Part shown: positions 1 through 52,137 of the stretch, piece after piece
Numbering within the stretch: position 1 is the stretch's first letter
Layout: each line of letters starts with the position of its first letter
Source: an uncultured Bacteroidota bacterium
GTDB lineage: Bacteria > Bacteroidota > Bacteroidia > 2-12-FULL-35-15
DNA: 52,137 nt
Direction: 5' to 3'
NCBI GenBank assembly: GCA_903870175.1
Contig: CAIQBY010000409.1
Span: 1 to 52,137 of the forward strand
Translations under genes and position numbers: made by a program
Notes under the pieces: generated by a model
What the model was told of the DNA's origin: nothing
Seen by the model: the letters and a program-made list of their open reading frames with translations, nothing else
The model's database searches: none

Positions 1-1
1 T

Positions 2-583
2 AAATATATAGATATAATTATTGAAGCAGAAAATGGAAAAGTGTTAATTGAAAAGTTAAAAACAGGAATACCGGATGTTATTCTTTTGGATATCGATATG
101 CCTGTTATGGATGGTTATGAAACAACAAAATATCTAACCAAAAATCATCCGGAAATCAAAATAATAATTCTTACACATCATAATTCCGAAGAAATAATTC
201 TTCACTTGATTGAACTTGGCGTTCGTGGTTTTTTATTAAAAAACAATAATATTGATACAATTGTAGATGCAATAAATTCTGTTATCGAAAACGGTTACTA
301 CTTTAATGATAAAGTTCCTCAGTTATTGATTAAAGAATTAATAAAATCTAAAAGAATAAAACCCGTTTTTGAGTTATCTCATTTAACGGACAGAGAGATA
401 GAAATATTAAAACTGATAGGAAAAGAGAAAACAAATCCTGAAATCGCAAAGATTCTATTTATAGATAATAAAACTGTAGAAACTCATAAGGTAAACATTA
501 TAAAAAAAACCAATTCTAAAAATATTGTTGGAGCTATTATGTATGCTGTAAAAATGATTTGTTATAATTATTTTATCAAATAA
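2..583 (+). CDS. NarL/LuxR-family response regulator, 5' end cut by the window edge
   Basis: The frame is open from nt 2 (KYIDIIIEAENGK...), so the listed GTG at 41 is probably internal. Receiver motif DVILLDIDMPVMDGYE. C-terminal LuxR-type HTH LTDREIEILKLIGKEKTNPEIAKILFIDNKTVETHKVNI. Confidence 0.85.
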   Translation, partial: KYIDIIIEAENGKVLIEKLKTGIPDVILLDIDMPVMDGYETTKYLTKNHPEIKIIILTHHNSEEIILHLIELGVRGFLLKNNNIDTIVDAINSVIENGYYFNDKVPQLLIKELIKSKRIKPVFELSHLTDREIEILKLIGKEKTNPEIAKILFIDNKTVETHKVNIIKKTNSKNIVGAIMYAVKMICYNYFIK

Positions 584-696
584 AATCAATATTCTATTAG
601 TAAATGTAAATTGTTTTAACTTAATAAGATTTACTAATCGCTTTAATTTTCCATTTAATTATAATCAAAGTAATTTGGTACTAATTCATTAATGAG

Positions 697-704
697 TATT
701 TTTG
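697..704 (+). promoter_or_regulatory. Candidate Bacteroidota -7 promoter box (TATTTTTG)
   Basis: Matches TAnnTTTG and ends 4 nt before the ATG at 709, which would give a near-leaderless mRNA. Motif match only. Confidence 0.3.
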
Positions 705-708
705 CAAA

Positions 709-1110
709 ATGAAAAAATTTCTTTTTCTTGTTATCTTTGCAATATCCACCTCGTATTGTTTTTCACAAACAGGTGAATTTTATAATCTGTACTTTGAAGG
801 TAATTCGTTATTGGTAAAAGGGCAATTTGATAAATCAATTGAAAAATATAATCAGGCCTTGAAAATATTTGATGCGGCTTATGTTTATTATAATCGTGGC
901 AATGCCTACTATGGAAAAAAGGATTATGTGAATGCAGTAAACGATTATAACAAGGCAATAAAAATGAATGAAAGATATGCTGAAGCTTATTGTCAGAGAG
1001 GGTTAATAAAATTGGTAACAGGAGATAAAACAGCATGCGACGATATTAAGAAAGCCGCAAAATTTGATTTGGATGACGCTAAGGAAGCAGTTAAAAAGAA
1101 CTGCAAATAA
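709..1110 (+). CDS. Small secreted TPR-repeat protein
   Basis: 133 aa. N-terminal signal peptide MKKFLFLVIFAISTSYCFSQ. TPR-like repeats (YNRGNAYYGKKDYVNAVNDYNKAIKMN, AEAYCQRGLIKL). Confidence 0.8.
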   Translation: MKKFLFLVIFAISTSYCFSQTGEFYNLYFEGNSLLVKGQFDKSIEKYNQALKIFDAAYVYYNRGNAYYGKKDYVNAVNDYNKAIKMNERYAEAYCQRGLIKLVTGDKTACDDIKKAAKFDLDDAKEAVKKNCK

Positions 1111-1116
1111 TTTTTT

Positions 1117-2349
1117 CTACTTTACTTCTTCTCCCATTATTTTCCGCTGATTAATAATCAACAGCGAAAACAAGACATAAAAATAAACTCCCATTTGGCG
1201 TTCCAGAATAGACTCGGTAAACATTATAAGCATTGCTGCCAAAATAAATATATATCCGAATAAGAATCCTTTTGAATAATAAATAAGTAATATTAACGTA
1301 ATAAGAAAAAGAAATAATTCGACTATTCCATAATTAATAGCTAACGTAAAAAATTGATTATGGGAATTAAATTTATCCTTTTCAATAATACTTGTACCAT
1401 GCGAATTATAACAATAATCCAGTGCCAACTGTGAATTTCGTGCTCCTGTACCGGTCCAAAAATTAAATGCCAACACTTTAAGATTACAATCCAGAATAAG
1501 CTCACGCTGGTCAATAGTATTTTCATGAGATGATGTTGCCGATAAATAATTCCCTACTTCCTGAGTTCTGTTTTTTAATGAAGGCACAATAAAAATAAGG
1601 CCCGTACCGAAAATAATCATTAAAGCATAAATAGAAATTAATGTTCGTTTGGACTTAATTTTTTTGTATAAAATCCATATACTGACAACTGACAATATGA
1701 ACAACGGCATTTTAGCTGCCACGAGCATTATTAAAAACACAAGAATTACAAGTGAAGCCATTAAAACATATTTCCATCTGGCAGTATAGTTTTCGAAATC
1801 ATATATAATCCAAAGAATGGCGATACAGGCAAATAAACTATAGTAGGTAGGATGAAGATGAGAGATATGTTCGAAATTCCATCTCAACAAATAAGCCCCG
1901 TTATCATAACTGGATGGAGTAAATAGTATTTGCCGAAACACCAATTCTGCAATAGAATAAATGGAAACGACTATAACAGAACCGGCAAAACAATTAAAAC
2001 AATTGCGAACATTAACGGACTTAAACAATATCAGATAAATTGAAATACTTATTGGGGCAGTAAAAAAAAGAAGCTTTTTCAGCAACTCATTTTGCATTAC
2101 CGAATTATTGTAATTAAACATAAATTCAACTAAATAAGGAATAAATGCTAATGTGATAATTAAGTTTGGTTTTACTTTTTCAAAAAAGCCAATTGATTTA
2201 TTTATCAACCAATAAAAAAGAATGTAAACAGAAAATAAAATAAACAGGAAGTTGGTAGCCTTTAATGGCAAAACAGGAAAAGCAAAAAGGGCAATGAATA
2301 ACCATTGAGGAAACAAAACCAAATAACCAGCCAGTTTACTTTTTACCAT
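1117..2349 (-). CDS. O-antigen ligase/polymerase-like polytopic membrane protein
   Basis: 410 aa with many hydrophobic helices and a larger loop, as in the Wzy_C/O-antigen-ligase family. Last gene of a GT operon, with a 14-nt overlap onto the upstream GT gene. Confidence 0.65.
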   Translation of the reverse strand: MVKSKLAGYLVLFPQWLFIALFAFPVLPLKATNFLFILFSVYILFYWLINKSIGFFEKVKPNLIITLAFIPYLVEFMFNYNNSVMQNELLKKLLFFTAPISISIYLILFKSVNVRNCFNCFAGSVIVVSIYSIAELVFRQILFTPSSYDNGAYLLRWNFEHISHLHPTYYSLFACIAILWIIYDFENYTARWKYVLMASLVILVFLIMLVAAKMPLFILSVVSIWILYKKIKSKRTLISIYALMIIFGTGLIFIVPSLKNRTQEVGNYLSATSSHENTIDQRELILDCNLKVLAFNFWTGTGARNSQLALDYCYNSHGTSIIEKDKFNSHNQFFTLAINYGIVELFLFLITLILLIYYSKGFLFGYIFILAAMLIMFTESILERQMGVYFYVLFSLLIINQRKIMGEEVK

Positions 2350-3451
2350 TAATGAATTTTAAATATGCTTCATTGACAAATTTCATTAACTCCTCATGAA
2401 AACGCTGCTGATTAAACTTTGTTACATTATTAATAAAATCTATTGACTCATATTTTTTGTTTTGTTTTTCAAATTCATTTATAGCATTTACGATTGATTC
2501 TACCGACTGATCTTTATAAAACAAACCGGTTGTATCCAACACTGTTTCTTTGTAACCACCTAGAAATGGAACAATCACAGGAGTTCCGCAAGCCTGAGCT
2601 TCGACAATTGTTATTCCGAAATCTTCGTTGGCAGCTGCCACAAAAGCTTTTGCAGATTTTATTTTATTAACCAACACACTCGATTCAATGTATCCCAAAA
2701 GATTTACATTTGCAGGTGCAAGCTTCAAAAGTCTCTTCATATTAGGACCATAACCTGCTATTTGCAATTGAAGATGTGTCAATTGTTTGAATGCCTTAAT
2801 AATTAAATCTATCCTTTTATAATTAACCAATCGTGCAACTGTAAAATAATAATTGCTTTTGTCCTCCTGAATCGAAAACTTTTCTATTTCCACAGGAGGA
2901 TAAATAACAACAGATTCCCTATTGTAATTTTGCTTGATTCTATCGCTCACATTTTGGGAATTGGCAATAAAGTAATCAACTCTGTTGCTTACTTCCTTAT
3001 CCCATTTTCTTAAACGATTTAAAAACATTGAAAAAACAATTCTATTAATTGGGAATCTAACTGCTTTTAAATAGTCCTCTTTCAAATCCCAAGCATATCT
3101 CACAGGGCTATGACAGTAACAGATATGTAACTGGTTCGGATGTCTTTTAATTCCTTTTGCAACGCAATAGGAAGACGATATTATTAAATCATACTTTGAC
3201 AAATCCAATTTTTCAATTGCATTTGGAAATAAAGGGAAAAAGAAACGGTATAATTTTTTTGTAAATGGAAGATGCTGGATATAACTTTTTGTTGTAATTT
3301 TCCCGTTAAGATATTTTCCTCTTTTCTTATCATCAAAGAAATCAAAAAGACAATAAATATCAGCCTCAGGATAACACTTAAGAATTTCCCTCACTACCTT
3401 TTCGGCACCACCTGCTTCATTAAACCAGTCGTGGACTAATGCTATTTTCAT
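2336..3451 (-). CDS. Glycosyltransferase, GT4 (GT-B) family
   Basis: 371 aa. N-terminus MKIALVHDWFNEAGGAEKV. C-terminal donor-binding region EDFGITIVEAQACGTPVIV. Confidence 0.88.
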   Translation of the reverse strand: MKIALVHDWFNEAGGAEKVVREILKCYPEADIYCLFDFFDDKKRGKYLNGKITTKSYIQHLPFTKKLYRFFFPLFPNAIEKLDLSKYDLIISSSYCVAKGIKRHPNQLHICYCHSPVRYAWDLKEDYLKAVRFPINRIVFSMFLNRLRKWDKEVSNRVDYFIANSQNVSDRIKQNYNRESVVIYPPVEIEKFSIQEDKSNYYFTVARLVNYKRIDLIIKAFKQLTHLQLQIAGYGPNMKRLLKLAPANVNLLGYIESSVLVNKIKSAKAFVAAANEDFGITIVEAQACGTPVIVPFLGGYKETVLDTTGLFYKDQSVESIVNAINEFEKQNKKYESIDFINNVTKFNQQRFHEELMKFVNEAYLKFINGKK

Positions 3452-4466
3452 TTATTAATTGTTCCAATTCCCTCATTAATATTTTAACTGAATTCTCAAA
3501 GTTAAACTTGTTTTTTAAATCAACAATCATTTCCTCCGAAATATGTTTTTCCTGAATTTCATTTATTGCCTTTGCGAAACTTTCACTATTATTTAATTCG
3601 AAATATATCGGCAAATTACCAAACGACTCTTTGAATACTTCCAAACCGGAAGCAATAACAGGAATTCCCAAACTTAAACTTTCAAGAATAGGTATGCCAA
3701 ATCCTTCATATAATGATGGAAACAATAAAGCTTCAGCATTTTTTAAAAGAGAATGATACACTTGTAAAGAAACATTTTTAAAAAATATAACATCCTCTGA
3801 TTCTTTTAGTTCAACTTCATTAAATATTGCTGAACCTTCACTCAAAACAACCAATTTATATCCCTTTTGCTTTATTACATCAATATTATTTACTACCCAT
3901 CCAGCATTTTTTCGTGGATTATTTGCTCCGGTAATTAAAACATATTTACCGTTTATTGCAGGAACTGTATTAAAAGTAATTTCAGGTAACCCATTGGGTA
4001 TTATTTTAATTTTCTGTTCCGAAACTCCATAATTATTTATTATTTCATTTTTAGAAAATTGAGACACCGTAAATATTAACATTGACCTTTTGCATATTTT
4101 AGGTATCAAAAAGTTATACCACATTCTAAAACCAGGTTTAAACCAATTTCCTCCGTCTGAGGCAAAAGCAAGGTCATGAATAGTTACTATCTGATTTTTT
4201 ATAAATAAAGGAGCTGAATTACATAAGTTAATCAGTATACTGCTCTTTTTTTTTACATATAATGGAAGAAACAATTGTTCCCAAATAAACCCCTTACCCC
4301 ATCCAATTGTTTTAGTGTTTGTTATTGGCTTAATTTCCCCATCATAAGGCATTACAATTTCAAAATCAAGTTTTATTTTTTGAAGAGCAGTTAATATACC
4401 AATAGCATAATTTTGAACTCCTGAAGGTTGTTGAGTTAAAAATCGTCCATTAATTATTAATTTCAT
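3420..4466 (-). CDS. Glycosyltransferase, GT4 (GT-B) family
   Basis: 348 aa. Motif PSLYEGFGIPILESLSLGIPVIAS. 32-nt overlap with the downstream GT gene suggests translational coupling. Confidence 0.85.
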   Translation of the reverse strand: MKLIINGRFLTQQPSGVQNYAIGILTALQKIKLDFEIVMPYDGEIKPITNTKTIGWGKGFIWEQLFLPLYVKKKSSILINLCNSAPLFIKNQIVTIHDLAFASDGGNWFKPGFRMWYNFLIPKICKRSMLIFTVSQFSKNEIINNYGVSEQKIKIIPNGLPEITFNTVPAINGKYVLITGANNPRKNAGWVVNNIDVIKQKGYKLVVLSEGSAIFNEVELKESEDVIFFKNVSLQVYHSLLKNAEALLFPSLYEGFGIPILESLSLGIPVIASGLEVFKESFGNLPIYFELNNSESFAKAINEIQEKHISEEMIVDLKNKFNFENSVKILMRELEQLINENSISPRLV

Positions 4467-4738
4467 ATTGAAAGTCTTAGTCGGATAAACATCATCTTTG
4501 AAAATATATAATGAGGAAACTTTTTAGTAATCGTTTGTCTTTTTTAGACGCTGACAAAAGTATCAAATAATTTATTCTTGTCGACTATTTAAACCTATCC
4601 TTTGATTTTAATAAAATATTTAAACTATTTTTCTCCTGCCTTTTTACACAATTTTCGATAGTGCCAGCCCCTATCTGCAATGCATAATAATATTCTATTC
4701 TACCAAAAAAATAAGTATTTTCGCCAACTAACTAAACC

Positions 4739-5491
4739 ATGCCATCAAAAATATATTTAATTTACTTTCTAATATACAAAAATCTACAGCTGAAATATAA
4801 ACATTCGCTGATTGGTTTTGTATGGAGTTTTCTGCATCCATTGTTTTACCTCCTTGTTTTTAACTTTGTATTCTCCAAAGCATTTTCCAATATACCGCAT
4901 TATTCACTGTTTATAATAAGTACGCTTATCTTCTGGATTTATTTTTCGGGAAGCTGTAACCAATTAAGTCAGACATTTATTAAAAATGCACATCTAATTA
5001 AATCACTCAATGTACGTAAACTGCTGTATCCTGTGTCGGAACAAGGCACTGAACTGGTAAGCTTTCTGGCAGGGTTTCTGCTTTTTATTTTCCTGATGTT
5101 TTATCTCGGTATGCCTGTTAACTGGAACCTCCTGTATATTCTGCCGATAATAGTTTTGTTTTCCATATTCACCTTTTCCATAGGATTAATACTTGGTGCA
5201 CTCAATGTTTTCTTTAGAGATGTAGGCATACTTTGGAATACATTAAACCCCGCATTGTTTTATCTGTCCCCAATAGCGTATTCGCTGGATATTATTCCGC
5301 ATCAATATTTATTTTATTTTAAACTTAATCCGTTGTATCACTTTTTCTATATCATCCGTAATGTACTGTACGAAGGCAATGCGCCATCACTTATTCATTG
5401 TGTATATAGCTTAATAATTACAGCTGTTTGTTTTACAATAGCAATGCTGATTTACAGAAGAACAAGAAATGGTTTTATATCGAGCTTGTAA
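4739..5491 (+). CDS. wzm: ABC-2 type polysaccharide exporter permease (Wzm/TagG-like)
   Basis: 250 aa with about 6 TM helices. The cognate ATPase gene starts 3 nt downstream. Confidence 0.85.
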   Translation: MPSKIYLIYFLIYKNLQLKYKHSLIGFVWSFLHPLFYLLVFNFVFSKAFSNIPHYSLFIISTLIFWIYFSGSCNQLSQTFIKNAHLIKSLNVRKLLYPVSEQGTELVSFLAGFLLFIFLMFYLGMPVNWNLLYILPIIVLFSIFTFSIGLILGALNVFFRDVGILWNTLNPALFYLSPIAYSLDIIPHQYLFYFKLNPLYHFFYIIRNVLYEGNAPSLIHCVYSLIITAVCFTIAMLIYRRTRNGFISSL

Positions 5492-5494
5492 AAA

Positions 5495-6235
5495 ATGAAA
5501 CAACTAGCAATAGAACTAAACGACGTTTCGGTAAGTTATCTTCATAATAAACGGGGAATATATTCGGTAAAGGACTTCCTGCTGAAAGGGGGATTGTTTT
5601 CTCCTTTCGAGAATAAACACGTGTTGCATAATATCAATTTAAAAGTTTATAAAGGAGAATCGTTAGGTGTTTTAGGAAGAAATGGAGAAGGAAAAAGTAC
5701 GTTGTTAAGAACCATAGTCGGCATTATAATTCCTGATTCGGGTACGTGCAAAGTATCAATACCAATATCGCCCTTACTTGCATTGGGTGCCGGACTTGAA
5801 CTTGAATTGACAGGACTCGAAAATATAAAAATATATATGGCATTGAGCGGCAAGTATCAAAAACATACAATAAAAGATTTGATAGCACAGGTATCCGACT
5901 TTTCTGAATTAACAATGGACCAATTGAAAATGCCGGTGAAAATGTATTCGTCGGGTATGCTTGCTCGCCTTGCTTTCAGTACCGTGATGACCACACAGCC
6001 GGAACTACTGATGATAGATGAAGTACTCGCGGTGGGAGATAAAGGATTTCAGGAAAAATGTAAAAAAAGAATACATGAAGTAAAAGAAGCGGGCGCAACT
6101 GTTATATTTGTTTCTCATAATCCGGAAGAAGTAATGGAAGTGTGCGAGCGCGGAATTTGTTTGAAGGAAGGAACGATAATATGTGATGGCTCGAGCGAGG
6201 AGGCAGGTAAAGAATATACTAAACTGTTTATGTAA
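5495..6235 (+). CDS. wzt: Polysaccharide ABC exporter ATP-binding protein (Wzt/TagH-like, NBD only)
   Basis: Walker A GRNGEGKST, signature YSSGMLARL, Walker B LLMIDEVL, H-loop VSHN. At 246 aa it has no C-terminal glycan-binding domain. Confidence 0.9.
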   Translation: MKQLAIELNDVSVSYLHNKRGIYSVKDFLLKGGLFSPFENKHVLHNINLKVYKGESLGVLGRNGEGKSTLLRTIVGIIIPDSGTCKVSIPISPLLALGAGLELELTGLENIKIYMALSGKYQKHTIKDLIAQVSDFSELTMDQLKMPVKMYSSGMLARLAFSTVMTTQPELLMIDEVLAVGDKGFQEKCKKRIHEVKEAGATVIFVSHNPEEVMEVCERGICLKEGTIICDGSSEEAGKEYTKLFM

Positions 6236-6237
6236 CT

Positions 6238-8388
6238 ATGTCAACTAAAAAAAGGAAGGAAAGAATAAAGAAAAACACCGGTTTGTTGCTTCAGAAAAAG
6301 AAGCGAACGGGTAATTTTATTTTAGAAGAAGCCAAAGAAATAGAGAAGTACAGGTACGAAAACTTTAAGTACAGAAATGAAGTAGTGCATATGCGCACTC
6401 AATTAATAAATGCGTATAAGAGTATTGACCATTTGATAAAGAGAGTAGCTCAATTAGAAAGCAGTAAATATTATAAATTCCGCAAATTACTTACATTTTA
6501 TTTTAAACGATTATTCAAGAATTTTAAAACCAAGGAGAAGAAAGGGTTTTTATCGGTATTTTATAATTACGTTTTTAAAAGAGGAACAAAAGTTACCAGA
6601 GTTGTTTTAGCAAAAATATTAAAACATACTTATCTGCTTGTTGAAACCAAAAAGGTTGTAATCATTGAAGTGTTTGCCGGTATGCTTGCCAATACCGCTG
6701 AATATTCGCAGTACTTAACTCGCAAGCTGATTAATAAAAGTAAAAGAAAATTCATTGTTAATCAGATAAAGAATTTTAATCAAAAGCCTGTATTCAGCAT
6801 TATTATTCCAGTGTATGAACCTCCTATAGATTTCTTTGAACAGGCACTCGATTCAATTATTAATCAAATTTATCCTTATTGGGAAATATGTATTGCGGAT
6901 GATTGCTCTAAAGACGAGGAAGTGAAAGAGGTGATAGAAGAATATCGCAAAAAACATAAGAATATTAAAGTTGTTTATCGCACCGAGAACGGACATATTT
7001 CCCGTGCATCCAATTCGGCTTTGGAACTTGCAACAGGTGAATATACTGTGCTTATGGACCAGGATGATATTATAAGAGAAGATGCTTTATATGAAATTGC
7101 AAAGCTTATTAATCAGAAAAAGGAAGTTGATTTAATTTATTCGGATGAAGATAAGATTGATGAAAATGGGGTACACTCCTATCCGCATTTTAAAGCTGAC
7201 TGGAGTCCGGAGAATTTATTATCGAGAAATTATATTAACCATCTATGTGTATTTAATACAGCAAATCTTAGAGCTGTGGGCGGCTGGAGAGTAGGCTTTG
7301 AAGGAAGTCAGGATTATGATTTACTGCTTAGATATACTGAACAATATACTAACATTTATCATATACCGGAAGTATTGTATCACTGGAAAATTCACAGAGA
7401 AAGTGCTGCATCCGATGAAGGAGCAAAACCTTATGCACACCGCAATGCACAATTGGCACTTACTGAAGCTATGGAGCGCAGAGGTTATGAAGCCGAATTT
7501 GATTTCCTTGACGGGTTCCGAGGGTTTCAAGTTCGTTTAAAGATAAAGAACCCGAATGCACTGGTAAGTATTATTCTACCAACAAAAAACAAACAAGGCT
7601 ATCTGCGTAAGTGCATTGATTCAATTGTAAATAAATCTACCTACAAAAACTTTGAAATTATTTTGATTGATAACAACAGTGATGAAAAAAAGTTTTTCAA
7701 TTTGGTTAACCAATATAAAGCTCAAACTAAATTCAAGTTTAAATATGTAAGAGATGAGTTGCCTTTTAACTTTGCACGGTTAATGAATTTAGGCAGGAAA
7801 CACGCTGAAGGGGAGTATTTAATATTACTTAATAATGATACGGAAGTTATAACTCCAGATTGGATAGAAGCATATATTGAACAGGTACAACGCCCTGAAA
7901 TAGGCGTGGCAGGTTGTAAGTTATTATTTGCTGACGAAACCATTCAACATGCGGGAGTTGTAATAGGTCTTGGCGGCGTTGCAGGGCATGGCTTGATACG
8001 AGAATCAAGATATGGTCCCGGATATTTTAATTATATAAATTTGTTGAACAATTATTCTGCATTAACTGCTGCCTGCATAATGTTTAGAACAGAAGTATAT
8101 GATAAAGTAAAAGGTTTCAGTGAGGAATTTGAAGTTGAATATAACGATGTGGACTTCTGTTTAAAGGTGGTTGAAGCAGGATATAGAAATGTATATATTC
8201 CGCACATTGAGTTGTTTCACTACGAATCCATTTCACGCGGGCATCCTCATTCTACCAGCGAATCCTATAAACGGCACGTGTTTGAAGTAACAACCTTTAG
8301 AAAAAAATGGATGAAGTATGTTGAGAATGACCCTTGCTACAATACCAACCTAACTTTGAATTCAGAAAGCTTTGCACTTAAAATTTAA
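6238..8388 (+). CDS. Dual-domain GT2 glycosyltransferase with a basic helical N-terminal extension
   Basis: 716 aa. Two GT-A modules: FSIIIPVYEP...DDCS...DQDD and VSIILPTKNK...DNNS...NNDTE. They follow a ~185-aa Lys/Arg-rich helical N-terminus. Confidence 0.85.
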   Translation: MSTKKRKERIKKNTGLLLQKKKRTGNFILEEAKEIEKYRYENFKYRNEVVHMRTQLINAYKSIDHLIKRVAQLESSKYYKFRKLLTFYFKRLFKNFKTKEKKGFLSVFYNYVFKRGTKVTRVVLAKILKHTYLLVETKKVVIIEVFAGMLANTAEYSQYLTRKLINKSKRKFIVNQIKNFNQKPVFSIIIPVYEPPIDFFEQALDSIINQIYPYWEICIADDCSKDEEVKEVIEEYRKKHKNIKVVYRTENGHISRASNSALELATGEYTVLMDQDDIIREDALYEIAKLINQKKEVDLIYSDEDKIDENGVHSYPHFKADWSPENLLSRNYINHLCVFNTANLRAVGGWRVGFEGSQDYDLLLRYTEQYTNIYHIPEVLYHWKIHRESAASDEGAKPYAHRNAQLALTEAMERRGYEAEFDFLDGFRGFQVRLKIKNPNALVSIILPTKNKQGYLRKCIDSIVNKSTYKNFEIILIDNNSDEKKFFNLVNQYKAQTKFKFKYVRDELPFNFARLMNLGRKHAEGEYLILLNNDTEVITPDWIEAYIEQVQRPEIGVAGCKLLFADETIQHAGVVIGLGGVAGHGLIRESRYGPGYFNYINLLNNYSALTAACIMFRTEVYDKVKGFSEEFEVEYNDVDFCLKVVEAGYRNVYIPHIELFHYESISRGHPHSTSESYKRHVFEVTTFRKKWMKYVENDPCYNTNLTLNSESFALKI

Positions 8389-8418
8389 CGTTTCTAAACT
8401 AAAGATTAAATAAGTTAA

Positions 8419-9828
8419 ATGGTTTTTAGTTCCCCTATATTTCTGTTTTGGTTCTTGCCAATGGTGCTGTTTAGCTATTATGTGGTAGCAAAACAATATA
8501 GAAATTATGTGTTATTATTTTTCAGTTTATTATTTTATGGTTGGGGAGAAGGGAAGATGCTTACGGTTATGCTTCTTTCCGCATTAATCATTTATTTCAT
8601 TGGTTTACTTTTAGAGAAAACAAATAACCAATCTCATCGCAAGAGAATATTATTCGTTGGCATTTCTGCAATTCTATTATTACTTATATATTGTAAATAT
8701 GCAAACTTTTTTATTGACAATTATAATTTCGCATCCACCACATTGGGATTTAATCCTGTAATATGGGATAAAATAGTACTGCCTTTAGGAGTTTCATTTT
8801 ACACACTTCACGGAATGAGTTATATTATTGATGTTTATAGAGGTCATTCGGTTCCGCAGAAAAACCCTATGAAACTTGCGCTTTATATTTCCTTTTTTCC
8901 TCAACTTATTGCAGGACCTATTATAAGATACAAAGATGTGGACAAGCAAATTGAAGACAGAAAGATAGATGTAGAATTATTCGTTTCAGGAATAAAACGA
9001 TTTATAATTGGTCTTGCGAAAAAAGTATTGATAGCTAATATGCTTGGCAGAATTACCGAGTTTGTTTTTAAAATGCCTGTAAATGAATTAAACGGCTATT
9101 GGTCGTGGTTAGCTTTAATATCTATTGGCGTGCAACTTTATTTTGATTTTTCAGGGTATTCCGATATGGCAATTGGTATGGGAAGAATGTTTGGCTTCAG
9201 GTTTTTAGAAAACTTCAATTATCCATTAATCTCTCAATCTATGAAAGAATTCTGGACCCGTTGGCATATATCATTATCTACTTGGTTTAGAGATTATGTT
9301 TATTATCCTTTAGGAGGAAATAAAAAGGGGAAATTAAGAATGCACTTAAATTTATGGATAGTATTTTTATTGAATGGTATGTGGCACGGTGCAAGCTGGT
9401 CATTTGTTATTTTTGGATGTTATCACGGTTTTCTGCTTACTTTCGAACGTCTTGGTTTTTCCAAAGTTCTGCAATGGTTGCCACGACCATTTCGCAGTAT
9501 CTATGTTTTCTTTGGATACGCTATCGGCGATATTTTATTTTCAATTGATAATTACCATCACGCATTTGCTTTTTATAAGTCATTGTTTAATTTCACTACA
9601 CCTGACCCATATAGCAGAATACATCTTTATCTAACTTACGAATGGTATTTTGTTTTTATTATCGGAATAATACTTTCAATGCCAACTGCGGAATTTCTGT
9701 TTGGAAAAGTAAGTAATCTTAAAATAAAAAACATTTTGGAATATTCAATTCTGATTGTACTATTTATTCTTATGGCAGGCGAATTGGCAAACTCAAGTTA
9801 TAATCCGTTTATCTATTTCAGATTTTAA
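8419..9828 (+). CDS. MBOAT-family membrane O-acyltransferase (AlgI/DltB-like)
   Basis: 469 aa, polytopic. Conserved His region WTRWHISLSTWFRDYVYYPLGG, followed by NGMWHGASW. Confidence 0.9.
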   Translation: MVFSSPIFLFWFLPMVLFSYYVVAKQYRNYVLLFFSLLFYGWGEGKMLTVMLLSALIIYFIGLLLEKTNNQSHRKRILFVGISAILLLLIYCKYANFFIDNYNFASTTLGFNPVIWDKIVLPLGVSFYTLHGMSYIIDVYRGHSVPQKNPMKLALYISFFPQLIAGPIIRYKDVDKQIEDRKIDVELFVSGIKRFIIGLAKKVLIANMLGRITEFVFKMPVNELNGYWSWLALISIGVQLYFDFSGYSDMAIGMGRMFGFRFLENFNYPLISQSMKEFWTRWHISLSTWFRDYVYYPLGGNKKGKLRMHLNLWIVFLLNGMWHGASWSFVIFGCYHGFLLTFERLGFSKVLQWLPRPFRSIYVFFGYAIGDILFSIDNYHHAFAFYKSLFNFTTPDPYSRIHLYLTYEWYFVFIIGIILSMPTAEFLFGKVSNLKIKNILEYSILIVLFILMAGELANSSYNPFIYFRF

Positions 9829-11561
9829 TGAAACGAGTTTTATACATATATATTATTCCTGCGGTTTGTGCATTCGTTGCAGGATTTATAATATATGAAG
9901 CTCTGCTCAATTCGGATTTTGTAAATAATAAAATTAAACTGGAAATAATACTTGACGCTAAGCAACAGGGAAAACTTCAGCTATTTGTTGAAGACAACAA
10001 TGCATTTAAAGCGAATATTGTAAGTAATGCCGAAATAATTGCTACTGTTAAAGAATATCATCTCGAAGTGGAAATACCAAAGTCCGATATGCCAGGCAGA
10101 ATGCGAATAGACCCTGGATTTACTAGTGGTGAATGGAAGTTCAGACAGATTACTTTAAAAGGGTTTAACAGAAACATTGTTTTTAATGCTGCTTCAATAT
10201 TTCAAAAGTTCAAACCGGCGAATGACATTAAAACATTCCGCTTGGATAATGATGGTATTTATGTAATTTCAAATGGTCAGGACCCTTACTTTATAAGTAC
10301 TTTCAGCTTGCAGAAATATTTAAAAATATTAAATGAAAAACCATTTATCTATCCATTTCCTTTTACTCTTTGTTTATGTGTTGCCTTCTTTGTTTTTTAT
10401 TTAGTTCGCAAAAAGTTAATACTTCAAATTGATACTGTAATAACGTCAAATCATTTTATATTATTCAGTTTTCTTTTGTTACTTGCACTTCCAATTATCT
10501 GGATGACCTTATTTCCAAAGCCTCCAATAGGTGAAAACAGGAAGTTGAAAGAGAAACCCGTATTTAATTTTTCAACTATTCTTGATTACCCAAAACAATT
10601 CAATAAATACTTTGAAGATAATTTTGGTTTTAAAAAACCGCTTGCAACATTTAACAGTTATTATAAATTAAAATTGTTTCACACTTCTTCAAAACCGGAT
10701 TTGGTAGCAGTAGGTAAAAATAGCTGGCTTTTTTCTACTGATGAAACTACTGTGGGTGATTATCAAAACAGTATATTATTTACAGAGGTTGAATTGAAAA
10801 CAATAAAATATAATCTTGAAGAAGCCTATAATTGGTACGATGCCAAGGATATTCATTTTTTTGTAATGTTATTTCCTCTTAAATCAAATATCTATCCGGA
10901 AAATTTACCAAACTCAATTAAACGAAAAAGAGCAAATTCTAAACTTATACAAGTTCGGGATTATATGGCTAAAAATAGTTTCGTTAAAATAATTGATGTT
11001 ACTGATGAAATGCTTAGCGTTAAACCGCGAGCCGCTGTATTTTACGAACACGACATTCACATGAATTTTAATGGCGGTTATCTTGCATATTATAAATTGA
11101 TGAATGAAATGCAAAAATTTAATCCTGATTTAAAACCTGAACCGTTATTTAAATTCAACAGATTATTTATGCATAAGCACGATGCAGATTTGAGCAGATT
11201 TCTTTCATTGGAAGACATTCTACTTAATGATCAGTGGAAAGAAAGGCAGAAACAAAAGTTAAAGTTTACTGAAGTGGAACCACCTGCTTATGATGTAGGT
11301 GCTACCATTCAGCCGACAGTGCACACGCAAATTAGAAACAGTAAATTACCAAAAGCGGTTGTTTATCGCGATTCATACTTTAATTTAATGTACCCTTATT
11401 TCTCAGATAAATTCAGTGATTGTATTTATATCTGGTCGAAGGATATGTCGGTATATGTTATCAATACAGCGAAACCGGATTATGTGGTTTATGAAATGTT
11501 AGAGTCGAGCATTGATAAATTATTAGAAGATAATCCTCCAGGAATGAGAAAAAACAAATGA
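9828..11561 (+). CDS. AlgX/AlgJ/DHHW-like SGNH-type O-acetyltransferase partner of the MBOAT
   Basis: 577 aa with an N-terminal TM and an internal TM pair. GKNSWLFS and EHDIHMNFNGGYLAYY resemble the GxDGWLF and DxHW..GA motifs of AlgJ/AlgX. The start overlaps the MBOAT stop (TAATG). Confidence 0.6.
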   Translation: MKRVLYIYIIPAVCAFVAGFIIYEALLNSDFVNNKIKLEIILDAKQQGKLQLFVEDNNAFKANIVSNAEIIATVKEYHLEVEIPKSDMPGRMRIDPGFTSGEWKFRQITLKGFNRNIVFNAASIFQKFKPANDIKTFRLDNDGIYVISNGQDPYFISTFSLQKYLKILNEKPFIYPFPFTLCLCVAFFVFYLVRKKLILQIDTVITSNHFILFSFLLLLALPIIWMTLFPKPPIGENRKLKEKPVFNFSTILDYPKQFNKYFEDNFGFKKPLATFNSYYKLKLFHTSSKPDLVAVGKNSWLFSTDETTVGDYQNSILFTEVELKTIKYNLEEAYNWYDAKDIHFFVMLFPLKSNIYPENLPNSIKRKRANSKLIQVRDYMAKNSFVKIIDVTDEMLSVKPRAAVFYEHDIHMNFNGGYLAYYKLMNEMQKFNPDLKPEPLFKFNRLFMHKHDADLSRFLSLEDILLNDQWKERQKQKLKFTEVEPPAYDVGATIQPTVHTQIRNSKLPKAVVYRDSYFNLMYPYFSDKFSDCIYIWSKDMSVYVINTAKPDYVVYEMLESSIDKLLEDNPPGMRKNK

Positions 11562-12787
11562 GACTATTTTCTAAAGATATTATAACTAAAATAATTTTAT
11601 TACTTATATTATTAGTAATTATTTTTTCCATAAAGTTTATTTGCCAACAAAGCAAGTGGAGCCCTACTGATGAATATGCGCACATGGATTATGTTGATAA
11701 GATTTCGGATGGCACATTACCTAAACTTTCCGATTCAATTTCCAGGGAAATGTATTCGCATATTAATAATGATACTGCAAGAGGTTTTTTTAAAAATATT
11801 TTTGTGCAAGGACAATTTGCAATAACAAGCCTTTCTTATGAAGCTATTCATCCTCCGTTTTATTATTGTATTCTTTCCGTTCCAAATAAAATGATGGAGA
11901 TAATGAATGTTGAAATATTTATGAGACTAAAAATATTACGATTAATTTCTTATTTATTATTTGTTTCTGGGATTTTAATGTGTTTGCTTATTTTTAAACT
12001 ATTAAACCGTTTAGGGTTTTCTATTCCTTCGTCTTACGCATGGGGCTGTGTTCTGTTTGGCTTACTGATAGCAACTAGCGAACGCTACGGGCTTAGTAAT
12101 AATATGCTTTCGCCATTAATGATAAACACAACAATTTGTTTACTATTGAACTATTATATCAACCCGACAAATATGAATATGTATTTATTTTTCTTCTCAG
12201 CTTGTTTATCCATTTTCACGGCGTTAAGTAATCTTTTTATAATTCCAGTTTTGTGCATTTTCTTCCTGAAAAAATATATTTCCAACTTTTCTTTCAAAAA
12301 TTTAATTATAACACTATTAATTATTGGTGTATTTATTTTTTTATTTATTTTATGGAAAACAAGTACAAAGCCTGATAAGGCTATTGATGATAATTTCCAG
12401 GCAATATTATTACGTGATATTCCAGCAGGTAAGTTTGGCTATAAATTCTTTTTTATTGTTCTTTTGCAAAGTGCTTTTACATTAACATTTATCAAAGCAG
12501 GTTTTTATCAATTCGCTTATGTAATTATTCTGGTCTTTTTAATAAGTAATTGCATTTGTTTGTTTTATCTTAAAACAATAATTAAAAATCAATCGTGGAT
12601 TTTATTTACAGGCATTTTATGCGCCGCTTTTTTTATCTCCACATTTTTTATAAATAAATATGTAGCTACTATTAATTGGTATGCTTTCCGGCATTATCTC
12701 GGATTTATTCCTGTAATTTATGTTTCCTGCACGGCATTTATTGTTGTGTTGAGGTCGAAGTATTTTGAGAAGAAAAAATTAATTTAA
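11558..12787 (+). CDS. Polytopic membrane protein, GT-C-like (PMT/ArnT-type) glycosyltransferase candidate, paralogue 1
   Basis: 409 aa. After TM1 the first loop carries KWSPTDEYAHMDYV, then YEAIHPPFYY, reminiscent of the DE-x-H ... HPPL motifs of GT39/GT83 enzymes. About 10 further TM helices. ATGA overlap with the upstream gene. Confidence 0.55.
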   Translation: MRLFSKDIITKIILLLILLVIIFSIKFICQQSKWSPTDEYAHMDYVDKISDGTLPKLSDSISREMYSHINNDTARGFFKNIFVQGQFAITSLSYEAIHPPFYYCILSVPNKMMEIMNVEIFMRLKILRLISYLLFVSGILMCLLIFKLLNRLGFSIPSSYAWGCVLFGLLIATSERYGLSNNMLSPLMINTTICLLLNYYINPTNMNMYLFFFSACLSIFTALSNLFIIPVLCIFFLKKYISNFSFKNLIITLLIIGVFIFLFILWKTSTKPDKAIDDNFQAILLRDIPAGKFGYKFFFIVLLQSAFTLTFIKAGFYQFAYVIILVFLISNCICLFYLKTIIKNQSWILFTGILCAAFFISTFFINKYVATINWYAFRHYLGFIPVIYVSCTAFIVVLRSKYFEKKKLI

Positions 12788-12864
12788 TTAAGTAATAATT
12801 TTCTATTTAAAAAAGCGTGAAGGTTAAATCAAACATATTAAGTAATTACATTAAAGAAAACAAA

Positions 12865-14094
12865 ATGAATTTAATCCCAAATAATACTGCCGGCAAAATA
12901 ATTATTTCACTTATTGCAATAGTAATTATTCTTGCCGTAAAATTTATTTCCGAACATAATAAATGGAGCCCCATTGACGAATATGCACACATGGATTATG
13001 TCAATAAAATAACCGAAGGAAGATTACCCAAACTCTCCGACCAAATTTCGGATGAAATGTTTTTACACATAAAGAATAATCCCGAATATAGCCTCCATCT
13101 TAATATACATTCCCGCGAACAGTTAGGAATAGCTGGCATTTCTTACGAAGCAATTCATCCTCCTCTCTACTATATTATTTTATCCATCCCAAATAAATTT
13201 ATGGAAATAATAAATATTGAAATCTTTGCCAGAGTAAAAATCTTAAGATTATTTTCATATTTATTTTTTGTATTAGGAATGTTTATGATACTTCCCTGTT
13301 TCAAATTACTAACAAATTTAGGATTCGTTATCCCTCCATCTTACGCATTAGGCTGTGTTTTGTTTGGATTAATTACAGCCACCGAAGAACGTTACGGCTT
13401 AAGCGACAATATGCTTTCCCCATTAATGATTAACATCACCTTATTTTATTTATTGAAATATTATATCCAACCCGCAAACAAAACAATGTATTTATTCTTC
13501 CTCTTTTCCTGTTTATCAATTTTTACTGCACTTAGCAATCTTTTTATTATTCCTGTTTTATATTTATTCTTTTTGAAAAAATACATTACAAACTTTTCTT
13601 ATAAAACTTTTTTCACAAGTTTTCTTATAATAACTCTTTTCATTACATTACTTATTTTATGGAAAACAGTCACTAAACCCGACCCAACTATCAACGATTC
13701 TTTTCAGGCATTACTCACCAATTTTATTCCAGCTGGAATGATTCACTATAAAATATTCATGGAACTTTTTTTATTCAATGCATTCACATTAAGTTTCATT
13801 AACCACGATTTCCATATCGTCCACTTTATAATATTTCTATTTATTATAAGTAATACAATATGTTTGGCTTTTTTTAAAAACATTTTTAAAAAACACATCT
13901 GGATATTATTCACCGGAGTTCTAGCCGCAATCTTCTTCATCTCAACCTTTCTCGCAAATAAATATATTGCCACAATCCATTGGATGGCTTACCGGCATTA
14001 TCTCGGCTTCATTCCTGTGTTTTACGTGTCCTGCACCGGATTCATTGTCGTTTTGTATTCCAGATATTTCGCATCAAAGTCAGTTGAGGGTTAA
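12865..14094 (+). CDS. Polytopic membrane protein, GT-C-like glycosyltransferase candidate, paralogue 2
   Basis: Collinear paralogue of 11558..12787 (KWSPIDEYAHMDYV, YEAIHPPLYY). The ATG at 12865 (MNLIPNN...) is preferred over the listed GTG at 12817 because it aligns with the paralogue's N-terminus. Confidence 0.55.
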   Translation: MNLIPNNTAGKIIISLIAIVIILAVKFISEHNKWSPIDEYAHMDYVNKITEGRLPKLSDQISDEMFLHIKNNPEYSLHLNIHSREQLGIAGISYEAIHPPLYYIILSIPNKFMEIINIEIFARVKILRLFSYLFFVLGMFMILPCFKLLTNLGFVIPPSYALGCVLFGLITATEERYGLSDNMLSPLMINITLFYLLKYYIQPANKTMYLFFLFSCLSIFTALSNLFIIPVLYLFFLKKYITNFSYKTFFTSFLIITLFITLLILWKTVTKPDPTINDSFQALLTNFIPAGMIHYKIFMELFLFNAFTLSFINHDFHIVHFIIFLFIISNTICLAFFKNIFKKHIWILFTGVLAAIFFISTFLANKYIATIHWMAYRHYLGFIPVFYVSCTGFIVVLYSRYFASKSVEG

Positions 14095-14172
14095 GTAAAT
14101 AAAATAAATATATGACGCTGTTTAGTTTTCTTCAGGACTTGAATCCCAATAACGTTTAAAGAAACATTAGTT

Positions 14173-14180
14173 TACCTTTG
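14173..14180 (+). promoter_or_regulatory. Candidate -7 promoter box (TACCTTTG)
   Basis: Exact TAnnTTTG match 33 nt upstream of the ATG at 14214. The same octamer recurs at 33970(-), 45975(-) and 52073(+). Confidence 0.4.
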
Positions 14181-14213
14181 TTGAAATAAAATTTCACTTT
14201 TATTAAATAGTTT

Positions 14214-15365
14214 ATGGGCAATAACAAAATTTACTTTAAAAATTTAGATTCTATCCGTTTTATTGCTGCTTTGCTTGTATATCTCGAACATGGCATCAGT
14301 CCATCGTATCAGTATCTTCCGATTAAAAATACTTTTTGGGAAAAACTGCTGAATATTATCAGAAATGATGCTGCTGATGTTTCCGTATTTTTTGTGCTAA
14401 GCGGTTTTCTTATTACTTTTCTCCTTATTAATGAGCATGAATTGAATTCAAAAATCGCTTTGCAGAATTTTTATATTCGTCGCGCTCTCCGCAGCTGGCC
14501 CCTCTATTTTGCAGTGCTGCTGTTTTCTTTTTTAATTTATCCGCTCATTGCTTCCTTGATGGAAATTAATATTCAGCATGCTTCCAATATTTTTTATCAT
14601 CTCACTTTTTTAAGCAATTTTGATGTGCTTCATCTTTTCGAAAACAATTTGGGAATCACTAACCCTATGCCGCAAAACATTACTTGGTCTATCTCTGTGG
14701 AAGAACAGTTTTATTTATTCTGGCCCCTTATTTTTGTTTTTCTGCCAAAACGATTTTGGCTTTCTGTTATCCTGATTTCGGTATTAGGTTCCATGGTTTT
14801 CCGTATTATTTATTATAACGACACCTGGATTTTATATTTTCATACTTTCGCAGTAGGTCTCAATCTCGCAATAGGAGCATTGATGGCGTATCTTATTACA
14901 AAAAGCAGCCGGATAAATTCTTTCTTTGAAAACTGTGGAACATATTCTCATTTACTATTGTTTCTTTTATTATTCTGTTTTCTTTTTTGGTCAAAGACTC
15001 TATTCGCTTTCAAATATGGAGATGCAGTAAGCACACTGTTTATTTCATCTTCGATAGCATTAATTATAGCAGCACAGGCACTCACAAAATCAGATTCAAG
15101 ATTAAATATGCAGCATCTGAAATTTGCAAATAAATGGGGAAAATATACCTACGGAATTTATGTACTGCACCCTATTGTTTTAATTTTAATGAGCCTATTA
15201 GTGCCGCTATCACCTTTCGCTACCAACAATTTTGTATTCACTTTTTCCTTTGGCGTCATCGGATTTATACTTACTTTGTTTTTCAGCAAGCTCAGTTATA
15301 AATATTTCGAATCGAGGTTTCTGGTTCTCAAAAAAAGATTTACAACAGTGGAAACACATCCGTAG
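14214..15365 (+). CDS. Acyltransferase family 3 (OafA/WecH-like) membrane O-acyltransferase, copy 1
   Basis: 383 aa. N-terminal LDSIRFIAALLVYLEHG and VFFVLSGFLIT motifs, with about 10 TM helices. Confidence 0.85.
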   Translation: MGNNKIYFKNLDSIRFIAALLVYLEHGISPSYQYLPIKNTFWEKLLNIIRNDAADVSVFFVLSGFLITFLLINEHELNSKIALQNFYIRRALRSWPLYFAVLLFSFLIYPLIASLMEINIQHASNIFYHLTFLSNFDVLHLFENNLGITNPMPQNITWSISVEEQFYLFWPLIFVFLPKRFWLSVILISVLGSMVFRIIYYNDTWILYFHTFAVGLNLAIGALMAYLITKSSRINSFFENCGTYSHLLLFLLLFCFLFWSKTLFAFKYGDAVSTLFISSSIALIIAAQALTKSDSRLNMQHLKFANKWGKYTYGIYVLHPIVLILMSLLVPLSPFATNNFVFTFSFGVIGFILTLFFSKLSYKYFESRFLVLKKRFTTVETHP

Positions 15366-15430
15366 ATTTACAATGCGATTATTTGTAATTTACACTCGGT
15401 TAATTTGTCAATCATGTATGCAATAAATTT

Positions 15431-16582
15431 ATGAGCGAACATAAAATATATTTCAAAAATTTAGATTCTATCCGTTTTTTTGCTGCACTCATTGTTTATA
15501 TTGGACATGGTATAAGCCCGTCGTATCAGTACCTACCAATACAGAATACAATTTGGGAGCAATTCCTTAATGTTATCAGTATTGGACCTATCGGTGTATA
15601 TATGTTTTTTGTATTAAGTGGTTTTCTGATAACATATCTCCTCATCAGCGAATATGAAATAAATAAAAAAATCTCTCTTAAAAACTTTTACATCCGTCGG
15701 ATTCTTCGCATCTGGCCTCTTTATTTCTTAATTATTGTTTTTGCATTTGGCATTATTCCTTTTATAACTTATTTAACAGGAACCTACAAACCTGCACCTT
15801 CAAAAATAATTTATTACTTAACATTCCTTAGCAATTTTGATATAATAAGATTGTTTCAGAATAATCTGGGATTTATTAATCCGTTTCCCCAAGTCGTTAC
15901 CTGGTCGGTTTCCGTTGAAGAACAATTTTATTTATTCTGGCCGCTTATCTTTGTTTTCATCCCAAAACGCTTTTGGATTCATTCTATTTTACTTGTCATC
16001 GCCGGTTCCCTTTTTTTTAGATTCCTATACTTCAACAACGCTCAGATTTTATATATGCATACTATTGCATTATTGATATATCTGGGGATGGGAGCACTTT
16101 TGGCATACCTTATTAAAACAAGCCATCGAATAAAACATATTTTTGAAAACTGTTCAACTTATACTCACTTACTATTATTTATTATTTCCTTTTGTTTTCT
16201 TTTTTGGTTCAAAGCCCTGTTTACCTTTAAGTATGGTAATGTAGTCGGCAGCATTGTCATTTCACTTTCTTTTGCATTAATTATAACCGCACAGGCAATT
16301 ACAAAATCAAAATCAATTTTAAATCTCCACAATATCTCTTTTGCAAACAGATGGGGAAAATACACCTATGGTATATATTTAATTCACCCAATAGTTTTAG
16401 TATTTACAAATATGTTAATTCCTCTGATGCCCTTCCCGACAGAAAACTTTATTTATTCGTTTTCCAATGGCATTGTGTGTTTTCCGATTACACTATTTCT
16501 AAGTAAGCTCAGTTATAAATACTACGAATCAAGATTTCTATTGTTAAAGGAGAGATTTACCTCAGTAGAAACAAAGGAATAG
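15431..16582 (+). CDS. Acyltransferase family 3 membrane O-acyltransferase, copy 2
   Basis: 383 aa, the same length as copy 1 and collinear with it (LDSIRFFAALIVYIGHG, MFFVLSGFLIT). Confidence 0.85.
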   Translation: MSEHKIYFKNLDSIRFFAALIVYIGHGISPSYQYLPIQNTIWEQFLNVISIGPIGVYMFFVLSGFLITYLLISEYEINKKISLKNFYIRRILRIWPLYFLIIVFAFGIIPFITYLTGTYKPAPSKIIYYLTFLSNFDIIRLFQNNLGFINPFPQVVTWSVSVEEQFYLFWPLIFVFIPKRFWIHSILLVIAGSLFFRFLYFNNAQILYMHTIALLIYLGMGALLAYLIKTSHRIKHIFENCSTYTHLLLFIISFCFLFWFKALFTFKYGNVVGSIVISLSFALIITAQAITKSKSILNLHNISFANRWGKYTYGIYLIHPIVLVFTNMLIPLMPFPTENFIYSFSNGIVCFPITLFLSKLSYKYYESRFLLLKERFTSVETKE

Positions 16583-16713
16583 AATTACATTTCCAGTTCC
16601 ACTATCAGATCCCAGAAATGTTTTGAAGTTTACTATTTTATCTTTTTCCACTTTCACACCCTAGAAACGATTAAAATACTGTAAAATAACAATTTAATAA
16701 AAAATAAGCTGCC

Positions 16714-16944
16714 GTCCAGACGAAATATTCGGTAGTCCAGACGAAATATTCGTCCGCCTGGAAGAAATATTCGGGAGTCCAGACAAAATATTCGCCCGTC
16801 CGGAAGAAATATTCGGGAGTCCAGACAAAATATTCGCCCGTCCGGAAGAAATATTCGGGAGTCCAGACAAAATATTCGCCCGTCCGGAAGAAATATTCGG
16901 GAGTACAGACAAAATATTCACCCGTCCAGAAGAAATATTTGCCT
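16714..16944. repeat. Tandem array of 11 x 21-bp units (42-bp A/B double units)
   Basis: Head-to-tail units GTCCAGACAAAATATTCGCCC / GTCCGGAAGAAATATTCGGGA. There are three perfect 42-bp double units at 16777..16902 and degenerate copies at both ends. All six frames are open. Confidence 0.95.
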
Positions 16945-17040
16945 TATCTGCAGAAAAAATTTAATGGACAATTATAAACCTATATTTAGATTTACGTTTT
17001 TTGAAACAAAACAATAAGGGTTGAACTTTGCTTAAATTTT

Positions 17041-17703
17041 TTAAAACTCGCTTATTTCCAAAAGCAAATCTTTATTTTCACTTATCCAAAGCATCAAACT
17101 ATTATTTCGCGGAGGAAGTTGTAGTTTCTGGCAAATTTTTGATCGATAATTTTCAATTGTTTTATCAGAAAGAAAAAGCACTTCTGCAATTTCTTTTGTC
17201 GATTTATGATTACATACAAGTTTTAAAGTTTTCAATTCTGCCTGACTAAGTTTTTTTAACTTATTCAACATTTCCTGTTTCTTTTTATCTTCCTGTACAA
17301 AATCAAGGTAAAATGCCTGAAGTTCAGTACTAACGTATTTTTTATCCGCAGAAACTTTTTCAATACAGTCAATAATTTCTGTCGCCGCAAAATCCTTGAG
17401 AATATAGCTATAAGCACCTGTCTTCATAGCTTTTTTTACCATTTCCCTGTCTCTGTACATTGTTAAAATTATAACCCGAGTCGGGAGTTTTTCTTTTGTA
17501 ACAATGCTCGAAACTTCAAGTCCGCTTAATTCGGGCATGTTAATATCAAGGATTGATATTGACGGTTTTTCTTTTTTAATTTTCATCAAAGCTTCTTTCC
17601 CGTCCTTACATTCAATAATTGTAATTTTGGGAAATGCAATTTCAAGAATATCTATAAGCCCTTTTCTAAAAATCGGGTGATCATCTGCTATTAGTAACTT
17701 CAT
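17041..17703 (-). CDS. NarL/LuxR-family response regulator
   Basis: 220 aa. Receiver KLLIADDHPIFRKGL ... ILDINMPELSG. C-terminal HTH LSQAELKTLKLVCNHKSTKEIAEVLFLSDKTIENYRSKI. 4-nt overlap with the kinase gene. Confidence 0.92.
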   Translation of the reverse strand: MKLLIADDHPIFRKGLIDILEIAFPKITIIECKDGKEALMKIKKEKPSISILDINMPELSGLEVSSIVTKEKLPTRVIILTMYRDREMVKKAMKTGAYSYILKDFAATEIIDCIEKVSADKKYVSTELQAFYLDFVQEDKKKQEMLNKLKKLSQAELKTLKLVCNHKSTKEIAEVLFLSDKTIENYRSKICQKLQLPPRNNSLMLWISENKDLLLEISEF

Positions 17704-19712
17704 ATTATTTGCGTTTTTGGCGACCTAAATTTAAGAATTAATTTGAAACCCTTCTCAAGTTTCTCATCTATGTCAAATGAACCATTAATAATTTTAGCAC
17801 GTTCCTGCATAGAGAGTAAACCGATTCCCAAATGATTTTTCTTTACTTTCAAGCCGCTGCCATTGTCTTGATAAGTTAAAACAAAATCTCTGTTATTTTC
17901 TGTTATTGATATTTTTAATCCTGTTGCGCCGGAATGTTTTATCGTATTATTCGCACATTCCTGAATAATTCTGAAAAGATGGGTTTGAATTTGAATGGGT
18001 AAAAGCTGCACCTCTTCAGTAATTTCCGAACTGCATTCCATCTTTGTTGCGCCTTGAATACTTTCCATCAATGCTGCTACAGACCTATCCAGTCCAATCT
18101 TTTCAAGATATGTAGGATATAAATTTCTGGATATCTCACGGGTTTGTTCGATTACCTGTCCCAGTTGATTTTGCAATTCATCTGTAGATTCCGAATTTCT
18201 ATTCTTTTCATTAATAATTTTAGCTTTAATTACAGATAAAGATTGTCCGATTTCATCATGTATATCTCTGGAAATCCGCTGTCTTTCTTCTTCAATATTC
18301 TGGATAAGCTGTCTGCTAAACTGTCGCTGTTTCTCTTTTATTTTTTTGTTATAAACAGAATATGAAATAATAAAAATCAAAATGATTACACTAATGCCCG
18401 CAATTATACTAAACCATTTCAAATATCTTTCCTCCTGATTACTTTTTTCAAGCAATATTGATTTCTCCTTTTCCCGTTCGAGTTCAATTTCTTTCTTTTG
18501 TACCTTTTGATTTTGTTGAAGTTCTGTAATTGTTTTTGTATTCAAATTAGCATCCAAACTATCTTTTATTTTAATATGCAATTTAAATTCCTCCAAAGCC
18601 TCTTTGTAATTTTTAGTTTGAGTATAAATTTGATATTTCATTAAATGATACATTGAAAGAATCTGCCATTCATGAGTACTTTCGGCAATGCTTTTTACTT
18701 TTTCAAGTGTTTTTTCTGCTTCAGCAGTTTTCTTCAAATCTATATATATGCCTGCTTTTCCAAGATATGCATTAGCGAGTTCCCGATTCAAATTATTAGT
18801 TTGTATTACCGAAATTGCCGTATCAAGATAATCCAATGCTTTTTCTTTTCTATCTGTATCTGAAAAAGCAGAAGCCAGATTAATATAAATATCGGCTAAC
18901 TCCTGAGGAAAATTATTTTTTTTATAATACTCTATTACTTCTCTGAAAAGGGAATATGCTTTTTCCGGAGTTTTATCAAGAACATAAGCCAGACAAATAT
19001 TCATTTTTATATGAGTAGACAATCTTTTGTTATTTTCCTTATCTGACATAACCAAGCCTTTATGAAAGTCATCCAATGCTTCTTTAATTTGCCCCAAATC
19101 TAATTTTATCAACCCGAAATTGTTCCTGAAAACAGCTGAATAATAATTAAGATTATGAGCCTCTGAAATTGTGATTCCATTAAGGTAGGATTTCATTGCT
19201 TCTTTAGGCTGGTTGCCGTCTTTATAGATAATTCCCAACAAATTATATATTTCAGCCACGTTTTCAAAGTCTTGCTTTTCCTTCGAAATAACCAATAATT
19301 CAGATAATTCTTTTTCTGCAATGTCAAAGTTACCTTTTTCAGATTCAAAATATGATAATCTTATTTGAGAAAGTCCTTCGATATGATCATTCTTCCATTT
19401 TTTTGCTTCTTCCAATGCCTGCTGATAATACTTCTTTGACCTTTCGAGGTTACGTATATAGAAAAAATAATTTCCATAATATAAATGCACCTCAGCTATT
19501 GCGCCTTCTGCCGACAACTTCTTTGCCTGTTCAATTGTCAATTGCCCTGTTCTACAAAGTTTAGCTGAATCGTAATAAGACGCTTCCTTTACAATATTCA
19601 TCAAAGAATCAATTGTTTTATTATACCCCGCAAAAGAGTTGAATCCAATTAATAATAAAACTAATATGGTAATGCCTTTTTTGAACATTCTTGAGTGATT
19701 GTAATTATTCAT
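17700..19712 (-). CDS. TPR-repeat sensor histidine kinase (HisKA_3 type)
   Basis: 670 aa. Signal/TM segment, about 8 TPR-like repeats, one TM (FSIIAGISVIILIFIISYSVY), H-box RDIHDEIGQSLS and a C-terminal HATPase (DNGSGL, GIGLLSMQERA). Confidence 0.9.
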   Translation of the reverse strand: MNNYNHSRMFKKGITILVLLLIGFNSFAGYNKTIDSLMNIVKEASYYDSAKLCRTGQLTIEQAKKLSAEGAIAEVHLYYGNYFFYIRNLERSKKYYQQALEEAKKWKNDHIEGLSQIRLSYFESEKGNFDIAEKELSELLVISKEKQDFENVAEIYNLLGIIYKDGNQPKEAMKSYLNGITISEAHNLNYYSAVFRNNFGLIKLDLGQIKEALDDFHKGLVMSDKENNKRLSTHIKMNICLAYVLDKTPEKAYSLFREVIEYYKKNNFPQELADIYINLASAFSDTDRKEKALDYLDTAISVIQTNNLNRELANAYLGKAGIYIDLKKTAEAEKTLEKVKSIAESTHEWQILSMYHLMKYQIYTQTKNYKEALEEFKLHIKIKDSLDANLNTKTITELQQNQKVQKKEIELEREKEKSILLEKSNQEERYLKWFSIIAGISVIILIFIISYSVYNKKIKEKQRQFSRQLIQNIEEERQRISRDIHDEIGQSLSVIKAKIINEKNRNSESTDELQNQLGQVIEQTREISRNLYPTYLEKIGLDRSVAALMESIQGATKMECSSEITEEVQLLPIQIQTHLFRIIQECANNTIKHSGATGLKISITENNRDFVLTYQDNGSGLKVKKNHLGIGLLSMQERAKIINGSFDIDEKLEKGFKLILKFRSPKTQII

Positions 19713-19727
19713 CTATAAATATCGTTT

Positions 19728-19735
19728 CAAATTTA
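19728..19735 (-). promoter_or_regulatory. Candidate -7 promoter box (TAAATTTG on minus strand)
   Basis: Plus-strand CAAATTTA lies 16 nt upstream of the kinase start at 19712. Motif match only. Confidence 0.3.
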
Positions 19736-19850
19736 CATTTAATTCAATTATAATCTGAATAACTTTGCTTTTTGATAAATAGTATTGCAAAAACCTGGAG
19801 AAAAATAAGTTTAGTGATGAGAAATTCTCTACTTTCAAAATTAAATGACC

Positions 19851-22800
19851 CTAACGAATAAGAGAAATATTTCCCTTCTTGGCAACGGTATTTTTATTTT
19901 CGAGAGTGGCAGTTATATAATAAACGAATACCGCAGGATCCAATTGTTTTCCTTTGTATGTTCCATCCCAACAAAATTCAGGATCAGTAGATTGAAATAC
20001 CTTTTCTCCCCATCTATCGAATATAAATATTGTAAATTCAGAAATGCAATAGTTCCATCCTTGTAAACAAAATTCATCGTTATATCCATCGCCATTTGGA
20101 GAAAATGCATTAGGAACCTGTAAATCTTTATCGGTCGGACAGGGTATCTCCACAAGCACCTTCGCACATGCCGTATCAGTGCAATTATTAGTATCCTTCA
20201 CAGTAACGCAATACAAGGTAGTTAAAGTTGGCGATACAATTATAGAATCTGAAGTTGCACCATTACTCCAAAGATAACTTCCACCGCCACCTGCAAAAAT
20301 TGTAGCAGAACCACCTAAGATTATTACACTATTTGGTCCTGCAACAGCAGTAGGCCCTCCGCTTGCACTCACTAAAACTGTTGCAGAGTTAGTGCACCCA
20401 TTTGATGGATCGGTAACGGTTATTGTATAAGTCCCTGCTGCACTAACTGTTGGTGAAGATGTAGTGCCTCCGGAAACAATTCCCGCACCAGTCCAGTGAT
20501 ATGTAACTCCAACAGTTGTTGAAGTAGCGCTGATGTTTCCTGTTTGGTTATTGCAACTAATTGAAGCGGGTGCACCTGGTGTAACGTTTGGAGGAGTATT
20601 GTTATTTGTTACAATAACTGTTGCCGTATTTGTACATAAACTAACAGGATCAGTAACGGTTACTGTATATGTTCCTGCAGCATTTACCAAAGGAGTTGTT
20701 GTAGTTCCACCGGAAATAATTCCTGAACCTGCCCAACTGTAAGTTACTCCTGCTGTGGTTGAACTTGCACTTATAGTTCCACTTGTTATTGTACAATTTA
20801 ATGATAATGCTGCACCACCAGTAACTGCAGGTATGGAATTGTTGCTTGATACATTTACTGATGCTGTACTTACACACCCGTTACCAGGGTCAGTAACTGT
20901 AACTGTATATGTTCCAATTGCATTAACTGTTGCAGCAGATGTTGCTCCTCCTGCTGTAATCCCTGCACCTGCCCAGTTATAAGTAACTCCAGCAGTTGTA
21001 GAACTGGCACTTATAGTTCCACTTGTAGAAGTACAAGTTAATATCAAAGGTACACCTGAAGTTACATTCGGAGGATTGTTATTGTTTGTTACATTCACAG
21101 TAGTTGAATTAAGACAGCCTGTATTGGGGTCTGTAACAGTTACTGTATATGTTCCTGCCGCATTCACTGTTGCCGTTGATGTACTTCCACCTGCTGTAAT
21201 ACTCCCTCCTGCCCAGCTATATGTTACTCCTGCGGTTGTAGCACTGGCACTAATTGTTCCGCTGATTACGGTACAGTTCAAAGCCAATGCCGCACCGGCA
21301 GTAACATTTGGAACAGCACCAGTATTGGTGACAACTACTGTAGCAGTATTTGTACAGCTTGTACTTGGGTCGGTTACAGTTACGGTATATGTTCCTGCAG
21401 TATTTACGGTAGCTGTTGAGGTAGTTCCTCCTGCTGTAACATTTGGTCCGGTCCAGTTGTATGTAGCTCCGGCAGTTGTTGAATTTGCAGTAATGTTTCC
21501 ACTTGTAGTTGTACAATTCAATGCTAATGGCGGACCTCCGGTTACGTTTGGCTGAGTTCCCGAATTAGTAACACTTACTGTTGCTGTATTAGTGCATCCA
21601 TTACTTGGGTCTGTTACAGTTACTGTATATGTGCCTATTGCATTTACGGTAGCAGTTGAAGTAGTTCCTCCAGAAGTAATCCCTGCTCCCACCCAGCTAT
21701 AGGTTACCCCGGCAGTAGTTGAACTTGCCGAAATATTTCCGCTTGCAGTGGCACAATTCAAAACTAATGGAGCACCTGCTGTAACATTTGGCAAAGTGCC
21801 AGAGTTAGTAACATTTACTGTTGCACTATTAGTACAACCATTGCTTGGGTCGGTGACAGTTACCGTATAAGTACCGGCTGTATTTACTGTTGCAGTTGAA
21901 GTAGTTCCGCCTGCAGTGATACCAGCTCCTGACCAACTATATGTTACTCCAGCAGTTGTTGAACTTGCTGAAATATTTCCACTTGTAGTTATACAATTCA
22001 ACGCCAATGGCGCACCTGCAGTAACGTTCGGTAAAGCTCCGGAATTAGTTACATTGACAGTAGCTGTATTAGTGCATCCGTTAGCTGGATTCGTTACTGT
22101 TACAGTATATACTCCAACAGCATTTACTGTAGCCGCTGATGTATTACCACCAGATGTAATACCTGGTCCTGCCCAACTATATGTTACACCTGCAGTTGTT
22201 GAACTTGCAGAAACATTTCCGCTTGTTGTTGTACAATTCAACACCAATGGCGCACCTGCGGTAACATTCGGCAAAGCTCCTGAATTAGTTACACTGACTG
22301 TAGCTGTATTAGTGCATCCGTTAGCAGGATTGGTAACAGTTACTGTATATGTTCCTACAGCATTAACTGTTGCCGTAGAAGTAGTTCCACCAGCAATAAT
22401 TCCTGATCCTGCCCAACTATAGGTTACACCAGCCGTTGTAGAACTTGCTGTGATGTTCCCACTTGTCGTTACACAATTCAGCACTAAAGGCGCACCTGCA
22501 GTAACATTCGGCAAAGCACCTGTATTAACAACATTAGCAATTGCTGTACTGCTGCATCCTGTAGCACTTACGGTAACGGTATAACTTCCCACAGCATTTA
22601 CTGTGGCAGTTGATGTATTGCCACCCGATACTATGCCTGTACCTGCCCAACTATAAGTAACTCCTGTTGTTACAGTTGATGCGCTAACTGTTGCCGTAGT
22701 TTGGGTACAAGTTAATGAAGTTGAAGAAGTAGTAACTACAGGGCCTGCACTCGTCAATAAAACCGTATCAACATAAGGAGTACAAGTACCTGCAGGAGTA

Positions 22801-24881
22801 ATGCTTACTGTATAAGTTCCGGCACATAAGCCAGTAGCTGTTGAAGTAGTGGAACCATTGCTCCACAAATAAGTTGCTCCTACAGAATCAACTACACCGC
22901 ACTCTGTAACATAAGCCTTTGCACTTCCATTACAGGCACCGCAAGTAGGTTGTACTTTTATTTTCGTCAATGTTACTGATGGAACTGCGATTGTAAAACT
23001 CGAAACAAATCCTTGACCGGAAGCATACAACATCTGATAATTCTTCCCGAGTTTTAAATCATAAATTGTATTACTTACTGCTATTGTACTTGTCGGATTA
23101 CTTCCTGCAGCAAGCGTTGCGCCATTGTAAACACCAATCAAATGATTATGCCCTACATATAATACGTCGCAAACATCAACATCCAATCCTCCCCAGCTTT
23201 GCATTGTTGAAGCAACATTTGGCCTGTGAATCTGCAAAGCGCCACTATTCTTATTGTATTTAAACAAATCGGCACCATCAAAAAGATACAATGCTGTTTT
23301 AGAAGCAACCATACCATTAAAGCCATTCGCAGGCACAGCACTCCATGTCATATAAATTAAATCTGAACATGCTTCCGGCATAAAAGTATTTGCACTGTTA
23401 TTAAAATTAAATGTAGATGCAGTAAGTGCAGGAATATTCAGTTTAAGCAATCTGTCATCATAATTTACATTGTTATTACAACACGAGTTTGTAGAACCCA
23501 TATAACAGGTTGTGCCTGTTGGATCTATTGCCAGAAGCCACATATCGTGATATGGAAGATTGGCATTTAAGACATTTTTAGGAACGAAACCTCCTGCCGC
23601 CATAGTAGTATCCACTATGCATCCCTGATTGGTGGCACTAGTGCCACCGCCAGCGATTACCAATTGATGAGTGCAATTACTAAACGACATCCTGTCCATT
23701 TCTTCAAAATTCGTATTACCTGGAAATGTTCCTACCAGCATACCCGCATTATTAACCTTTATACACCTCGCACCTACTGGAGCAGAATTATATCCATCAA
23801 CCATATAACTTGTTCCCGTTGTGTGGTCAACAGCCAAATCTCCCCATTGCGCTGAAGGATCAGTATTAATAGTAGTTGCGTTAAACCGCCATTGTATCAC
23901 ACCTGCACTGTTAAACTTTACAAGCTGCGCCGGTCCCCATGCTCCATACGTATATACATTTCCCTGATTATCATAATCAACTTCGTAAGCCGAATTGTAA
24001 CCTCCTGTAAATACAGGGTTGGTTGTCCAAGGGTCAATTATAATTGTATTATCCTTATTATAATTTCCTTTGATTAAAAATGATTCTGTATTGTTTTTTA
24101 TTGAATAACCTATCTGCATTTTATTTCCTTTGTCATTATTGCAAACCGGCGCATGATCAGTAAATTCACCCATTTCGGTTTTTACTATTATATCTCCATC
24201 AGCATTAATAGTCATTCCTTCTGCATCCTTATATTTCAATTTTACTTTCGATATATCACCGCCACTTCTCACTATCACATTGTATTTTATACCTTCTTTG
24301 CTTTCAGGGAAAATATATTCCACATCAATATTATCGTACAAATTTTTATAGATGATTTTACGATACACATTCACCCTTATCGTTTTATCCCTGCCCAAAG
24401 GATAAGTATAATAATACTTCTCGACACCTTCTGCAACTATTGTTACATCAGCATTTGCACCTTCCCAAATTAAATTTGCATACTGCGTTTCGTGCTCTTC
24501 ATCTTCCTCTTTTCCTTTATTCCTCTCGTGCTCTTCCCGTTCTCTTTTATCTTTTGGCTGAGGCAAATCGAGATAACTATATGTTACTCCTTTCTTTGTA
24601 AAATAGGCATTTGCTTTACCAAGTTTTGCTGAATAATAAATTTCGTCCTTACTTTTTATTGCGCCATCAAACTCACCTTTATTCTCAATAAAAAGTTGGA
24701 AATCGAAAGGTTTTGTTTCCCAGTTAAGTTTATAATCTTTGTTGGATTGCGGTGGCTCCTGCTTATTATTATCAGCTGTTACGGAATTATTTATCAGGGA
24801 AGTTTGGGAAAAGGAAACGCCTGTTGCACAAAATGCTGTGAAAAAACAAATGAACAATTTGAAACGTGTATTATTATTCAT
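19851..24881 (-). CDS. Giant T9SS-secreted adhesin-like protein with a type-B (gliding-motility-associated) C-terminal sorting domain
   Basis: 1676 aa. Signal peptide MNNNTRFKLFICFFTAFCATGVSFSQ, then a ~620-aa N-terminal region, an SprB-like CxxCNGSA motif and ten 80-aa Ig-like repeats. The C-terminus VPNAFSPNGDGYNDEF...DRWGEKVF is typical of the type-B CTD. Confidence 0.9.
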   Translation of the reverse strand: MNNNTRFKLFICFFTAFCATGVSFSQTSLINNSVTADNNKQEPPQSNKDYKLNWETKPFDFQLFIENKGEFDGAIKSKDEIYYSAKLGKANAYFTKKGVTYSYLDLPQPKDKREREEHERNKGKEEDEEHETQYANLIWEGANADVTIVAEGVEKYYYTYPLGRDKTIRVNVYRKIIYKNLYDNIDVEYIFPESKEGIKYNVIVRSGGDISKVKLKYKDAEGMTINADGDIIVKTEMGEFTDHAPVCNNDKGNKMQIGYSIKNNTESFLIKGNYNKDNTIIIDPWTTNPVFTGGYNSAYEVDYDNQGNVYTYGAWGPAQLVKFNSAGVIQWRFNATTINTDPSAQWGDLAVDHTTGTSYMVDGYNSAPVGARCIKVNNAGMLVGTFPGNTNFEEMDRMSFSNCTHQLVIAGGGTSATNQGCIVDTTMAAGGFVPKNVLNANLPYHDMWLLAIDPTGTTCYMGSTNSCCNNNVNYDDRLLKLNIPALTASTFNFNNSANTFMPEACSDLIYMTWSAVPANGFNGMVASKTALYLFDGADLFKYNKNSGALQIHRPNVASTMQSWGGLDVDVCDVLYVGHNHLIGVYNGATLAAGSNPTSTIAVSNTIYDLKLGKNYQMLYASGQGFVSSFTIAVPSVTLTKIKVQPTCGACNGSAKAYVTECGVVDSVGATYLWSNGSTTSTATGLCAGTYTVSITPAGTCTPYVDTVLLTSAGPVVTTSSTSLTCTQTTATVSASTVTTGVTYSWAGTGIVSGGNTSTATVNAVGSYTVTVSATGCSSTAIANVVNTGALPNVTAGAPLVLNCVTTSGNITASSTTAGVTYSWAGSGIIAGGTTSTATVNAVGTYTVTVTNPANGCTNTATVSVTNSGALPNVTAGAPLVLNCTTTSGNVSASSTTAGVTYSWAGPGITSGGNTSAATVNAVGVYTVTVTNPANGCTNTATVNVTNSGALPNVTAGAPLALNCITTSGNISASSTTAGVTYSWSGAGITAGGTTSTATVNTAGTYTVTVTDPSNGCTNSATVNVTNSGTLPNVTAGAPLVLNCATASGNISASSTTAGVTYSWVGAGITSGGTTSTATVNAIGTYTVTVTDPSNGCTNTATVSVTNSGTQPNVTGGPPLALNCTTTSGNITANSTTAGATYNWTGPNVTAGGTTSTATVNTAGTYTVTVTDPSTSCTNTATVVVTNTGAVPNVTAGAALALNCTVISGTISASATTAGVTYSWAGGSITAGGSTSTATVNAAGTYTVTVTDPNTGCLNSTTVNVTNNNNPPNVTSGVPLILTCTSTSGTISASSTTAGVTYNWAGAGITAGGATSAATVNAIGTYTVTVTDPGNGCVSTASVNVSSNNSIPAVTGGAALSLNCTITSGTISASSTTAGVTYSWAGSGIISGGTTTTPLVNAAGTYTVTVTDPVSLCTNTATVIVTNNNTPPNVTPGAPASISCNNQTGNISATSTTVGVTYHWTGAGIVSGGTTSSPTVSAAGTYTITVTDPSNGCTNSATVLVSASGGPTAVAGPNSVIILGGSATIFAGGGGSYLWSNGATSDSIIVSPTLTTLYCVTVKDTNNCTDTACAKVLVEIPCPTDKDLQVPNAFSPNGDGYNDEFCLQGWNYCISEFTIFIFDRWGEKVFQSTDPEFCWDGTYKGKQLDPAVFVYYITATLENKNTVAKKGNISLIR
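20370..22745 (-). repeat. Ten in-frame 240-bp tandem repeats inside the adhesin gene
   Basis: The motif GG(G/A)TC.GT.AC.GT recurs at 20401, 20641, 20881, 21121, 21361, 21601, 21841, 22081, 22321 and 22561, exactly 240 nt apart. Each unit encodes ...LNC.TTSGNISASSTTAGVTYSWAG.GI..GGTTSTATVNA.GTYTVTVT.P.NGCTN.ATV.VTN... Confidence 0.95.
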
Positions 24882-25146
24882 TCACTTTAATGTATTAAAC
24901 ATTGTTTTTATTTTAAGGAGTGTTTATAAATGGTTTAGGGGGTTTGTAATTAATTAACAAAATTAGATTTTGTTTTCTTTATTTGCAAGAAGGCTGCCCC
25001 CATATATTTATTTCCACTCAAATAATAAATATATACCTCAAAATTACTATTTAGTTTTGATAACTTGCAAATTATTTATTCTTTCTATTATCAATTAATG
25101 ATTCCAATAAAAACACAAATGTTTTTCATTACTTCTTAAAGAGTTC

Positions 25147-25154
25147 TAACTTTG
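25147..25154 (+). promoter_or_regulatory. Candidate -7 promoter box (TAACTTTG)
   Basis: TAnnTTTG match 44 nt upstream of the ATG at 25199. Confidence 0.35.
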
Positions 25155-25198
25155 CCAACTTTCTTAAACGTATTAAAACAATAAATAACATTTTATAA

Positions 25199-27112
25199 AT
25201 GAAAAAATTAATTCTCGCAATCACTGTTGTTGCTTTTACTTTATCAGTAACAGCACAAAAGGTAATGACGCCCGAAATGCTGCTGCAGCTTGGCAAAGTA
25301 AATCCTTTGGGGATAACTAAAGATGGTAAATCTATAATCTATAGTGTGAAAACTTATAGCATTGCGGATAATAAAAGTACAACTAAAAAATATATTATTC
25401 CTATTGCAGGCGGCGCAGCCACTCCAATTGATAATACTGATGCGCTATTGCCGAACAATAGAATATCTCCTGACGGCAAACACAGCATCAGCAGTAATGA
25501 TATAAAAATCAAGAATGTTTATGGCAAGGATTTTTATCCTGACTGCAAAAATTCGGATGTAATGATTTATGACAATCTTATGTATCGCCATTGGGATACT
25601 TGGGAAGATGGTGCTTTCGGGCATGTGTTTTTAAATACTATTAAAGATGGCAAAACAATCGACAGCACAGATATTATGCCGAATGAACCTTTTGATTGTC
25701 CTACAAAACCATTTGGCGGTGATGAAGATTTCATCTGGAATCCTGATGGGAAACAAATAATATATGTTACCAAAAAGAAATATGGCAGAGACTATGCAGT
25801 AAGCACCAACACTGATATTTATGCTTACAATATCGAAACGAAAAAGACCGTAAATCTCACTGATGGAATGATGGGCTATGATATGAAACCTGCTTATTCG
25901 TCAACAGGAACAATTGCTTTCCTGAGTATGAAAACGGATGGAAATGAAGCAGACAAAAACGATATAGTGGTTGATAATGGTTCATCAAAATTTAATTTAA
26001 CCCGTGCATGGGACGGCACTGTAGAGGATTTCAGATGGAGTACCGATGGAAATAACATTTATTTTATTGCTCCAATTGATGGAACTATTCAATTGTTTGT
26101 GGTTGATTATCCGAGTATGACCAAGAAAATGCCGCAGGTAAAACAAATAACAACCGGGGATTTTGATGTTCATGGAATTGTGGGACAAACAGGAAACACA
26201 ATGATTGTAGAACGTACCGATATGAATCATGCCAATGAAATTTACAGTGTCGATTTAATTTCCGGTGCTATGATACAACTTACACATGTAAATGACGCGA
26301 CATATAATTCCATCTCTCTTGGCAAGATAGCTAAGCGAATGATTACTACTACCGATAATTTGCAAATGCTGGTTTGGGTGGTGTATCCGCCTAACTTTGA
26401 TGCAACAAAAAAGTACCCTACTCTACTTTATTGTCAAGGCGGACCGCAATCTGCGTTGACACAGTTTTATTCTTTCCGATGGAATTTCCAATTGATGGCA
26501 GCCAATGGATATATCATTGTAGCGCCCAACAGAAGAGGAATGCCGGGGCATGGTGTAAAATGGAATGAAGAAATCAGCAAGGATTATGGTGGGCAAAACA
26601 TACAGGATTATTTATCGGCAATTGATAATGTATCCAAGGAATCGTATGTTGATAAAAACCGTTTGGGCTGTGTTGGTGCATCATACGGAGGTTACTCTGT
26701 TTACTTTCTGGCAGGCATGCACAACAAACGTTTCAAAACATTTATTGCACACGATGGGATATTCGACTGGCGCACGATGTATGGAACTACCGAAGAAATG
26801 TGGTTTGTAAATAATGATATCGGCGGACCGTATTGGGATAAAGATAATGCTGCGGCGCAAAAATCATATTCACAATTCAACCCAGTTAACTTTGTAAAAA
26901 ACTGGGATACTCCAATTATGATTATTCAGGGAGGAAAAGATTACCGCGTACCTGTAGAGCAGGGATTGAGTGCGTTTCAGGCAGCACAGCTGCAGGGAAT
27001 AAAAAGCAAATTGATCTATTTGCCGAACGAAAACCATTGGGTATTGCAACCGCAAAACTCATTGGTATGGCAACGCGAATTTTACAAATGGCTTGGTGAG
27101 ACGTTGAAATAA
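25199..27112 (+). CDS. S9-family serine peptidase (prolyl oligopeptidase/dipeptidyl-peptidase type), secreted
   Basis: 637 aa. Signal peptide, an N-terminal beta-propeller-like half, nucleophile elbow GASYGGYS, then GGKDYRVP and NENHWV (Asp/His of the triad). Confidence 0.88.
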   Translation: MKKLILAITVVAFTLSVTAQKVMTPEMLLQLGKVNPLGITKDGKSIIYSVKTYSIADNKSTTKKYIIPIAGGAATPIDNTDALLPNNRISPDGKHSISSNDIKIKNVYGKDFYPDCKNSDVMIYDNLMYRHWDTWEDGAFGHVFLNTIKDGKTIDSTDIMPNEPFDCPTKPFGGDEDFIWNPDGKQIIYVTKKKYGRDYAVSTNTDIYAYNIETKKTVNLTDGMMGYDMKPAYSSTGTIAFLSMKTDGNEADKNDIVVDNGSSKFNLTRAWDGTVEDFRWSTDGNNIYFIAPIDGTIQLFVVDYPSMTKKMPQVKQITTGDFDVHGIVGQTGNTMIVERTDMNHANEIYSVDLISGAMIQLTHVNDATYNSISLGKIAKRMITTTDNLQMLVWVVYPPNFDATKKYPTLLYCQGGPQSALTQFYSFRWNFQLMAANGYIIVAPNRRGMPGHGVKWNEEISKDYGGQNIQDYLSAIDNVSKESYVDKNRLGCVGASYGGYSVYFLAGMHNKRFKTFIAHDGIFDWRTMYGTTEEMWFVNNDIGGPYWDKDNAAAQKSYSQFNPVNFVKNWDTPIMIIQGGKDYRVPVEQGLSAFQAAQLQGIKSKLIYLPNENHWVLQPQNSLVWQREFYKWLGETLK

Positions 27113-27126
27113 ATATAACTAACTTT

Positions 27127-27206
27127 GTTCGTCATTGCGAGGATTTCTCATCAGAAGCAATCTAAATAATTATTGAGATTGCGTCGCTGCGCTCGCAATG
27201 ACGAAC
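27127..27206 (+). terminator. Nested hairpin / REP-like element downstream of the peptidase gene
   Basis: A perfect 15-bp inverted repeat GTTCGTCATTGCGAG (27127..27141) / CTCGCAATGACGAAC (27192..27206) encloses an inner GCAATCT/AGATTGC stem. A T-run follows. Confidence 0.5.
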
Positions 27207-27227
27207 TTTTTAACTTTAAACTAAATT

Positions 27228-27755
27228 ATGGCAGAAGACAAAAAAGAAAAATGGGTAACGTATTTATCCTTCACTACAGTAATAATTGCAGTATGTGCTA
27301 CACTATCCACTTTTAAAGGCGGAGGATACAGTACTAAATCTTTATTGAACCAAAGTCTTGCTTCGGATCAGTGGAACTTATATGAAGCGAAAAGCATTAA
27401 GTCATACATTTATGAAATGCAAAAGGATAATTTGGAATTACAATTGAGTAATGCTTCATTGACAGCTAATAAAGATACTTTGCAAAAACATATGGATTAC
27501 TATACAGGCAAAATAAAAAAGTACGCTGCGGATAAAGACGAAATAAAAAAGAAGGCGGAAGGACTGGAAGCAACCAGAGATGAGTGTAAAAGCCATTCCG
27601 AACGATTTGGACTGGCAGTTATCTTTTTGCAAATCTCTATTTTACTTTCTTCCATATCTGCTCTTACCAAAAAGAAAATGCTTTGGATGTTCAGTATGGC
27701 AATTGGTGTTGTAGGTATCGTTTATTTTATTAATGGATTCTTAGTCTTCTTTTAA
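27228..27755 (+). CDS. DUF4337-like small membrane protein
   Basis: 175 aa. N-terminal TM, SDQWNLYEAKSIKS motif, central helical region and two C-terminal TM helices. Confidence 0.6.
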   Translation: MAEDKKEKWVTYLSFTTVIIAVCATLSTFKGGGYSTKSLLNQSLASDQWNLYEAKSIKSYIYEMQKDNLELQLSNASLTANKDTLQKHMDYYTGKIKKYAADKDEIKKKAEGLEATRDECKSHSERFGLAVIFLQISILLSSISALTKKKMLWMFSMAIGVVGIVYFINGFLVFF

Positions 27756-27757
27756 CC

Positions 27758-27837
27758 GGTACGGATAACTAATAAAACGAATTTACGAATCTGTGTAAAC
27801 CGCGATTCGTAAATTCGTTTTATTAGTTATCTGTACC
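27758..27837. terminator. 34-bp-stem hairpin filling the gap between two convergent stop codons (hairpin family copy E1)
   Basis: GGTACGGATAACTAATAAAACGAATTTACGAATC (27758..27791) pairs with GATTCGTAAATTCGTTTTATTAGTTATCTGTACC (27804..27837). One G-T position, 12-nt loop, T-runs on both strands. Confidence 0.75.
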
Positions 27838-29987
27838 TATTCCACCACCACTTTCCTGTTCACCATATTTTTATGTCCATCGGTTATCTGTACAAAATAT
27901 ACTCCACTTTGCATGGTGCCTTTTTCTATTATGTATTGTTTGCCTGTGAAGTTTACTGTTTTAATTTCCTTGCCTACCACATCCATTATTTTAATGGTTG
28001 TGTTTTTTTGTTCTGAAGAAAAAGAGATGGTGGTTTGGGAAGTAAAAGGGTTTGGGGAAATGGTGATTCCTGACAATTTAGAGAGTTCTTTTATCCCTGA
28101 ATTATCTACCACATTGACTTGATATCGTATTGTATCACATCCATAAGAATTACAAGCAATCAAAATAACGGTATATGTACCTGAAATCAGATACGTATGT
28201 GTAGGGTTAACTATATTAGATGTATCTCCATCTCCAAAGTTCCATAAATAAGAATCCGCGCATGTAGAAGTATTAACTAAACTTATGGTTAATCCATCAG
28301 TCGAGTTAAAATAATATTGTGCTCTTGGCAACGGATTAACAGTTATTCTTAAGGTATCCGTTGAGTTTCCACAACGCGGATTTATTGCAGTTACAGTATA
28401 AGTAGTTGTTTGGGATGGTTTTGCTATTGGTGCTATGATGTTTGGATTGCTTAATCCGCTTGCCGGCGACCAGTGATAAGTAACTCCAGCATTTAAGGTT
28501 GCGTTCACAACTATGCTATCTCCACAATTAATTAAAGCATTTGGAAATGCCTGTACTTGAAATGAAACAACATTAATCCTGATGGAATCAATTACTCCTG
28601 TTATCGAATCTCTACCATAATATGTGGTAGAAACGGCAGGGCTTGCAATAGGGTTACTTGTATTAGCGTTGTTTAAACCTGTAACTGGCGACCATACTAT
28701 ATGAGGATTATTATGAAAATGACACAATACAAGTCGCAGGTAATCACCGCAGGGAAGATTAAAAGTATCTTTAGAAATACAAATCTCATTGGCTCCAATT
28801 GTTGGAGGATTTGGTCTAATTAAACTATCAATATCAATTAATACCGATGGAAGATAAACACCTCTTCCACTTAATTGCATATTAGTTGCATGTAAATCAG
28901 TTAAAGTATCTGCATAATTTGGGGTTATGTGATAAGGATTTGTATCCCATGGAATAGTAGCACCTTGATAATTATTATTTATAAAAGTGTTATTATTCCC
29001 ATTGATGTTTCTTGGAAAATTATTGTTTTCAAAAATATTAAAAGCGCTTTGAATAAAATTAAAATTTATGTTTGGTGCAAAATTATTACTGAAAATATTA
29101 TTATTAGCACCTGAAAAGTAAATTGTAGGAAAGAATGGGCTATAATAAATAAAATTATCGTAAAAGTTACAATGATTGCCAAAACCGTTTTCTAAGCCCC
29201 CATAAAATTTATTACCTACTATTAAACTATAAAGTGAAGAACCTAAATTAACATTCCCCCAAAATTGATTATTTATTACTTGTGCACTATCTCCACGACT
29301 CAGTTCTAAACTTAAATTTGCACTTACAGTATCTTTGTAAAATAAATTATTCACAATTACTGCACTTTCAGTATATGTTATATATATAGGACTATTTATC
29401 GAAAAAATATTAGAAGAAAAAATCGCAGGACCGAAACCATAAGCAATATCTATAGCACCGCTACAATAGCTATTTATTAATTTAATACCATAAGAATAAC
29501 CTTGCTCTATACTATTCTCAAATGAACTTTGTTTTATGCTACAATTAATAATTGAAACCAACTTTGTAACATAATCGCATTCTATTGTAATACCTGGTGA
29601 AGCAGTATTTTCAATTGTCAAGTTTTTCAAAATAAAATTGAAGTTGCTATAAGTTAAGCCAATTGTATTATATGCCCCCGTAGTCGAATTACCTCCTGCA
29701 ATTATTTTCACTTTAGATGAATCTGCCGATTCGGATTGGAAAGTAACAGAATCATTAGGATTTCCCAATGTCATGCCTCCTAGCGCGAGACCTTCATTGT
29801 AAATGCCATCCCTTATATTAAATATAACATTGCCTGAAATACCCCAATTAAACAAATCGTTTCTAGCAGCAGAAATTGTAACATAATCAGGATTAACGCC
29901 TCCAATAGTATATGTCCCGGAAAGAGGTTGTGCATTAGAAAAAAAAGAATAAAATAAAATAATAACTATTAAAGTAATTTTTCTCAT
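27837..29987 (-). CDS. T9SS type-A cargo protein: beta-helix-like repeats plus PKD-like domain
   Basis: 716 aa. Signal peptide, an Asn-rich repetitive region (NxxFxxN) and a PKD-like segment YLWNFGDGDTSNIVNPTHTYLISGTYTVILIACNSYGCD. CTD ITISPNPFTSQTTISF...GVYFVQITDGHKNMVNRKVVVE. Confidence 0.85.
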   Translation of the reverse strand: MRKITLIVIILFYSFFSNAQPLSGTYTIGGVNPDYVTISAARNDLFNWGISGNVIFNIRDGIYNEGLALGGMTLGNPNDSVTFQSESADSSKVKIIAGGNSTTGAYNTIGLTYSNFNFILKNLTIENTASPGITIECDYVTKLVSIINCSIKQSSFENSIEQGYSYGIKLINSYCSGAIDIAYGFGPAIFSSNIFSINSPIYITYTESAVIVNNLFYKDTVSANLSLELSRGDSAQVINNQFWGNVNLGSSLYSLIVGNKFYGGLENGFGNHCNFYDNFIYYSPFFPTIYFSGANNNIFSNNFAPNINFNFIQSAFNIFENNNFPRNINGNNNTFINNNYQGATIPWDTNPYHITPNYADTLTDLHATNMQLSGRGVYLPSVLIDIDSLIRPNPPTIGANEICISKDTFNLPCGDYLRLVLCHFHNNPHIVWSPVTGLNNANTSNPIASPAVSTTYYGRDSITGVIDSIRINVVSFQVQAFPNALINCGDSIVVNATLNAGVTYHWSPASGLSNPNIIAPIAKPSQTTTYTVTAINPRCGNSTDTLRITVNPLPRAQYYFNSTDGLTISLVNTSTCADSYLWNFGDGDTSNIVNPTHTYLISGTYTVILIACNSYGCDTIRYQVNVVDNSGIKELSKLSGITISPNPFTSQTTISFSSEQKNTTIKIMDVVGKEIKTVNFTGKQYIIEKGTMQSGVYFVQITDGHKNMVNRKVVVE

Positions 29988-30051
29988 CTCCTTTTATTTT
30001 TAATTATCTGTAAATATACCACAATATATTCACCCTTCTCTTCATCAAAAT

Positions 30052-30088
30052 AAAAAAGCGTTTCACAATCTCTTGCAAAACGCTTTTT
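30052..30088 (-). terminator. Rho-independent terminator after the GC-rich orphan gene
   Basis: Stem AAAAAGCGTTT / AAACGCTTTTT with a 14-nt loop. The minus strand reads stem, then TTTTTTATTTT. Confidence 0.65.
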
Positions 30089-30104
30089 ATTTTCATCAAC
30101 ATCA

Positions 30105-30137
30105 GATTCGTAAATTCGAATCATTTGTTATCCGTAC
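30105..30137. repeat. Hairpin-family copy E2 (right-arm half only)
   Basis: GATTCGTAAATTCGAATCATTTGTTATCCGTAC matches the right arm and tail of E1 (GATTCGTAAATTCG...GTTATCTGTACC). It abuts the stop codon at 30141. Confidence 0.6.
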
Positions 30138-30140
30138 TTT

Positions 30141-31118
30141 TTAATACAACTCCACAAATAATTCAACCACTTTAGTATTGCTTACTGTAACTGCCGTGAG
30201 GAAGCGGTGTGCGGCATAATCGGTGATACCGAAATCCGACATATTTATTTTGGCTTCATGATTATTTGCCACATTTACGGCTGTGCTGTCCATACCGCCT
30301 TTGGTGCTGCTGAGGTACATAGATACACTATCGGTAGGCGTTGCATTAAACATTGCTTTTATGCGCATTATATCTGTTTCTACAAAAGTACGTTCGATAA
30401 GTACCGACAGTTCGGTTACTTTCATTTTACGTTTGAATATCGATTGCAATTTGGTACGCAGGTTCAGCAAATCGAAACAAGGTTCAATCTTTTCGGGTGT
30501 ATCAAAATATTTATCCACCAGAAATCCCATGTTCCGGTATTGCATGTTCATGGCTGCCACGCGGGCGTCTTCCACCGTTTCGCTGCCGGTGCTCTTTGAT
30601 GTTTTGCCTCCTCCCTGAATGGTGCGTGCTTTATCGAGTTCATTATATGCATCAATTACCAGCAATTTGGTGGGTGCCAAATCCGCGTTGTCGCCTATGG
30701 CAATGGTCAATGAGTTTACTGCACTTATTTTGATGTCAGTTTCTCCTGTTGTGAATGGCTTGCGGTCGCGCGGAAACAGAGCTACAAATCCGGGTGAGCC
30801 TTTTGCAAAAAACGGAAATATCATCCCCATCCACAAATCCAGCTGGGCAGGTATCAGTTTAAATAATTTTTTCAGGCTTAATGTATTGCCTTTCAGCGAG
30901 CCGCCCGCAGCTACCCAGGCATCATACGCTGCAATGTAGGGCACATGCACATCTTTGTACCTGTCGCATAATGTTGCCCAATCGGGGTCTAACGGAAAAT
31001 CGTTTACTTTTTTCTGTAAAAAAGCATAATGTGCTTTACTTAAAATTGCTGCCAGTCTGTAACTCTTTTTTGTAGCAGCCAGAAATTGGTTAGCGGCATA
31101 TTGCCATGGTTTTGTCAT
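30141..31118 (-). CDS. Orphan hypothetical protein in a GC-rich patch (no family recognised)
   Basis: 325-aa ORF with no signal peptide or TM. It is by far the longest ORF here, and the shadow ORFs on the other strand reflect raised GC. A terminator lies downstream. Confidence 0.7.
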   Translation of the reverse strand: MTKPWQYAANQFLAATKKSYRLAAILSKAHYAFLQKKVNDFPLDPDWATLCDRYKDVHVPYIAAYDAWVAAGGSLKGNTLSLKKLFKLIPAQLDLWMGMIFPFFAKGSPGFVALFPRDRKPFTTGETDIKISAVNSLTIAIGDNADLAPTKLLVIDAYNELDKARTIQGGGKTSKSTGSETVEDARVAAMNMQYRNMGFLVDKYFDTPEKIEPCFDLLNLRTKLQSIFKRKMKVTELSVLIERTFVETDIMRIKAMFNATPTDSVSMYLSSTKGGMDSTAVNVANNHEAKINMSDFGITDYAAHRFLTAVTVSNTKVVELFVELY

Positions 31119-31186
31119 TGTTAATTGTTTTTAATTGTTAATACTACTTATTATTACTTCTCTTTTATTTATTACACTGTATTTTG

Positions 31187-31462
31187 CGAAAGCAAACGCT
31201 TTACTATCTTCCGTTGCTGCGGAACGATGTAAAGCATTTGCTTCCGCTTTTAATTTGATGTGGAACGACGTAAAGCATTTGCTTCCACTTTTAATTTGCT
31301 GCGGAACGATGTAAAGCGTTTGCTTTCGATTTTAATCTGCTGCGGAACGTCGTGAAGCGTTTGCTTTCGATTTTAATCTGCTGCGGAACGTCGTGAAGCG
31401 TTTGCTTCCACTTTTAATTTGATGGGTTTCGACATAAAGCGTTTGCTTCCCGTTTTGAAACT
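31187..31462. repeat. Six 41-bp tandem repeats plus one inverted 18-nt core copy
   Basis: Units start at 31217, 31258, 31299, 31340, 31381 and 31422 (e.g. CTGCGGAACGTCGTGAAGCGTTTGCTTTCGATTTTAATCTG). CGAAAGCAAACGCTTTAC at 31187..31204 is the exact reverse complement of 31311..31328. Confidence 0.95.
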
Positions 31463-31697
31463 CTAATTCGGGATGTGCAACTTTTTGTTTCACCTTTCCT
31501 CCTTTTATTCGTTTCCTGCAAATCAGTTGCTGCTGATGTAAGTCTTGCATTAATAGTGTTCAAAGAACTTGCCGGTGATAAAATTATTGACTTCCGACGC
31601 GGTAAAGGTATTGTTGTGGATGATGTCAAAATAATTAGGTGCACTTTTTCACTCCTAATTATATATCCAATTAAAATTTATTTGGAAGTTTATTACT

Positions 31698-31705
31698 TAG
31701 GTTTG
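31698..31705 (+). promoter_or_regulatory. Candidate -7 promoter box (TAGGTTTG)
   Basis: TAnnTTTG match 25 nt upstream of the ATG at 31731. Confidence 0.35.
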
Positions 31706-31730
31706 TCCTGTATTATAATACAAACAACTT

Positions 31731-32177
31731 ATGAAAACGAAAATACTGAGCGTACTACTCTATAAAAAAGCAGTAAAAACAATTAAGTTTTTTCAGCCAA
31801 TCACACAACTTCTACTCGACAGACGCAATAACCTGAATTATTCCTGCTATCCGATTGTAACAAATGCTGAGATGCAAATTGTTTTATTTCTGTCGGAAGG
31901 ACCGAGGGAAAACCACGAAATAATTGCATTTTGTGAAAATCTAAAGATAAAAAAGGTAAAGAAAACATTAAATCATCTTGAATTTCATCAGATGATAACC
32001 CGCACTGACATTGGTACCGAAGGACGAAAATTTTCATACTCCATAGCGCTTCGTGGAACATCCTGCATACCATATATTAATGAGCGTATTACATGGTCTA
32101 TTGCCGATAAAATACTTGAAGATATAAAAAAGAAAAAGAAGCTACAGCAGCTTCAATACGTAATTCCCAATTCGTAA
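31731..32177 (+). CDS. Small winged-helix/HTH-like protein (putative DNA-binding)
   Basis: 148 aa. The segment AEMQIVLFLSEGPRENHEIIAFCENLKIKKVKKTLNHLEFHQMITRT looks like a MarR/ArsR-style wHTH. The function is a guess. Confidence 0.5.
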   Translation: MKTKILSVLLYKKAVKTIKFFQPITQLLLDRRNNLNYSCYPIVTNAEMQIVLFLSEGPRENHEIIAFCENLKIKKVKKTLNHLEFHQMITRTDIGTEGRKFSYSIALRGTSCIPYINERITWSIADKILEDIKKKKKLQQLQYVIPNS

Positions 32178-32205
32178 TTCTGTCACCCTGAGCGTAGTCG
32201 AAGGG

Positions 32206-33354
32206 CTAATGGCTCACCACAAATTTCCCTGCCTTGGTTTCTTTATCATCAATAAGCTGATAAAAATAAACACCGTTATTCCATTGGGTAACGTTTATTG
32301 TTGATTGATTATTGGTTATTGTTACACGTTCTATTTCTCTGCCAAGCACATCAGTAATTATTAATTGTCGATTAGCAGTGAAAGAAGAAATGGATATGGT
32401 GACGGTGGTGGTGGCTGGGTTGGGAGAAAGGGTGATGGTGGCGGCGGGGTGGGATGTTTCTTGAATATTAACTGTAGTACTACAACTTAGTGCACAACTT
32501 TGAATACATTGGCAATAAACAACAGTACTAATAATAGTACCTGTATTAAGGTCTAATCCACCTGCAGGATGCCCAGCATCACATATATCTAATATCTCAC
32601 CTGCGGTTTGTCCAATAGTTCCAGTGTTAGAAGAATATCCACCTATCGAAAAACCTCCATTACAACCACTACTGGAAATTATAAGAGCAGAATTATACCA
32701 ATCTCTAACAACGGTTACATTACTAAAAAGATAACGAAAAGTTGAACCGGTTGAATTATACCAGTCTCTTCCAACATATAGACAACCTGCATTATCAAGT
32801 ATATAGTAGCTGTTATAGGCATTATAAAAATCATAATTGATAGTCATACATCCCGTTATATTATTAATACTGCTTAAGGAATCACTTAAAAAATCACATG
32901 TAAGATTACCACCATTATCTAGACTTGAACTATCAACTACTGCCAACCTTATAGATTTAAGGCTTCCAGCGTTAACAAAATTGGAATGATTGTTTTTAAT
33001 AATTAAACTATCAATAATTGCAATTGCTGTGTAAGTATTATTAAATGATCCACCACTATCGACTAAAATATTAGAAGAATTAATAGTACCATAATTAGTA
33101 AAAATACTACCTGTACCTGTTACCCTGACTTTTGAAGAACCAATATGCCCTTGATTACAAAGCGTACCTCCGGCAACAGTCAACAAACCTGTACAAGTAC
33201 CTGTTGAAGTAATACAAAATGTATCACCCGGAACAATAATATGGTTAGCTGCATCCATTCCTGAAATAATAATATTACAAGATGTACATTGTGCAGTAAT
33301 ATTCTTACTAATAAACAGAGAAGCGAATGCAATAAATAAGAATAGCTTTTTCAT
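32206..33354 (-). CDS. T9SS type-A cargo protein, Cys/Thr/Asn-rich repetitive passenger
   Basis: The start is moved to the internal ATG (MKKLFLFIAFASLFISKNITAQ signal peptide); the listed ORF start is 33390. CTD LSPNPATTTVTISI...GVYFYQLIDDKETKAGKFVVSH. Confidence 0.8.
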   Translation of the reverse strand: MKKLFLFIAFASLFISKNITAQCTSCNIIISGMDAANHIIVPGDTFCITSTGTCTGLLTVAGGTLCNQGHIGSSKVRVTGTGSIFTNYGTINSSNILVDSGGSFNNTYTAIAIIDSLIIKNNHSNFVNAGSLKSIRLAVVDSSSLDNGGNLTCDFLSDSLSSINNITGCMTINYDFYNAYNSYYILDNAGCLYVGRDWYNSTGSTFRYLFSNVTVVRDWYNSALIISSSGCNGGFSIGGYSSNTGTIGQTAGEILDICDAGHPAGGLDLNTGTIISTVVYCQCIQSCALSCSTTVNIQETSHPAATITLSPNPATTTVTISISSFTANRQLIITDVLGREIERVTITNNQSTINVTQWNNGVYFYQLIDDKETKAGKFVVSH

Positions 33355-33405
33355 ATTGAGAAGAATTAAATTAGTAGAGATGCAAAACAAAGATAGGTAA
33401 AAGAA

Positions 33406-33711
33406 TTAAGAATCAATATTCTTAATCAAATCTTCAGGGTTTCTTCTGTTATCCCAAATACCTACAATTATTATTTCTGAAGGTGTTACCTTATAAAACA
33501 AAGAAAAGTGCGAAACAAATGTTACATGCACATCTTTAAAGTCAGTAGGTTTTCCGAGGTAATTATTCTTTGACAGGTAGGCTGTTCTTGCTCTAAATTG
33601 TTTGGCAAGCTTTCGGGAATATGTTTTACTTTTATTATGTTTTATCCAAAACTCAAGTATGGCTTTTCTCGCTTCTTGTGCGGTAATGGTCCAAACTATT
33701 TGTTTAGCCAT
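33406..33711 (-). CDS. Type II toxin, RelE/ParE superfamily
   Basis: 101 aa. Pattern IVWTITAQEA...ILEFW... and C-terminal IIIVGIWDNRRNPEDL. 16-nt overlap with the upstream small gene. Confidence 0.75.
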   Translation of the reverse strand: MAKQIVWTITAQEARKAILEFWIKHNKSKTYSRKLAKQFRARTAYLSKNNYLGKPTDFKDVHVTFVSHFSLFYKVTPSEIIIVGIWDNRRNPEDLIKNIDS

Positions 33712-33935
33712 TTATCTTCTTCCTCATTTAATTTCTTATCCGAAATCATTCTCCCCTTTTTGATATCCTCTTCACTGGCTTCCATCATTTTTACCTGTGA
33801 AGCAGTTAAGTGAAACGTTTCCGAACTTTCCACCTTAGCAGATGATAATAGCTTTTCTACCTTATGAAGCAACTCTGTATCTTTAAGCGCAATCAGCTTA
33901 TCAATAAGATTGAATTTTAATTGTTCCGTATTCAT
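33696..33935 (-). CDS. Cognate antitoxin (small helical addiction-module component)
   Basis: 79 aa and acidic. It sits upstream of the toxin and overlaps it, as is usual for type II TA operons. Confidence 0.65.
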   Translation of the reverse strand: MNTEQLKFNLIDKLIALKDTELLHKVEKLLSSAKVESSETFHLTASQVKMMEASEEDIKKGRMISDKKLNEEEDKWLNK

Positions 33936-33969
33936 TGTTTAATAAAATTAAATTAGACGAAATGTATTA

Positions 33970-33977
33970 CAAAGGTA
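33970..33977 (-). promoter_or_regulatory. Candidate -7 promoter box for the TA operon (TACCTTTG on minus strand)
   Basis: Plus-strand CAAAGGTA lies 34 nt upstream of the antitoxin ATG at 33935. Confidence 0.4.
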
Positions 33978-34031
33978 AGGAAGATATTCACACCACTATT
34001 TATTATTATATCTTCAAGGTTTGCCAATCAC

Positions 34032-35147
34032 CTAATTCCCAACTTCAACAGCCTTCATCATCCCCACAAAATCATCAAACAAGTAGCGTGCATCTAATGG
34101 GCCCGGGCAGGCTTCAGGGTGGTATTGCACCGAGAACACATTTCTGTCGGTATATCGCAAACCCTCAATAGTATTATCATTAAGGTTGATATGAGTAATC
34201 TCCATATTCTTCACCTTCGCCACATCCTCCGCTTTCACGCCAAAGCCGTGGTTTTGCGAAGTAATCTCACATTTGCCTGTAATAAGGTTTTTCACCGGAT
34301 GATTAATTCCCCTGTGTCCCTTATGCATCTTAAACGTAGATATACCCGAAGCTTCAGCAATCAATTGATGTCCGAGACATATCCCAAAAGTAGGCACACC
34401 CGAGTTAATTATCTTTTTAATGTTGGCTGCTTCCTCCTTCATCACGCCTGGGTCGCCGGGTCCATTGCTAATCATAAAACCATCGGGCTCCCATTTCATC
34501 ATTTCCTCCAAAGTAGTTTTCTGCGGAAACACTTTTAAATAGCAGCCTCTCTCCACTAGTGAGCGAAGAATGTTTTTCTTCACACCCAAGTCAAGCACTG
34601 CAACTTTTAATTCAGAATCTTCATTACCCACATAATAAGCTTCCTTGGTACTTACTTTTGACGAAAGTTCCAATCCCGCCATCGAAGGCACTTTAGCAAG
34701 TTTCTCCTTCAGTATTTCCACATCAAGTGTTTCAGAAGAAATAATGCAATTCATTGCACCCTTATCTCTTATATATCTTACAATAGCGCGAGTATCCACA
34801 TCCGAAATAGCAACTATTCCATTCTTGATAAAATAATCTTTCAGTGAGCCGTCAGAGCGTTTCCTCGAATGAAATTCTTCAAACTGCTTGCATATCAATC
34901 CTGCAATTTTTATCGAGTCTGATTCCACTTCATCCTTATTCACACCATAATTACCAATATGCACATTGGTTGCAACTATTATCTGTCCGAAATAAGAAGG
35001 ATCTGTAAATATCTCCTGATAGCCTGTCATACCTGTATTAAAGCATATTTCACCGGTTGCCGTACCAATCATTCCGGCAGCTTTTCCGTGAAACACTTTA
35101 CCATCTTCAAGTAATAAAATGGCTGGGGATTTTGTTATGTATTTCAT
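34032..35147 (-). CDS. carA: Carbamoyl-phosphate synthase small (glutaminase) subunit
   Basis: 371 aa. Active-site GICLGHQL, then HRGINHPV and QYHPEA. Confidence 0.95.
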   Translation of the reverse strand: MKYITKSPAILLLEDGKVFHGKAAGMIGTATGEICFNTGMTGYQEIFTDPSYFGQIIVATNVHIGNYGVNKDEVESDSIKIAGLICKQFEEFHSRKRSDGSLKDYFIKNGIVAISDVDTRAIVRYIRDKGAMNCIISSETLDVEILKEKLAKVPSMAGLELSSKVSTKEAYYVGNEDSELKVAVLDLGVKKNILRSLVERGCYLKVFPQKTTLEEMMKWEPDGFMISNGPGDPGVMKEEAANIKKIINSGVPTFGICLGHQLIAEASGISTFKMHKGHRGINHPVKNLITGKCEITSQNHGFGVKAEDVAKVKNMEITHINLNDNTIEGLRYTDRNVFSVQYHPEACPGPLDARYLFDDFVGMMKAVEVGN

Positions 35148-35168
35148 ATATTATTTAATATCTCATTC

Positions 35169-35205
35169 AAAAAAAAAGGATAAAGCAAAAATACTTTATC
35201 CTTTT
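35169..35205 (-). terminator. Rho-independent terminator after rplQ
   Basis: Stem AAAAGGATAAAG / CTTTATCCTTTT with an 8-nt loop. A run of T follows on the minus strand. Confidence 0.7.
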
Positions 35206-35233
35206 CAAAGAACTATAATTTTATTCTAACAAC

Positions 35234-35728
35234 TTATTCACTTTTTGTTGTTTCGTCTGTTGTAGTCTCAGTAGAATCAACCGTTGCATCGTTTGCAGTT
35301 GTTGATTTCTTTTTTCCACCACGTCTTGAAGCTTTTGCTTTAGCAGCAGATTTGCCACCCAACATGTTTTCGTTGTAATCAACCAGCTCGATAAAACACA
35401 TATCAGCATTATCTCCCATACGGGCACCTGTTTTTAATATTCTGGTATATCCTCCCGGACGGTCAGCTATCTTTGTTGATACTTCTTTGAAAAGCGTATC
35501 CACAGCTTCTTTGTTTCCCAGATAAGCAAACACTGTACGGCGAGAATGTGTCGAATCAGTTTTTGATTTGGTTAAAAGCGGCTCCACATATAGTTTCAAA
35601 GCTTTTGCTTTAGCAACAGTTGTGCTGATGCGTTTGTGCATAATCAATGAACTAGCCATATTAGCCAACATTGCCTTGCGGTGAGCAGTTTTTCTGCCTA
35701 AGTTATTTAATTTATCTCCGTGTCTCAT
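35234..35728 (-). CDS. rplQ: 50S ribosomal protein L17 (with Thr/Lys-rich C-terminal tail)
   Basis: [29 protein letters not shown]... Confidence 0.97.
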
Positions 35729-35817
35729 TTTTTTATTATTGTTTATTGATTACTGAATATTGATTATTGTTTGCTGTTCAAAATAAACAATAATCAATAA
35801 ACGATATTCAATATTTA

Positions 35818-36810
35818 TTACTCTTTATCTAATTTATATTTCGCCAGGTTCATACCGAAAGTCAAACCTTTGTTTATCACTAAATCTTCCAATTCAGTTA
35901 ATGATTTTTTACCAAAGTTGCGGAACTTCAATAAATCATGTTTTGCAAATGAAACCAAATCAGCTAAGGTGTCAACATCAGCAGCTTTTAAGCAATTTAA
36001 TGCACGTACTGATAAATCCATATCAACTAATTTTGTTTTCAATAACTGACGCATGTGTAATGATGTTTCATCAAATTCTTCAGTTGCCAATTTCTCTTCA
36101 GTATCCATTGTGATACGTTCGTCAGAAAACAACATAAAGTGATGAATCAAAATTTTAGCTGCTTCTTTCAAAGCTTCTTTTGGATGAATTGAACCATCAG
36201 TAACAATATTCATTACCAATTTTTCATAATCCGTTTTTTGTTCCACACGAAAGTTTTCGATGCTGTATTGAACATTTTTAATAGGAGTATAAATCGAATC
36301 GATTGGAATAATACCTGCATGACCGCTAAGAGGTTTGTTTTCCTCTGCAGGAACATAACCGCGACCTTTATCAATAGTGATTTCGATTTTCAATTTCACA
36401 TTTGATTCCATATTACAGATAATCAAATCAGAATTTAATACTTGAAAACCATTTGTAAATTTACCAATATCTCCAGCTGTCAATTGATTTTTACCGGTAA
36501 CGTTGATTGTTACTTTTTCAAAGTCGGTAGAATCAATTTGTTTTTTGAAACGAACTTGTTTTAAGTTCAATATTATTTCAGTAACATCTTCAGTAACACC
36601 TTTTATTGTAGAAAATTCGTGATTAACACCTTCGATTTTCACAGTAGTAATTGCATGACCTTCCAAAGATGATAATAAAATTCTTCTAAGTGCATTCCCT
36701 ACTGTAATTCCATAACCAGGTTCCAAAGGACGAAACTCAAATTGTCCTTCTGTATCACTGGAGTTAACCATTATAACCTTGTCAGGTTTTTGAAAAGCTA
36801 AAATTGCCAT
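35818..36810 (-). CDS. rpoA: DNA-directed RNA polymerase alpha subunit
   Basis: 330 aa. ...[22 protein letters not shown]..., C-terminal domain [20 protein letters not shown]. Confidence 0.97.
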
Positions 36811-36898
36811 GTTTTATATATATTATTTGTTTATTATTATTATTTATGTGTATTCCTTTTTACTTATTGACTAATGAACCAGTAAACTAATGAACTAA

Positions 36899-37504
36899 TT
36901 ATTTAGAGTAAAGCTCGACAATAAGTTGTTCTTTAATATTCTCAGGTATTTGAGATCTTTCAGGTATAGAAATAAATTTACCGGATAAAGACGATTTATC
37001 AAAATCCATCCAAGGGTAAATATTTGCTGCCTTCGCTACCGAAACAGTAATTACTTCCATTGTTTTAGCTCGTTCGCGTACTGCAACAACATCCCCTGCT
37101 TTCAAAATATAAGAAGGGATATTTACAACTTTATCATTCACTGTAATGTGACGGTGGCTCACCAATTGACGTGCTCCGCTACGTGTAGGTGCAATACCCA
37201 TACGGTAAACAACATTATCAATACGGGATTCTATTAATTGCAACAAAACTTCACCAGTTACACCATGTGCACGTTGCGCCATGTGATAGATTTTTTCGAA
37301 CTGACGCTCCAAAATACCGTAAGTATATTTTGCCTTTTGCTTTTCCTGCAACTGAACAGAATACTCAGATTGTTTTGCACGTTTTTTTGATAACCCGTGC
37401 ATTCCCGGAGGGTAATTCTTTTTTTCCAATACTTTATCAAAACCAAAAATCGGTTCTTTAAACTTTCTTGCAATTCTTGATTTCGGACCTATATATCTTG
37501 CCAT
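36899..37504 (-). CDS. rpsD: 30S ribosomal protein S4
   Basis: [15 protein letters not shown]... Confidence 0.97.
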
Positions 37505-37558
37505 TTTTTATTTGTTGAATTTTATATTATTATTTTTAGAATTTAGATATTTGAATTT

Positions 37559-37969
37559 CTAAACACGTCTTCTTTTTGGCGGACGACAACCATTATGAGG
37601 AATAGGTGTAATATCCATTATTTCACTCACTTCAATTCCTGCACCTGCTAAAGTACGTATAGCCGATTCACGACCTCCACCCGGGCCTTTAACAAATACT
37701 TTTACTCTTCTTAAACCTAAATCATGAGCTACTTTAGCGCAATCCTGAGCAGCTAACTGAGCAGCATAAGGCGTATTCTTTTTAGAACCGCGAAAGCCCA
37801 TTTTACCTGCACTCGACCAGGAAATAACCTGCCCCGCATTATTAGTTAAAGAAATAATAATGTTGTTAAAAGTAGCGTTGATGTGGGCTTGCCCAACAGC
37901 TTCTACTTTTACCACTCTTTTCTTGGCTACTGCTTTTGTTGCAGTAGTTTGTTGATTTGTTTTTGCCAT
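37559..37969 (-). CDS. rpsK: 30S ribosomal protein S11
   Basis: ...[28 protein letters not shown]...[13 protein letters not shown]. Confidence 0.97.
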
Positions 37970-38014
37970 TTATTTTTATTTGATCGTTAACTGTAACGTT
38001 AACCGGTTTAATTA

Positions 38015-38392
38015 TTATTTAGTTACTTTTTTCTTGTTTGCAACTGTTTTACGTTTACCTTTTCTGGTACGCGCATTGTTTTTAGTTGTTTGTCCACGAA
38101 CAGGCAAACCTAAGCGGTGACGAATCCCTCTATAACTTCCAATATCCATTAAACGTTTAATGTTTAATTGTACTTCGGAACGCAGAGAACCTTCCAACTT
38201 ATATTTTTCAGTTAAAATGTTACGAATATCAGTTAACTGTTTATCGTTCCATTCCGAAACTTTAGTATCATTATCAATACCTGCTTCTTTTAATACTTTA
38301 CGAGCTGTACTGCGTCCAATCCCGAAAATATATGTTAAGCCTATTTCTCCTCTTTTGTTTCCTGGTAAATCAATACCTGCAATTCTTGCCAT
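38015..38392 (-). CDS. rpsM: 30S ribosomal protein S13
   Basis: [26 protein letters not shown]... Confidence 0.97.
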
Positions 38393-38468
38393 TTTATTTT
38401 AGTTTAAAGTTTTAAAGTTTAAAGTCCAAAGTTATTAATACTCTGTACATAATACTTAATACTGTTTA

Positions 38469-38585
38469 TTATTTTTGTCTTTGTTTAAATTTAGGATTCT
38501 TCTTGTTTATTACATACAAGACTCCTTTTCTGCGCACAATTTTGCAATCTGCGCTTCTCTTTTTTACTGATACTCTTACTTTCAT
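38469..38585 (-). CDS. rpmJ: 50S ribosomal protein L36 (single-Cys, zinc-independent type)
   Basis: Not in the ORF track. Hand translation of the minus strand gives [38 protein letters not shown], in the expected position between infA and rpsM. Confidence 0.9.
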
Positions 38586-38612
38586 ATTATTTTAACTTAT
38601 TACTTTTTACTC

Positions 38613-38831
38613 TTATTTATATCTGTAGGAAATTCTGCCTTTTGTTAAATCATAAGGCGACATCTCCACCTTCACTTTATCTCCTGTTAGAATTTTAATA
38701 TAATGCATCCGCATCTTTCCTGAAATGTGAGCTGTAATCACATGTCCATTTTCAAGCTCAACGCGAAACATTGCATTTGACAATGCCTCTAAAATTGTTC
38801 CGTCTTGCTCTATTGATGCTTGTTTCGCCAT
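38613..38831 (-). CDS. infA: Translation initiation factor IF-1
   Basis: 72 aa. ...[42 protein letters not shown]... Confidence 0.97.
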
Positions 38832-38849
38832 ATATTAATATTATAAATT

Positions 38850-39641
38850 CTAATTACTCTTTTTATTTAAAACTGCTTCTATGTATTCAAAAGATGATAA
38901 AATATCAGCTTTTGCTTTTCCAACAGCAATAGTATGTTCATAATGTGCAGATGGTAATCTATCTGCCGTTATTATTGTCCATTCATCGCTTTCCGTTTTC
39001 ACTTTTCTTGTCCCCAGGTTAATCATTGGTTCAATTGCTATCACGAGCCCTTCCTGAAGTTTCATCCCATTACCCTTTTTACCATAATTTGGTACTTCTG
39101 GTGATTCATGAAGATCCTGTCCTATGCCATGTCCGACTAATTCCCGGACAACACCGTAGCCATTTGCTTCTGCAAGTGATTGAACAGCTTCACCAATATC
39201 TCCCAAACGTTTACCAACAACTGCCATTTCAATCGCTTTGTAAAGGCATTCTTTGGTAACTTCCATTAGTTTTAAAACTTCAGCTTTTACTTCGCCAATC
39301 GCAAAGGTATATGCAGAATCTCCAAAAAATTTATTTTTTACAACTCCGCAATCCACCGAAACAATATCACCATCTCTTAATTCATATTTTCCAGGTATTC
39401 CATGCACTACTGCTTCATTTACTGAAATGCACAATGAATTTGGAAAACCATTATAATTCAAAAAGGCTGGCACCGCATTGTTATCGTTAATAAACTCAAA
39501 CGCTACTTTATCTAAAGATAAGGTAGTGACACCGGGTTTAATAACTTTTGCTACTTCGGCTAAAGCTTTTCCAACAAGTAAAGAACTTTCTCTGATTAAC
39601 TCTATCTCCTCTTTTGTCTTATAATACAATCCCTTCGACAC
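38850..39641 (-). CDS. map: Methionine aminopeptidase type I
   Basis: 263 aa with a GTG start. Motifs VVHGIPG, DIVSVDCG, GHGIG, IEPM. Confidence 0.95.
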   Translation of the reverse strand: MSKGLYYKTKEEIELIRESSLLVGKALAEVAKVIKPGVTTLSLDKVAFEFINDNNAVPAFLNYNGFPNSLCISVNEAVVHGIPGKYELRDGDIVSVDCGVVKNKFFGDSAYTFAIGEVKAEVLKLMEVTKECLYKAIEMAVVGKRLGDIGEAVQSLAEANGYGVVRELVGHGIGQDLHESPEVPNYGKKGNGMKLQEGLVIAIEPMINLGTRKVKTESDEWTIITADRLPSAHYEHTIAVGKAKADILSSFEYIEAVLNKKSN

Positions 39642-39663
39642 AACTCAACCCCTTCTGCTTGTA

Positions 39664-41004
39664 TTACGCTGTCGTCATACTCATCGAAGTACGACCTTTT
39701 ATTCTTCCTGATTTCATCAATCCGTCATAATGACGCATTAATAAATGACTTTCTATCTGCTGTAATGTATCTAATACCACACCAACCAAAATCAATAAAG
39801 ATGTTCCACCATAAAAATGTGCAAACTCCTGTTGGATATTTAGTTTAATTGCAAAAGCAGGTAAAATAGCAATAATAGCAAGGAAAATAGAACCCGGCAA
39901 AGTAATACGCGACATAATCAAGTCGATAAACTCAGCAGTCTTTTTACCTGGTTTTACACCGGGTACAAATCCTCCATTCTTCTTCATATCTTCTGCCATT
40001 TGATTCGGATTAACCGTAATTGCTGTATAGAAATAAGTAAACACTATAATCATTAAGGCAAATATTAAATTATACCAAAATCCGTAATGATTTGAAAATA
40101 TACTTACAAATCCTGTTAATGACTCTGATTGTGAAAAACCTGCGATAGTCAATGGAATAAACATTATCGCCTGTGCGAATATTATTGGCATTACCCCTGC
40201 GGCATTAACCTTTAATGGTATATATTGACGAACTCCGCCATATTGTTTATTACCAACAATCTTTTTAGCAAATTGCACAGGAATTTTTCTTGTACCTTGC
40301 ACTAACATAATTGACCCAATTATAACCAATAATAAAAGAACCATTTCAATTAACAACATAATTAATCCGCCGCCTTCATCTCCAACACGCATAGCTACCT
40401 CAGTGAAAACAGCATATGGTAAACGGGCAATAATACCAATCATGATAATAATGGAAATACCATTCCCAATACCTTTATCAGTAATTTTTTCACCTAACCA
40501 CATAACAAACATAGTACCTGTTACCAAAATTAACACTGACTGCATCCACCAAAAAGAACTTGGATCATTAACAACACCTGCTTTATTAGCCACTTGTGAT
40601 GCAATGTAACCAGGAGCTTGGAAAAGAGTAATAATTACTGTTAAGAATCTGGTAATCTGATTAATTTTTTTACGACCGCTTTCTCCTCCTTGTTGTAATT
40701 TACGGAAATATGGTAAAGCCATACCTAATAATTGAACAACGATAGAAGCAGATATGTAAGGCATAATACCTAAACCAAAAACAGAAGCGCGAGAAAAGGC
40801 TCCTCCTGCAAATAAATTTATCAAACCTACAATACCTTCATTCGATTTAGCATTTGTGGCCGCAAGAGCTTCCGAATTAACACCTGGAAGAACTATATAC
40901 GAACCCAAACGGTAAATTAAAATAAAACCAAGAGTATTAAGAATTCTAACTCTTAAGTCTTCTATTTTCCAAATGTTACGTAATGTATTTATTAAGTTTT
41001 TCAT
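39664..41004 (-). CDS. secY: Preprotein translocase subunit SecY
   Basis: 446 aa with 10 TM helices. ...GIMPYISASIVVQLL... in the conserved operon position. Confidence 0.97.
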   Translation of the reverse strand: MKNLINTLRNIWKIEDLRVRILNTLGFILIYRLGSYIVLPGVNSEALAATNAKSNEGIVGLINLFAGGAFSRASVFGLGIMPYISASIVVQLLGMALPYFRKLQQGGESGRKKINQITRFLTVIITLFQAPGYIASQVANKAGVVNDPSSFWWMQSVLILVTGTMFVMWLGEKITDKGIGNGISIIIMIGIIARLPYAVFTEVAMRVGDEGGGLIMLLIEMVLLLLVIIGSIMLVQGTRKIPVQFAKKIVGNKQYGGVRQYIPLKVNAAGVMPIIFAQAIMFIPLTIAGFSQSESLTGFVSIFSNHYGFWYNLIFALMIIVFTYFYTAITVNPNQMAEDMKKNGGFVPGVKPGKKTAEFIDLIMSRITLPGSIFLAIIAILPAFAIKLNIQQEFAHFYGGTSLLILVGVVLDTLQQIESHLLMRHYDGLMKSGRIKGRTSMSMTTA

Positions 41005-41027
41005 AAAACAGTTTTTACTGTATATAA

Positions 41028-41486
41028 TTATGCTTTTTCAATTGATTCAGCAGTTCCTCCTTGTGCTTCAATAGCTGTTTTAGCTGAAGCTGAAAATGCA
41101 TGAACTTTAATATCTACTTTAGACTTCAATTCTCCACGACCAAGTATTTTCACTTTGTCATTTTTATGTGCAAGTCCTTTTGAAATTAAGAAAGCACAAT
41201 CAATTGCACTAACCTTATTAGTATCTACCAATCCCTGGATAACATCTAAATTAACTCCTCGGTATTCCTGACGGTTAATGTTTTTGAAACCAAATTTAGG
41301 AACACGTCTTTGTAATGGCATCTGCCCACCTTCAAAACCTCTTTTTGCAGAATATCCTGAACGTGATTGAGCCCCTTTATGACCTTTTGTTGAAGTTCCG
41401 CCTTTTCCTGATCCCTGTCCTCTACCTATACGTTTCTTAGCGTTTTTTACAGAACCTTCTGCTGGTTTTAAATTACTTAAATTCAT
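41028..41486 (-). CDS. rplO: 50S ribosomal protein L15
   Basis: MNLSNLKPAEGSVKNAKKRIGRGQGSGKGGTS... Confidence 0.97.
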   Translation of the reverse strand: MNLSNLKPAEGSVKNAKKRIGRGQGSGKGGTSTKGHKGAQSRSGYSAKRGFEGGQMPLQRRVPKFGFKNINRQEYRGVNLDVIQGLVDTNKVSAIDCAFLISKGLAHKNDKVKILGRGELKSKVDIKVHAFSASAKTAIEAQGGTAESIEKA

Positions 41487-41521
41487 CTCTTTTAAATTAC
41501 CTATTAATTATTACTTATTAA

Positions 41522-41698
41522 TTACCCTATTACAGTAACTAAATGTTCAACTTTTTTAAGCATTCCTAATATTTGAGGATTTGCTTCTTTATCCAAAACC
41601 TGATTCATTTTGGTAAACCCTAATGCTCTCAATGTACGTTTTTGACGCTCAGTACGATTGATACCGCTTTTTGTTTGTTTGATTTTTATTGTTGCCAT
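41522..41698 (-). CDS. rpmD: 50S ribosomal protein L30
   Basis: Not in the ORF track. Hand translation gives MATIKIKQTKSGINRTERQKRTLRALGFTKMNQVLDKEANPQILGMLKKVEHLVTVIG, located between rpsE and rplO. Confidence 0.9.
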   Translation of the reverse strand: MATIKIKQTKSGINRTERQKRTLRALGFTKMNQVLDKEANPQILGMLKKVEHLVTVIG

Positions 41699-41731
41699 TT
41701 CTTTTTATTTGAAAATCTTCAAATTGATTTA

Positions 41732-42250
41732 TTAACCGTTAAATACTTTTTCCATTGAAATACCTCTTTGTTGAGCTACTGTTGCTGCATCACGCATTTT
41801 AATCAATGCATCCATTGTAGCTTTAACTACGTTGTGAGGATTTGACGAACCTTTTGATTTAGCTAATACATCAGTTACACCAACACTTTCCAAAACTGCA
41901 CGCATCGCACCACCGGCAATAACACCTGTCCCGTGAGCAGCTGGTTTCAAAAACACAAGAGAACCACTGTATTTCCCGTATTGTTCATGAGGAACTGTCC
42001 CTTTTACAATAGCAACTTTTATAAGGTTCTTTTTCGCATCATCAATTCCTTTAGTAATTGCATCAGTTACCTCTTTTGCTTTTCCTAAACCGTAACCAAC
42101 AATCCCTTTTTCATTTCCAACTACAACAATAGCTGAAAATGTAAAATTTCTACCTCCTTTAGTAACTTTAGTTACACGTTGGATGCTAACAAGTTTATCT
42201 TTTAATTCGATATCACTTGACTTTACTCTTTTTATGTTTGCGTTTGACAT
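41732..42250 (-). CDS. rpsE: 30S ribosomal protein S5
   Basis: ...[41 protein letters not shown]... Confidence 0.97.
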
Positions 42251-42275
42251 TATTACGTATTAAATAGTATAAATA

Positions 42276-42632
42276 TTAAAATTTTAATCCAGCTTCACGT
42301 GCAGCTTCTGCCAATGATTTTACTCTACCGTGGTATAAATAACCATTTCTGTCAAAACGTACAGAAGCAATTCCTGCCTGTGTTGCTTTTTCAGCTATAG
42401 CTTTACCAACTAATTTAGCCTGATCTATTTTGTTAACTTTTGCATCAGCAATTCCTTTGTCCGCTGATCCAGCTGCAACAAGTGTTTTTCCTGTTACATC
42501 ATCCACCAACTGAACATAAATTCCTTTATTGCTTCTGAAAACAGTAAGTCTTGGACTTTGAGCATCGCCTGTAACTACCTTACGGATACGTTGCTTAATT
42601 CTGTTTCTTCTAAATTCTTTTCTTACTGACAT
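42276..42632 (-). CDS. rplR: 50S ribosomal protein L18
   Basis: ...[19 protein letters not shown]...[26 protein letters not shown]. Confidence 0.97.
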
Positions 42633-42683
42633 TTTTTTACCTTATTGCTGTCGGTTTTAGCCGACATAGTGAATTTTTATTTA

Positions 42684-43238
42684 TTATTTACCTGCTGATT
42701 TACCTGCTTTTCTTCTCAAAATCTCACCGGTAAACTTAATACCTTTTCCTTTATACGGTTCAGGTTTACGTAACGAGCGTATTTTTGCAGCAACCATTCC
42801 TATCAATTGTTTATCGGAACTTTCCATTATAACAGTAGGATTTTTACCTTTTTCAGCTGTAGTAGTTACTTTTATTTCAACTGGCAATTCAAAAGTAACG
42901 TTGTGAGAATAACCTAAAGTTAGTTCCAGCAATTGTCCTTTGTTCACTGCACGGTAACCAACACCTACAAGTTCCTGTTCTGTTTTATAGCCTTCGCTTA
43001 CACCCTTAACCATTGAAGCAATTAAAGCGCGGTATAAACCGTGCATTGCTTTATGACGTTTTTGATCTGTTGCACGAGATACAGTTACTTTGCCATCTTC
43101 GTTTTTCAACGTGATAGCCGAATCCATATTTTGAGTTAAGGTACCTTTAGCGCCTTTAACTGTCACAACATTTTTATCCGAAACACTTACTTCAACTCCT
43201 TTCGGAAGAGTGATTGGTAATTTACCTATTCTTGACAT
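42684..43238 (-). CDS. rplF: 50S ribosomal protein L6
   Basis: MSRIGKLPITLPKGVEV... Confidence 0.97.
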   Translation of the reverse strand: MSRIGKLPITLPKGVEVSVSDKNVVTVKGAKGTLTQNMDSAITLKNEDGKVTVSRATDQKRHKAMHGLYRALIASMVKGVSEGYKTEQELVGVGYRAVNKGQLLELTLGYSHNVTFELPVEIKVTTTAEKGKNPTVIMESSDKQLIGMVAAKIRSLRKPEPYKGKGIKFTGEILRRKAGKSAGK

Positions 43239-43257
43239 TTTCTTTCCTCCTTAACTA

Positions 43258-43653
43258 TTAATAAACAAAACATAAAACCTCACCGCCAACTTTTTGAGTT
43301 CTCGCTTCTTTATCGGTCATTACACCTTTTGAAGTAGAAAGGATAGCGATACCCAATCCATTCAATACACGAGGAAGTTCTGTTGAACCTGCATACTGAC
43401 GTAAACCAGGAGAACTAACTCTTTGCAATTTTTTTATTGCTGATTGTTTACTGATTGGATGGTACTTCAAAGCAATTTTAATTGTGCCTTGAGTGGTCGA
43501 ATCTTCAAATTTGTAACTGGTGATGTAACCTTTTTCTAAGAGAATCTTAGTGATTTCTTTCTTTAGGTTTGATGATGGTATTTCTACTATTCTGTGGTTT
43601 GCTTTAATAGCGTTTCTTACTCGTGTAAGGTAATCTGCAATTGTATCTGTCAT
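43258..43653 (-). CDS. rpsH: 30S ribosomal protein S8
   Basis: MTDTIADYLTRVRNA... Confidence 0.97.
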   Translation of the reverse strand: MTDTIADYLTRVRNAIKANHRIVEIPSSNLKKEITKILLEKGYITSYKFEDSTTQGTIKIALKYHPISKQSAIKKLQRVSSPGLRQYAGSTELPRVLNGLGIAILSTSKGVMTDKEARTQKVGGEVLCFVY

Positions 43654-43729
43654 TTTATTTAGTTTTATATCTTATCCCGCACGCAGGATAATTATACATT
43701 AATACTCTTTTCTGTCTGCAAACTGGATA

Positions 43730-43999
43730 CTACCAGCTTGACTTTGTTAGTCCCGGAATCAATCCATCCAAGGCCATTTCACGGAATGTGTTACGCGAAA
43801 GACCAAATTGACGCATATATCCTCTTGAACGACCTGTCAATTTACAACGGTTACGTTGACGGGTTGGAGATGATGCTCTTGGAAGTTTTTGTAATCCTAC
43901 TGAATCACCAGCAGCTTTTAATGCTTTTCTGCGATCAGCATATACATCAGCAAGATGTTTACGTTTTACTTCTCTTGCTTTCATTGATTCTTTTGCCAT
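43730..43999 (-). CDS. rpsN: 30S ribosomal protein S14 (long, 89-aa form)
   Basis: [16 protein letters not shown]...[25 protein letters not shown]... Confidence 0.96.
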
Positions 44000-44033
44000 T
44001 CTCTTTTTATTTTAAGTCTACTATCTTTAAATA

Positions 44034-44591
44034 CTAATTATTTTTCTTTTTAAATGGCATTCCAAATTCGCTTAACAAAGCCAATGCCTCTTCATCATTA
44101 CCGGTAGAAGTTACGAATGTAATATCCATACCCATAATTTTGTTTACTTTATCAATATCAATTTCCGGAAAAATGATTTGCTCGGTAACACCCAGAGTGT
44201 AGTTTCCGTTTCCATCAAATCCTTTATCATTGATACCTCTGAAATCACGAATACGAGGTAAAGCAACAGAAATCAATCTGTCCAAAAACTCATACATTGT
44301 ATCCCCTCTTAAAGTTACTCTTACTCCAATTGGAACTCCTTTACGAAGTTTGAAGTTGGAAATATCTTTCTTAGATATAGTAGCAACAGCCTTTTGACCA
44401 CTTATAGTTGTCATTTCCTTAATTGATCCTTCAATTAATTTTTTATCAGAAACAGCATCACCAACTCCCTGGTTTAAGCATATTTTCTGAATCTTTGGTA
44501 CTTGCATTGAACTGCTGTAACCAAATTTTTTCTGTAAAGCAGGAACTACTTCTGCTTTATATTTATCTTTTAAACGCGGTGAATAAGCCAT
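44034..44591 (-). CDS. rplE: 50S ribosomal protein L5
   Basis: ...[16 protein letters not shown]... Confidence 0.97.
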
Positions 44592-44917
44592 TATTTAATT
44601 ACCTCCCCTGATTTTTTTGAAAAACGTACTAATTTATTTGTTTTGTCATCTAATTTTCTGCCAACACGGGTAGGTTTGCCTGTTCCCGGTTCTATTACCA
44701 TTAAATTAGAAATATGAACTGAAGCTTCCTGTTTTACAATTCCGCCTTCTGAGTTTTGAGCAGTAGGTTTAGTATGTTTTGATACCATATTTACACCTTC
44801 CACAAAAGCTCTGTTTTTTACTTTGTCTACAGAAAGCACTTTGCCTTCCTGACCTTTTGAATCTCCGGCCAAAACTTTTACCGAATCTCCTTTTTTAATA
44901 TGTAATTTAGTTGACAT
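44591..44917 (-). CDS. rplX: 50S ribosomal protein L24
   Basis: ...[23 protein letters not shown]... Confidence 0.97.
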
Positions 44918-44946
44918 CTTTATTCTTAGTTTCTAATTCTTAATTC

Positions 44947-45315
44947 TTAAAGTACTTCTGGTGCTAAAGAAATAATTTTCATAAAATTCTTATCTCTCAA
45001 TTCACGGGCTACAGGTCCGAAAATACGGGTTCCTCTTAATTCATCTGTTGCATTTAACAATACTACAGCATTATCATCAAAACGAATATAAGAACCATCA
45101 GCACGGCTGATTTCTTTTTTTGTTCTTACCACTACTGCTTTCGACACAGCACCTTTTTTAATATTTCCTGAAGGCAAAGCGTGTTTTACAGTTACTACCA
45201 CTTTATCACCTATCGATGCATATCTTTTTTTGGTTCCTCCAAGTACACGGATAACAAGCACTTCTTTTGCGCCGCTGTTATCTGCTACTAATAATCTTGA
45301 TTCCTGTTGTACCAT
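44947..45315 (-). CDS. rplN: 50S ribosomal protein L14
   Basis: [27 protein letters not shown]... Confidence 0.97.
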
Positions 45316-45359
45316 TTCTTTTTTTAATTATCAAATATTAAATTGACTTATTTGTCAAA

Positions 45360-45626
45360 TTATTTCGCTCTCTCCACTACTTCAACCAGTCTCCAGCATT
45401 TATTTTTGCTGATAGGACGGGTTTCCATTATTTTAACAGTATCTCCTTCGTTACAGGTATTTGTTTCATCATGAGCCACAAACTTTGTAGTTTTGTTCAC
45501 AAACTTACCGTATTTCGGGTGTTTCACTTTACGTTCTACCGATACTACAATTGATTTGTCCATTTTGTTACTGGTAACCAAACCAACTTTTTCTTTTCTT
45601 AAGTTTCTTTCTTCCATTGTTGTCAT
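45360..45626 (-). CDS. rpsQ: 30S ribosomal protein S17
   Basis: ...[33 protein letters not shown]... Confidence 0.97.
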
Positions 45627-45829
45627 TATTTTTTCGCGTCAGCTATTTCTCTTGCACGAAGTTCTGTTTGTAATCTTGCTACTGTTTTTCTGCTGTAAGT
45701 TATTTTAGCAGGATTTTCAATAGGAGACACGGCATGGTTTAACTTTAGCTTAGCCAAAGCACCTTTTTCTTCCTTTATTCTTTCAACTAAATCTTTCAGC
45801 GAAAGTTGTTTTATGTCTGTTTGTATCAT
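45626..45829 (-). CDS. rpmC: 50S ribosomal protein L29
   Basis: 67 aa. ...[35 protein letters not shown]... Its stop overlaps the rpsQ start by 1 nt. Confidence 0.95.
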
Positions 45830-45974
45830 TTTATTTAACTAATTCTTACTCTTATTTTACAAAAACTATTATCCTGCTTCTCCTGCCAACAAAGGCAATA
45901 AAGCCAATTCTTTGTGTTTTCCTCTTTCTCTTTTTCCTGTCAAATAAAACACTCCCCTGCTTTTTTAGGGACGG

Positions 45975-45982
45975 CAAAGGTA
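45975..45982 (-). promoter_or_regulatory. Candidate -7 promoter box for the truncated ribosomal operon (TACCTTTG on minus strand)
   Basis: Plus-strand CAAAGGTA with a possible -33 TTG (plus-strand CAA at 46004..46006, 21-nt spacer). About 145 nt upstream of the rpmC ATG and downstream of the 46065..46103 terminator. Confidence 0.4.
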
Positions 45983-46064
45983 ATAAAGTAATTAATATAA
46001 ACAACAGGGGTTGAAAATATTTTTATTTTATTTAACAGATTAGAACTATTAATGCCCATAAAAC

Positions 46065-46103
46065 CTAAAAAAGCTCCTTATACATTATATAAGGGGCTTT
46101 TTT
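46065..46103 (-). terminator. Hairpin terminator separating the T9SS cargo genes from the ribosomal operon
   Basis: AAAAAAGCTCCTTA / TAAGGGGCTTTTTTT with a 9-nt loop and T-runs on both strands. Confidence 0.65.
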
Positions 46104-46140
46104 TGAAGGCTTAATTAATTGGTGTGAATTAATAATAGTT

Positions 46141-46182
46141 ACGAATTTATGAATCGAGATATACATAGATTCGTAAATTCGT
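46141..46182. repeat. Hairpin-family copy E3
   Basis: ACGAATTTATGAATC (46141..46155) and GATTCGTAAATTCGT (46168..46182), one mismatch and a 12-nt loop. The tail ...AATAATCCGTACCC then runs into the orphan CTD fragment. Confidence 0.75.
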
Positions 46183-46203
46183 TTTTAAAATAATCCGTAC
46201 CCA

Positions 46204-46308
46204 CTCTACCACCACTTTCTTATTCACCACATTTTTCTCTTCATCTGTTATCTGTACAAAAATAACTCCCCTTTGTATCTCACTTTTTTCTATTTTTTTT
46301 TGAATGGA
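46204..46308 (-). pseudogene. Orphan 3' fragment of a T9SS type-A CTD, in frame directly behind the stop of the upstream gene
   Basis: The 35 codons after the TAA at 46309..46311 read SIQKKIEKSEIQRGVIFVQITDEEKNVVNKKVVVE. This is nearly the C-terminus of the 48953..50146 product (LDLSNQAKGTYLIQITDDKKNVVNKKVVVE). Confidence 0.7.
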
Positions 46309-48060
46309 TTATTGGATAACAATCTTTTTTATTTCTATCGTATTATTCGCAGCATCTTTTATTGTTAGAAAATACAAACCATTGCCGCCCCATGTTGTAA
46401 TATCTATATAAAATTGTTGTTGGTTTATTAATGAGAAAAATACCTGCTGGCTTAATGTGTTTGTGATAATACATTTGTATCCACTCATCAAACTATAATT
46501 GCCATTATCAATATAAATATGGTCTGACGTTGGGTTGGGATATACTTTTATTGTAGTTGTATTGTTTGGCGGACTAGCGCCTGTGAGTACAGGATGAATT
46601 ATCAGAGTGTCTGTTACTGAAATAAAAGTTGTGATTGTATCATATGTGGTACAAACATTACCTGTGGTGTCATATACAATAGTGCTGATACTTGTATTGC
46701 TGCTGCATCCCGCCCCTGTAGTATAACTATAATTAATGACTTTAGTTCCCAAACCTACTGCGTGTGGATTAAATGATGAAGTTGAAACCGCACCGGAATA
46801 AGTTCCTCCGGCAGGACTTCCTGTTAATGTTATTGTAGCTGCATTATTATTAATTAAGCTGCCAATAGAGCCAAGAGTTACAACTGGATTAGGATTAACT
46901 GTAACAGTAGTTGCTGAACTTGTGGTGCTGCATGCTCCATTACTTATTACAACAGTATAATTCCCAGATTGAGTTGCAGTATAACTGCTATTTGTAAAAC
47001 CGCTTAACAAAGTACTATTAACATACCATTGATACGTATATCCTTTACCGGTATTAGCATTTAAAGTAACAAAGCCGCCTTGACAGAATGTTGTTCCACT
47101 TTGCGGAGTAATCGTTGCAGGTGGATTAGTACAGGAAACAGTATATTTAATTATATTAGTATATCCACATGCATAACCTACATTCAGACTTGGAAAACAT
47201 ATTTTTGACAATCGTGTTGTATTAGTAGCTTCCCATCCCCAAGTTGCTCCTCCGTCAATAGTCTTAATAACTGTACTTGTGTCTACCGATGCATTCCCTC
47301 CGCATATATAACCAACTGTAGAAGATAAAAATTTAATACTTGTCAATGTCTGTCCCGATGTACCGGTAGTAAATGGAGTCCAGGTGCTTCCGCCATTAGT
47401 TGTTTTTAATGCTGTACTTCCATCACCAACTGCATAACCATTGGTAGCACTTGTAAAAAACACGGAATACAATGTATTGGTTGTACCACTATTGCCTGGT
47501 GTCCATGTTGACCCGCCATTTGAAGTGTAAAGTACTGTACCATTATATCCTACAGCACATCCATTATTACTGTCATAAAAATAAACAGCATAAATAACCT
47601 GACTTGTTCCGGTAGATTGTGGTGTCCAGGTGGCACCTGCATTTGTAGTTTTCAAAATAACTCCGGGACCTCCGCATACAAATCCAATATTATTATCTAC
47701 AAAGTACAGGTTTCTTAAATCAGTAGTAATTCCTGAATTTAACGCTGCCCAATTAGTTCCCCCGTTAACTGATTTTAGAATTGTTCCGGCATTGCCGGCT
47801 ACATATATTGTATCGAGTGATGTATATTGACATTGAAATAAATCAACTGTTGTTCCCGAGGTCAAAGGAGCCCAACTTGTACCATTTGTGGTTTTTAAAA
47901 TTACTCCTCCAATACCAACAGAAATTCCAGTAGTGTTATTTGTGAAACTAATTCCATAAAGCCAGTTAGTTGCTCCACTTGTAAGCGGAGTCCATGTTTG
48001 TGAATACATTGATAATGTAAGAAACATTGCGATAATAATTGTTGTAATTGTTTTTTTCAT
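46309..48060 (-). CDS. T9SS type-A cargo protein A: Asp-box (BNR/Ycf48-like) propeller + Ig-like stalk + CTD
   Basis: 583 aa. Signal peptide, then repeated T(T/S)NGG.TW Asp-box motifs. Stalk YTVSCTNPPATITPQ...YTYQWYVN... CTD IKVYPNPTSDHIYI...GLYFLTIKDAANNTIEIKKIVIQ. Confidence 0.88.
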   Translation of the reverse strand: MKKTITTIIIAMFLTLSMYSQTWTPLTSGATNWLYGISFTNNTTGISVGIGGVILKTTNGTSWAPLTSGTTVDLFQCQYTSLDTIYVAGNAGTILKSVNGGTNWAALNSGITTDLRNLYFVDNNIGFVCGGPGVILKTTNAGATWTPQSTGTSQVIYAVYFYDSNNGCAVGYNGTVLYTSNGGSTWTPGNSGTTNTLYSVFFTSATNGYAVGDGSTALKTTNGGSTWTPFTTGTSGQTLTSIKFLSSTVGYICGGNASVDTSTVIKTIDGGATWGWEATNTTRLSKICFPSLNVGYACGYTNIIKYTVSCTNPPATITPQSGTTFCQGGFVTLNANTGKGYTYQWYVNSTLLSGFTNSSYTATQSGNYTVVISNGACSTTSSATTVTVNPNPVVTLGSIGSLINNNAATITLTGSPAGGTYSGAVSTSSFNPHAVGLGTKVINYSYTTGAGCSSNTSISTIVYDTTGNVCTTYDTITTFISVTDTLIIHPVLTGASPPNNTTTIKVYPNPTSDHIYIDNGNYSLMSGYKCIITNTLSQQVFFSLINQQQFYIDITTWGGNGLYFLTIKDAANNTIEIKKIVIQ

Positions 48061-48151
48061 TTTGTTTTTCTTTTTTTTAATTGTTTGTAAATCTATGGTT
48101 AATTATTGTTCTAAAAATTCTTTTCTGTCAATTCATACTAATTCTATCTAA

Positions 48152-48189
48152 AAAAGTCCCGCCTTGACTTTAATCAAAACGGGACTTTT
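48152..48189 (-). terminator. Hairpin terminator belonging to the orphan CTD fragment
   Basis: AAAAGTCCCG (48152..48161) / CGGGACTTTT (48180..48189) with an inner TTGA/TCAA pairing. It lies 19 nt downstream (minus strand) of the fragment's stop codon. Confidence 0.6.
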
Positions 48190-48207
48190 CTTTTACCTTT
48201 TTTATTT

Positions 48208-48333
48208 TTACTGCACCACTATCTTCCTGTTCACCACATTTTTATTTGCATCTGTTATCTGCACAAAACAAACACCCTTTGCATAGCTGCTCATATCAAG
48301 TGTTACACTCTTACCATTCCTAATTCTTAATTC
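48208..48333 (-). pseudogene. Orphan 3' fragment of a T9SS type-A CTD gene (stop codon retained, no 5' part)
   Basis: The minus strand reads ...NGKSVTLDMSSYAKGVCFVQITDANKNVVNRKIVVQ then stop. An in-frame stop lies upstream at 48334..48336, and there is no signal peptide or passenger domain. Confidence 0.7.
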
Positions 48334-48388
48334 CTAATTTCTTTGCCACTACCTCTATTATTTTAGTTATCTTTGTAAAAAAATAATT

Positions 48389-48610
48389 ATGTACACATCA
48401 TTTATAGTTAAGGCGAACGAACTTGACGAAAAATTTTTAAAAAGCATTAAAACGCTTTTTAAAAGTAAAACTATTTCTATTACCATAGAAGACGAACCTG
48501 ATACAACTGAATATTTGCTTTCAACCGAAGCTAATCGCAAGCATTTGAAAGAATCGCTGGCAGAAGCTAAAAAAGGAAAATTGGTTAAGGTTAGTATCGA
48601 CAAGTTGTAA
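48389..48610 (+). CDS. Antitoxin partner of the YoeB-like toxin
   Basis: 73 aa. The C-terminal TEYLLSTEANRKHLKESLAEAKKG resembles the toxin-binding tail of YefM/Phd antitoxins. The stop overlaps the toxin start (TAATG). Confidence 0.7.
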   Translation: MYTSFIVKANELDEKFLKSIKTLFKSKTISITIEDEPDTTEYLLSTEANRKHLKESLAEAKKGKLVKVSIDKL

Positions 48611-48867
48611 TGAGGGAAACTTCATTTACTACCTCCGCTTTCAAACAATTTGAAAATTGGAAAACTGCTGACAAAAAAATCTATTCTAAAATTGTTGAAC
48701 TTCTTAAAGCAATTGAACAAGATCCTTTTGATGGTATTGGAAAACCGGAACCACTTAAACATTTTATTAAAGGTTGCTGGAGCAGACGAATAACTAAAGA
48801 ACACCGACTTGTATATCAAGTTAGCAAAACCAACATCATTATTATCTCCTGTAAGTTTCATTATTAA
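48610..48867 (+). CDS. yoeB: Type II toxin, YoeB/Txe family
   Basis: 85 aa. ...DPFDGIGKPEPLKHFIKGCWSRRITKEHRLVYQV....IIIISCKFHY. Confidence 0.85.
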   Translation: MRETSFTTSAFKQFENWKTADKKIYSKIVELLKAIEQDPFDGIGKPEPLKHFIKGCWSRRITKEHRLVYQVSKTNIIIISCKFHY

Positions 48868-48893
48868 CTTTTTTGTTCAGATAACCAATCTTT

Positions 48894-48934
48894 CGAATTT
48901 AGGAATCGTGATGTACTTGGATTAGTAAATTCGC
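48894..48934. repeat. Hairpin-family copy E4 (degenerate)
   Basis: CGAATTTAGGAATC (48894..48907) and GATTAGTAAATTCGC (48920..48934). The tail TTTATTAGCCTTTCGTATC abuts the stop at 48953. Confidence 0.55.
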
Positions 48935-48952
48935 TTTATTAGCCTTTCGTAT

Positions 48953-50146
48953 CTATTCTACCACCACTTTTTTATTCACCACATTTTTCTTATCATCGGT
49001 TATCTGTATCAGATAAGTACCTTTTGCTTGATTAGATAAATCTAATTCAATATTGTTTTTTCCTGTTTCAATAGAATAAATTAATTCTCCTAAAGTATTA
49101 AAAACTTTAACTGTCGTTTTTGTATTTGATTTATCATTAATCGTAATTTCGAATTTACCTTTTGATGGATTAGGATAAATTGTACAGCTAACCTTGTTTT
49201 CAATTTTATTTATTCCAGCATTTATTTCCGTAGTCTTTATTATTGTAGCATATCCGCAAGCATATCCTGCATTGAAACTAGGAAAACAAAATTTCGCCAA
49301 TCTGGTTGTATTAGTTGCTTCCCAAGTCCACGTTGTACCTCCGTCATGCGTTTTAATAATTGTACTTGTGTCGGCTGCCAAATTCCCGCCACAAATAAAA
49401 CCGGTATTAGGGGACAAAAATTTAACACTTGTCAATGTTTGACTAGATGTGCCCGTATTCATAGGAGACCAGGTACTTCCGCCATTTGTTGTTTTTAATG
49501 CAGTACTTCCATCGGCAGCCGCATAACCTGTAGTAACACTGGTAAAACAAACGCCATAAATAGTATTAGTTGTTCCGCTTGTAGCTGGATTCCAAGTTGT
49601 GCCGCCATTAGTTGTATAAATTATTGTTCCTGCTGCCCCTACAGCACAACCATTATTAATATCAGAAAAATAAATTGCATAAAGAACCTGGCTTGTTCCC
49701 GAAGATTGGGCTGTCCAAGTTGCTCCTGCATTTGATGTTTTTAAAATTGTTCCCGAACTGCCACATACAAATCCATTATTTGCATCAACAAAGAAAACAT
49801 ATCTGAGTGGCTGAGTACTTCCTGTATTTAAGGTTGTCCAAGTCGTACCGCCATTAGTAGTTTTAATTACTGTTCCTGTATTTCCTGATGCATAGACTGT
49901 GTCAAGAGCTGTATGTTGACAACAATACAAATCAATAGTTGTCCCTGAATTCAGAGGAGTCCAATTAGTTCCATTTGTGGTTTTTAAAATTAGACCGCCG
50001 ATACCTACAGAATATCCTGTATTGTCATTTGGAAAAGTAATTCCATAAAGCCAATTGGTTGCTCCGCTTGTAAGTGGAGTCCAAGCCTGTGCATTTATTT
50101 CTAACGAGAAAAATGCTGCTAAAATAATAATGTAAAGTTTTTTCAT
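48953..50146 (-). CDS. T9SS type-A cargo protein B: Asp-box propeller + short CTD
   Basis: 397 aa. Signal peptide MKKLYIIILAAFFSLEINAQ. The propeller is collinear with protein A. CTD CTIYPNPSKGKFEITI...GTYLIQITDDKKNVVNKKVVVE. Confidence 0.88.
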   Translation of the reverse strand: MKKLYIIILAAFFSLEINAQAWTPLTSGATNWLYGITFPNDNTGYSVGIGGLILKTTNGTNWTPLNSGTTIDLYCCQHTALDTVYASGNTGTVIKTTNGGTTWTTLNTGSTQPLRYVFFVDANNGFVCGSSGTILKTSNAGATWTAQSSGTSQVLYAIYFSDINNGCAVGAAGTIIYTTNGGTTWNPATSGTTNTIYGVCFTSVTTGYAAADGSTALKTTNGGSTWSPMNTGTSSQTLTSVKFLSPNTGFICGGNLAADTSTIIKTHDGGTTWTWEATNTTRLAKFCFPSFNAGYACGYATIIKTTEINAGINKIENKVSCTIYPNPSKGKFEITINDKSNTKTTVKVFNTLGELIYSIETGKNNIELDLSNQAKGTYLIQITDDKKNVVNKKVVVE

Positions 50147-50197
50147 TTTGTTTTTGTTTTTAATTGTTAATAATTATTGTTTGTGAAGTTATTGGTA

Positions 50198-51955
50198 TTA
50201 TTGTATTACTATCTTTTTCACTTCTATTACACTGTTTGCCGCATTCCTTATAGTAAGAAAGTACAATCCATGTCCTGTCCAGGTATTTAAATCAATATAA
50301 TATTGTTGCTGATTAATAAGCGTATAAAACACCTGCTGACTCAAGGTATTTGTAATAGAACAGGTATATCCATTCATCGAACTATAGTTCCCGAAGTTGA
50401 TATAAATGTGGTCGGAAGCGGGATTCGGATATACTTTTATTGTATTCGTATTGTTTGGCGGACTTATTCCTGTAAGTACAGCATGTATTATTAAAGTATC
50501 GGTTACCGAAATAAGTGTGGTGATTGTATCATAAGTGGTGCAGACATTACCTGTGGTATCATACACAATTGTGCTTATACTTGCATTGCCGCTGCATCCA
50601 GCCCCTGTGGTATAACTATAATTAATAACTTTAGTTCCCAACCCAACTGTATGTGGATTAAATGAAGAAGTTGAAACCGCACCGGAATAAGTTCCTCCAA
50701 CTGGACTACCTGTTAATGTTATTGTAGCTGAATTATTATTAATTAAGTTGCCAATATAGCCAAGAGTTACGGTTGGATTAGGATTAACGGTAACTGCTGT
50801 TGCAGTACTGGTGGTGCTGCATGCACCACTGCTTACAACAACAGTATAATTCCCTGATTGAGTTGCAGTATAACTGCTATTTGTAAAACCGCTTAACAAA
50901 CTTCCATTTACATACCATTGATATGTAAATCCTGTTCCTGTATTCGCATTTAAAGTAACAAAGCCGCCTTGACAGAATGTTGTATTTCCTTGCGGAGTAA
51001 TCGTTGCAGGTGGATTGGTACAGGAAACAGTATATTTTATAATTGTTCCTGTATAACCTACCGCATACCCACAGTTCCTATTTACAAAACTGCATCTTAC
51101 CAAACCCTGAGTTCCCGGATAACTTATTGCCCAAGTGGCGCCGCCATCTGTTGTTTTCAGAATAGTTCCTGTACTTGTCGAAAGATTAATTCCCATTATA
51201 AAACCAACTAAAGTATCCGCAAATTTCACATCCGACAGTGCATCTGTAGTACCGCTTGTAATACCCGACCAACTGCCTCCTGCTGTGGTTGTACCTCTTA
51301 TCATACCTGTTCTGCCAACAATAAATCCATTATTCACACTCGGAAAATCAAGCCCAGACATTACAGTTGTTGTTCCGCTTACTTCAGCTAACCAACTGCT
51401 GCCACCGCTTGTAGTTTTATATATTTCACCACCATAAGTACAAAAGTAACCATCAGTTGCAGAAGTAAATTTTATACCATAAATAGCATTTAACGAAGCA
51501 TTGGTTTGCTGATTCCATGTTGCGCCTCCATCAGTTGTTTTAAAAACAGAACCATAACTTGCGCCGCCACCGCCTGCATAACCTGTACTCGCGTTATAAA
51601 AAGATACATTTCGCAATCCGTCTGTTGTAAATGAAGAAACAACGTTCCATGTGCTGCCATCTGTAGTTCTCAGCACTGTACCGCCATCTCCCACAGCCAC
51701 GCCTGTTGTTGCACTTGTAAAACAAATAGAATAAAGATTGGATGAAGTATTACTTGTTTGAGTAACCCAAGTTGCACCACCATCTATTGTTTTCATTATC
51801 AACCCCGAAAATCCGCAAACGTAACAAACGCTTGGGCTAATAGCAGCAACCCCCTGCAAATAAGTTGTCGTTCCGCTATTTAATATTGTCCATGTTTGTG
51901 CATTTATTTCTAAAGAGAAAAATGTTGCTAAAATAATAATGTAAAGTTTTTTCAT
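50198..51955 (-). CDS. T9SS type-A cargo protein C: divergent Asp-box propeller + Ig-like stalk + CTD
   Basis: The start is moved to the internal ATG (MKKLYIIILATFFSLEINAQ signal peptide, same as protein B); the listed ORF extends to 52045. The stalk and CTD are nearly identical to those of protein A. Confidence 0.85.
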   Translation of the reverse strand: MKKLYIIILATFFSLEINAQTWTILNSGTTTYLQGVAAISPSVCYVCGFSGLIMKTIDGGATWVTQTSNTSSNLYSICFTSATTGVAVGDGGTVLRTTDGSTWNVVSSFTTDGLRNVSFYNASTGYAGGGGASYGSVFKTTDGGATWNQQTNASLNAIYGIKFTSATDGYFCTYGGEIYKTTSGGSSWLAEVSGTTTVMSGLDFPSVNNGFIVGRTGMIRGTTTAGGSWSGITSGTTDALSDVKFADTLVGFIMGINLSTSTGTILKTTDGGATWAISYPGTQGLVRCSFVNRNCGYAVGYTGTIIKYTVSCTNPPATITPQGNTTFCQGGFVTLNANTGTGFTYQWYVNGSLLSGFTNSSYTATQSGNYTVVVSSGACSTTSTATAVTVNPNPTVTLGYIGNLINNNSATITLTGSPVGGTYSGAVSTSSFNPHTVGLGTKVINYSYTTGAGCSGNASISTIVYDTTGNVCTTYDTITTLISVTDTLIIHAVLTGISPPNNTNTIKVYPNPASDHIYINFGNYSSMNGYTCSITNTLSQQVFYTLINQQQYYIDLNTWTGHGLYFLTIRNAANSVIEVKKIVIQ

Positions 51956-52072
51956 TTTGTTTTTGTTTTTAATTGTTTGTAAAATTATATTAATTATAGT
52001 ACTTATCCCTATGATTATTTTTTCTATATACTTATTTAATTCCATTCTATCTACTTTCTTATTTCTTTTACC

Positions 52073-52080
52073 TACCTTTG
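52073..52080 (+). promoter_or_regulatory. Candidate -7 promoter box (TACCTTTG)
   Basis: TAnnTTTG match 17 nt upstream of the ATG at 52098. Confidence 0.35.
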
Positions 52081-52097
52081 TTATCTGATTTTAAAAT

Positions 52098-52137
52098 ATG
52101 ACAAAAGAAGAAATACATTATTACGCATCTCAACAAA
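52098..52137 (+). CDS. Start of an unidentified gene running off the window (MTKEEIHYYASQQ...)
   Basis: An ATG preceded by a promoter-like box, with the frame open to the window end. Only 13 codons are visible. Confidence 0.3.
   Translation, partial: MTKEEIHYYASQQ

What the first reader, a model, noticed from the sequence alone, without database searches (positions are those of the whole stretch)
30141..31118. GC-rich orphan gene embedded in AT-rich accessory DNA
The 325-aa ORF has clearly higher G+C than its surroundings. Hand counts of three 60-nt lines inside it gave 25, 34 and 36 G+C, against 12 and 18 in lines of the flanking T9SS genes. As a result the opposite strand carries a stack of stop-free shadow ORFs, which occur nowhere else in the window except the adhesin repeats.

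The protein has no signal peptide, TM segment or motif I recognise. Its N-terminal half is helical and Ala/Lys-rich, and its C-terminal half is beta-rich. It is followed by its own terminator and a half copy of the hairpin element, and preceded by the 41-bp repeat array. The compositional contrast suggests foreign origin.
Basis: partly seen in the sequence, partly recalled or inferred. Interest (0 to 1): 0.62.

Follow-up and report, generated by a model that had tools for sequence, protein, structure and literature searches.

The report
Repeat array plus unknown protein module
The "GC-rich orphan gene" is one half of a widespread, undescribed two-part unit of Bacteroidota, in which about six tandem copies of a 42-base repeat always sit just upstream of a 320-residue protein of unknown fold; the layout resembles RNA-antitoxin (type III) toxin-antitoxin systems, but the unit belongs to none of the known families.

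Summary
The ORF (30141-31118, minus strand, 325 aa) is real and is the most GC3-rich gene in the window (0.439 vs mean 0.259, z=3.3). It is not an orphan: an exhaustive profile search finds about 1000 clusters, nearly all 313-333 aa, all unannotated, and so far only in Bacteroidota chromosomes.

All 28 distinct loci with upstream sequence carry a tandem array 39-276 nt before the start codon. The period is 42 bp in 27 loci and 41 bp here, with a median of 5.7 copies. Unit sequences are unrelated between loci, apart from a small AAA-N3-9-TTT dyad.

The protein (AlphaFold pLDDT 87) has a helical domain and a beta-sandwich, with no significant match in PDB, Pfam, PHROGs, NCBIfam or PADLOC.

The GC3 excess recurs in 19 of 20 hosts. 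It is therefore a family trait and does not show recent import into this genome.

My best reading (confidence about 0.35) is a cognate repeat-RNA/protein pair that works like a type III toxin-antitoxin or abortive-infection module. Membership of the known families was tested and not met. A DNA-level (iteron or operator) reading is not excluded. Nothing has been shown experimentally.

The parts
30141..31118 (-). Gene for a 325-aa cytoplasmic protein. It belongs to an unannotated Bacteroidota family. It has a helical domain (about residues 1-210, including a roughly 59-residue helix) and a C-terminal beta-sandwich (about 225-325).
   Evidence: ORF. Family of about 1000 clusters. AlphaFold2 model with pLDDT 86.7 and pTM 0.61. 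No fold match at E<=1e-3. No profile hits. The copy deviates at 5 of 56 highly conserved positions, within the family range of median 3 and maximum 10.
31214..31450 (-). Tandem array of 5.8 copies of a 41-nt unit. On the gene strand the unit reads GGAAGCAAACGCTTTACGTCGTTCCGCAGCAAATTAAAAGC. It is the counterpart of the 42-nt arrays found upstream of every relative.
   Evidence: TRF. Units in register. The repeat finder family D1 with 41-nt spacing. 28 of 28 distinct loci carry such an array, 27 with period 42. All three gene-strand frames contain stops here.
31187..31213 (-). Inverted part-copy of the repeat unit (27 nt, 85% complementary). It can form a long hairpin with the last unit (predicted -28.9 kcal/mol).
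   Evidence: the repeat finder I1-I3 and I8. Fold of the array tail. The score of 16.5 exceeds all 200 shuffles, whose maximum was 9. The same arrangement is clear in L007, L027 and L028. In L043 an inverted copy of the unit core followed by a T-run is read directly from the sequence and scores as a terminator-like site. The arrangement is not universal.
31119..31186 (-). A/T-rich spacer between the inverted part-unit and the start codon. It is a probable 5' untranslated region and may hold a promoter (inferred).
   Evidence: Sequence. No canonical terminator here. The spacer from array end to ATG has a median of 93 nt (39-276) across the family.
31451..31730 (-). Leader region between the array and the divergent HxlR-type regulator gene. 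It is the expected position of a promoter that reads through the array (inferred, not shown).
   Evidence: Sequence. Sigma-70-type scan not above chance. No consistent Bacteroidota -7 motif across loci.
30053..30088 (-). Terminator-like hairpin plus T-run downstream of the gene. It separates the gene from the next T9SS cargo gene.
   Evidence: scan_promoters_terminators: 16-pair stem, tail TATTTTGATG. Inverted repeat I5.
30105..30122 (.). Single palindromic copy of a multi-copy hairpin motif of this genome (GATTCGTAAATTCGAATC).
   Evidence: 6 matches in the window against 0.07 expected.

Best explanation
The gene is the protein half of a self-contained two-part module: a tandem array of a 42-nt unit (41 nt here, about 6 copies) followed 40-280 nt later, on the same strand, by a gene for a protein of about 320 aa with a new fold.

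Proposed mechanism. The array is transcribed in the gene's direction, either as a separate repeat RNA or as the 5' part of the mRNA. Each unit presents a small A/U-rich stem-loop (...CAAA-loop-UUUG...) plus a lineage-specific remainder that the module's own protein recognises. The repeat RNA thereby titrates, neutralises or autoregulates the protein. This is how type III toxin-antitoxin or abortive-infection modules (ToxIN) and AbiF-RCd22 work.

Shown here:
- the invariable pairing of array and gene
- the fixed unit length and copy number
- rapid, locus-specific turnover of the unit sequence
- a shared dyad core in the units
- stop-codon avoidance on the gene strand in most clades
- a setting among toxin-antitoxin genes
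- several diverged paralogs per genome.

Inferred, not shown: transcription of the array, RNA-protein binding, any processing of the RNA, and any toxic or defensive activity.
For: 1. Array-gene pairing holds in 28 of 28 distinct loci, from 100% down to about 25-30% protein identity. The period is 42 in 27 loci and 41 in the window. Copies have a median of 5.7, and the gap to the ATG has a median of 93 nt.

2. No conserved protein partner exists, so the module is the array plus one gene.

3. Units are unrelated between loci and reach random similarity once protein identity falls to 77% or less. The array is also the fastest-changing part between near-identical assemblies, with 6-9 changes against 0 in the gene. 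This is what locus-specific recognition predicts. Up to 3 diverged paralogs per MAG each carry their own unit.

4. A shared core, the AAA-N3-9-TTT dyad, is present in 14 of 25 units against 1.6 expected, while the reversed order is at chance. The variable gap fits a stem-loop. L040 and L042 show a compensating A.T to G.C change in the arms.

5. Frames that are stop-free through the array stay open across a median 80% of the spacer, against 29% for the other frames (p=0.006). The effect is not significant on the opposite strand (p=0.11) and appears in 9 of 17 clades. There is no selection on the peptide sequence: the synonymous fraction is 0.28 in both the open and control frames. This argues that the array is read in the gene's direction as nucleic acid and is not a functional peptide.

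6. Context. In L042 the module lies between a UPF0175/DUF3368 pair and an MNT/HepT pair, and these are absent from the syntenic L040. The window has a ParE toxin gene two genes away. L006 and L037 have Fic genes nearby.

7. The layout meets the anatomical criteria for type III loci: repeats of 31-62 nt in tandem, upstream of the protein gene (PMC3401426). An RNA that neutralises a larger Abi protein has a precedent in AbiF-RCd22 (bioRxiv 10.1101/2025.04.15.648962).

8. Array sequence is present in one metatranscriptome of a carrier lake. This is very weak evidence.
Against: - There is no direct evidence of transcription or of strand. The one RNA-library contig is a collapsed repeat cycle at about 0.5x per copy, and DNA carry-over is not excluded.
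- Variation within arrays gives no support for a conserved RNA hairpin. G.U on the gene strand occurs 39 times and A.C 46 times, only 9 changes are compensatory, and paired and unpaired positions vary equally. Predicted folding energy shows no consistent strand asymmetry.
- A canonical terminator between array and gene, which is a defining feature of type III loci, is found in only 4 of 24 loci, the same number as on the opposite strand.
- The protein has no ToxN/Kid, HEPN, PIN or other RNase fold or profile. It is acidic as a family, with median pI 5.6.
- The H30/D31/R53/H58 cluster is not conserved in the divergent branch.
- There are no matches in PADLOC, phage or plasmid collections.
- 42 bp equals four turns of B-DNA, which also fits a DNA-level reading.
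Confidence: 0.35

Rival explanations
1. DNA-level pair. The array is a set of phased binding sites on duplex DNA (iteron-like or operator-like) for the adjacent protein. The protein binds one unit every four helical turns, with the inverted part-unit near the gene start acting as an operator for autoregulation, as in iteron plasmids.
For: The period of 42 bp equals 4 x 10.5 bp and is nearly invariant. Units contain a dyad-symmetric core. In the window, L007, L027, L028 and L043 the direct repeats are followed by an inverted part-copy next to the gene, which is the classic iteron-plus-operator layout. No strand asymmetry or RNA-type covariation was seen. There is usually no terminator between array and gene.
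Against: The model shows no winged-helix, HTH or Rep_3 fold or profile. The family is acidic. The gap in the dyad varies from 3 to 9 nt, which is awkward for a rigid dimer on duplex DNA. The window's 41-bp period would rotate successive sites by about 34 degrees. The loci have no replicon, plasmid or phage context. This model does not explain the stop avoidance on the gene strand. In L031 the spacer is only 39 nt, too short to hold a separate promoter downstream of the array.
Confidence: 0.2
2. Cis-acting translated leader. The array is a long upstream open reading frame in the mRNA. Its translation, and not its peptide, controls expression of the main gene through coupling or protection from premature termination. 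A unit of 14 codons keeps the frame intact when copy number changes. The function of the main protein would be unrelated to the array.
For: In 9 of 17 clades the open frame continues from the array to within about 5-40 nt of the main ATG. The period is a multiple of 3 in 27 of 28 loci. The peptide is not under selection.
Against: Five or six clades, including the window, keep well-homogenised arrays with stops in all frames or with no frame reaching the gene. The period is always 42 and never 39 or 45, so the constraint is tighter than frame-keeping. The model does not explain why the units turn over in a locus-specific way while sharing a dyad core.
Confidence: 0.15
3. The array encodes a functional repeat peptide (14-aa units) that partners the protein, either as a type II-style antitoxin or as a multi-core precursor peptide modified by the 320-aa protein.
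For: Gene callers predict ORFs of 129-147 aa across the array in several loci, ending 12-25 nt before the main gene. A similar N-terminus, MNxV(S/N), occurs in L002, L007 and L044.
Against: The window (period 41), L029 and L030 have stops in all gene-strand frames. Open frames are equally common on the opposite strand, 17 vs 18 of 51. The synonymous fraction is 0.28 in both coding and control frames, and substitutions are evenly spread over codon positions. The peptides are unrelated, and often Cys-rich or hydrophobic. Differences between the L002, L007 and L044 leaders are almost all non-synonymous, as read from the sequence.
Confidence: 0.05
4. An ordinary horizontally acquired hypothetical gene that happens to lie next to an unrelated satellite repeat.
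For: The window holds another 42/21-bp satellite at 16712-16939 that is not next to a family gene.
Against: The array is present in 28 of 28 loci, in different genera, with the same period and position relative to the gene.
Confidence: 0.02

Closest known systems
Type III toxin-antitoxin / abortive-infection systems (ToxIN, CptIN, TenpIN)
   Same: A tandem array of short direct repeats lies immediately upstream of a single protein gene on the same strand. Known systems have units of 31-62 nt in 2-5.6 copies; here the unit is 42 nt in about 4-8 copies. The array ends in a partial unit. Unit sequences are locus-specific and diverge fast. The modules are solitary two-part units in variable regions, with several per genome.
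   Different: The protein is about twice the size (320 vs about 170 aa), has an unrelated and unmatched fold, and is acidic as a family. There is usually no terminator between array and gene. Unit length is far more constant than in known families. No plasmid or phage copies were found. The family is restricted to Bacteroidota, a phylum that is never mentioned in the text of the 2012 survey. No RNA or toxicity data exist.
AbiF (Abi_2/HEPN) with the RCd22 RNA of Clostridioides difficile
   Same: A larger Abi-type helical protein is neutralised by an adjacent non-coding RNA carrying repeated motifs, which shows that RNA-antitoxin logic is not confined to ToxN-like toxins.
   Different: No Abi_2 or HEPN profile or fold match was found. 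The R-x4-H spacing seen in the core family is not conserved in its divergent branch. No abiF RNA motif is present. Here the RNA candidate is a regular array of 4-8 units and not two motifs.
Iteron-type replicons (Rep protein plus iterons plus an inverted-repeat operator)
   Same: Direct repeats of fixed period lie next to the gene of the protein presumed to bind them. An inverted part-repeat lies beside the gene start in some loci. Protein and repeats co-vary.
   Different: There is no Rep or winged-helix fold and no replicon context. The unit is twice the usual iteron length. The dyad gap is variable. The gene strand shows stop avoidance.

Membership tests
Type III toxin-antitoxin (criteria of Blower et al. 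2012, PMC3401426) | A tandem array of short nucleotide repeats directly upstream of the protein gene | tested here: met
   Present in 28 of 28 loci. Period 42 (41 in the window), median 5.7 copies, 39-276 nt before the ATG.
Type III toxin-antitoxin (criteria of Blower et al. 2012, PMC3401426) | A short palindromic repeat acting as a terminator between the array and the toxin gene | tested here: not met
   Under one fixed rule (stem plus T-run), 4 of 24 loci on the gene strand and 4 of 24 on the opposite strand have a site, against 1.6 expected. An inverted part-unit hairpin is clear in the window, L007, L027 and L028, with a comparable arrangement read from the L043 sequence. The window's hairpin lacks a T-run.
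Type III toxin-antitoxin (criteria of Blower et al. 2012, PMC3401426) | A toxin related in sequence or fold to ToxN, CptN or TenpN (an endoribonuclease of about 150-170 aa) | tested here: not met
   No Pfam or PADLOC hit, including across 58 members. Foldseek against PDB finds no match at E<=1e-3, and TM-score (query) never exceeds 0.23. The protein is 313-333 aa.
Type III toxin-antitoxin (criteria of Blower et al. 2012, PMC3401426) | The array is transcribed and processed into unit-length RNAs that bind and inhibit the protein, and the protein is toxic on its own | not testable with these tools
   The only data are one 72-nt collapsed repeat contig in a metatranscriptome. No RNA runs exist for the window's own locus.
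Type III antitoxin RNA families and the abiF motif in Rfam | A match to a curated covariance model | tested here: not met
   No match at gathering score in the window. At a permissive threshold only generic hairpin models appear, far below their cut-offs, in the window and 7 loci.
Abi_2 / HEPN RNases (AbiF-like) | A HEPN domain with a conserved R-x4-6-H motif | tested here: not met
   R53-x4-H58 is at least 90% conserved among 58 core members. R53 and H30 are not conserved in the divergent branch. No Abi_2 or HEPN profile or fold match was found.
Iteron-type Rep/iteron replicon | Direct repeats plus an inverted part-repeat next to the gene | tested here: inconclusive
   Clear in the window and in L007, L027 and L028, with a similar arrangement in L043. 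It is not universal.
Iteron-type Rep/iteron replicon | A Rep_3 or winged-helix initiator protein in a plasmid or phage replicon context | tested here: not met
   No profile or fold match. No hits in phage, plasmid or viral collections. The contexts are chromosomal.
CRISPR / TIGR-type guide arrays | Repeats interspersed with unique spacers | tested here: not met
   Units are head-to-tail with no spacers. The unit matches nothing else in the window and nothing in phage records. The 15-mer hits in viral contigs are single and scattered, which I judge to be the number chance would give.
Repeat-peptide gene (type II antitoxin or multi-core precursor peptide) | A conserved open reading frame across the array under purifying selection | tested here: not met
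   Stops occur in all frames in the window, L029 and L030. The synonymous fraction is 0.28 in both open and control frames. The peptides are unrelated.

The most novel reading that the evidence does not exclude
The module is not a toxin-antitoxin system at all but a new kind of periodic nucleic-acid/protein assembly. In this reading the protein (helical domain plus jelly-roll-like beta-sandwich) acts as a 42-nt ruler. It assembles one subunit per unit on the repeat RNA of its own transcript, as a scaffold or packaging signal. Unit sequence would then be free to drift while unit length is held exact. That would make it a selfish or structural ribonucleoprotein element without precedent in bacteria.
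Probability: 0.07. Interest if true: 0.9.

Novelty: new variant of a known kind. Interest (0 to 1): 0.68.

Why it matters
If the repeat-RNA reading is right, this would be a fourth family of RNA-antitoxin-type modules. It would be structurally unrelated to the other three and found in Bacteroidota, a phylum that is never mentioned in the text of the 2012 type III survey and that dominates gut, soil and freshwater communities. The protein's helical domain has no structural relative in the libraries searched, so it would define a new effector or RNA-recognition fold. The near-invariant 42-nt unit combined with free sequence drift is an unusually clean natural case of length-constrained, sequence-unconstrained repeats. 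Even if the DNA-level reading is right, a family of about 1000 clusters with a cognate repeat array is an unannotated regulatory or selfish system worth naming. In practical terms, gene callers currently mis-annotate the arrays as proteins of 129-147 aa.

Tried and rejected
- Profile searches of the window protein and of all 58 aligned members against Pfam, NCBIfam, PHROGs and PADLOC gave nothing consistent.
- PDB sequence profiles gave only an artefact: an SSB entry matched through its expression tag.
- Three fold searches on two models gave only generic beta-sandwich, jelly-roll, cupin or CBM hits for the C-domain, plus low-TM hits to Tc and Cry toxins and Banna virus VP4.
- Viral contig scan and phage and plasmid tblastn found no relatives.
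- The guide-like idea failed. The array has no match in phage records, and the 15-mer hits in viral contigs are single and scattered, consistent with chance.
- Strand asymmetry of folding energy and G.U versus A.C counts gave no signal.
- A scan for the Bacteroidota promoter motif found no consistent placement.
- An HD-type, metal or HEPN catalytic site at H30/D31/R53/H55/H58 is not conserved in the divergent branch, and the window's own copy lacks D31 and H55.
- A functional link to T9SS cargo genes was considered. They neighbour the module in more than half of the loci. Such genes are very abundant in these genomes, their orientation varies, and a terminator separates them from the module here, so I treat this as co-location in variable regions.
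- The last homology search, on divergent members, returned nothing new.
- tblastn found no second family gene or remnant in the window.

Full report
**The observation.**
The ORF is at 30141-31118 on the minus strand and encodes 325 aa. Its GC is 0.434 against 0.341 for the window. Its GC3 of 0.439 is the highest of 43 ORFs (others: mean 0.259, sd 0.055; z=3.27). It also ranks first for codon-usage deviation, though only narrowly.

- a terminator-like hairpin downstream at 30088-30053
- one copy of a multi-copy hairpin motif at 30105-30122
- a 41-bp tandem array of 5.8 copies at 31214-31450, directly upstream on the coding strand.

Two statements fail. Shadow ORFs are not unique to this gene: its density is second highest, and antisense stop-free stretches occur in most genes. 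The gene is also not an orphan.

**The family.**
A word-indexed search found 13 clusters, all 316-329 aa and none with a Pfam domain. An exhaustive HMMER search with their profile found 1010 representative clusters at E<=1e-3 and 435 at E<=1e-30, almost all 313-333 aa. Every source name is 'hypothetical protein'.

All 16 loci recovered from species-representative genomes are Bacteroidota MAGs (Flavobacteriales, Chitinophagaceae, Bacteroidia). Some MAGs hold two or three diverged copies. No relative was found in viral contigs, phage records or plasmid records.

**The array is the gene's constant partner.**
Relatives at 39-47% identity carry a tandem array of about 6 units with a 42-bp period upstream of the gene, and the unit sequence differs in each. 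After extending the sample, 28 of 28 distinct loci with upstream sequence have such an array:
- period 42 in 27 loci, 41 only in the window
- copies: median 5.7
- gap to the ATG: median 93 nt, range 39-276.

The set includes a divergent member at about 25-30% identity (L162, 8.5 copies) and two degenerate arrays (L021 and L023). An all-against-all comparison of flanking ORFs finds no conserved protein partner.

**What the array is not.**
It is not a conserved coding repeat.
- The window (a 41-nt unit shifts the frame every copy), L029 and L030 have stops in all gene-strand frames. Open frames are equally common on both strands.
- Between copies, the synonymous fraction is 0.28 in both the open frame and the control frames, and changes are spread evenly over codon positions.
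- The predicted peptides are unrelated.

It is not a spacer-containing array. It matches nothing else in the window and nothing in phage records. It matches no Rfam family.

**What the array shows.**
- Unit sequences fall to random similarity once protein identity is 77% or less.
- Between assemblies with identical genes the array still differs at 6-9 positions. Repeats are prone to assembly error, so this needs caution.
- The units share a small dyad, AAA-N3-9-TTT, in 14 of 25 units against 1.6 expected. It often extends to GCAAAx...xTTTGC. The reversed order is at chance, and the gap length varies.
- In the orthologous pair L040/L042 the arms differ by a compensating A.T to G.C change.
- In the window, L007, L027 and L028, and similarly in L043, an inverted part-unit follows the array and can pair with the last unit. 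The window copy is at 31187-31213.

**RNA or DNA?**
Evidence against a conserved RNA hairpin, or neutral:
- no strand asymmetry in predicted folding energy
- 39 G.U against 46 A.C deviations, and only 9 compensatory changes
- a canonical terminator between array and gene in only 4 of 24 loci.

Evidence that the array is read in the gene's direction:
- Frames that are open through the array stay open over a median 80% of the spacer, against 29% for the other frames (p=0.006). On the opposite strand the effect is not significant (p=0.11). It is seen in 9 of 17 clades but not in the window's clade.
- Because the peptide is not under selection, the simplest reading is that the array lies in a transcribed leader that ribosomes often traverse.

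Direct RNA evidence is nearly absent. One 72-nt contig in a bog-lake metatranscriptome maps to the array of L032. Its length equals one collapsed repeat cycle (42+31-1), and the organism is barely sampled in that run.

The 42-bp period equals four helical turns, and the dyad reads the same on both strands. A DNA-level reading therefore stays open.

**The protein.**
With 58 sequences AlphaFold2 gives pLDDT 86.7 and pTM 0.61. The model has a helical domain (about residues 1-210, including a helix of roughly 59 residues) and an 8-stranded beta-sandwich (about 225-325).

Foldseek finds no PDB match at E<=1e-3, and TM-score (query) never exceeds 0.23. The hits are generic jelly-roll, cupin or CBM folds for the C-domain, plus weak, low-TM hits to Tc and Cry toxins and Banna virus VP4. 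There is no ToxN/Kid, HEPN, PIN or winged-helix similarity.

The helical domain is autonomous. P0137 is a tandem duplication of it without the beta-sandwich, and P0016 and P0187 carry a beta-rich insertion of about 100 aa inside it.

The family is acidic (median pI 5.6), although the window's copy has pI 9.0. A conserved H30-D31 / R53-Y54-H55-x-x-H58 cluster, with HEPN-like R-x4-H spacing, exists in the core family. H30 and R53 are not kept in the divergent branch, and the window's copy has D31Y and H55K. Overall the window's copy deviates at 5 of 56 highly conserved sites, within the family range.

**Context.**
The window's module lies between T9SS cargo genes (27837-29987 and 32206-33390), next to a divergent HxlR-type regulator gene (31731-32177). 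A ParE toxin gene with a small upstream gene lies two genes away (33406-33935), followed by carA and the ribosomal protein operon.

L040 and L042 are syntenic. In L042 the module is flanked by a UPF0175/DUF3368 pair and an MNT/HepT pair that L040 lacks. Fic genes lie near the module in L006 and L037. T9SS cargo genes neighbour the module in more than half of the loci. I read this as co-location in variable regions.

The lake metagenomes show the window's locus at the same depth as its flanks, with no empty-site variant.

**Composition.**
In 19 of 20 loci the family's gene is GC3-richer than neighbouring coding genes. The median offset is +0.077 (p=1e-4) and does not depend on host GC3, which ranges from 0.29 to 0.70. 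The window's closest relatives show the same offset.

The excess is therefore a family trait. It runs opposite to the bias of the highly expressed ribosomal genes in this window, whose GC3 is 0.15-0.25. It is not evidence of recent import into this genome. Frequent transfer or recombination, or a constraint on codons or mRNA, could explain it. I did not resolve which.

**Verdict.**
The finding is real, but its centre of gravity moves from 'GC-rich orphan' to 'conserved repeat-array plus novel-protein module'.

The best-supported mechanism is a cognate repeat-RNA/protein pair that works like a type III toxin-antitoxin or abortive-infection module (confidence about 0.35). A DNA-level iteron or operator reading (about 0.2) and a purely cis-acting translated leader (about 0.15) are live rivals.

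Membership of ToxIN/CptIN/TenpIN, of AbiF/HEPN and of Rep/iteron systems was tested on their defining features and not met. The resemblance is one of architecture only. Literature searches found no description of this module.

Noticed in passing
window 16712-16939: A second tandem array with the same 42-bp higher-order period (21-bp sub-unit, 10.8 copies; GTCCAGACGAAATATTCGG...). It lies between the 3' ends of an acyltransferase gene and a response-regulator gene, is not next to any family gene, and tblastn finds no family remnant nearby.
   Followed up: partly
window 27774-27821, 46138-46185, 48890-48907, 30105-30122: A multi-copy hairpin motif (GATTCGTAAATTCG..., often as inverted pairs) in intergenic regions. 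There are 6 matches against 0.07 expected, so it is probably a REP-like or terminator element of this genome.
   Followed up: partly
window about 32126-32428: In four lake metagenomes this stretch has 3-4 times the depth of its flanks, and many contigs break there. This suggests a multi-copy element at the end of the T9SS cargo gene and the HxlR gene.
   Followed up: no
window 33406-33935: A ParE-family toxin gene (Pfam 27.7 bits against a cutoff of 23) with an overlapping 79-aa upstream gene that has no family hit. It is a probable type II toxin-antitoxin pair two genes from the module.
   Followed up: partly
L022 (87 nt before the array), L028 (94 nt before), L023 (372 nt before): A (GA)10-12 microsatellite lies upstream of the array in three loci from two MAGs. 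It may be a shared leader or promoter feature of a subclade, or a contingency tract.
   Followed up: no
L037 7725-8000 (spacer between array and gene): The 276-nt spacer appears to contain a second, different tandem repeat. The open frame through it, which ends in an ATGA-type overlap with the main gene, translates to two near-identical stretches of about 28 aa.
   Followed up: no
proteins P0137, P0016, P0187: Architectural variants of the family. P0137 is two tandem helical domains with an acidic tail and no beta-sandwich. P0016 and P0187 have a beta-rich insertion of about 100 aa inside the helical domain.
   Followed up: partly
L002 4345-4734, L007 1321-1764, L044 277-675, L042 7607-8029: Public gene calls annotate the repeat arrays as proteins of 129-147 aa. 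The evidence here indicates that these are not conserved coding genes.
   Followed up: yes
window 27837-29987 and 32206-33390; L006, L011, L019, L024, L030, L031, L039-L042: T9SS cargo genes (Por_Secre_tail or CHU_C) are immediate or near neighbours of the module in more than half of the loci. No control for their genomic abundance was run.
   Followed up: partly
window 27228-27755: A 175-aa DUF4337 protein (E=9e-56) lies between the Dpp5 peptidase gene and the T9SS cargo gene. Its function is unknown.
   Followed up: no

Follow-up and report, generated by a model that had tools for sequence, protein, structure and literature searches.

Gene A of the window (the whole 52,137-nt stretch of DNA analysed here) is followed directly by 105 nt that are probably a functionless, non-coding and untranslated leftover of a B-type T9SS type-A CTD module after a deletion or replacement. 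This remnant, relic 1, most likely stems from a module or gene distinct from gene A that a rearrangement disrupted, and not from the former tail of gene A, because a related gene pair on another contig retains an intact short gene at this place, the same unit stands behind an unrelated ORF elsewhere, and strains differ in the DNA upstream of 46117. The features of the locus are listed in Table 1.

Table 1. Features of the relic locus and of related genes in the window
Feature	Position	Strand	Evidence
rpmC (L29), first gene of a ribosomal-protein operon fragment	45626..45829	minus	Pfam, gene lists
Promoter-like region of the L29 operon fragment	45950..46060	minus	known Bacteroidetes consensus, L026 colinearity
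Bidirectional intrinsic-terminator hairpin, A and T runs at its sides	46067..46104	strandless	folding, repeat search
Palindromic element E3	46141..46200	strandless	repeat and folding analysis
TGG replacing the TAG of B and D	46201..46203	minus	alignment
Relic 1, 5'-truncated B-type CTD module copy	46204..46302	minus	blastn vs B, D, L008; Pfam; residue comparison
Junction TCCATT, six bases without assignable homology	46303..46308	minus	blastn end points, alignments
Stop TAA of gene A, then T (UAA-U)	46309..46311	minus	sequence
Gene A	46309..48060	minus	ORF list, translation, Pfam
Relic 2, second orphan B-type CTD fragment	48208..48364	minus	blastn, alignments, Pfam, residue comparison
Gene B, short architecture (propeller and B-type CTD)	48953..50146	minus	translation, Pfam
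Gene C, stalked architecture; likely true start MKKLY at 51955	50198..52045	minus	ORF, Pfam, alignment
Gene D, PKD domain and B-type CTD	27837..29987	minus	blastn, Pfam

A truncated sorting-domain module behind gene A

Gene A encodes a signal peptide, a YCF48/BNR-type beta-propeller, an Ig-like stalk and a complete C-type T9SS CTD (residues 506-582), with Pfam matches to PSII_BNR (5e-22), Ig_2 and Por_Secre_tail (1.3e-7, 32 bits against a 27-bit cut-off). The minus-strand translation of 46150..48060 reads ...EIKKIVIQ*SIQKKIEKSEIQRGVIFVQITDEEKNVVNKKVVVEWVRIILKTNLRIYVYLDS, and the 35 codons that follow the TAA in the same frame (46308..46204) are homologous to the last 35 or so of the approximately 78 codons of a B-type CTD; the alignments place relic 1 at about codons 44-78 of 78. 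The predicted translation of this frame includes SIQKKIEK... and GVIFVQITDEEK; gene B ends in ...KGTYLIQITDDKKNVVNKKVVVE* and gene D in ...SGVYFVQITDGHKNMVNRKVVVE*. The initial annotation had recognized the last strands of a B-type CTD here by reading alone, and blastn against B, D and the related metagenome contig L008 (E values from 1e-27 to 1e-31), together with a Pfam alignment, bears it out. Compared with the 3' ends at 48953 and 27837, the similarity is significant: 46139..46256 matches 48891..49008 of gene B at 80.5% over 118 nt (E 4e-27), and 46141..46302 matches 27777..27938 of gene D at 76.5% over 162 nt (E 1e-30). Taken alone, relic 1 is 74% identical to gene B over 81 nt. It matches most closely a 404-aa short gene on L008, at whose tail 81/90 nt (90%) are identical; L008 also carries the stalked gene P0002. 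The translated relic covers positions 45-75 of the 75-position Por_Secre_tail model (E 0.023, 15.4 bits); this is less than the 27-bit cut-off, which a fragment would be expected to miss.

Similarity between A and C stops at 46308 and similarity to B-type tails begins at 46302, which puts the junction within six nucleotides of the gene A stop codon. At the other end, the normal stop after VVVE is indeed lost, as had been proposed; the intact 404-aa gene of L008 has the resulting GAG-TGG ending too, and its product ends in VVVEWRKF*. Residue comparison identified four replacements at family-invariant residues: EKGEMQSGVYF has become EKSEIQRGVIF, in which Ile stands in place of the hallmark Tyr of G-x-Y, while the final NKKVVVE is retained. 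Among the CTD copies of the window, this Tyr is missing only in the two orphan fragments. In relic 2 it is replaced by Cys; this fragment of about 50 codons, which sits between a YoeB toxin-antitoxin pair and gene A, has a degenerate upstream part, 30 open codons at its end, and its own TAA and terminator. The pN/pS of relic 1 against family members is 0.4-1.2 (within the family mostly 0.1-0.6), with just 29 codons compared.

Relic 1 combines significant partial homology with truncation and has neither a start nor a body of its own; as a CTD it is incomplete, lies below the cut-off and behind a TAA, and has lost motif residues. A search for small ORFs over relic 1 on either strand yielded nothing beyond chance ORFs of 20-35 aa. 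These comparisons confirm the stretch as the genuine but broken leftover of a predicted T9SS sorting domain. The last 56 nt of relic 1 are 96% identical to the L008 tail (54/56), although orthologous coding regions of the L008 organism are just 62-85% identical. The tail is thus better kept than old neutral DNA should be, which calls for a recent origin, gene conversion or constraint at the nucleotide level.

The in-frame position had led to the proposal that readthrough or reversion of the stop codon would equip protein A with a further sorting signal, of the B type. The frame remains open for 53 codons, and the T9SS of P. gingivalis tolerates short C-terminal extensions of CTDs (PMC11285876). 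However, the extended product would end in ...YVYLDS, 18 residues past VVVE, and its extra domain would comprise CTD positions 45-75 of 75 only, from which a seven-strand beta-sandwich fold is impossible and in which four family-invariant residues, including the Tyr of G-x-Y, have been replaced. Gene A, moreover, carries a complete CTD of its own that passes the Pfam cut-off. UAA followed by U is the most efficient bacterial termination context (E. coli), and it is the context of the gene A stop. Genes C and P0002 stop at the same TAA position, so that the stop is ancestral to the C-type module; behind both of them a spacer and then a new gene follow, and the stop-then-tail arrangement is absent. 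The same two genes exclude a recent nonsense mutation in a gene with tandem CTDs, a candidate that was rejected. Three other orphan copies examined are out of frame with their preceding gene, and one in three would be in frame by chance, as relic 1 is. On these grounds readthrough into relic 1 is unlikely, and a second sorting signal gained through it or through reversion is highly improbable. The locus resembles programmed readthrough in its in-frame open extension, but UAA-U is not leaky, a conserved stimulatory element is lacking, the extension is decayed and the arrangement is not conserved behind C and P0002.

Mosaic structure of gene A and origin of the relic

The propeller of gene A is nearest to that of gene B (74% nt and 69% aa identity, versus 62% nt to P0002 and 52% to C), while its stalk is nearest to that of C (83-92% nt). 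C-like sequence sets in abruptly at 47147-47154; A and C are identical at 47 of 48 positions at the stalk start, and informative sites of the stalk group A with C at 60 positions, versus 25 and 23 for the alternatives. These patterns support gene A being a chimera of a B-like propeller and a C-like stalk. In its last 310 nt (linker and CTD), by contrast, gene A is just 65-80% identical to C, versus 88-97% between C and P0002. No closer donor for the divergent CTD was found among six other C-type proteins, to all of which A is 73-79% identical. A protein search with A recovered P0002 and C as the only full-length relatives, P0002 (propeller, stalk and C-type CTD) being the sole full-length homolog outside the window. 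When protein A was scanned against one genome for each GTDB species, no A ortholog was found; the matches share the stalk and C-type CTD (residues 300-583) only, and a B-type tail at the nucleotide level is absent from their loci.

Stalked and short genes occur in pairs. Gene C is followed after 52 nt by B, and P0002 on L008 is followed after 55 nt by the intact 404-aa short gene; window positions 49165..51049 are colinear with L008 2556..4452 (75% over 1905 nt). The P0002 propeller is likewise nearest to that of its own neighboring short gene, with an intact spacer and no relic. A protein search with B returned neither B itself nor the 404-aa protein, the nearest short-type protein being 47% identical.

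The initial annotation had explained relic 1 as gene A's own former tail: an ancestral A of short architecture (propeller and B-type CTD) would have been overwritten by a C-type stalk-plus-CTD cassette from the end of the propeller to the middle of the CTD, stranding the last 35 codons. The B-like propeller, the sharp switch and the grouping of the stalk with C fit this scenario, which would account for the chimera and relic 1 by one event, and the identity of relic 1 to B equals that of the propellers. The chimeric nature of A stands, but the single cassette does not: the low identity to C over the last 310 nt speaks against one cassette having been taken from C. The propeller-stalk junction IIK-YTVSCTNPP, common to A, C and P0002, suggests that the stalked architecture is older than A, and P0002 demonstrates that the propeller pattern can arise without a relic. 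P0002 is already stalked and is followed by an intact short gene whose tail, and not that of B, matches relic 1 best (90% versus 74%). B-type modules have also been orphaned elsewhere without a cargo gene upstream, as in L026, where the unit lies behind an unrelated ORF, and strains differ upstream of 46117 or 46092. An origin of relic 1 as A's own tail is therefore rather unlikely.

In the preferred scenario, a separate B-type module would once have directly preceded the palindrome, terminator and promoter that now drive the L29 fragment. The module may have terminated a short gene behind A, an order seen in the C-then-B and P0002-then-404-aa pairs, or it may have been orphaned before, as was the copy upstream of rplB in L026. 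Everything from the A stop to about codon 43 of the module would then have been lost through deletion or replacement. Relic 1 would now be transcribed within the 3' UTR of A, between the UAA and the hairpin and terminator, untranslated and without function of its own, and its good preservation would reflect a recent origin or gene conversion among module copies.

Palindromes, orphan modules and strain variation

The core hairpin of E3 (46141-46155/46168-46182) has 15-nt arms, 93% complementary, and a 12-nt loop; a degenerate outer 5' arm (GTACGGATTA...) occupies 46183-46200. Its core palindrome matches the elements behind B (48894..48933, within a palindrome at 48878..48934) and D (27758..27837), in agreement with the earlier view that a hairpin of the same family follows relic 1 as it follows intact CTD genes. 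The D palindrome is the best preserved, with 34-nt arms that are 97% complementary (27758-27791/27804-27837). The window contains three full copies and one half copy of the family, and further copies occur in L026 and L033.

Beyond E3, the terminator hairpin has 16-nt arms, 94% complementary, and is probably the 3' end of the gene A transcript, which would place relic 1 and E3 within the gene A 3' UTR. A scan for sigma-70-type promoters found promoter-like sites to be rarer than in shuffled sequence, and the same promoter/terminator scan overlooked this A/T-rich terminator, which folding and repeat search revealed. An Rfam scan of the entire window at gathering thresholds returned no family. 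The region that follows contains TACCTTTG at 45975-45982, which corresponds to the Bacteroidetes -7 type TAnnTTTG, and judging from this known consensus it is a putative promoter of the rpmC operon fragment, which has no L16 gene upstream. The region is colinear and homologous with that upstream of rplB in L026, and the colinearity extends over the entire unit of tail, palindrome, terminator and promoter (window 46290..45950, L026 1854..2221).

The B-type CTD module, about 230 nt long, is present at 85-97% nt identity on unrelated genes and is usually followed by a palindromic element. The CTD of the 404-aa protein has matches of 85-97% nt identity over 180-235 nt in L026 (three copies), L032-L038 and L040, and its matches in protein databases are exclusively 'CTD-only' ORFs of 49-130 aa. 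The CTD of the PKD protein D is 79% identical in nucleotides and 75% in amino acids to that of the 404-aa propeller protein, and the C-type CTD of gene C is 88% identical in amino acids to those of LamG-type proteins (stalk 67%). Nearly identical CTDs are therefore shared by cargo proteins with unrelated N-terminal parts.

Orphan, truncated or out-of-frame copies of the B-type CTD are numerous in the same lake metagenomes. They include a complete CTD directly after the stop of an unrelated 126-aa ORF, upstream of rplB (L026), another complete CTD that follows an SBBP-repeat gene in a different frame, and a 64-aa tail ORF overlapping a 281-aa gene. Strains L040 and L041, 99.2-99.6% identical to the window downstream, carry different DNA upstream of 46117 and 46092, so the locus shows strain-level structural variation at the relic site. 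A reported joint of 46236 to 48252 was rejected as a deletion variant; it is a paralogous tail with a 23-nt insertion like that of P0252. A scan of JGI metagenomes with a 32-nt tail pattern found a single ordinary gene end (L025), and a search of sequencing runs brought up lake-metagenome DNA stored as contigs but no RNA; run X5 shares propeller fragments only. Relic 1 is probably just an ordinary remnant of a gene, and its site a hot spot of recombination.

Relic 1 itself matters little, being a gene fragment that probably provides no second sorting signal for protein A. It marks the T9SS cargo genes of this lineage as mosaics whose C-terminal signal modules are nearly identical and often rearranged. 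Stranded CTD modules litter intergenic DNA, where they have been catalogued publicly as 'proteins' of 49-130 aa, and break metagenome assemblies. As a strain-variable hot spot beside a relocated ribosomal-protein promoter, the locus is suited to studying how signal modules spread and decay.

The high identity of the module across unrelated genes in at least two organisms could also mean that tail and palindrome function at the DNA or RNA level, as a mobile 3' cassette or a 3' mRNA structure of which relic 1 is a footprint or working copy. Synonymous positions (CAG, ATA, GTG-GTG) are kept in six copies. The motif TACRGATAAC recurs in the tail and just past stop codons, those of B-type and C-type genes and of one other, and its inverted form makes up the outer arm of the palindrome (16 matches versus 6.5 expected); the L040 junction lies directly after GTACAGATAA, the copy in the gene B tail is complementary to the 3' outer arm at 11 of 12 positions, and module copies lie at the sites where the ribosomal operon has been split. 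However, the motif enrichment largely counts tails and palindromes again, the outer arms are degenerate in E3 and B without compensatory changes, and the identity is explained by ordinary gene conversion among paralogous CTDs, as in the Tannerella KLIKK CTDs (PMC4404884). The 5' ends of the copies vary as random deletion predicts, no target-site duplications were seen at copy ends, and the 52 kb contain no transposase, integrase or recombinase genes. A function of this kind is accordingly improbable. Equally doubtful is the broader proposal that the B-type CTD and its 3' palindrome, with TACRGATAAC at the joints, form a recombination-active and possibly mobile cassette that adds, exchanges or strands T9SS signals, copies of the unit having been recruited to drive pieces of the ribosomal operon and relic 1 being one footprint.

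Since the tail and palindrome are repeats at which contigs often break, and one run shows word depth climbing from about 7 to 66 over 46164..46257, an assembler might have joined A to the tail of another gene. However, at least seven independent assemblies (MEGAHIT and SPAdes, several samples) contain the same junction, with 99.5-100% identity, and it is therefore not an assembly artefact; contigs span from B or A to SecY, and the A/relic junction lies outside any shared repeat. The probability of an assembly chimera is negligible.

Relation to known systems

Relic 1 is homologous to the last strands of the T9SS type-A CTD (PF18962 Por_Secre_tail/TIGR04183), including the Lys-rich final strand NKKVVVE, and differs from complete members of the family, such as those ending B and D, in being a fragment of about 35 of 78 codons behind a stop. 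In Tannerella forsythia, the KLIKK proteases carry a nearly identical CTD on different catalytic domains and are encoded by clustered genes with pseudogenes (PMC4404884); the structure of one KLIKK CTD is available (PMC11285876). The present genes likewise keep one CTD nearly identical on differing cargo in clusters with pseudogenes. Unlike the KLIKK proteins, their cargo consists of beta-propeller and PKD proteins from an uncultured lake bacterium, B-type and C-type modules coexist, and orphan or truncated copies are many; a tail behind the stop codon of another gene is not described in the KLIKK paper (PMC4404884).

The arrangement also recalls rhs and cdiA loci, recombination-prone arrays in which a full-length gene is directly followed by a 5'-truncated, startless C-terminal module of its own class. 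Orphans of Rhs/CDI systems keep homology to the main gene for swapping in, and carry variable toxins with immunity genes. Orphan modules of this kind were reportedly described by Poole et al. in 2011 and Koskiniemi et al. in 2014 (both PLoS Genet). In contrast, relic 1 and the C-type CTD upstream of it have no nucleotide homology, and the module is a constant sorting signal of which only a third is left.

The outer arms of the palindromes (CAGATAAC/GTTATCYG) fit, by eye, the TAAC/GTTA part only of integron attC sites (RYYYAAC ... GTTRRRY); they do not qualify as attC sites or gene cassettes, and the window contains no integrase. Closer is the resemblance of the E3 family to REP/MITE palindromes, in that its members are multi-copy, imperfect palindromes (15-34-nt arms, 12-nt loop) that lie 3' of genes. 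Unlike those elements, the family is accompanied by neither a RAYT or transposase gene within 52 kb nor target-site duplications, and its copies have so far been found only at the ends of T9SS cargo genes. It is nevertheless a multi-copy intergenic palindrome in the REP/MITE sense, with a depth excess in one metagenome run.

The CTD remnant behind gene A

The CTD of gene A scores 32 bits against the Pfam model Por_Secre_tail (cut-off 27 bits), and the gene ends ...KKIVIQ-TAA. In that frame the following 35 codons give SIQKKIEKSEIQRGVIFVQITDEEKNVVNKKVVVE; a TGG comes next, and a further 17 codons stay open. When translated, this stretch (relic 1) aligns to the Por_Secre_tail model (75 positions) from 45 to 75, scoring under the cut-off as any fragment would. 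The Tyr of the G-x-Y strand is gone and three further family-invariant residues are replaced. At the nucleotide level, 46139..46256 matches the 3' end of gene B (80.5% over 118 nt, E 4e-27) and 46141..46302 that of gene D (76.5% over 162 nt, E 1e-30). A palindrome (E3) like those behind B and D comes next. Several lake-water samples, assembled independently, show the same junction between gene A and relic 1 (99.5-100% identity). Stratified freshwater lakes are the sole source of metagenomes with the window's exact proteins, and MAGs of uncultured Bacteroidota are the nearest genomes. Thus the initial annotation, which placed a CTD tail behind the gene A stop, similar to the 3' ends of B and D and followed by the hairpin element of intact CTD genes, holds in all its details by translation, blastn, Pfam and assemblies, at a level well beyond chance. 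The in-frame placement itself carries no weight, as its chance expectation is one in three.

Features of the window discussed in the text
Feature	Coordinates	Strand	Remarks
Gene A, 583 aa	46309..48060	-	Signal peptide, YCF48/BNR-type beta-propeller, Ig-like stalk, complete type-A T9SS CTD
Gene B	48953..50146	-	Propeller and short CTD; ends ...GTYLIQITDDKKNVVNKKVVVE-TAG
Gene D	27837..29987	-	PKD and CTD; ends ...GVYFVQITDGHKNMVNRKVVVE-TAG
Relic 1	46204..46302	-	B-type CTD fragment behind the gene A stop
Relic 2	48208..48364	-	Second orphan B-type CTD fragment, between YoeB toxin-antitoxin pair and gene A
Palindrome E3	46141..46182		Behind relic 1; 15-nt arms, 12-nt loop
Palindrome	48878..48934		Behind gene B
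Palindrome	27758..27837		Behind gene D; 34-nt arms, 97% complementary
Half element	30105..30137		After stop of 325-aa gene at 30141
Terminator hairpin	46067..46104		Strong, bidirectional; behind E3
YoeB-family toxin, 85 aa, and 73-aa upstream partner	48389..48867	+	Toxin: Pfam 2.7e-32
T9SS cargo, 1676 aa	19851..24881	-	Type-B (CHU_C) signal
394-aa protein	32206..33390	-	Other type-A CTD (...GVYFYQLIDDKETKAGKFVVSH)

Mosaic structure of gene A and origin of the remnant

Relic 1 had been read as gene A's own former tail, left when a stalk and CTD replaced all but the last ~100 nt of a short ancestral gene. Gene A is indeed a mosaic, though not of the make that this reading expects. Its propeller is nearest to that of gene B (74% nucleotide and 69% amino acid identity, even along the length) and the sequence turns C-like from 47154, with 47/48 identities to the stalked gene C where the stalk begins, then 83-92% identity through about 46680; informative sites in this stretch place A with C by 60 vs 25 and 23. 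Over the last 310 nt (linker and CTD) gene A is only 65-80% identical to C, C is 88-97% identical to database protein P0002 over the same region, and a rooted tree of stalk and CTD sets A outside C and P0002 (73% bootstrap). Thus, acquisition of a single stalk-plus-CTD cassette from C does not fit.

P0002 (68% identical) is the only full-length homolog of gene A among 5.8 billion proteins. It already has the propeller-stalk-CTD architecture, with the same IIK/VSCTNP junction, and is followed by a 55-nt spacer and an intact short gene, Q404 (404 aa), on contig L008 of a related organism. C and B form the same stalked-then-short pair in the window and are colinear with L008 over 1905 nt. The P0002 propeller is nearest to that of its neighbor Q404, as A's is to B's, and no relic accompanies it; a 'chimeric' propeller therefore arises without leaving one, presumably by conversion between neighbors. 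The leader and signal-peptide codons of B and C (50079..50168 vs 51888..51977) share 94% nucleotide identity, against only ~53% for the propellers, and form a short conversion tract. This shared stretch also indicates that C truly starts at MKKLY (51955) rather than at the ATG at 52045.

The best match of relic 1 lies outside the window, in the tail of Q404 (81/90 nt overall, 54/56 over the last 56 nt), and both share a GAG-TGG ending. The apparently intact Q404 likewise lacks a stop after VVVE (L008 4659..4673), ending VVVEWRKF*. Porphyromonas gingivalis tolerates short C-terminal extensions of CTDs (PMC11285876), so the WRKF ending is harmless and loss of the TAG alone is no sign of decay. 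With a relative that is already stalked and whose intact neighbor provides the closest tail, the former-tail reading is unlikely. Instead, a B-type module most probably stood ahead of the palindrome, terminator and promoter unit, either as the end of a short gene behind A or as a copy already orphaned. Everything from a point 1-6 nt beyond the gene A stop to about codon 43 of the module would then have been lost by deletion or replacement. With a single distant relative for comparison, this history is rated about three times as likely as the former-tail version.

Whichever history applies, relic 1 is probably a dead fragment in the predicted 3' UTR of gene A, in itself an unremarkable gene remnant in moderately interesting surroundings. 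Stop-codon readthrough, proposed to append a second sorting signal, is very unlikely to matter, judging from the sequence: the UAA stop has U as its next base, which in bacteria is the context of most efficient termination; the same stop serves C and P0002; just the final third of the domain remains, with key residues lost; and the product would not end at VVVE. Of the earlier interpretation, the CTD relic and the mosaic nature of the gene family stand; the specific history and the readthrough find no support.

A multi-copy CTD module and its palindromes

Many contigs from these lakes contain further copies of the whole Q404 CTD (~230 nt; 85-97% nucleotide identity), at the ends of intact genes or orphaned. 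Complete copies lie directly after the stop of an unrelated 126-aa ORF (contig L026) and, in another frame than the SBBP-repeat gene ahead of it, in L033; elsewhere a tail ORF overlaps a 281-aa gene (L037). Many hits of 49-130 aa in public databases (among P0238-P0252) consist of nothing but a B-type CTD or its final 49 residues, the tail-only 49-aa ORFs beginning at an internal Met of ...IKIMDVVGKE... and having been deposited by gene callers as proteins. Most short CTD-only catalog 'proteins' are gene calls made on module copies that are orphaned or frameshifted. Relic 2 is degenerate upstream, with its last 30 codons open and its own TAA and terminator; among the copies compared, it and relic 1 alone have lost the G-x-Y tyrosine.

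The CTD of gene C has 95% amino acid identity to that of P0002 and 88% to those of LamG-type proteins, whose stalks are only 67% identical. The C-type CTD thus behaves like the B-type module, near-identical on differing proteins, as in the KLIKK proteases of Tannerella forsythia, where nearly identical CTDs are carried by unrelated cargo (PMC4404884).

The motif TACRGATAAC (16 matches in the window vs 6.5 expected) recurs inside the CTD tail and right after the stops of B-type, C-type and one other gene; inverted, it forms the outer arm of the palindrome. The outer arm behind D, GTACAGATAAC, recurs unchanged within the CTD tail (VQIT codons), and the copy in the gene B tail (48995..49006) complements the 3' outer arm, at a distance of 105 nt, in 11/12 positions. 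The final 56 nt of relic 1 are more conserved than expected of neutral DNA as old as the divergence around it suggests, and copies from three sources agree at synonymous positions. The ordinary explanation would be gene conversion among module copies. A recombination-active or mobile cassette would be more novel, but no recombinase gene was found within the 52-kb window, and this idea is distinctly improbable.

The spacer after the C-type stop (50147..50200; L008 3402..3458) is nearly identical in the window and L008 organisms (TAATACCAATAAC... in C, TAATACGGATAAC... in P0002) and begins with a TACNRATAAC-like motif, the same as after B-type stops. The 394-aa cargo gene has no palindrome behind it. 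The YoeB pair sits on the opposite strand within the cargo-gene array, and a PIN-domain pair is similarly placed beside CTD fragments in L026.

Strain variation and an apparently split ribosomal-protein operon

Two strains are 99.2-99.6% identical to the window downstream and carry other DNA upstream of 46117 (L040, 1-200) or 46092 (L041, 1-46); the spot at 46092..46117 is a strain-level rearrangement hot spot. In L040 another CTD fragment adjoins the start of an antitoxin gene (join GTACAGATAA|TTTAACC), and neither E3 nor an adjacent gene A is present. With only ~80% identity over their overlap, this fragment and relic 1 are separate remnants. A CTD fragment in L026 (~968..1051) is broken by a ~90-nt insertion made up of two copies of a GC-rich hairpin (CCCCGAGGCAGAGCCTCGAGG...). 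The insertion resembles a small MITE-like element, and L040, homologous otherwise, lacks it.

On the 3' side of relic 1, the palindrome and terminator are followed by a promoter-like region (TACCTTTG) and rpmC (L29), then S17, L14 and the rest of the spc/alpha genes. This fragment starts at L29 (45626..46310 region), with no L16 upstream. Contigs L026-L031 carry the complementary fragment L2-S19-L22-S3-L16, ending after L16, and a contig with identical L14 has the unsplit order ...L16-L29.... Judged from the window with loci L026-L031 and L039-L044, the ribosomal-protein superoperon appears to be split in this lineage, although L026 may be from another organism than the window. About 400 nt ahead of rplB, L026-L031 have a copy of the B-type CTD together with palindromes, a terminator and a promoter-like region, colinear with window positions 46290..45950 (84% identity over tail and palindrome, 69% further on); both operon fragments are thus preceded by a colinear unit of this kind.
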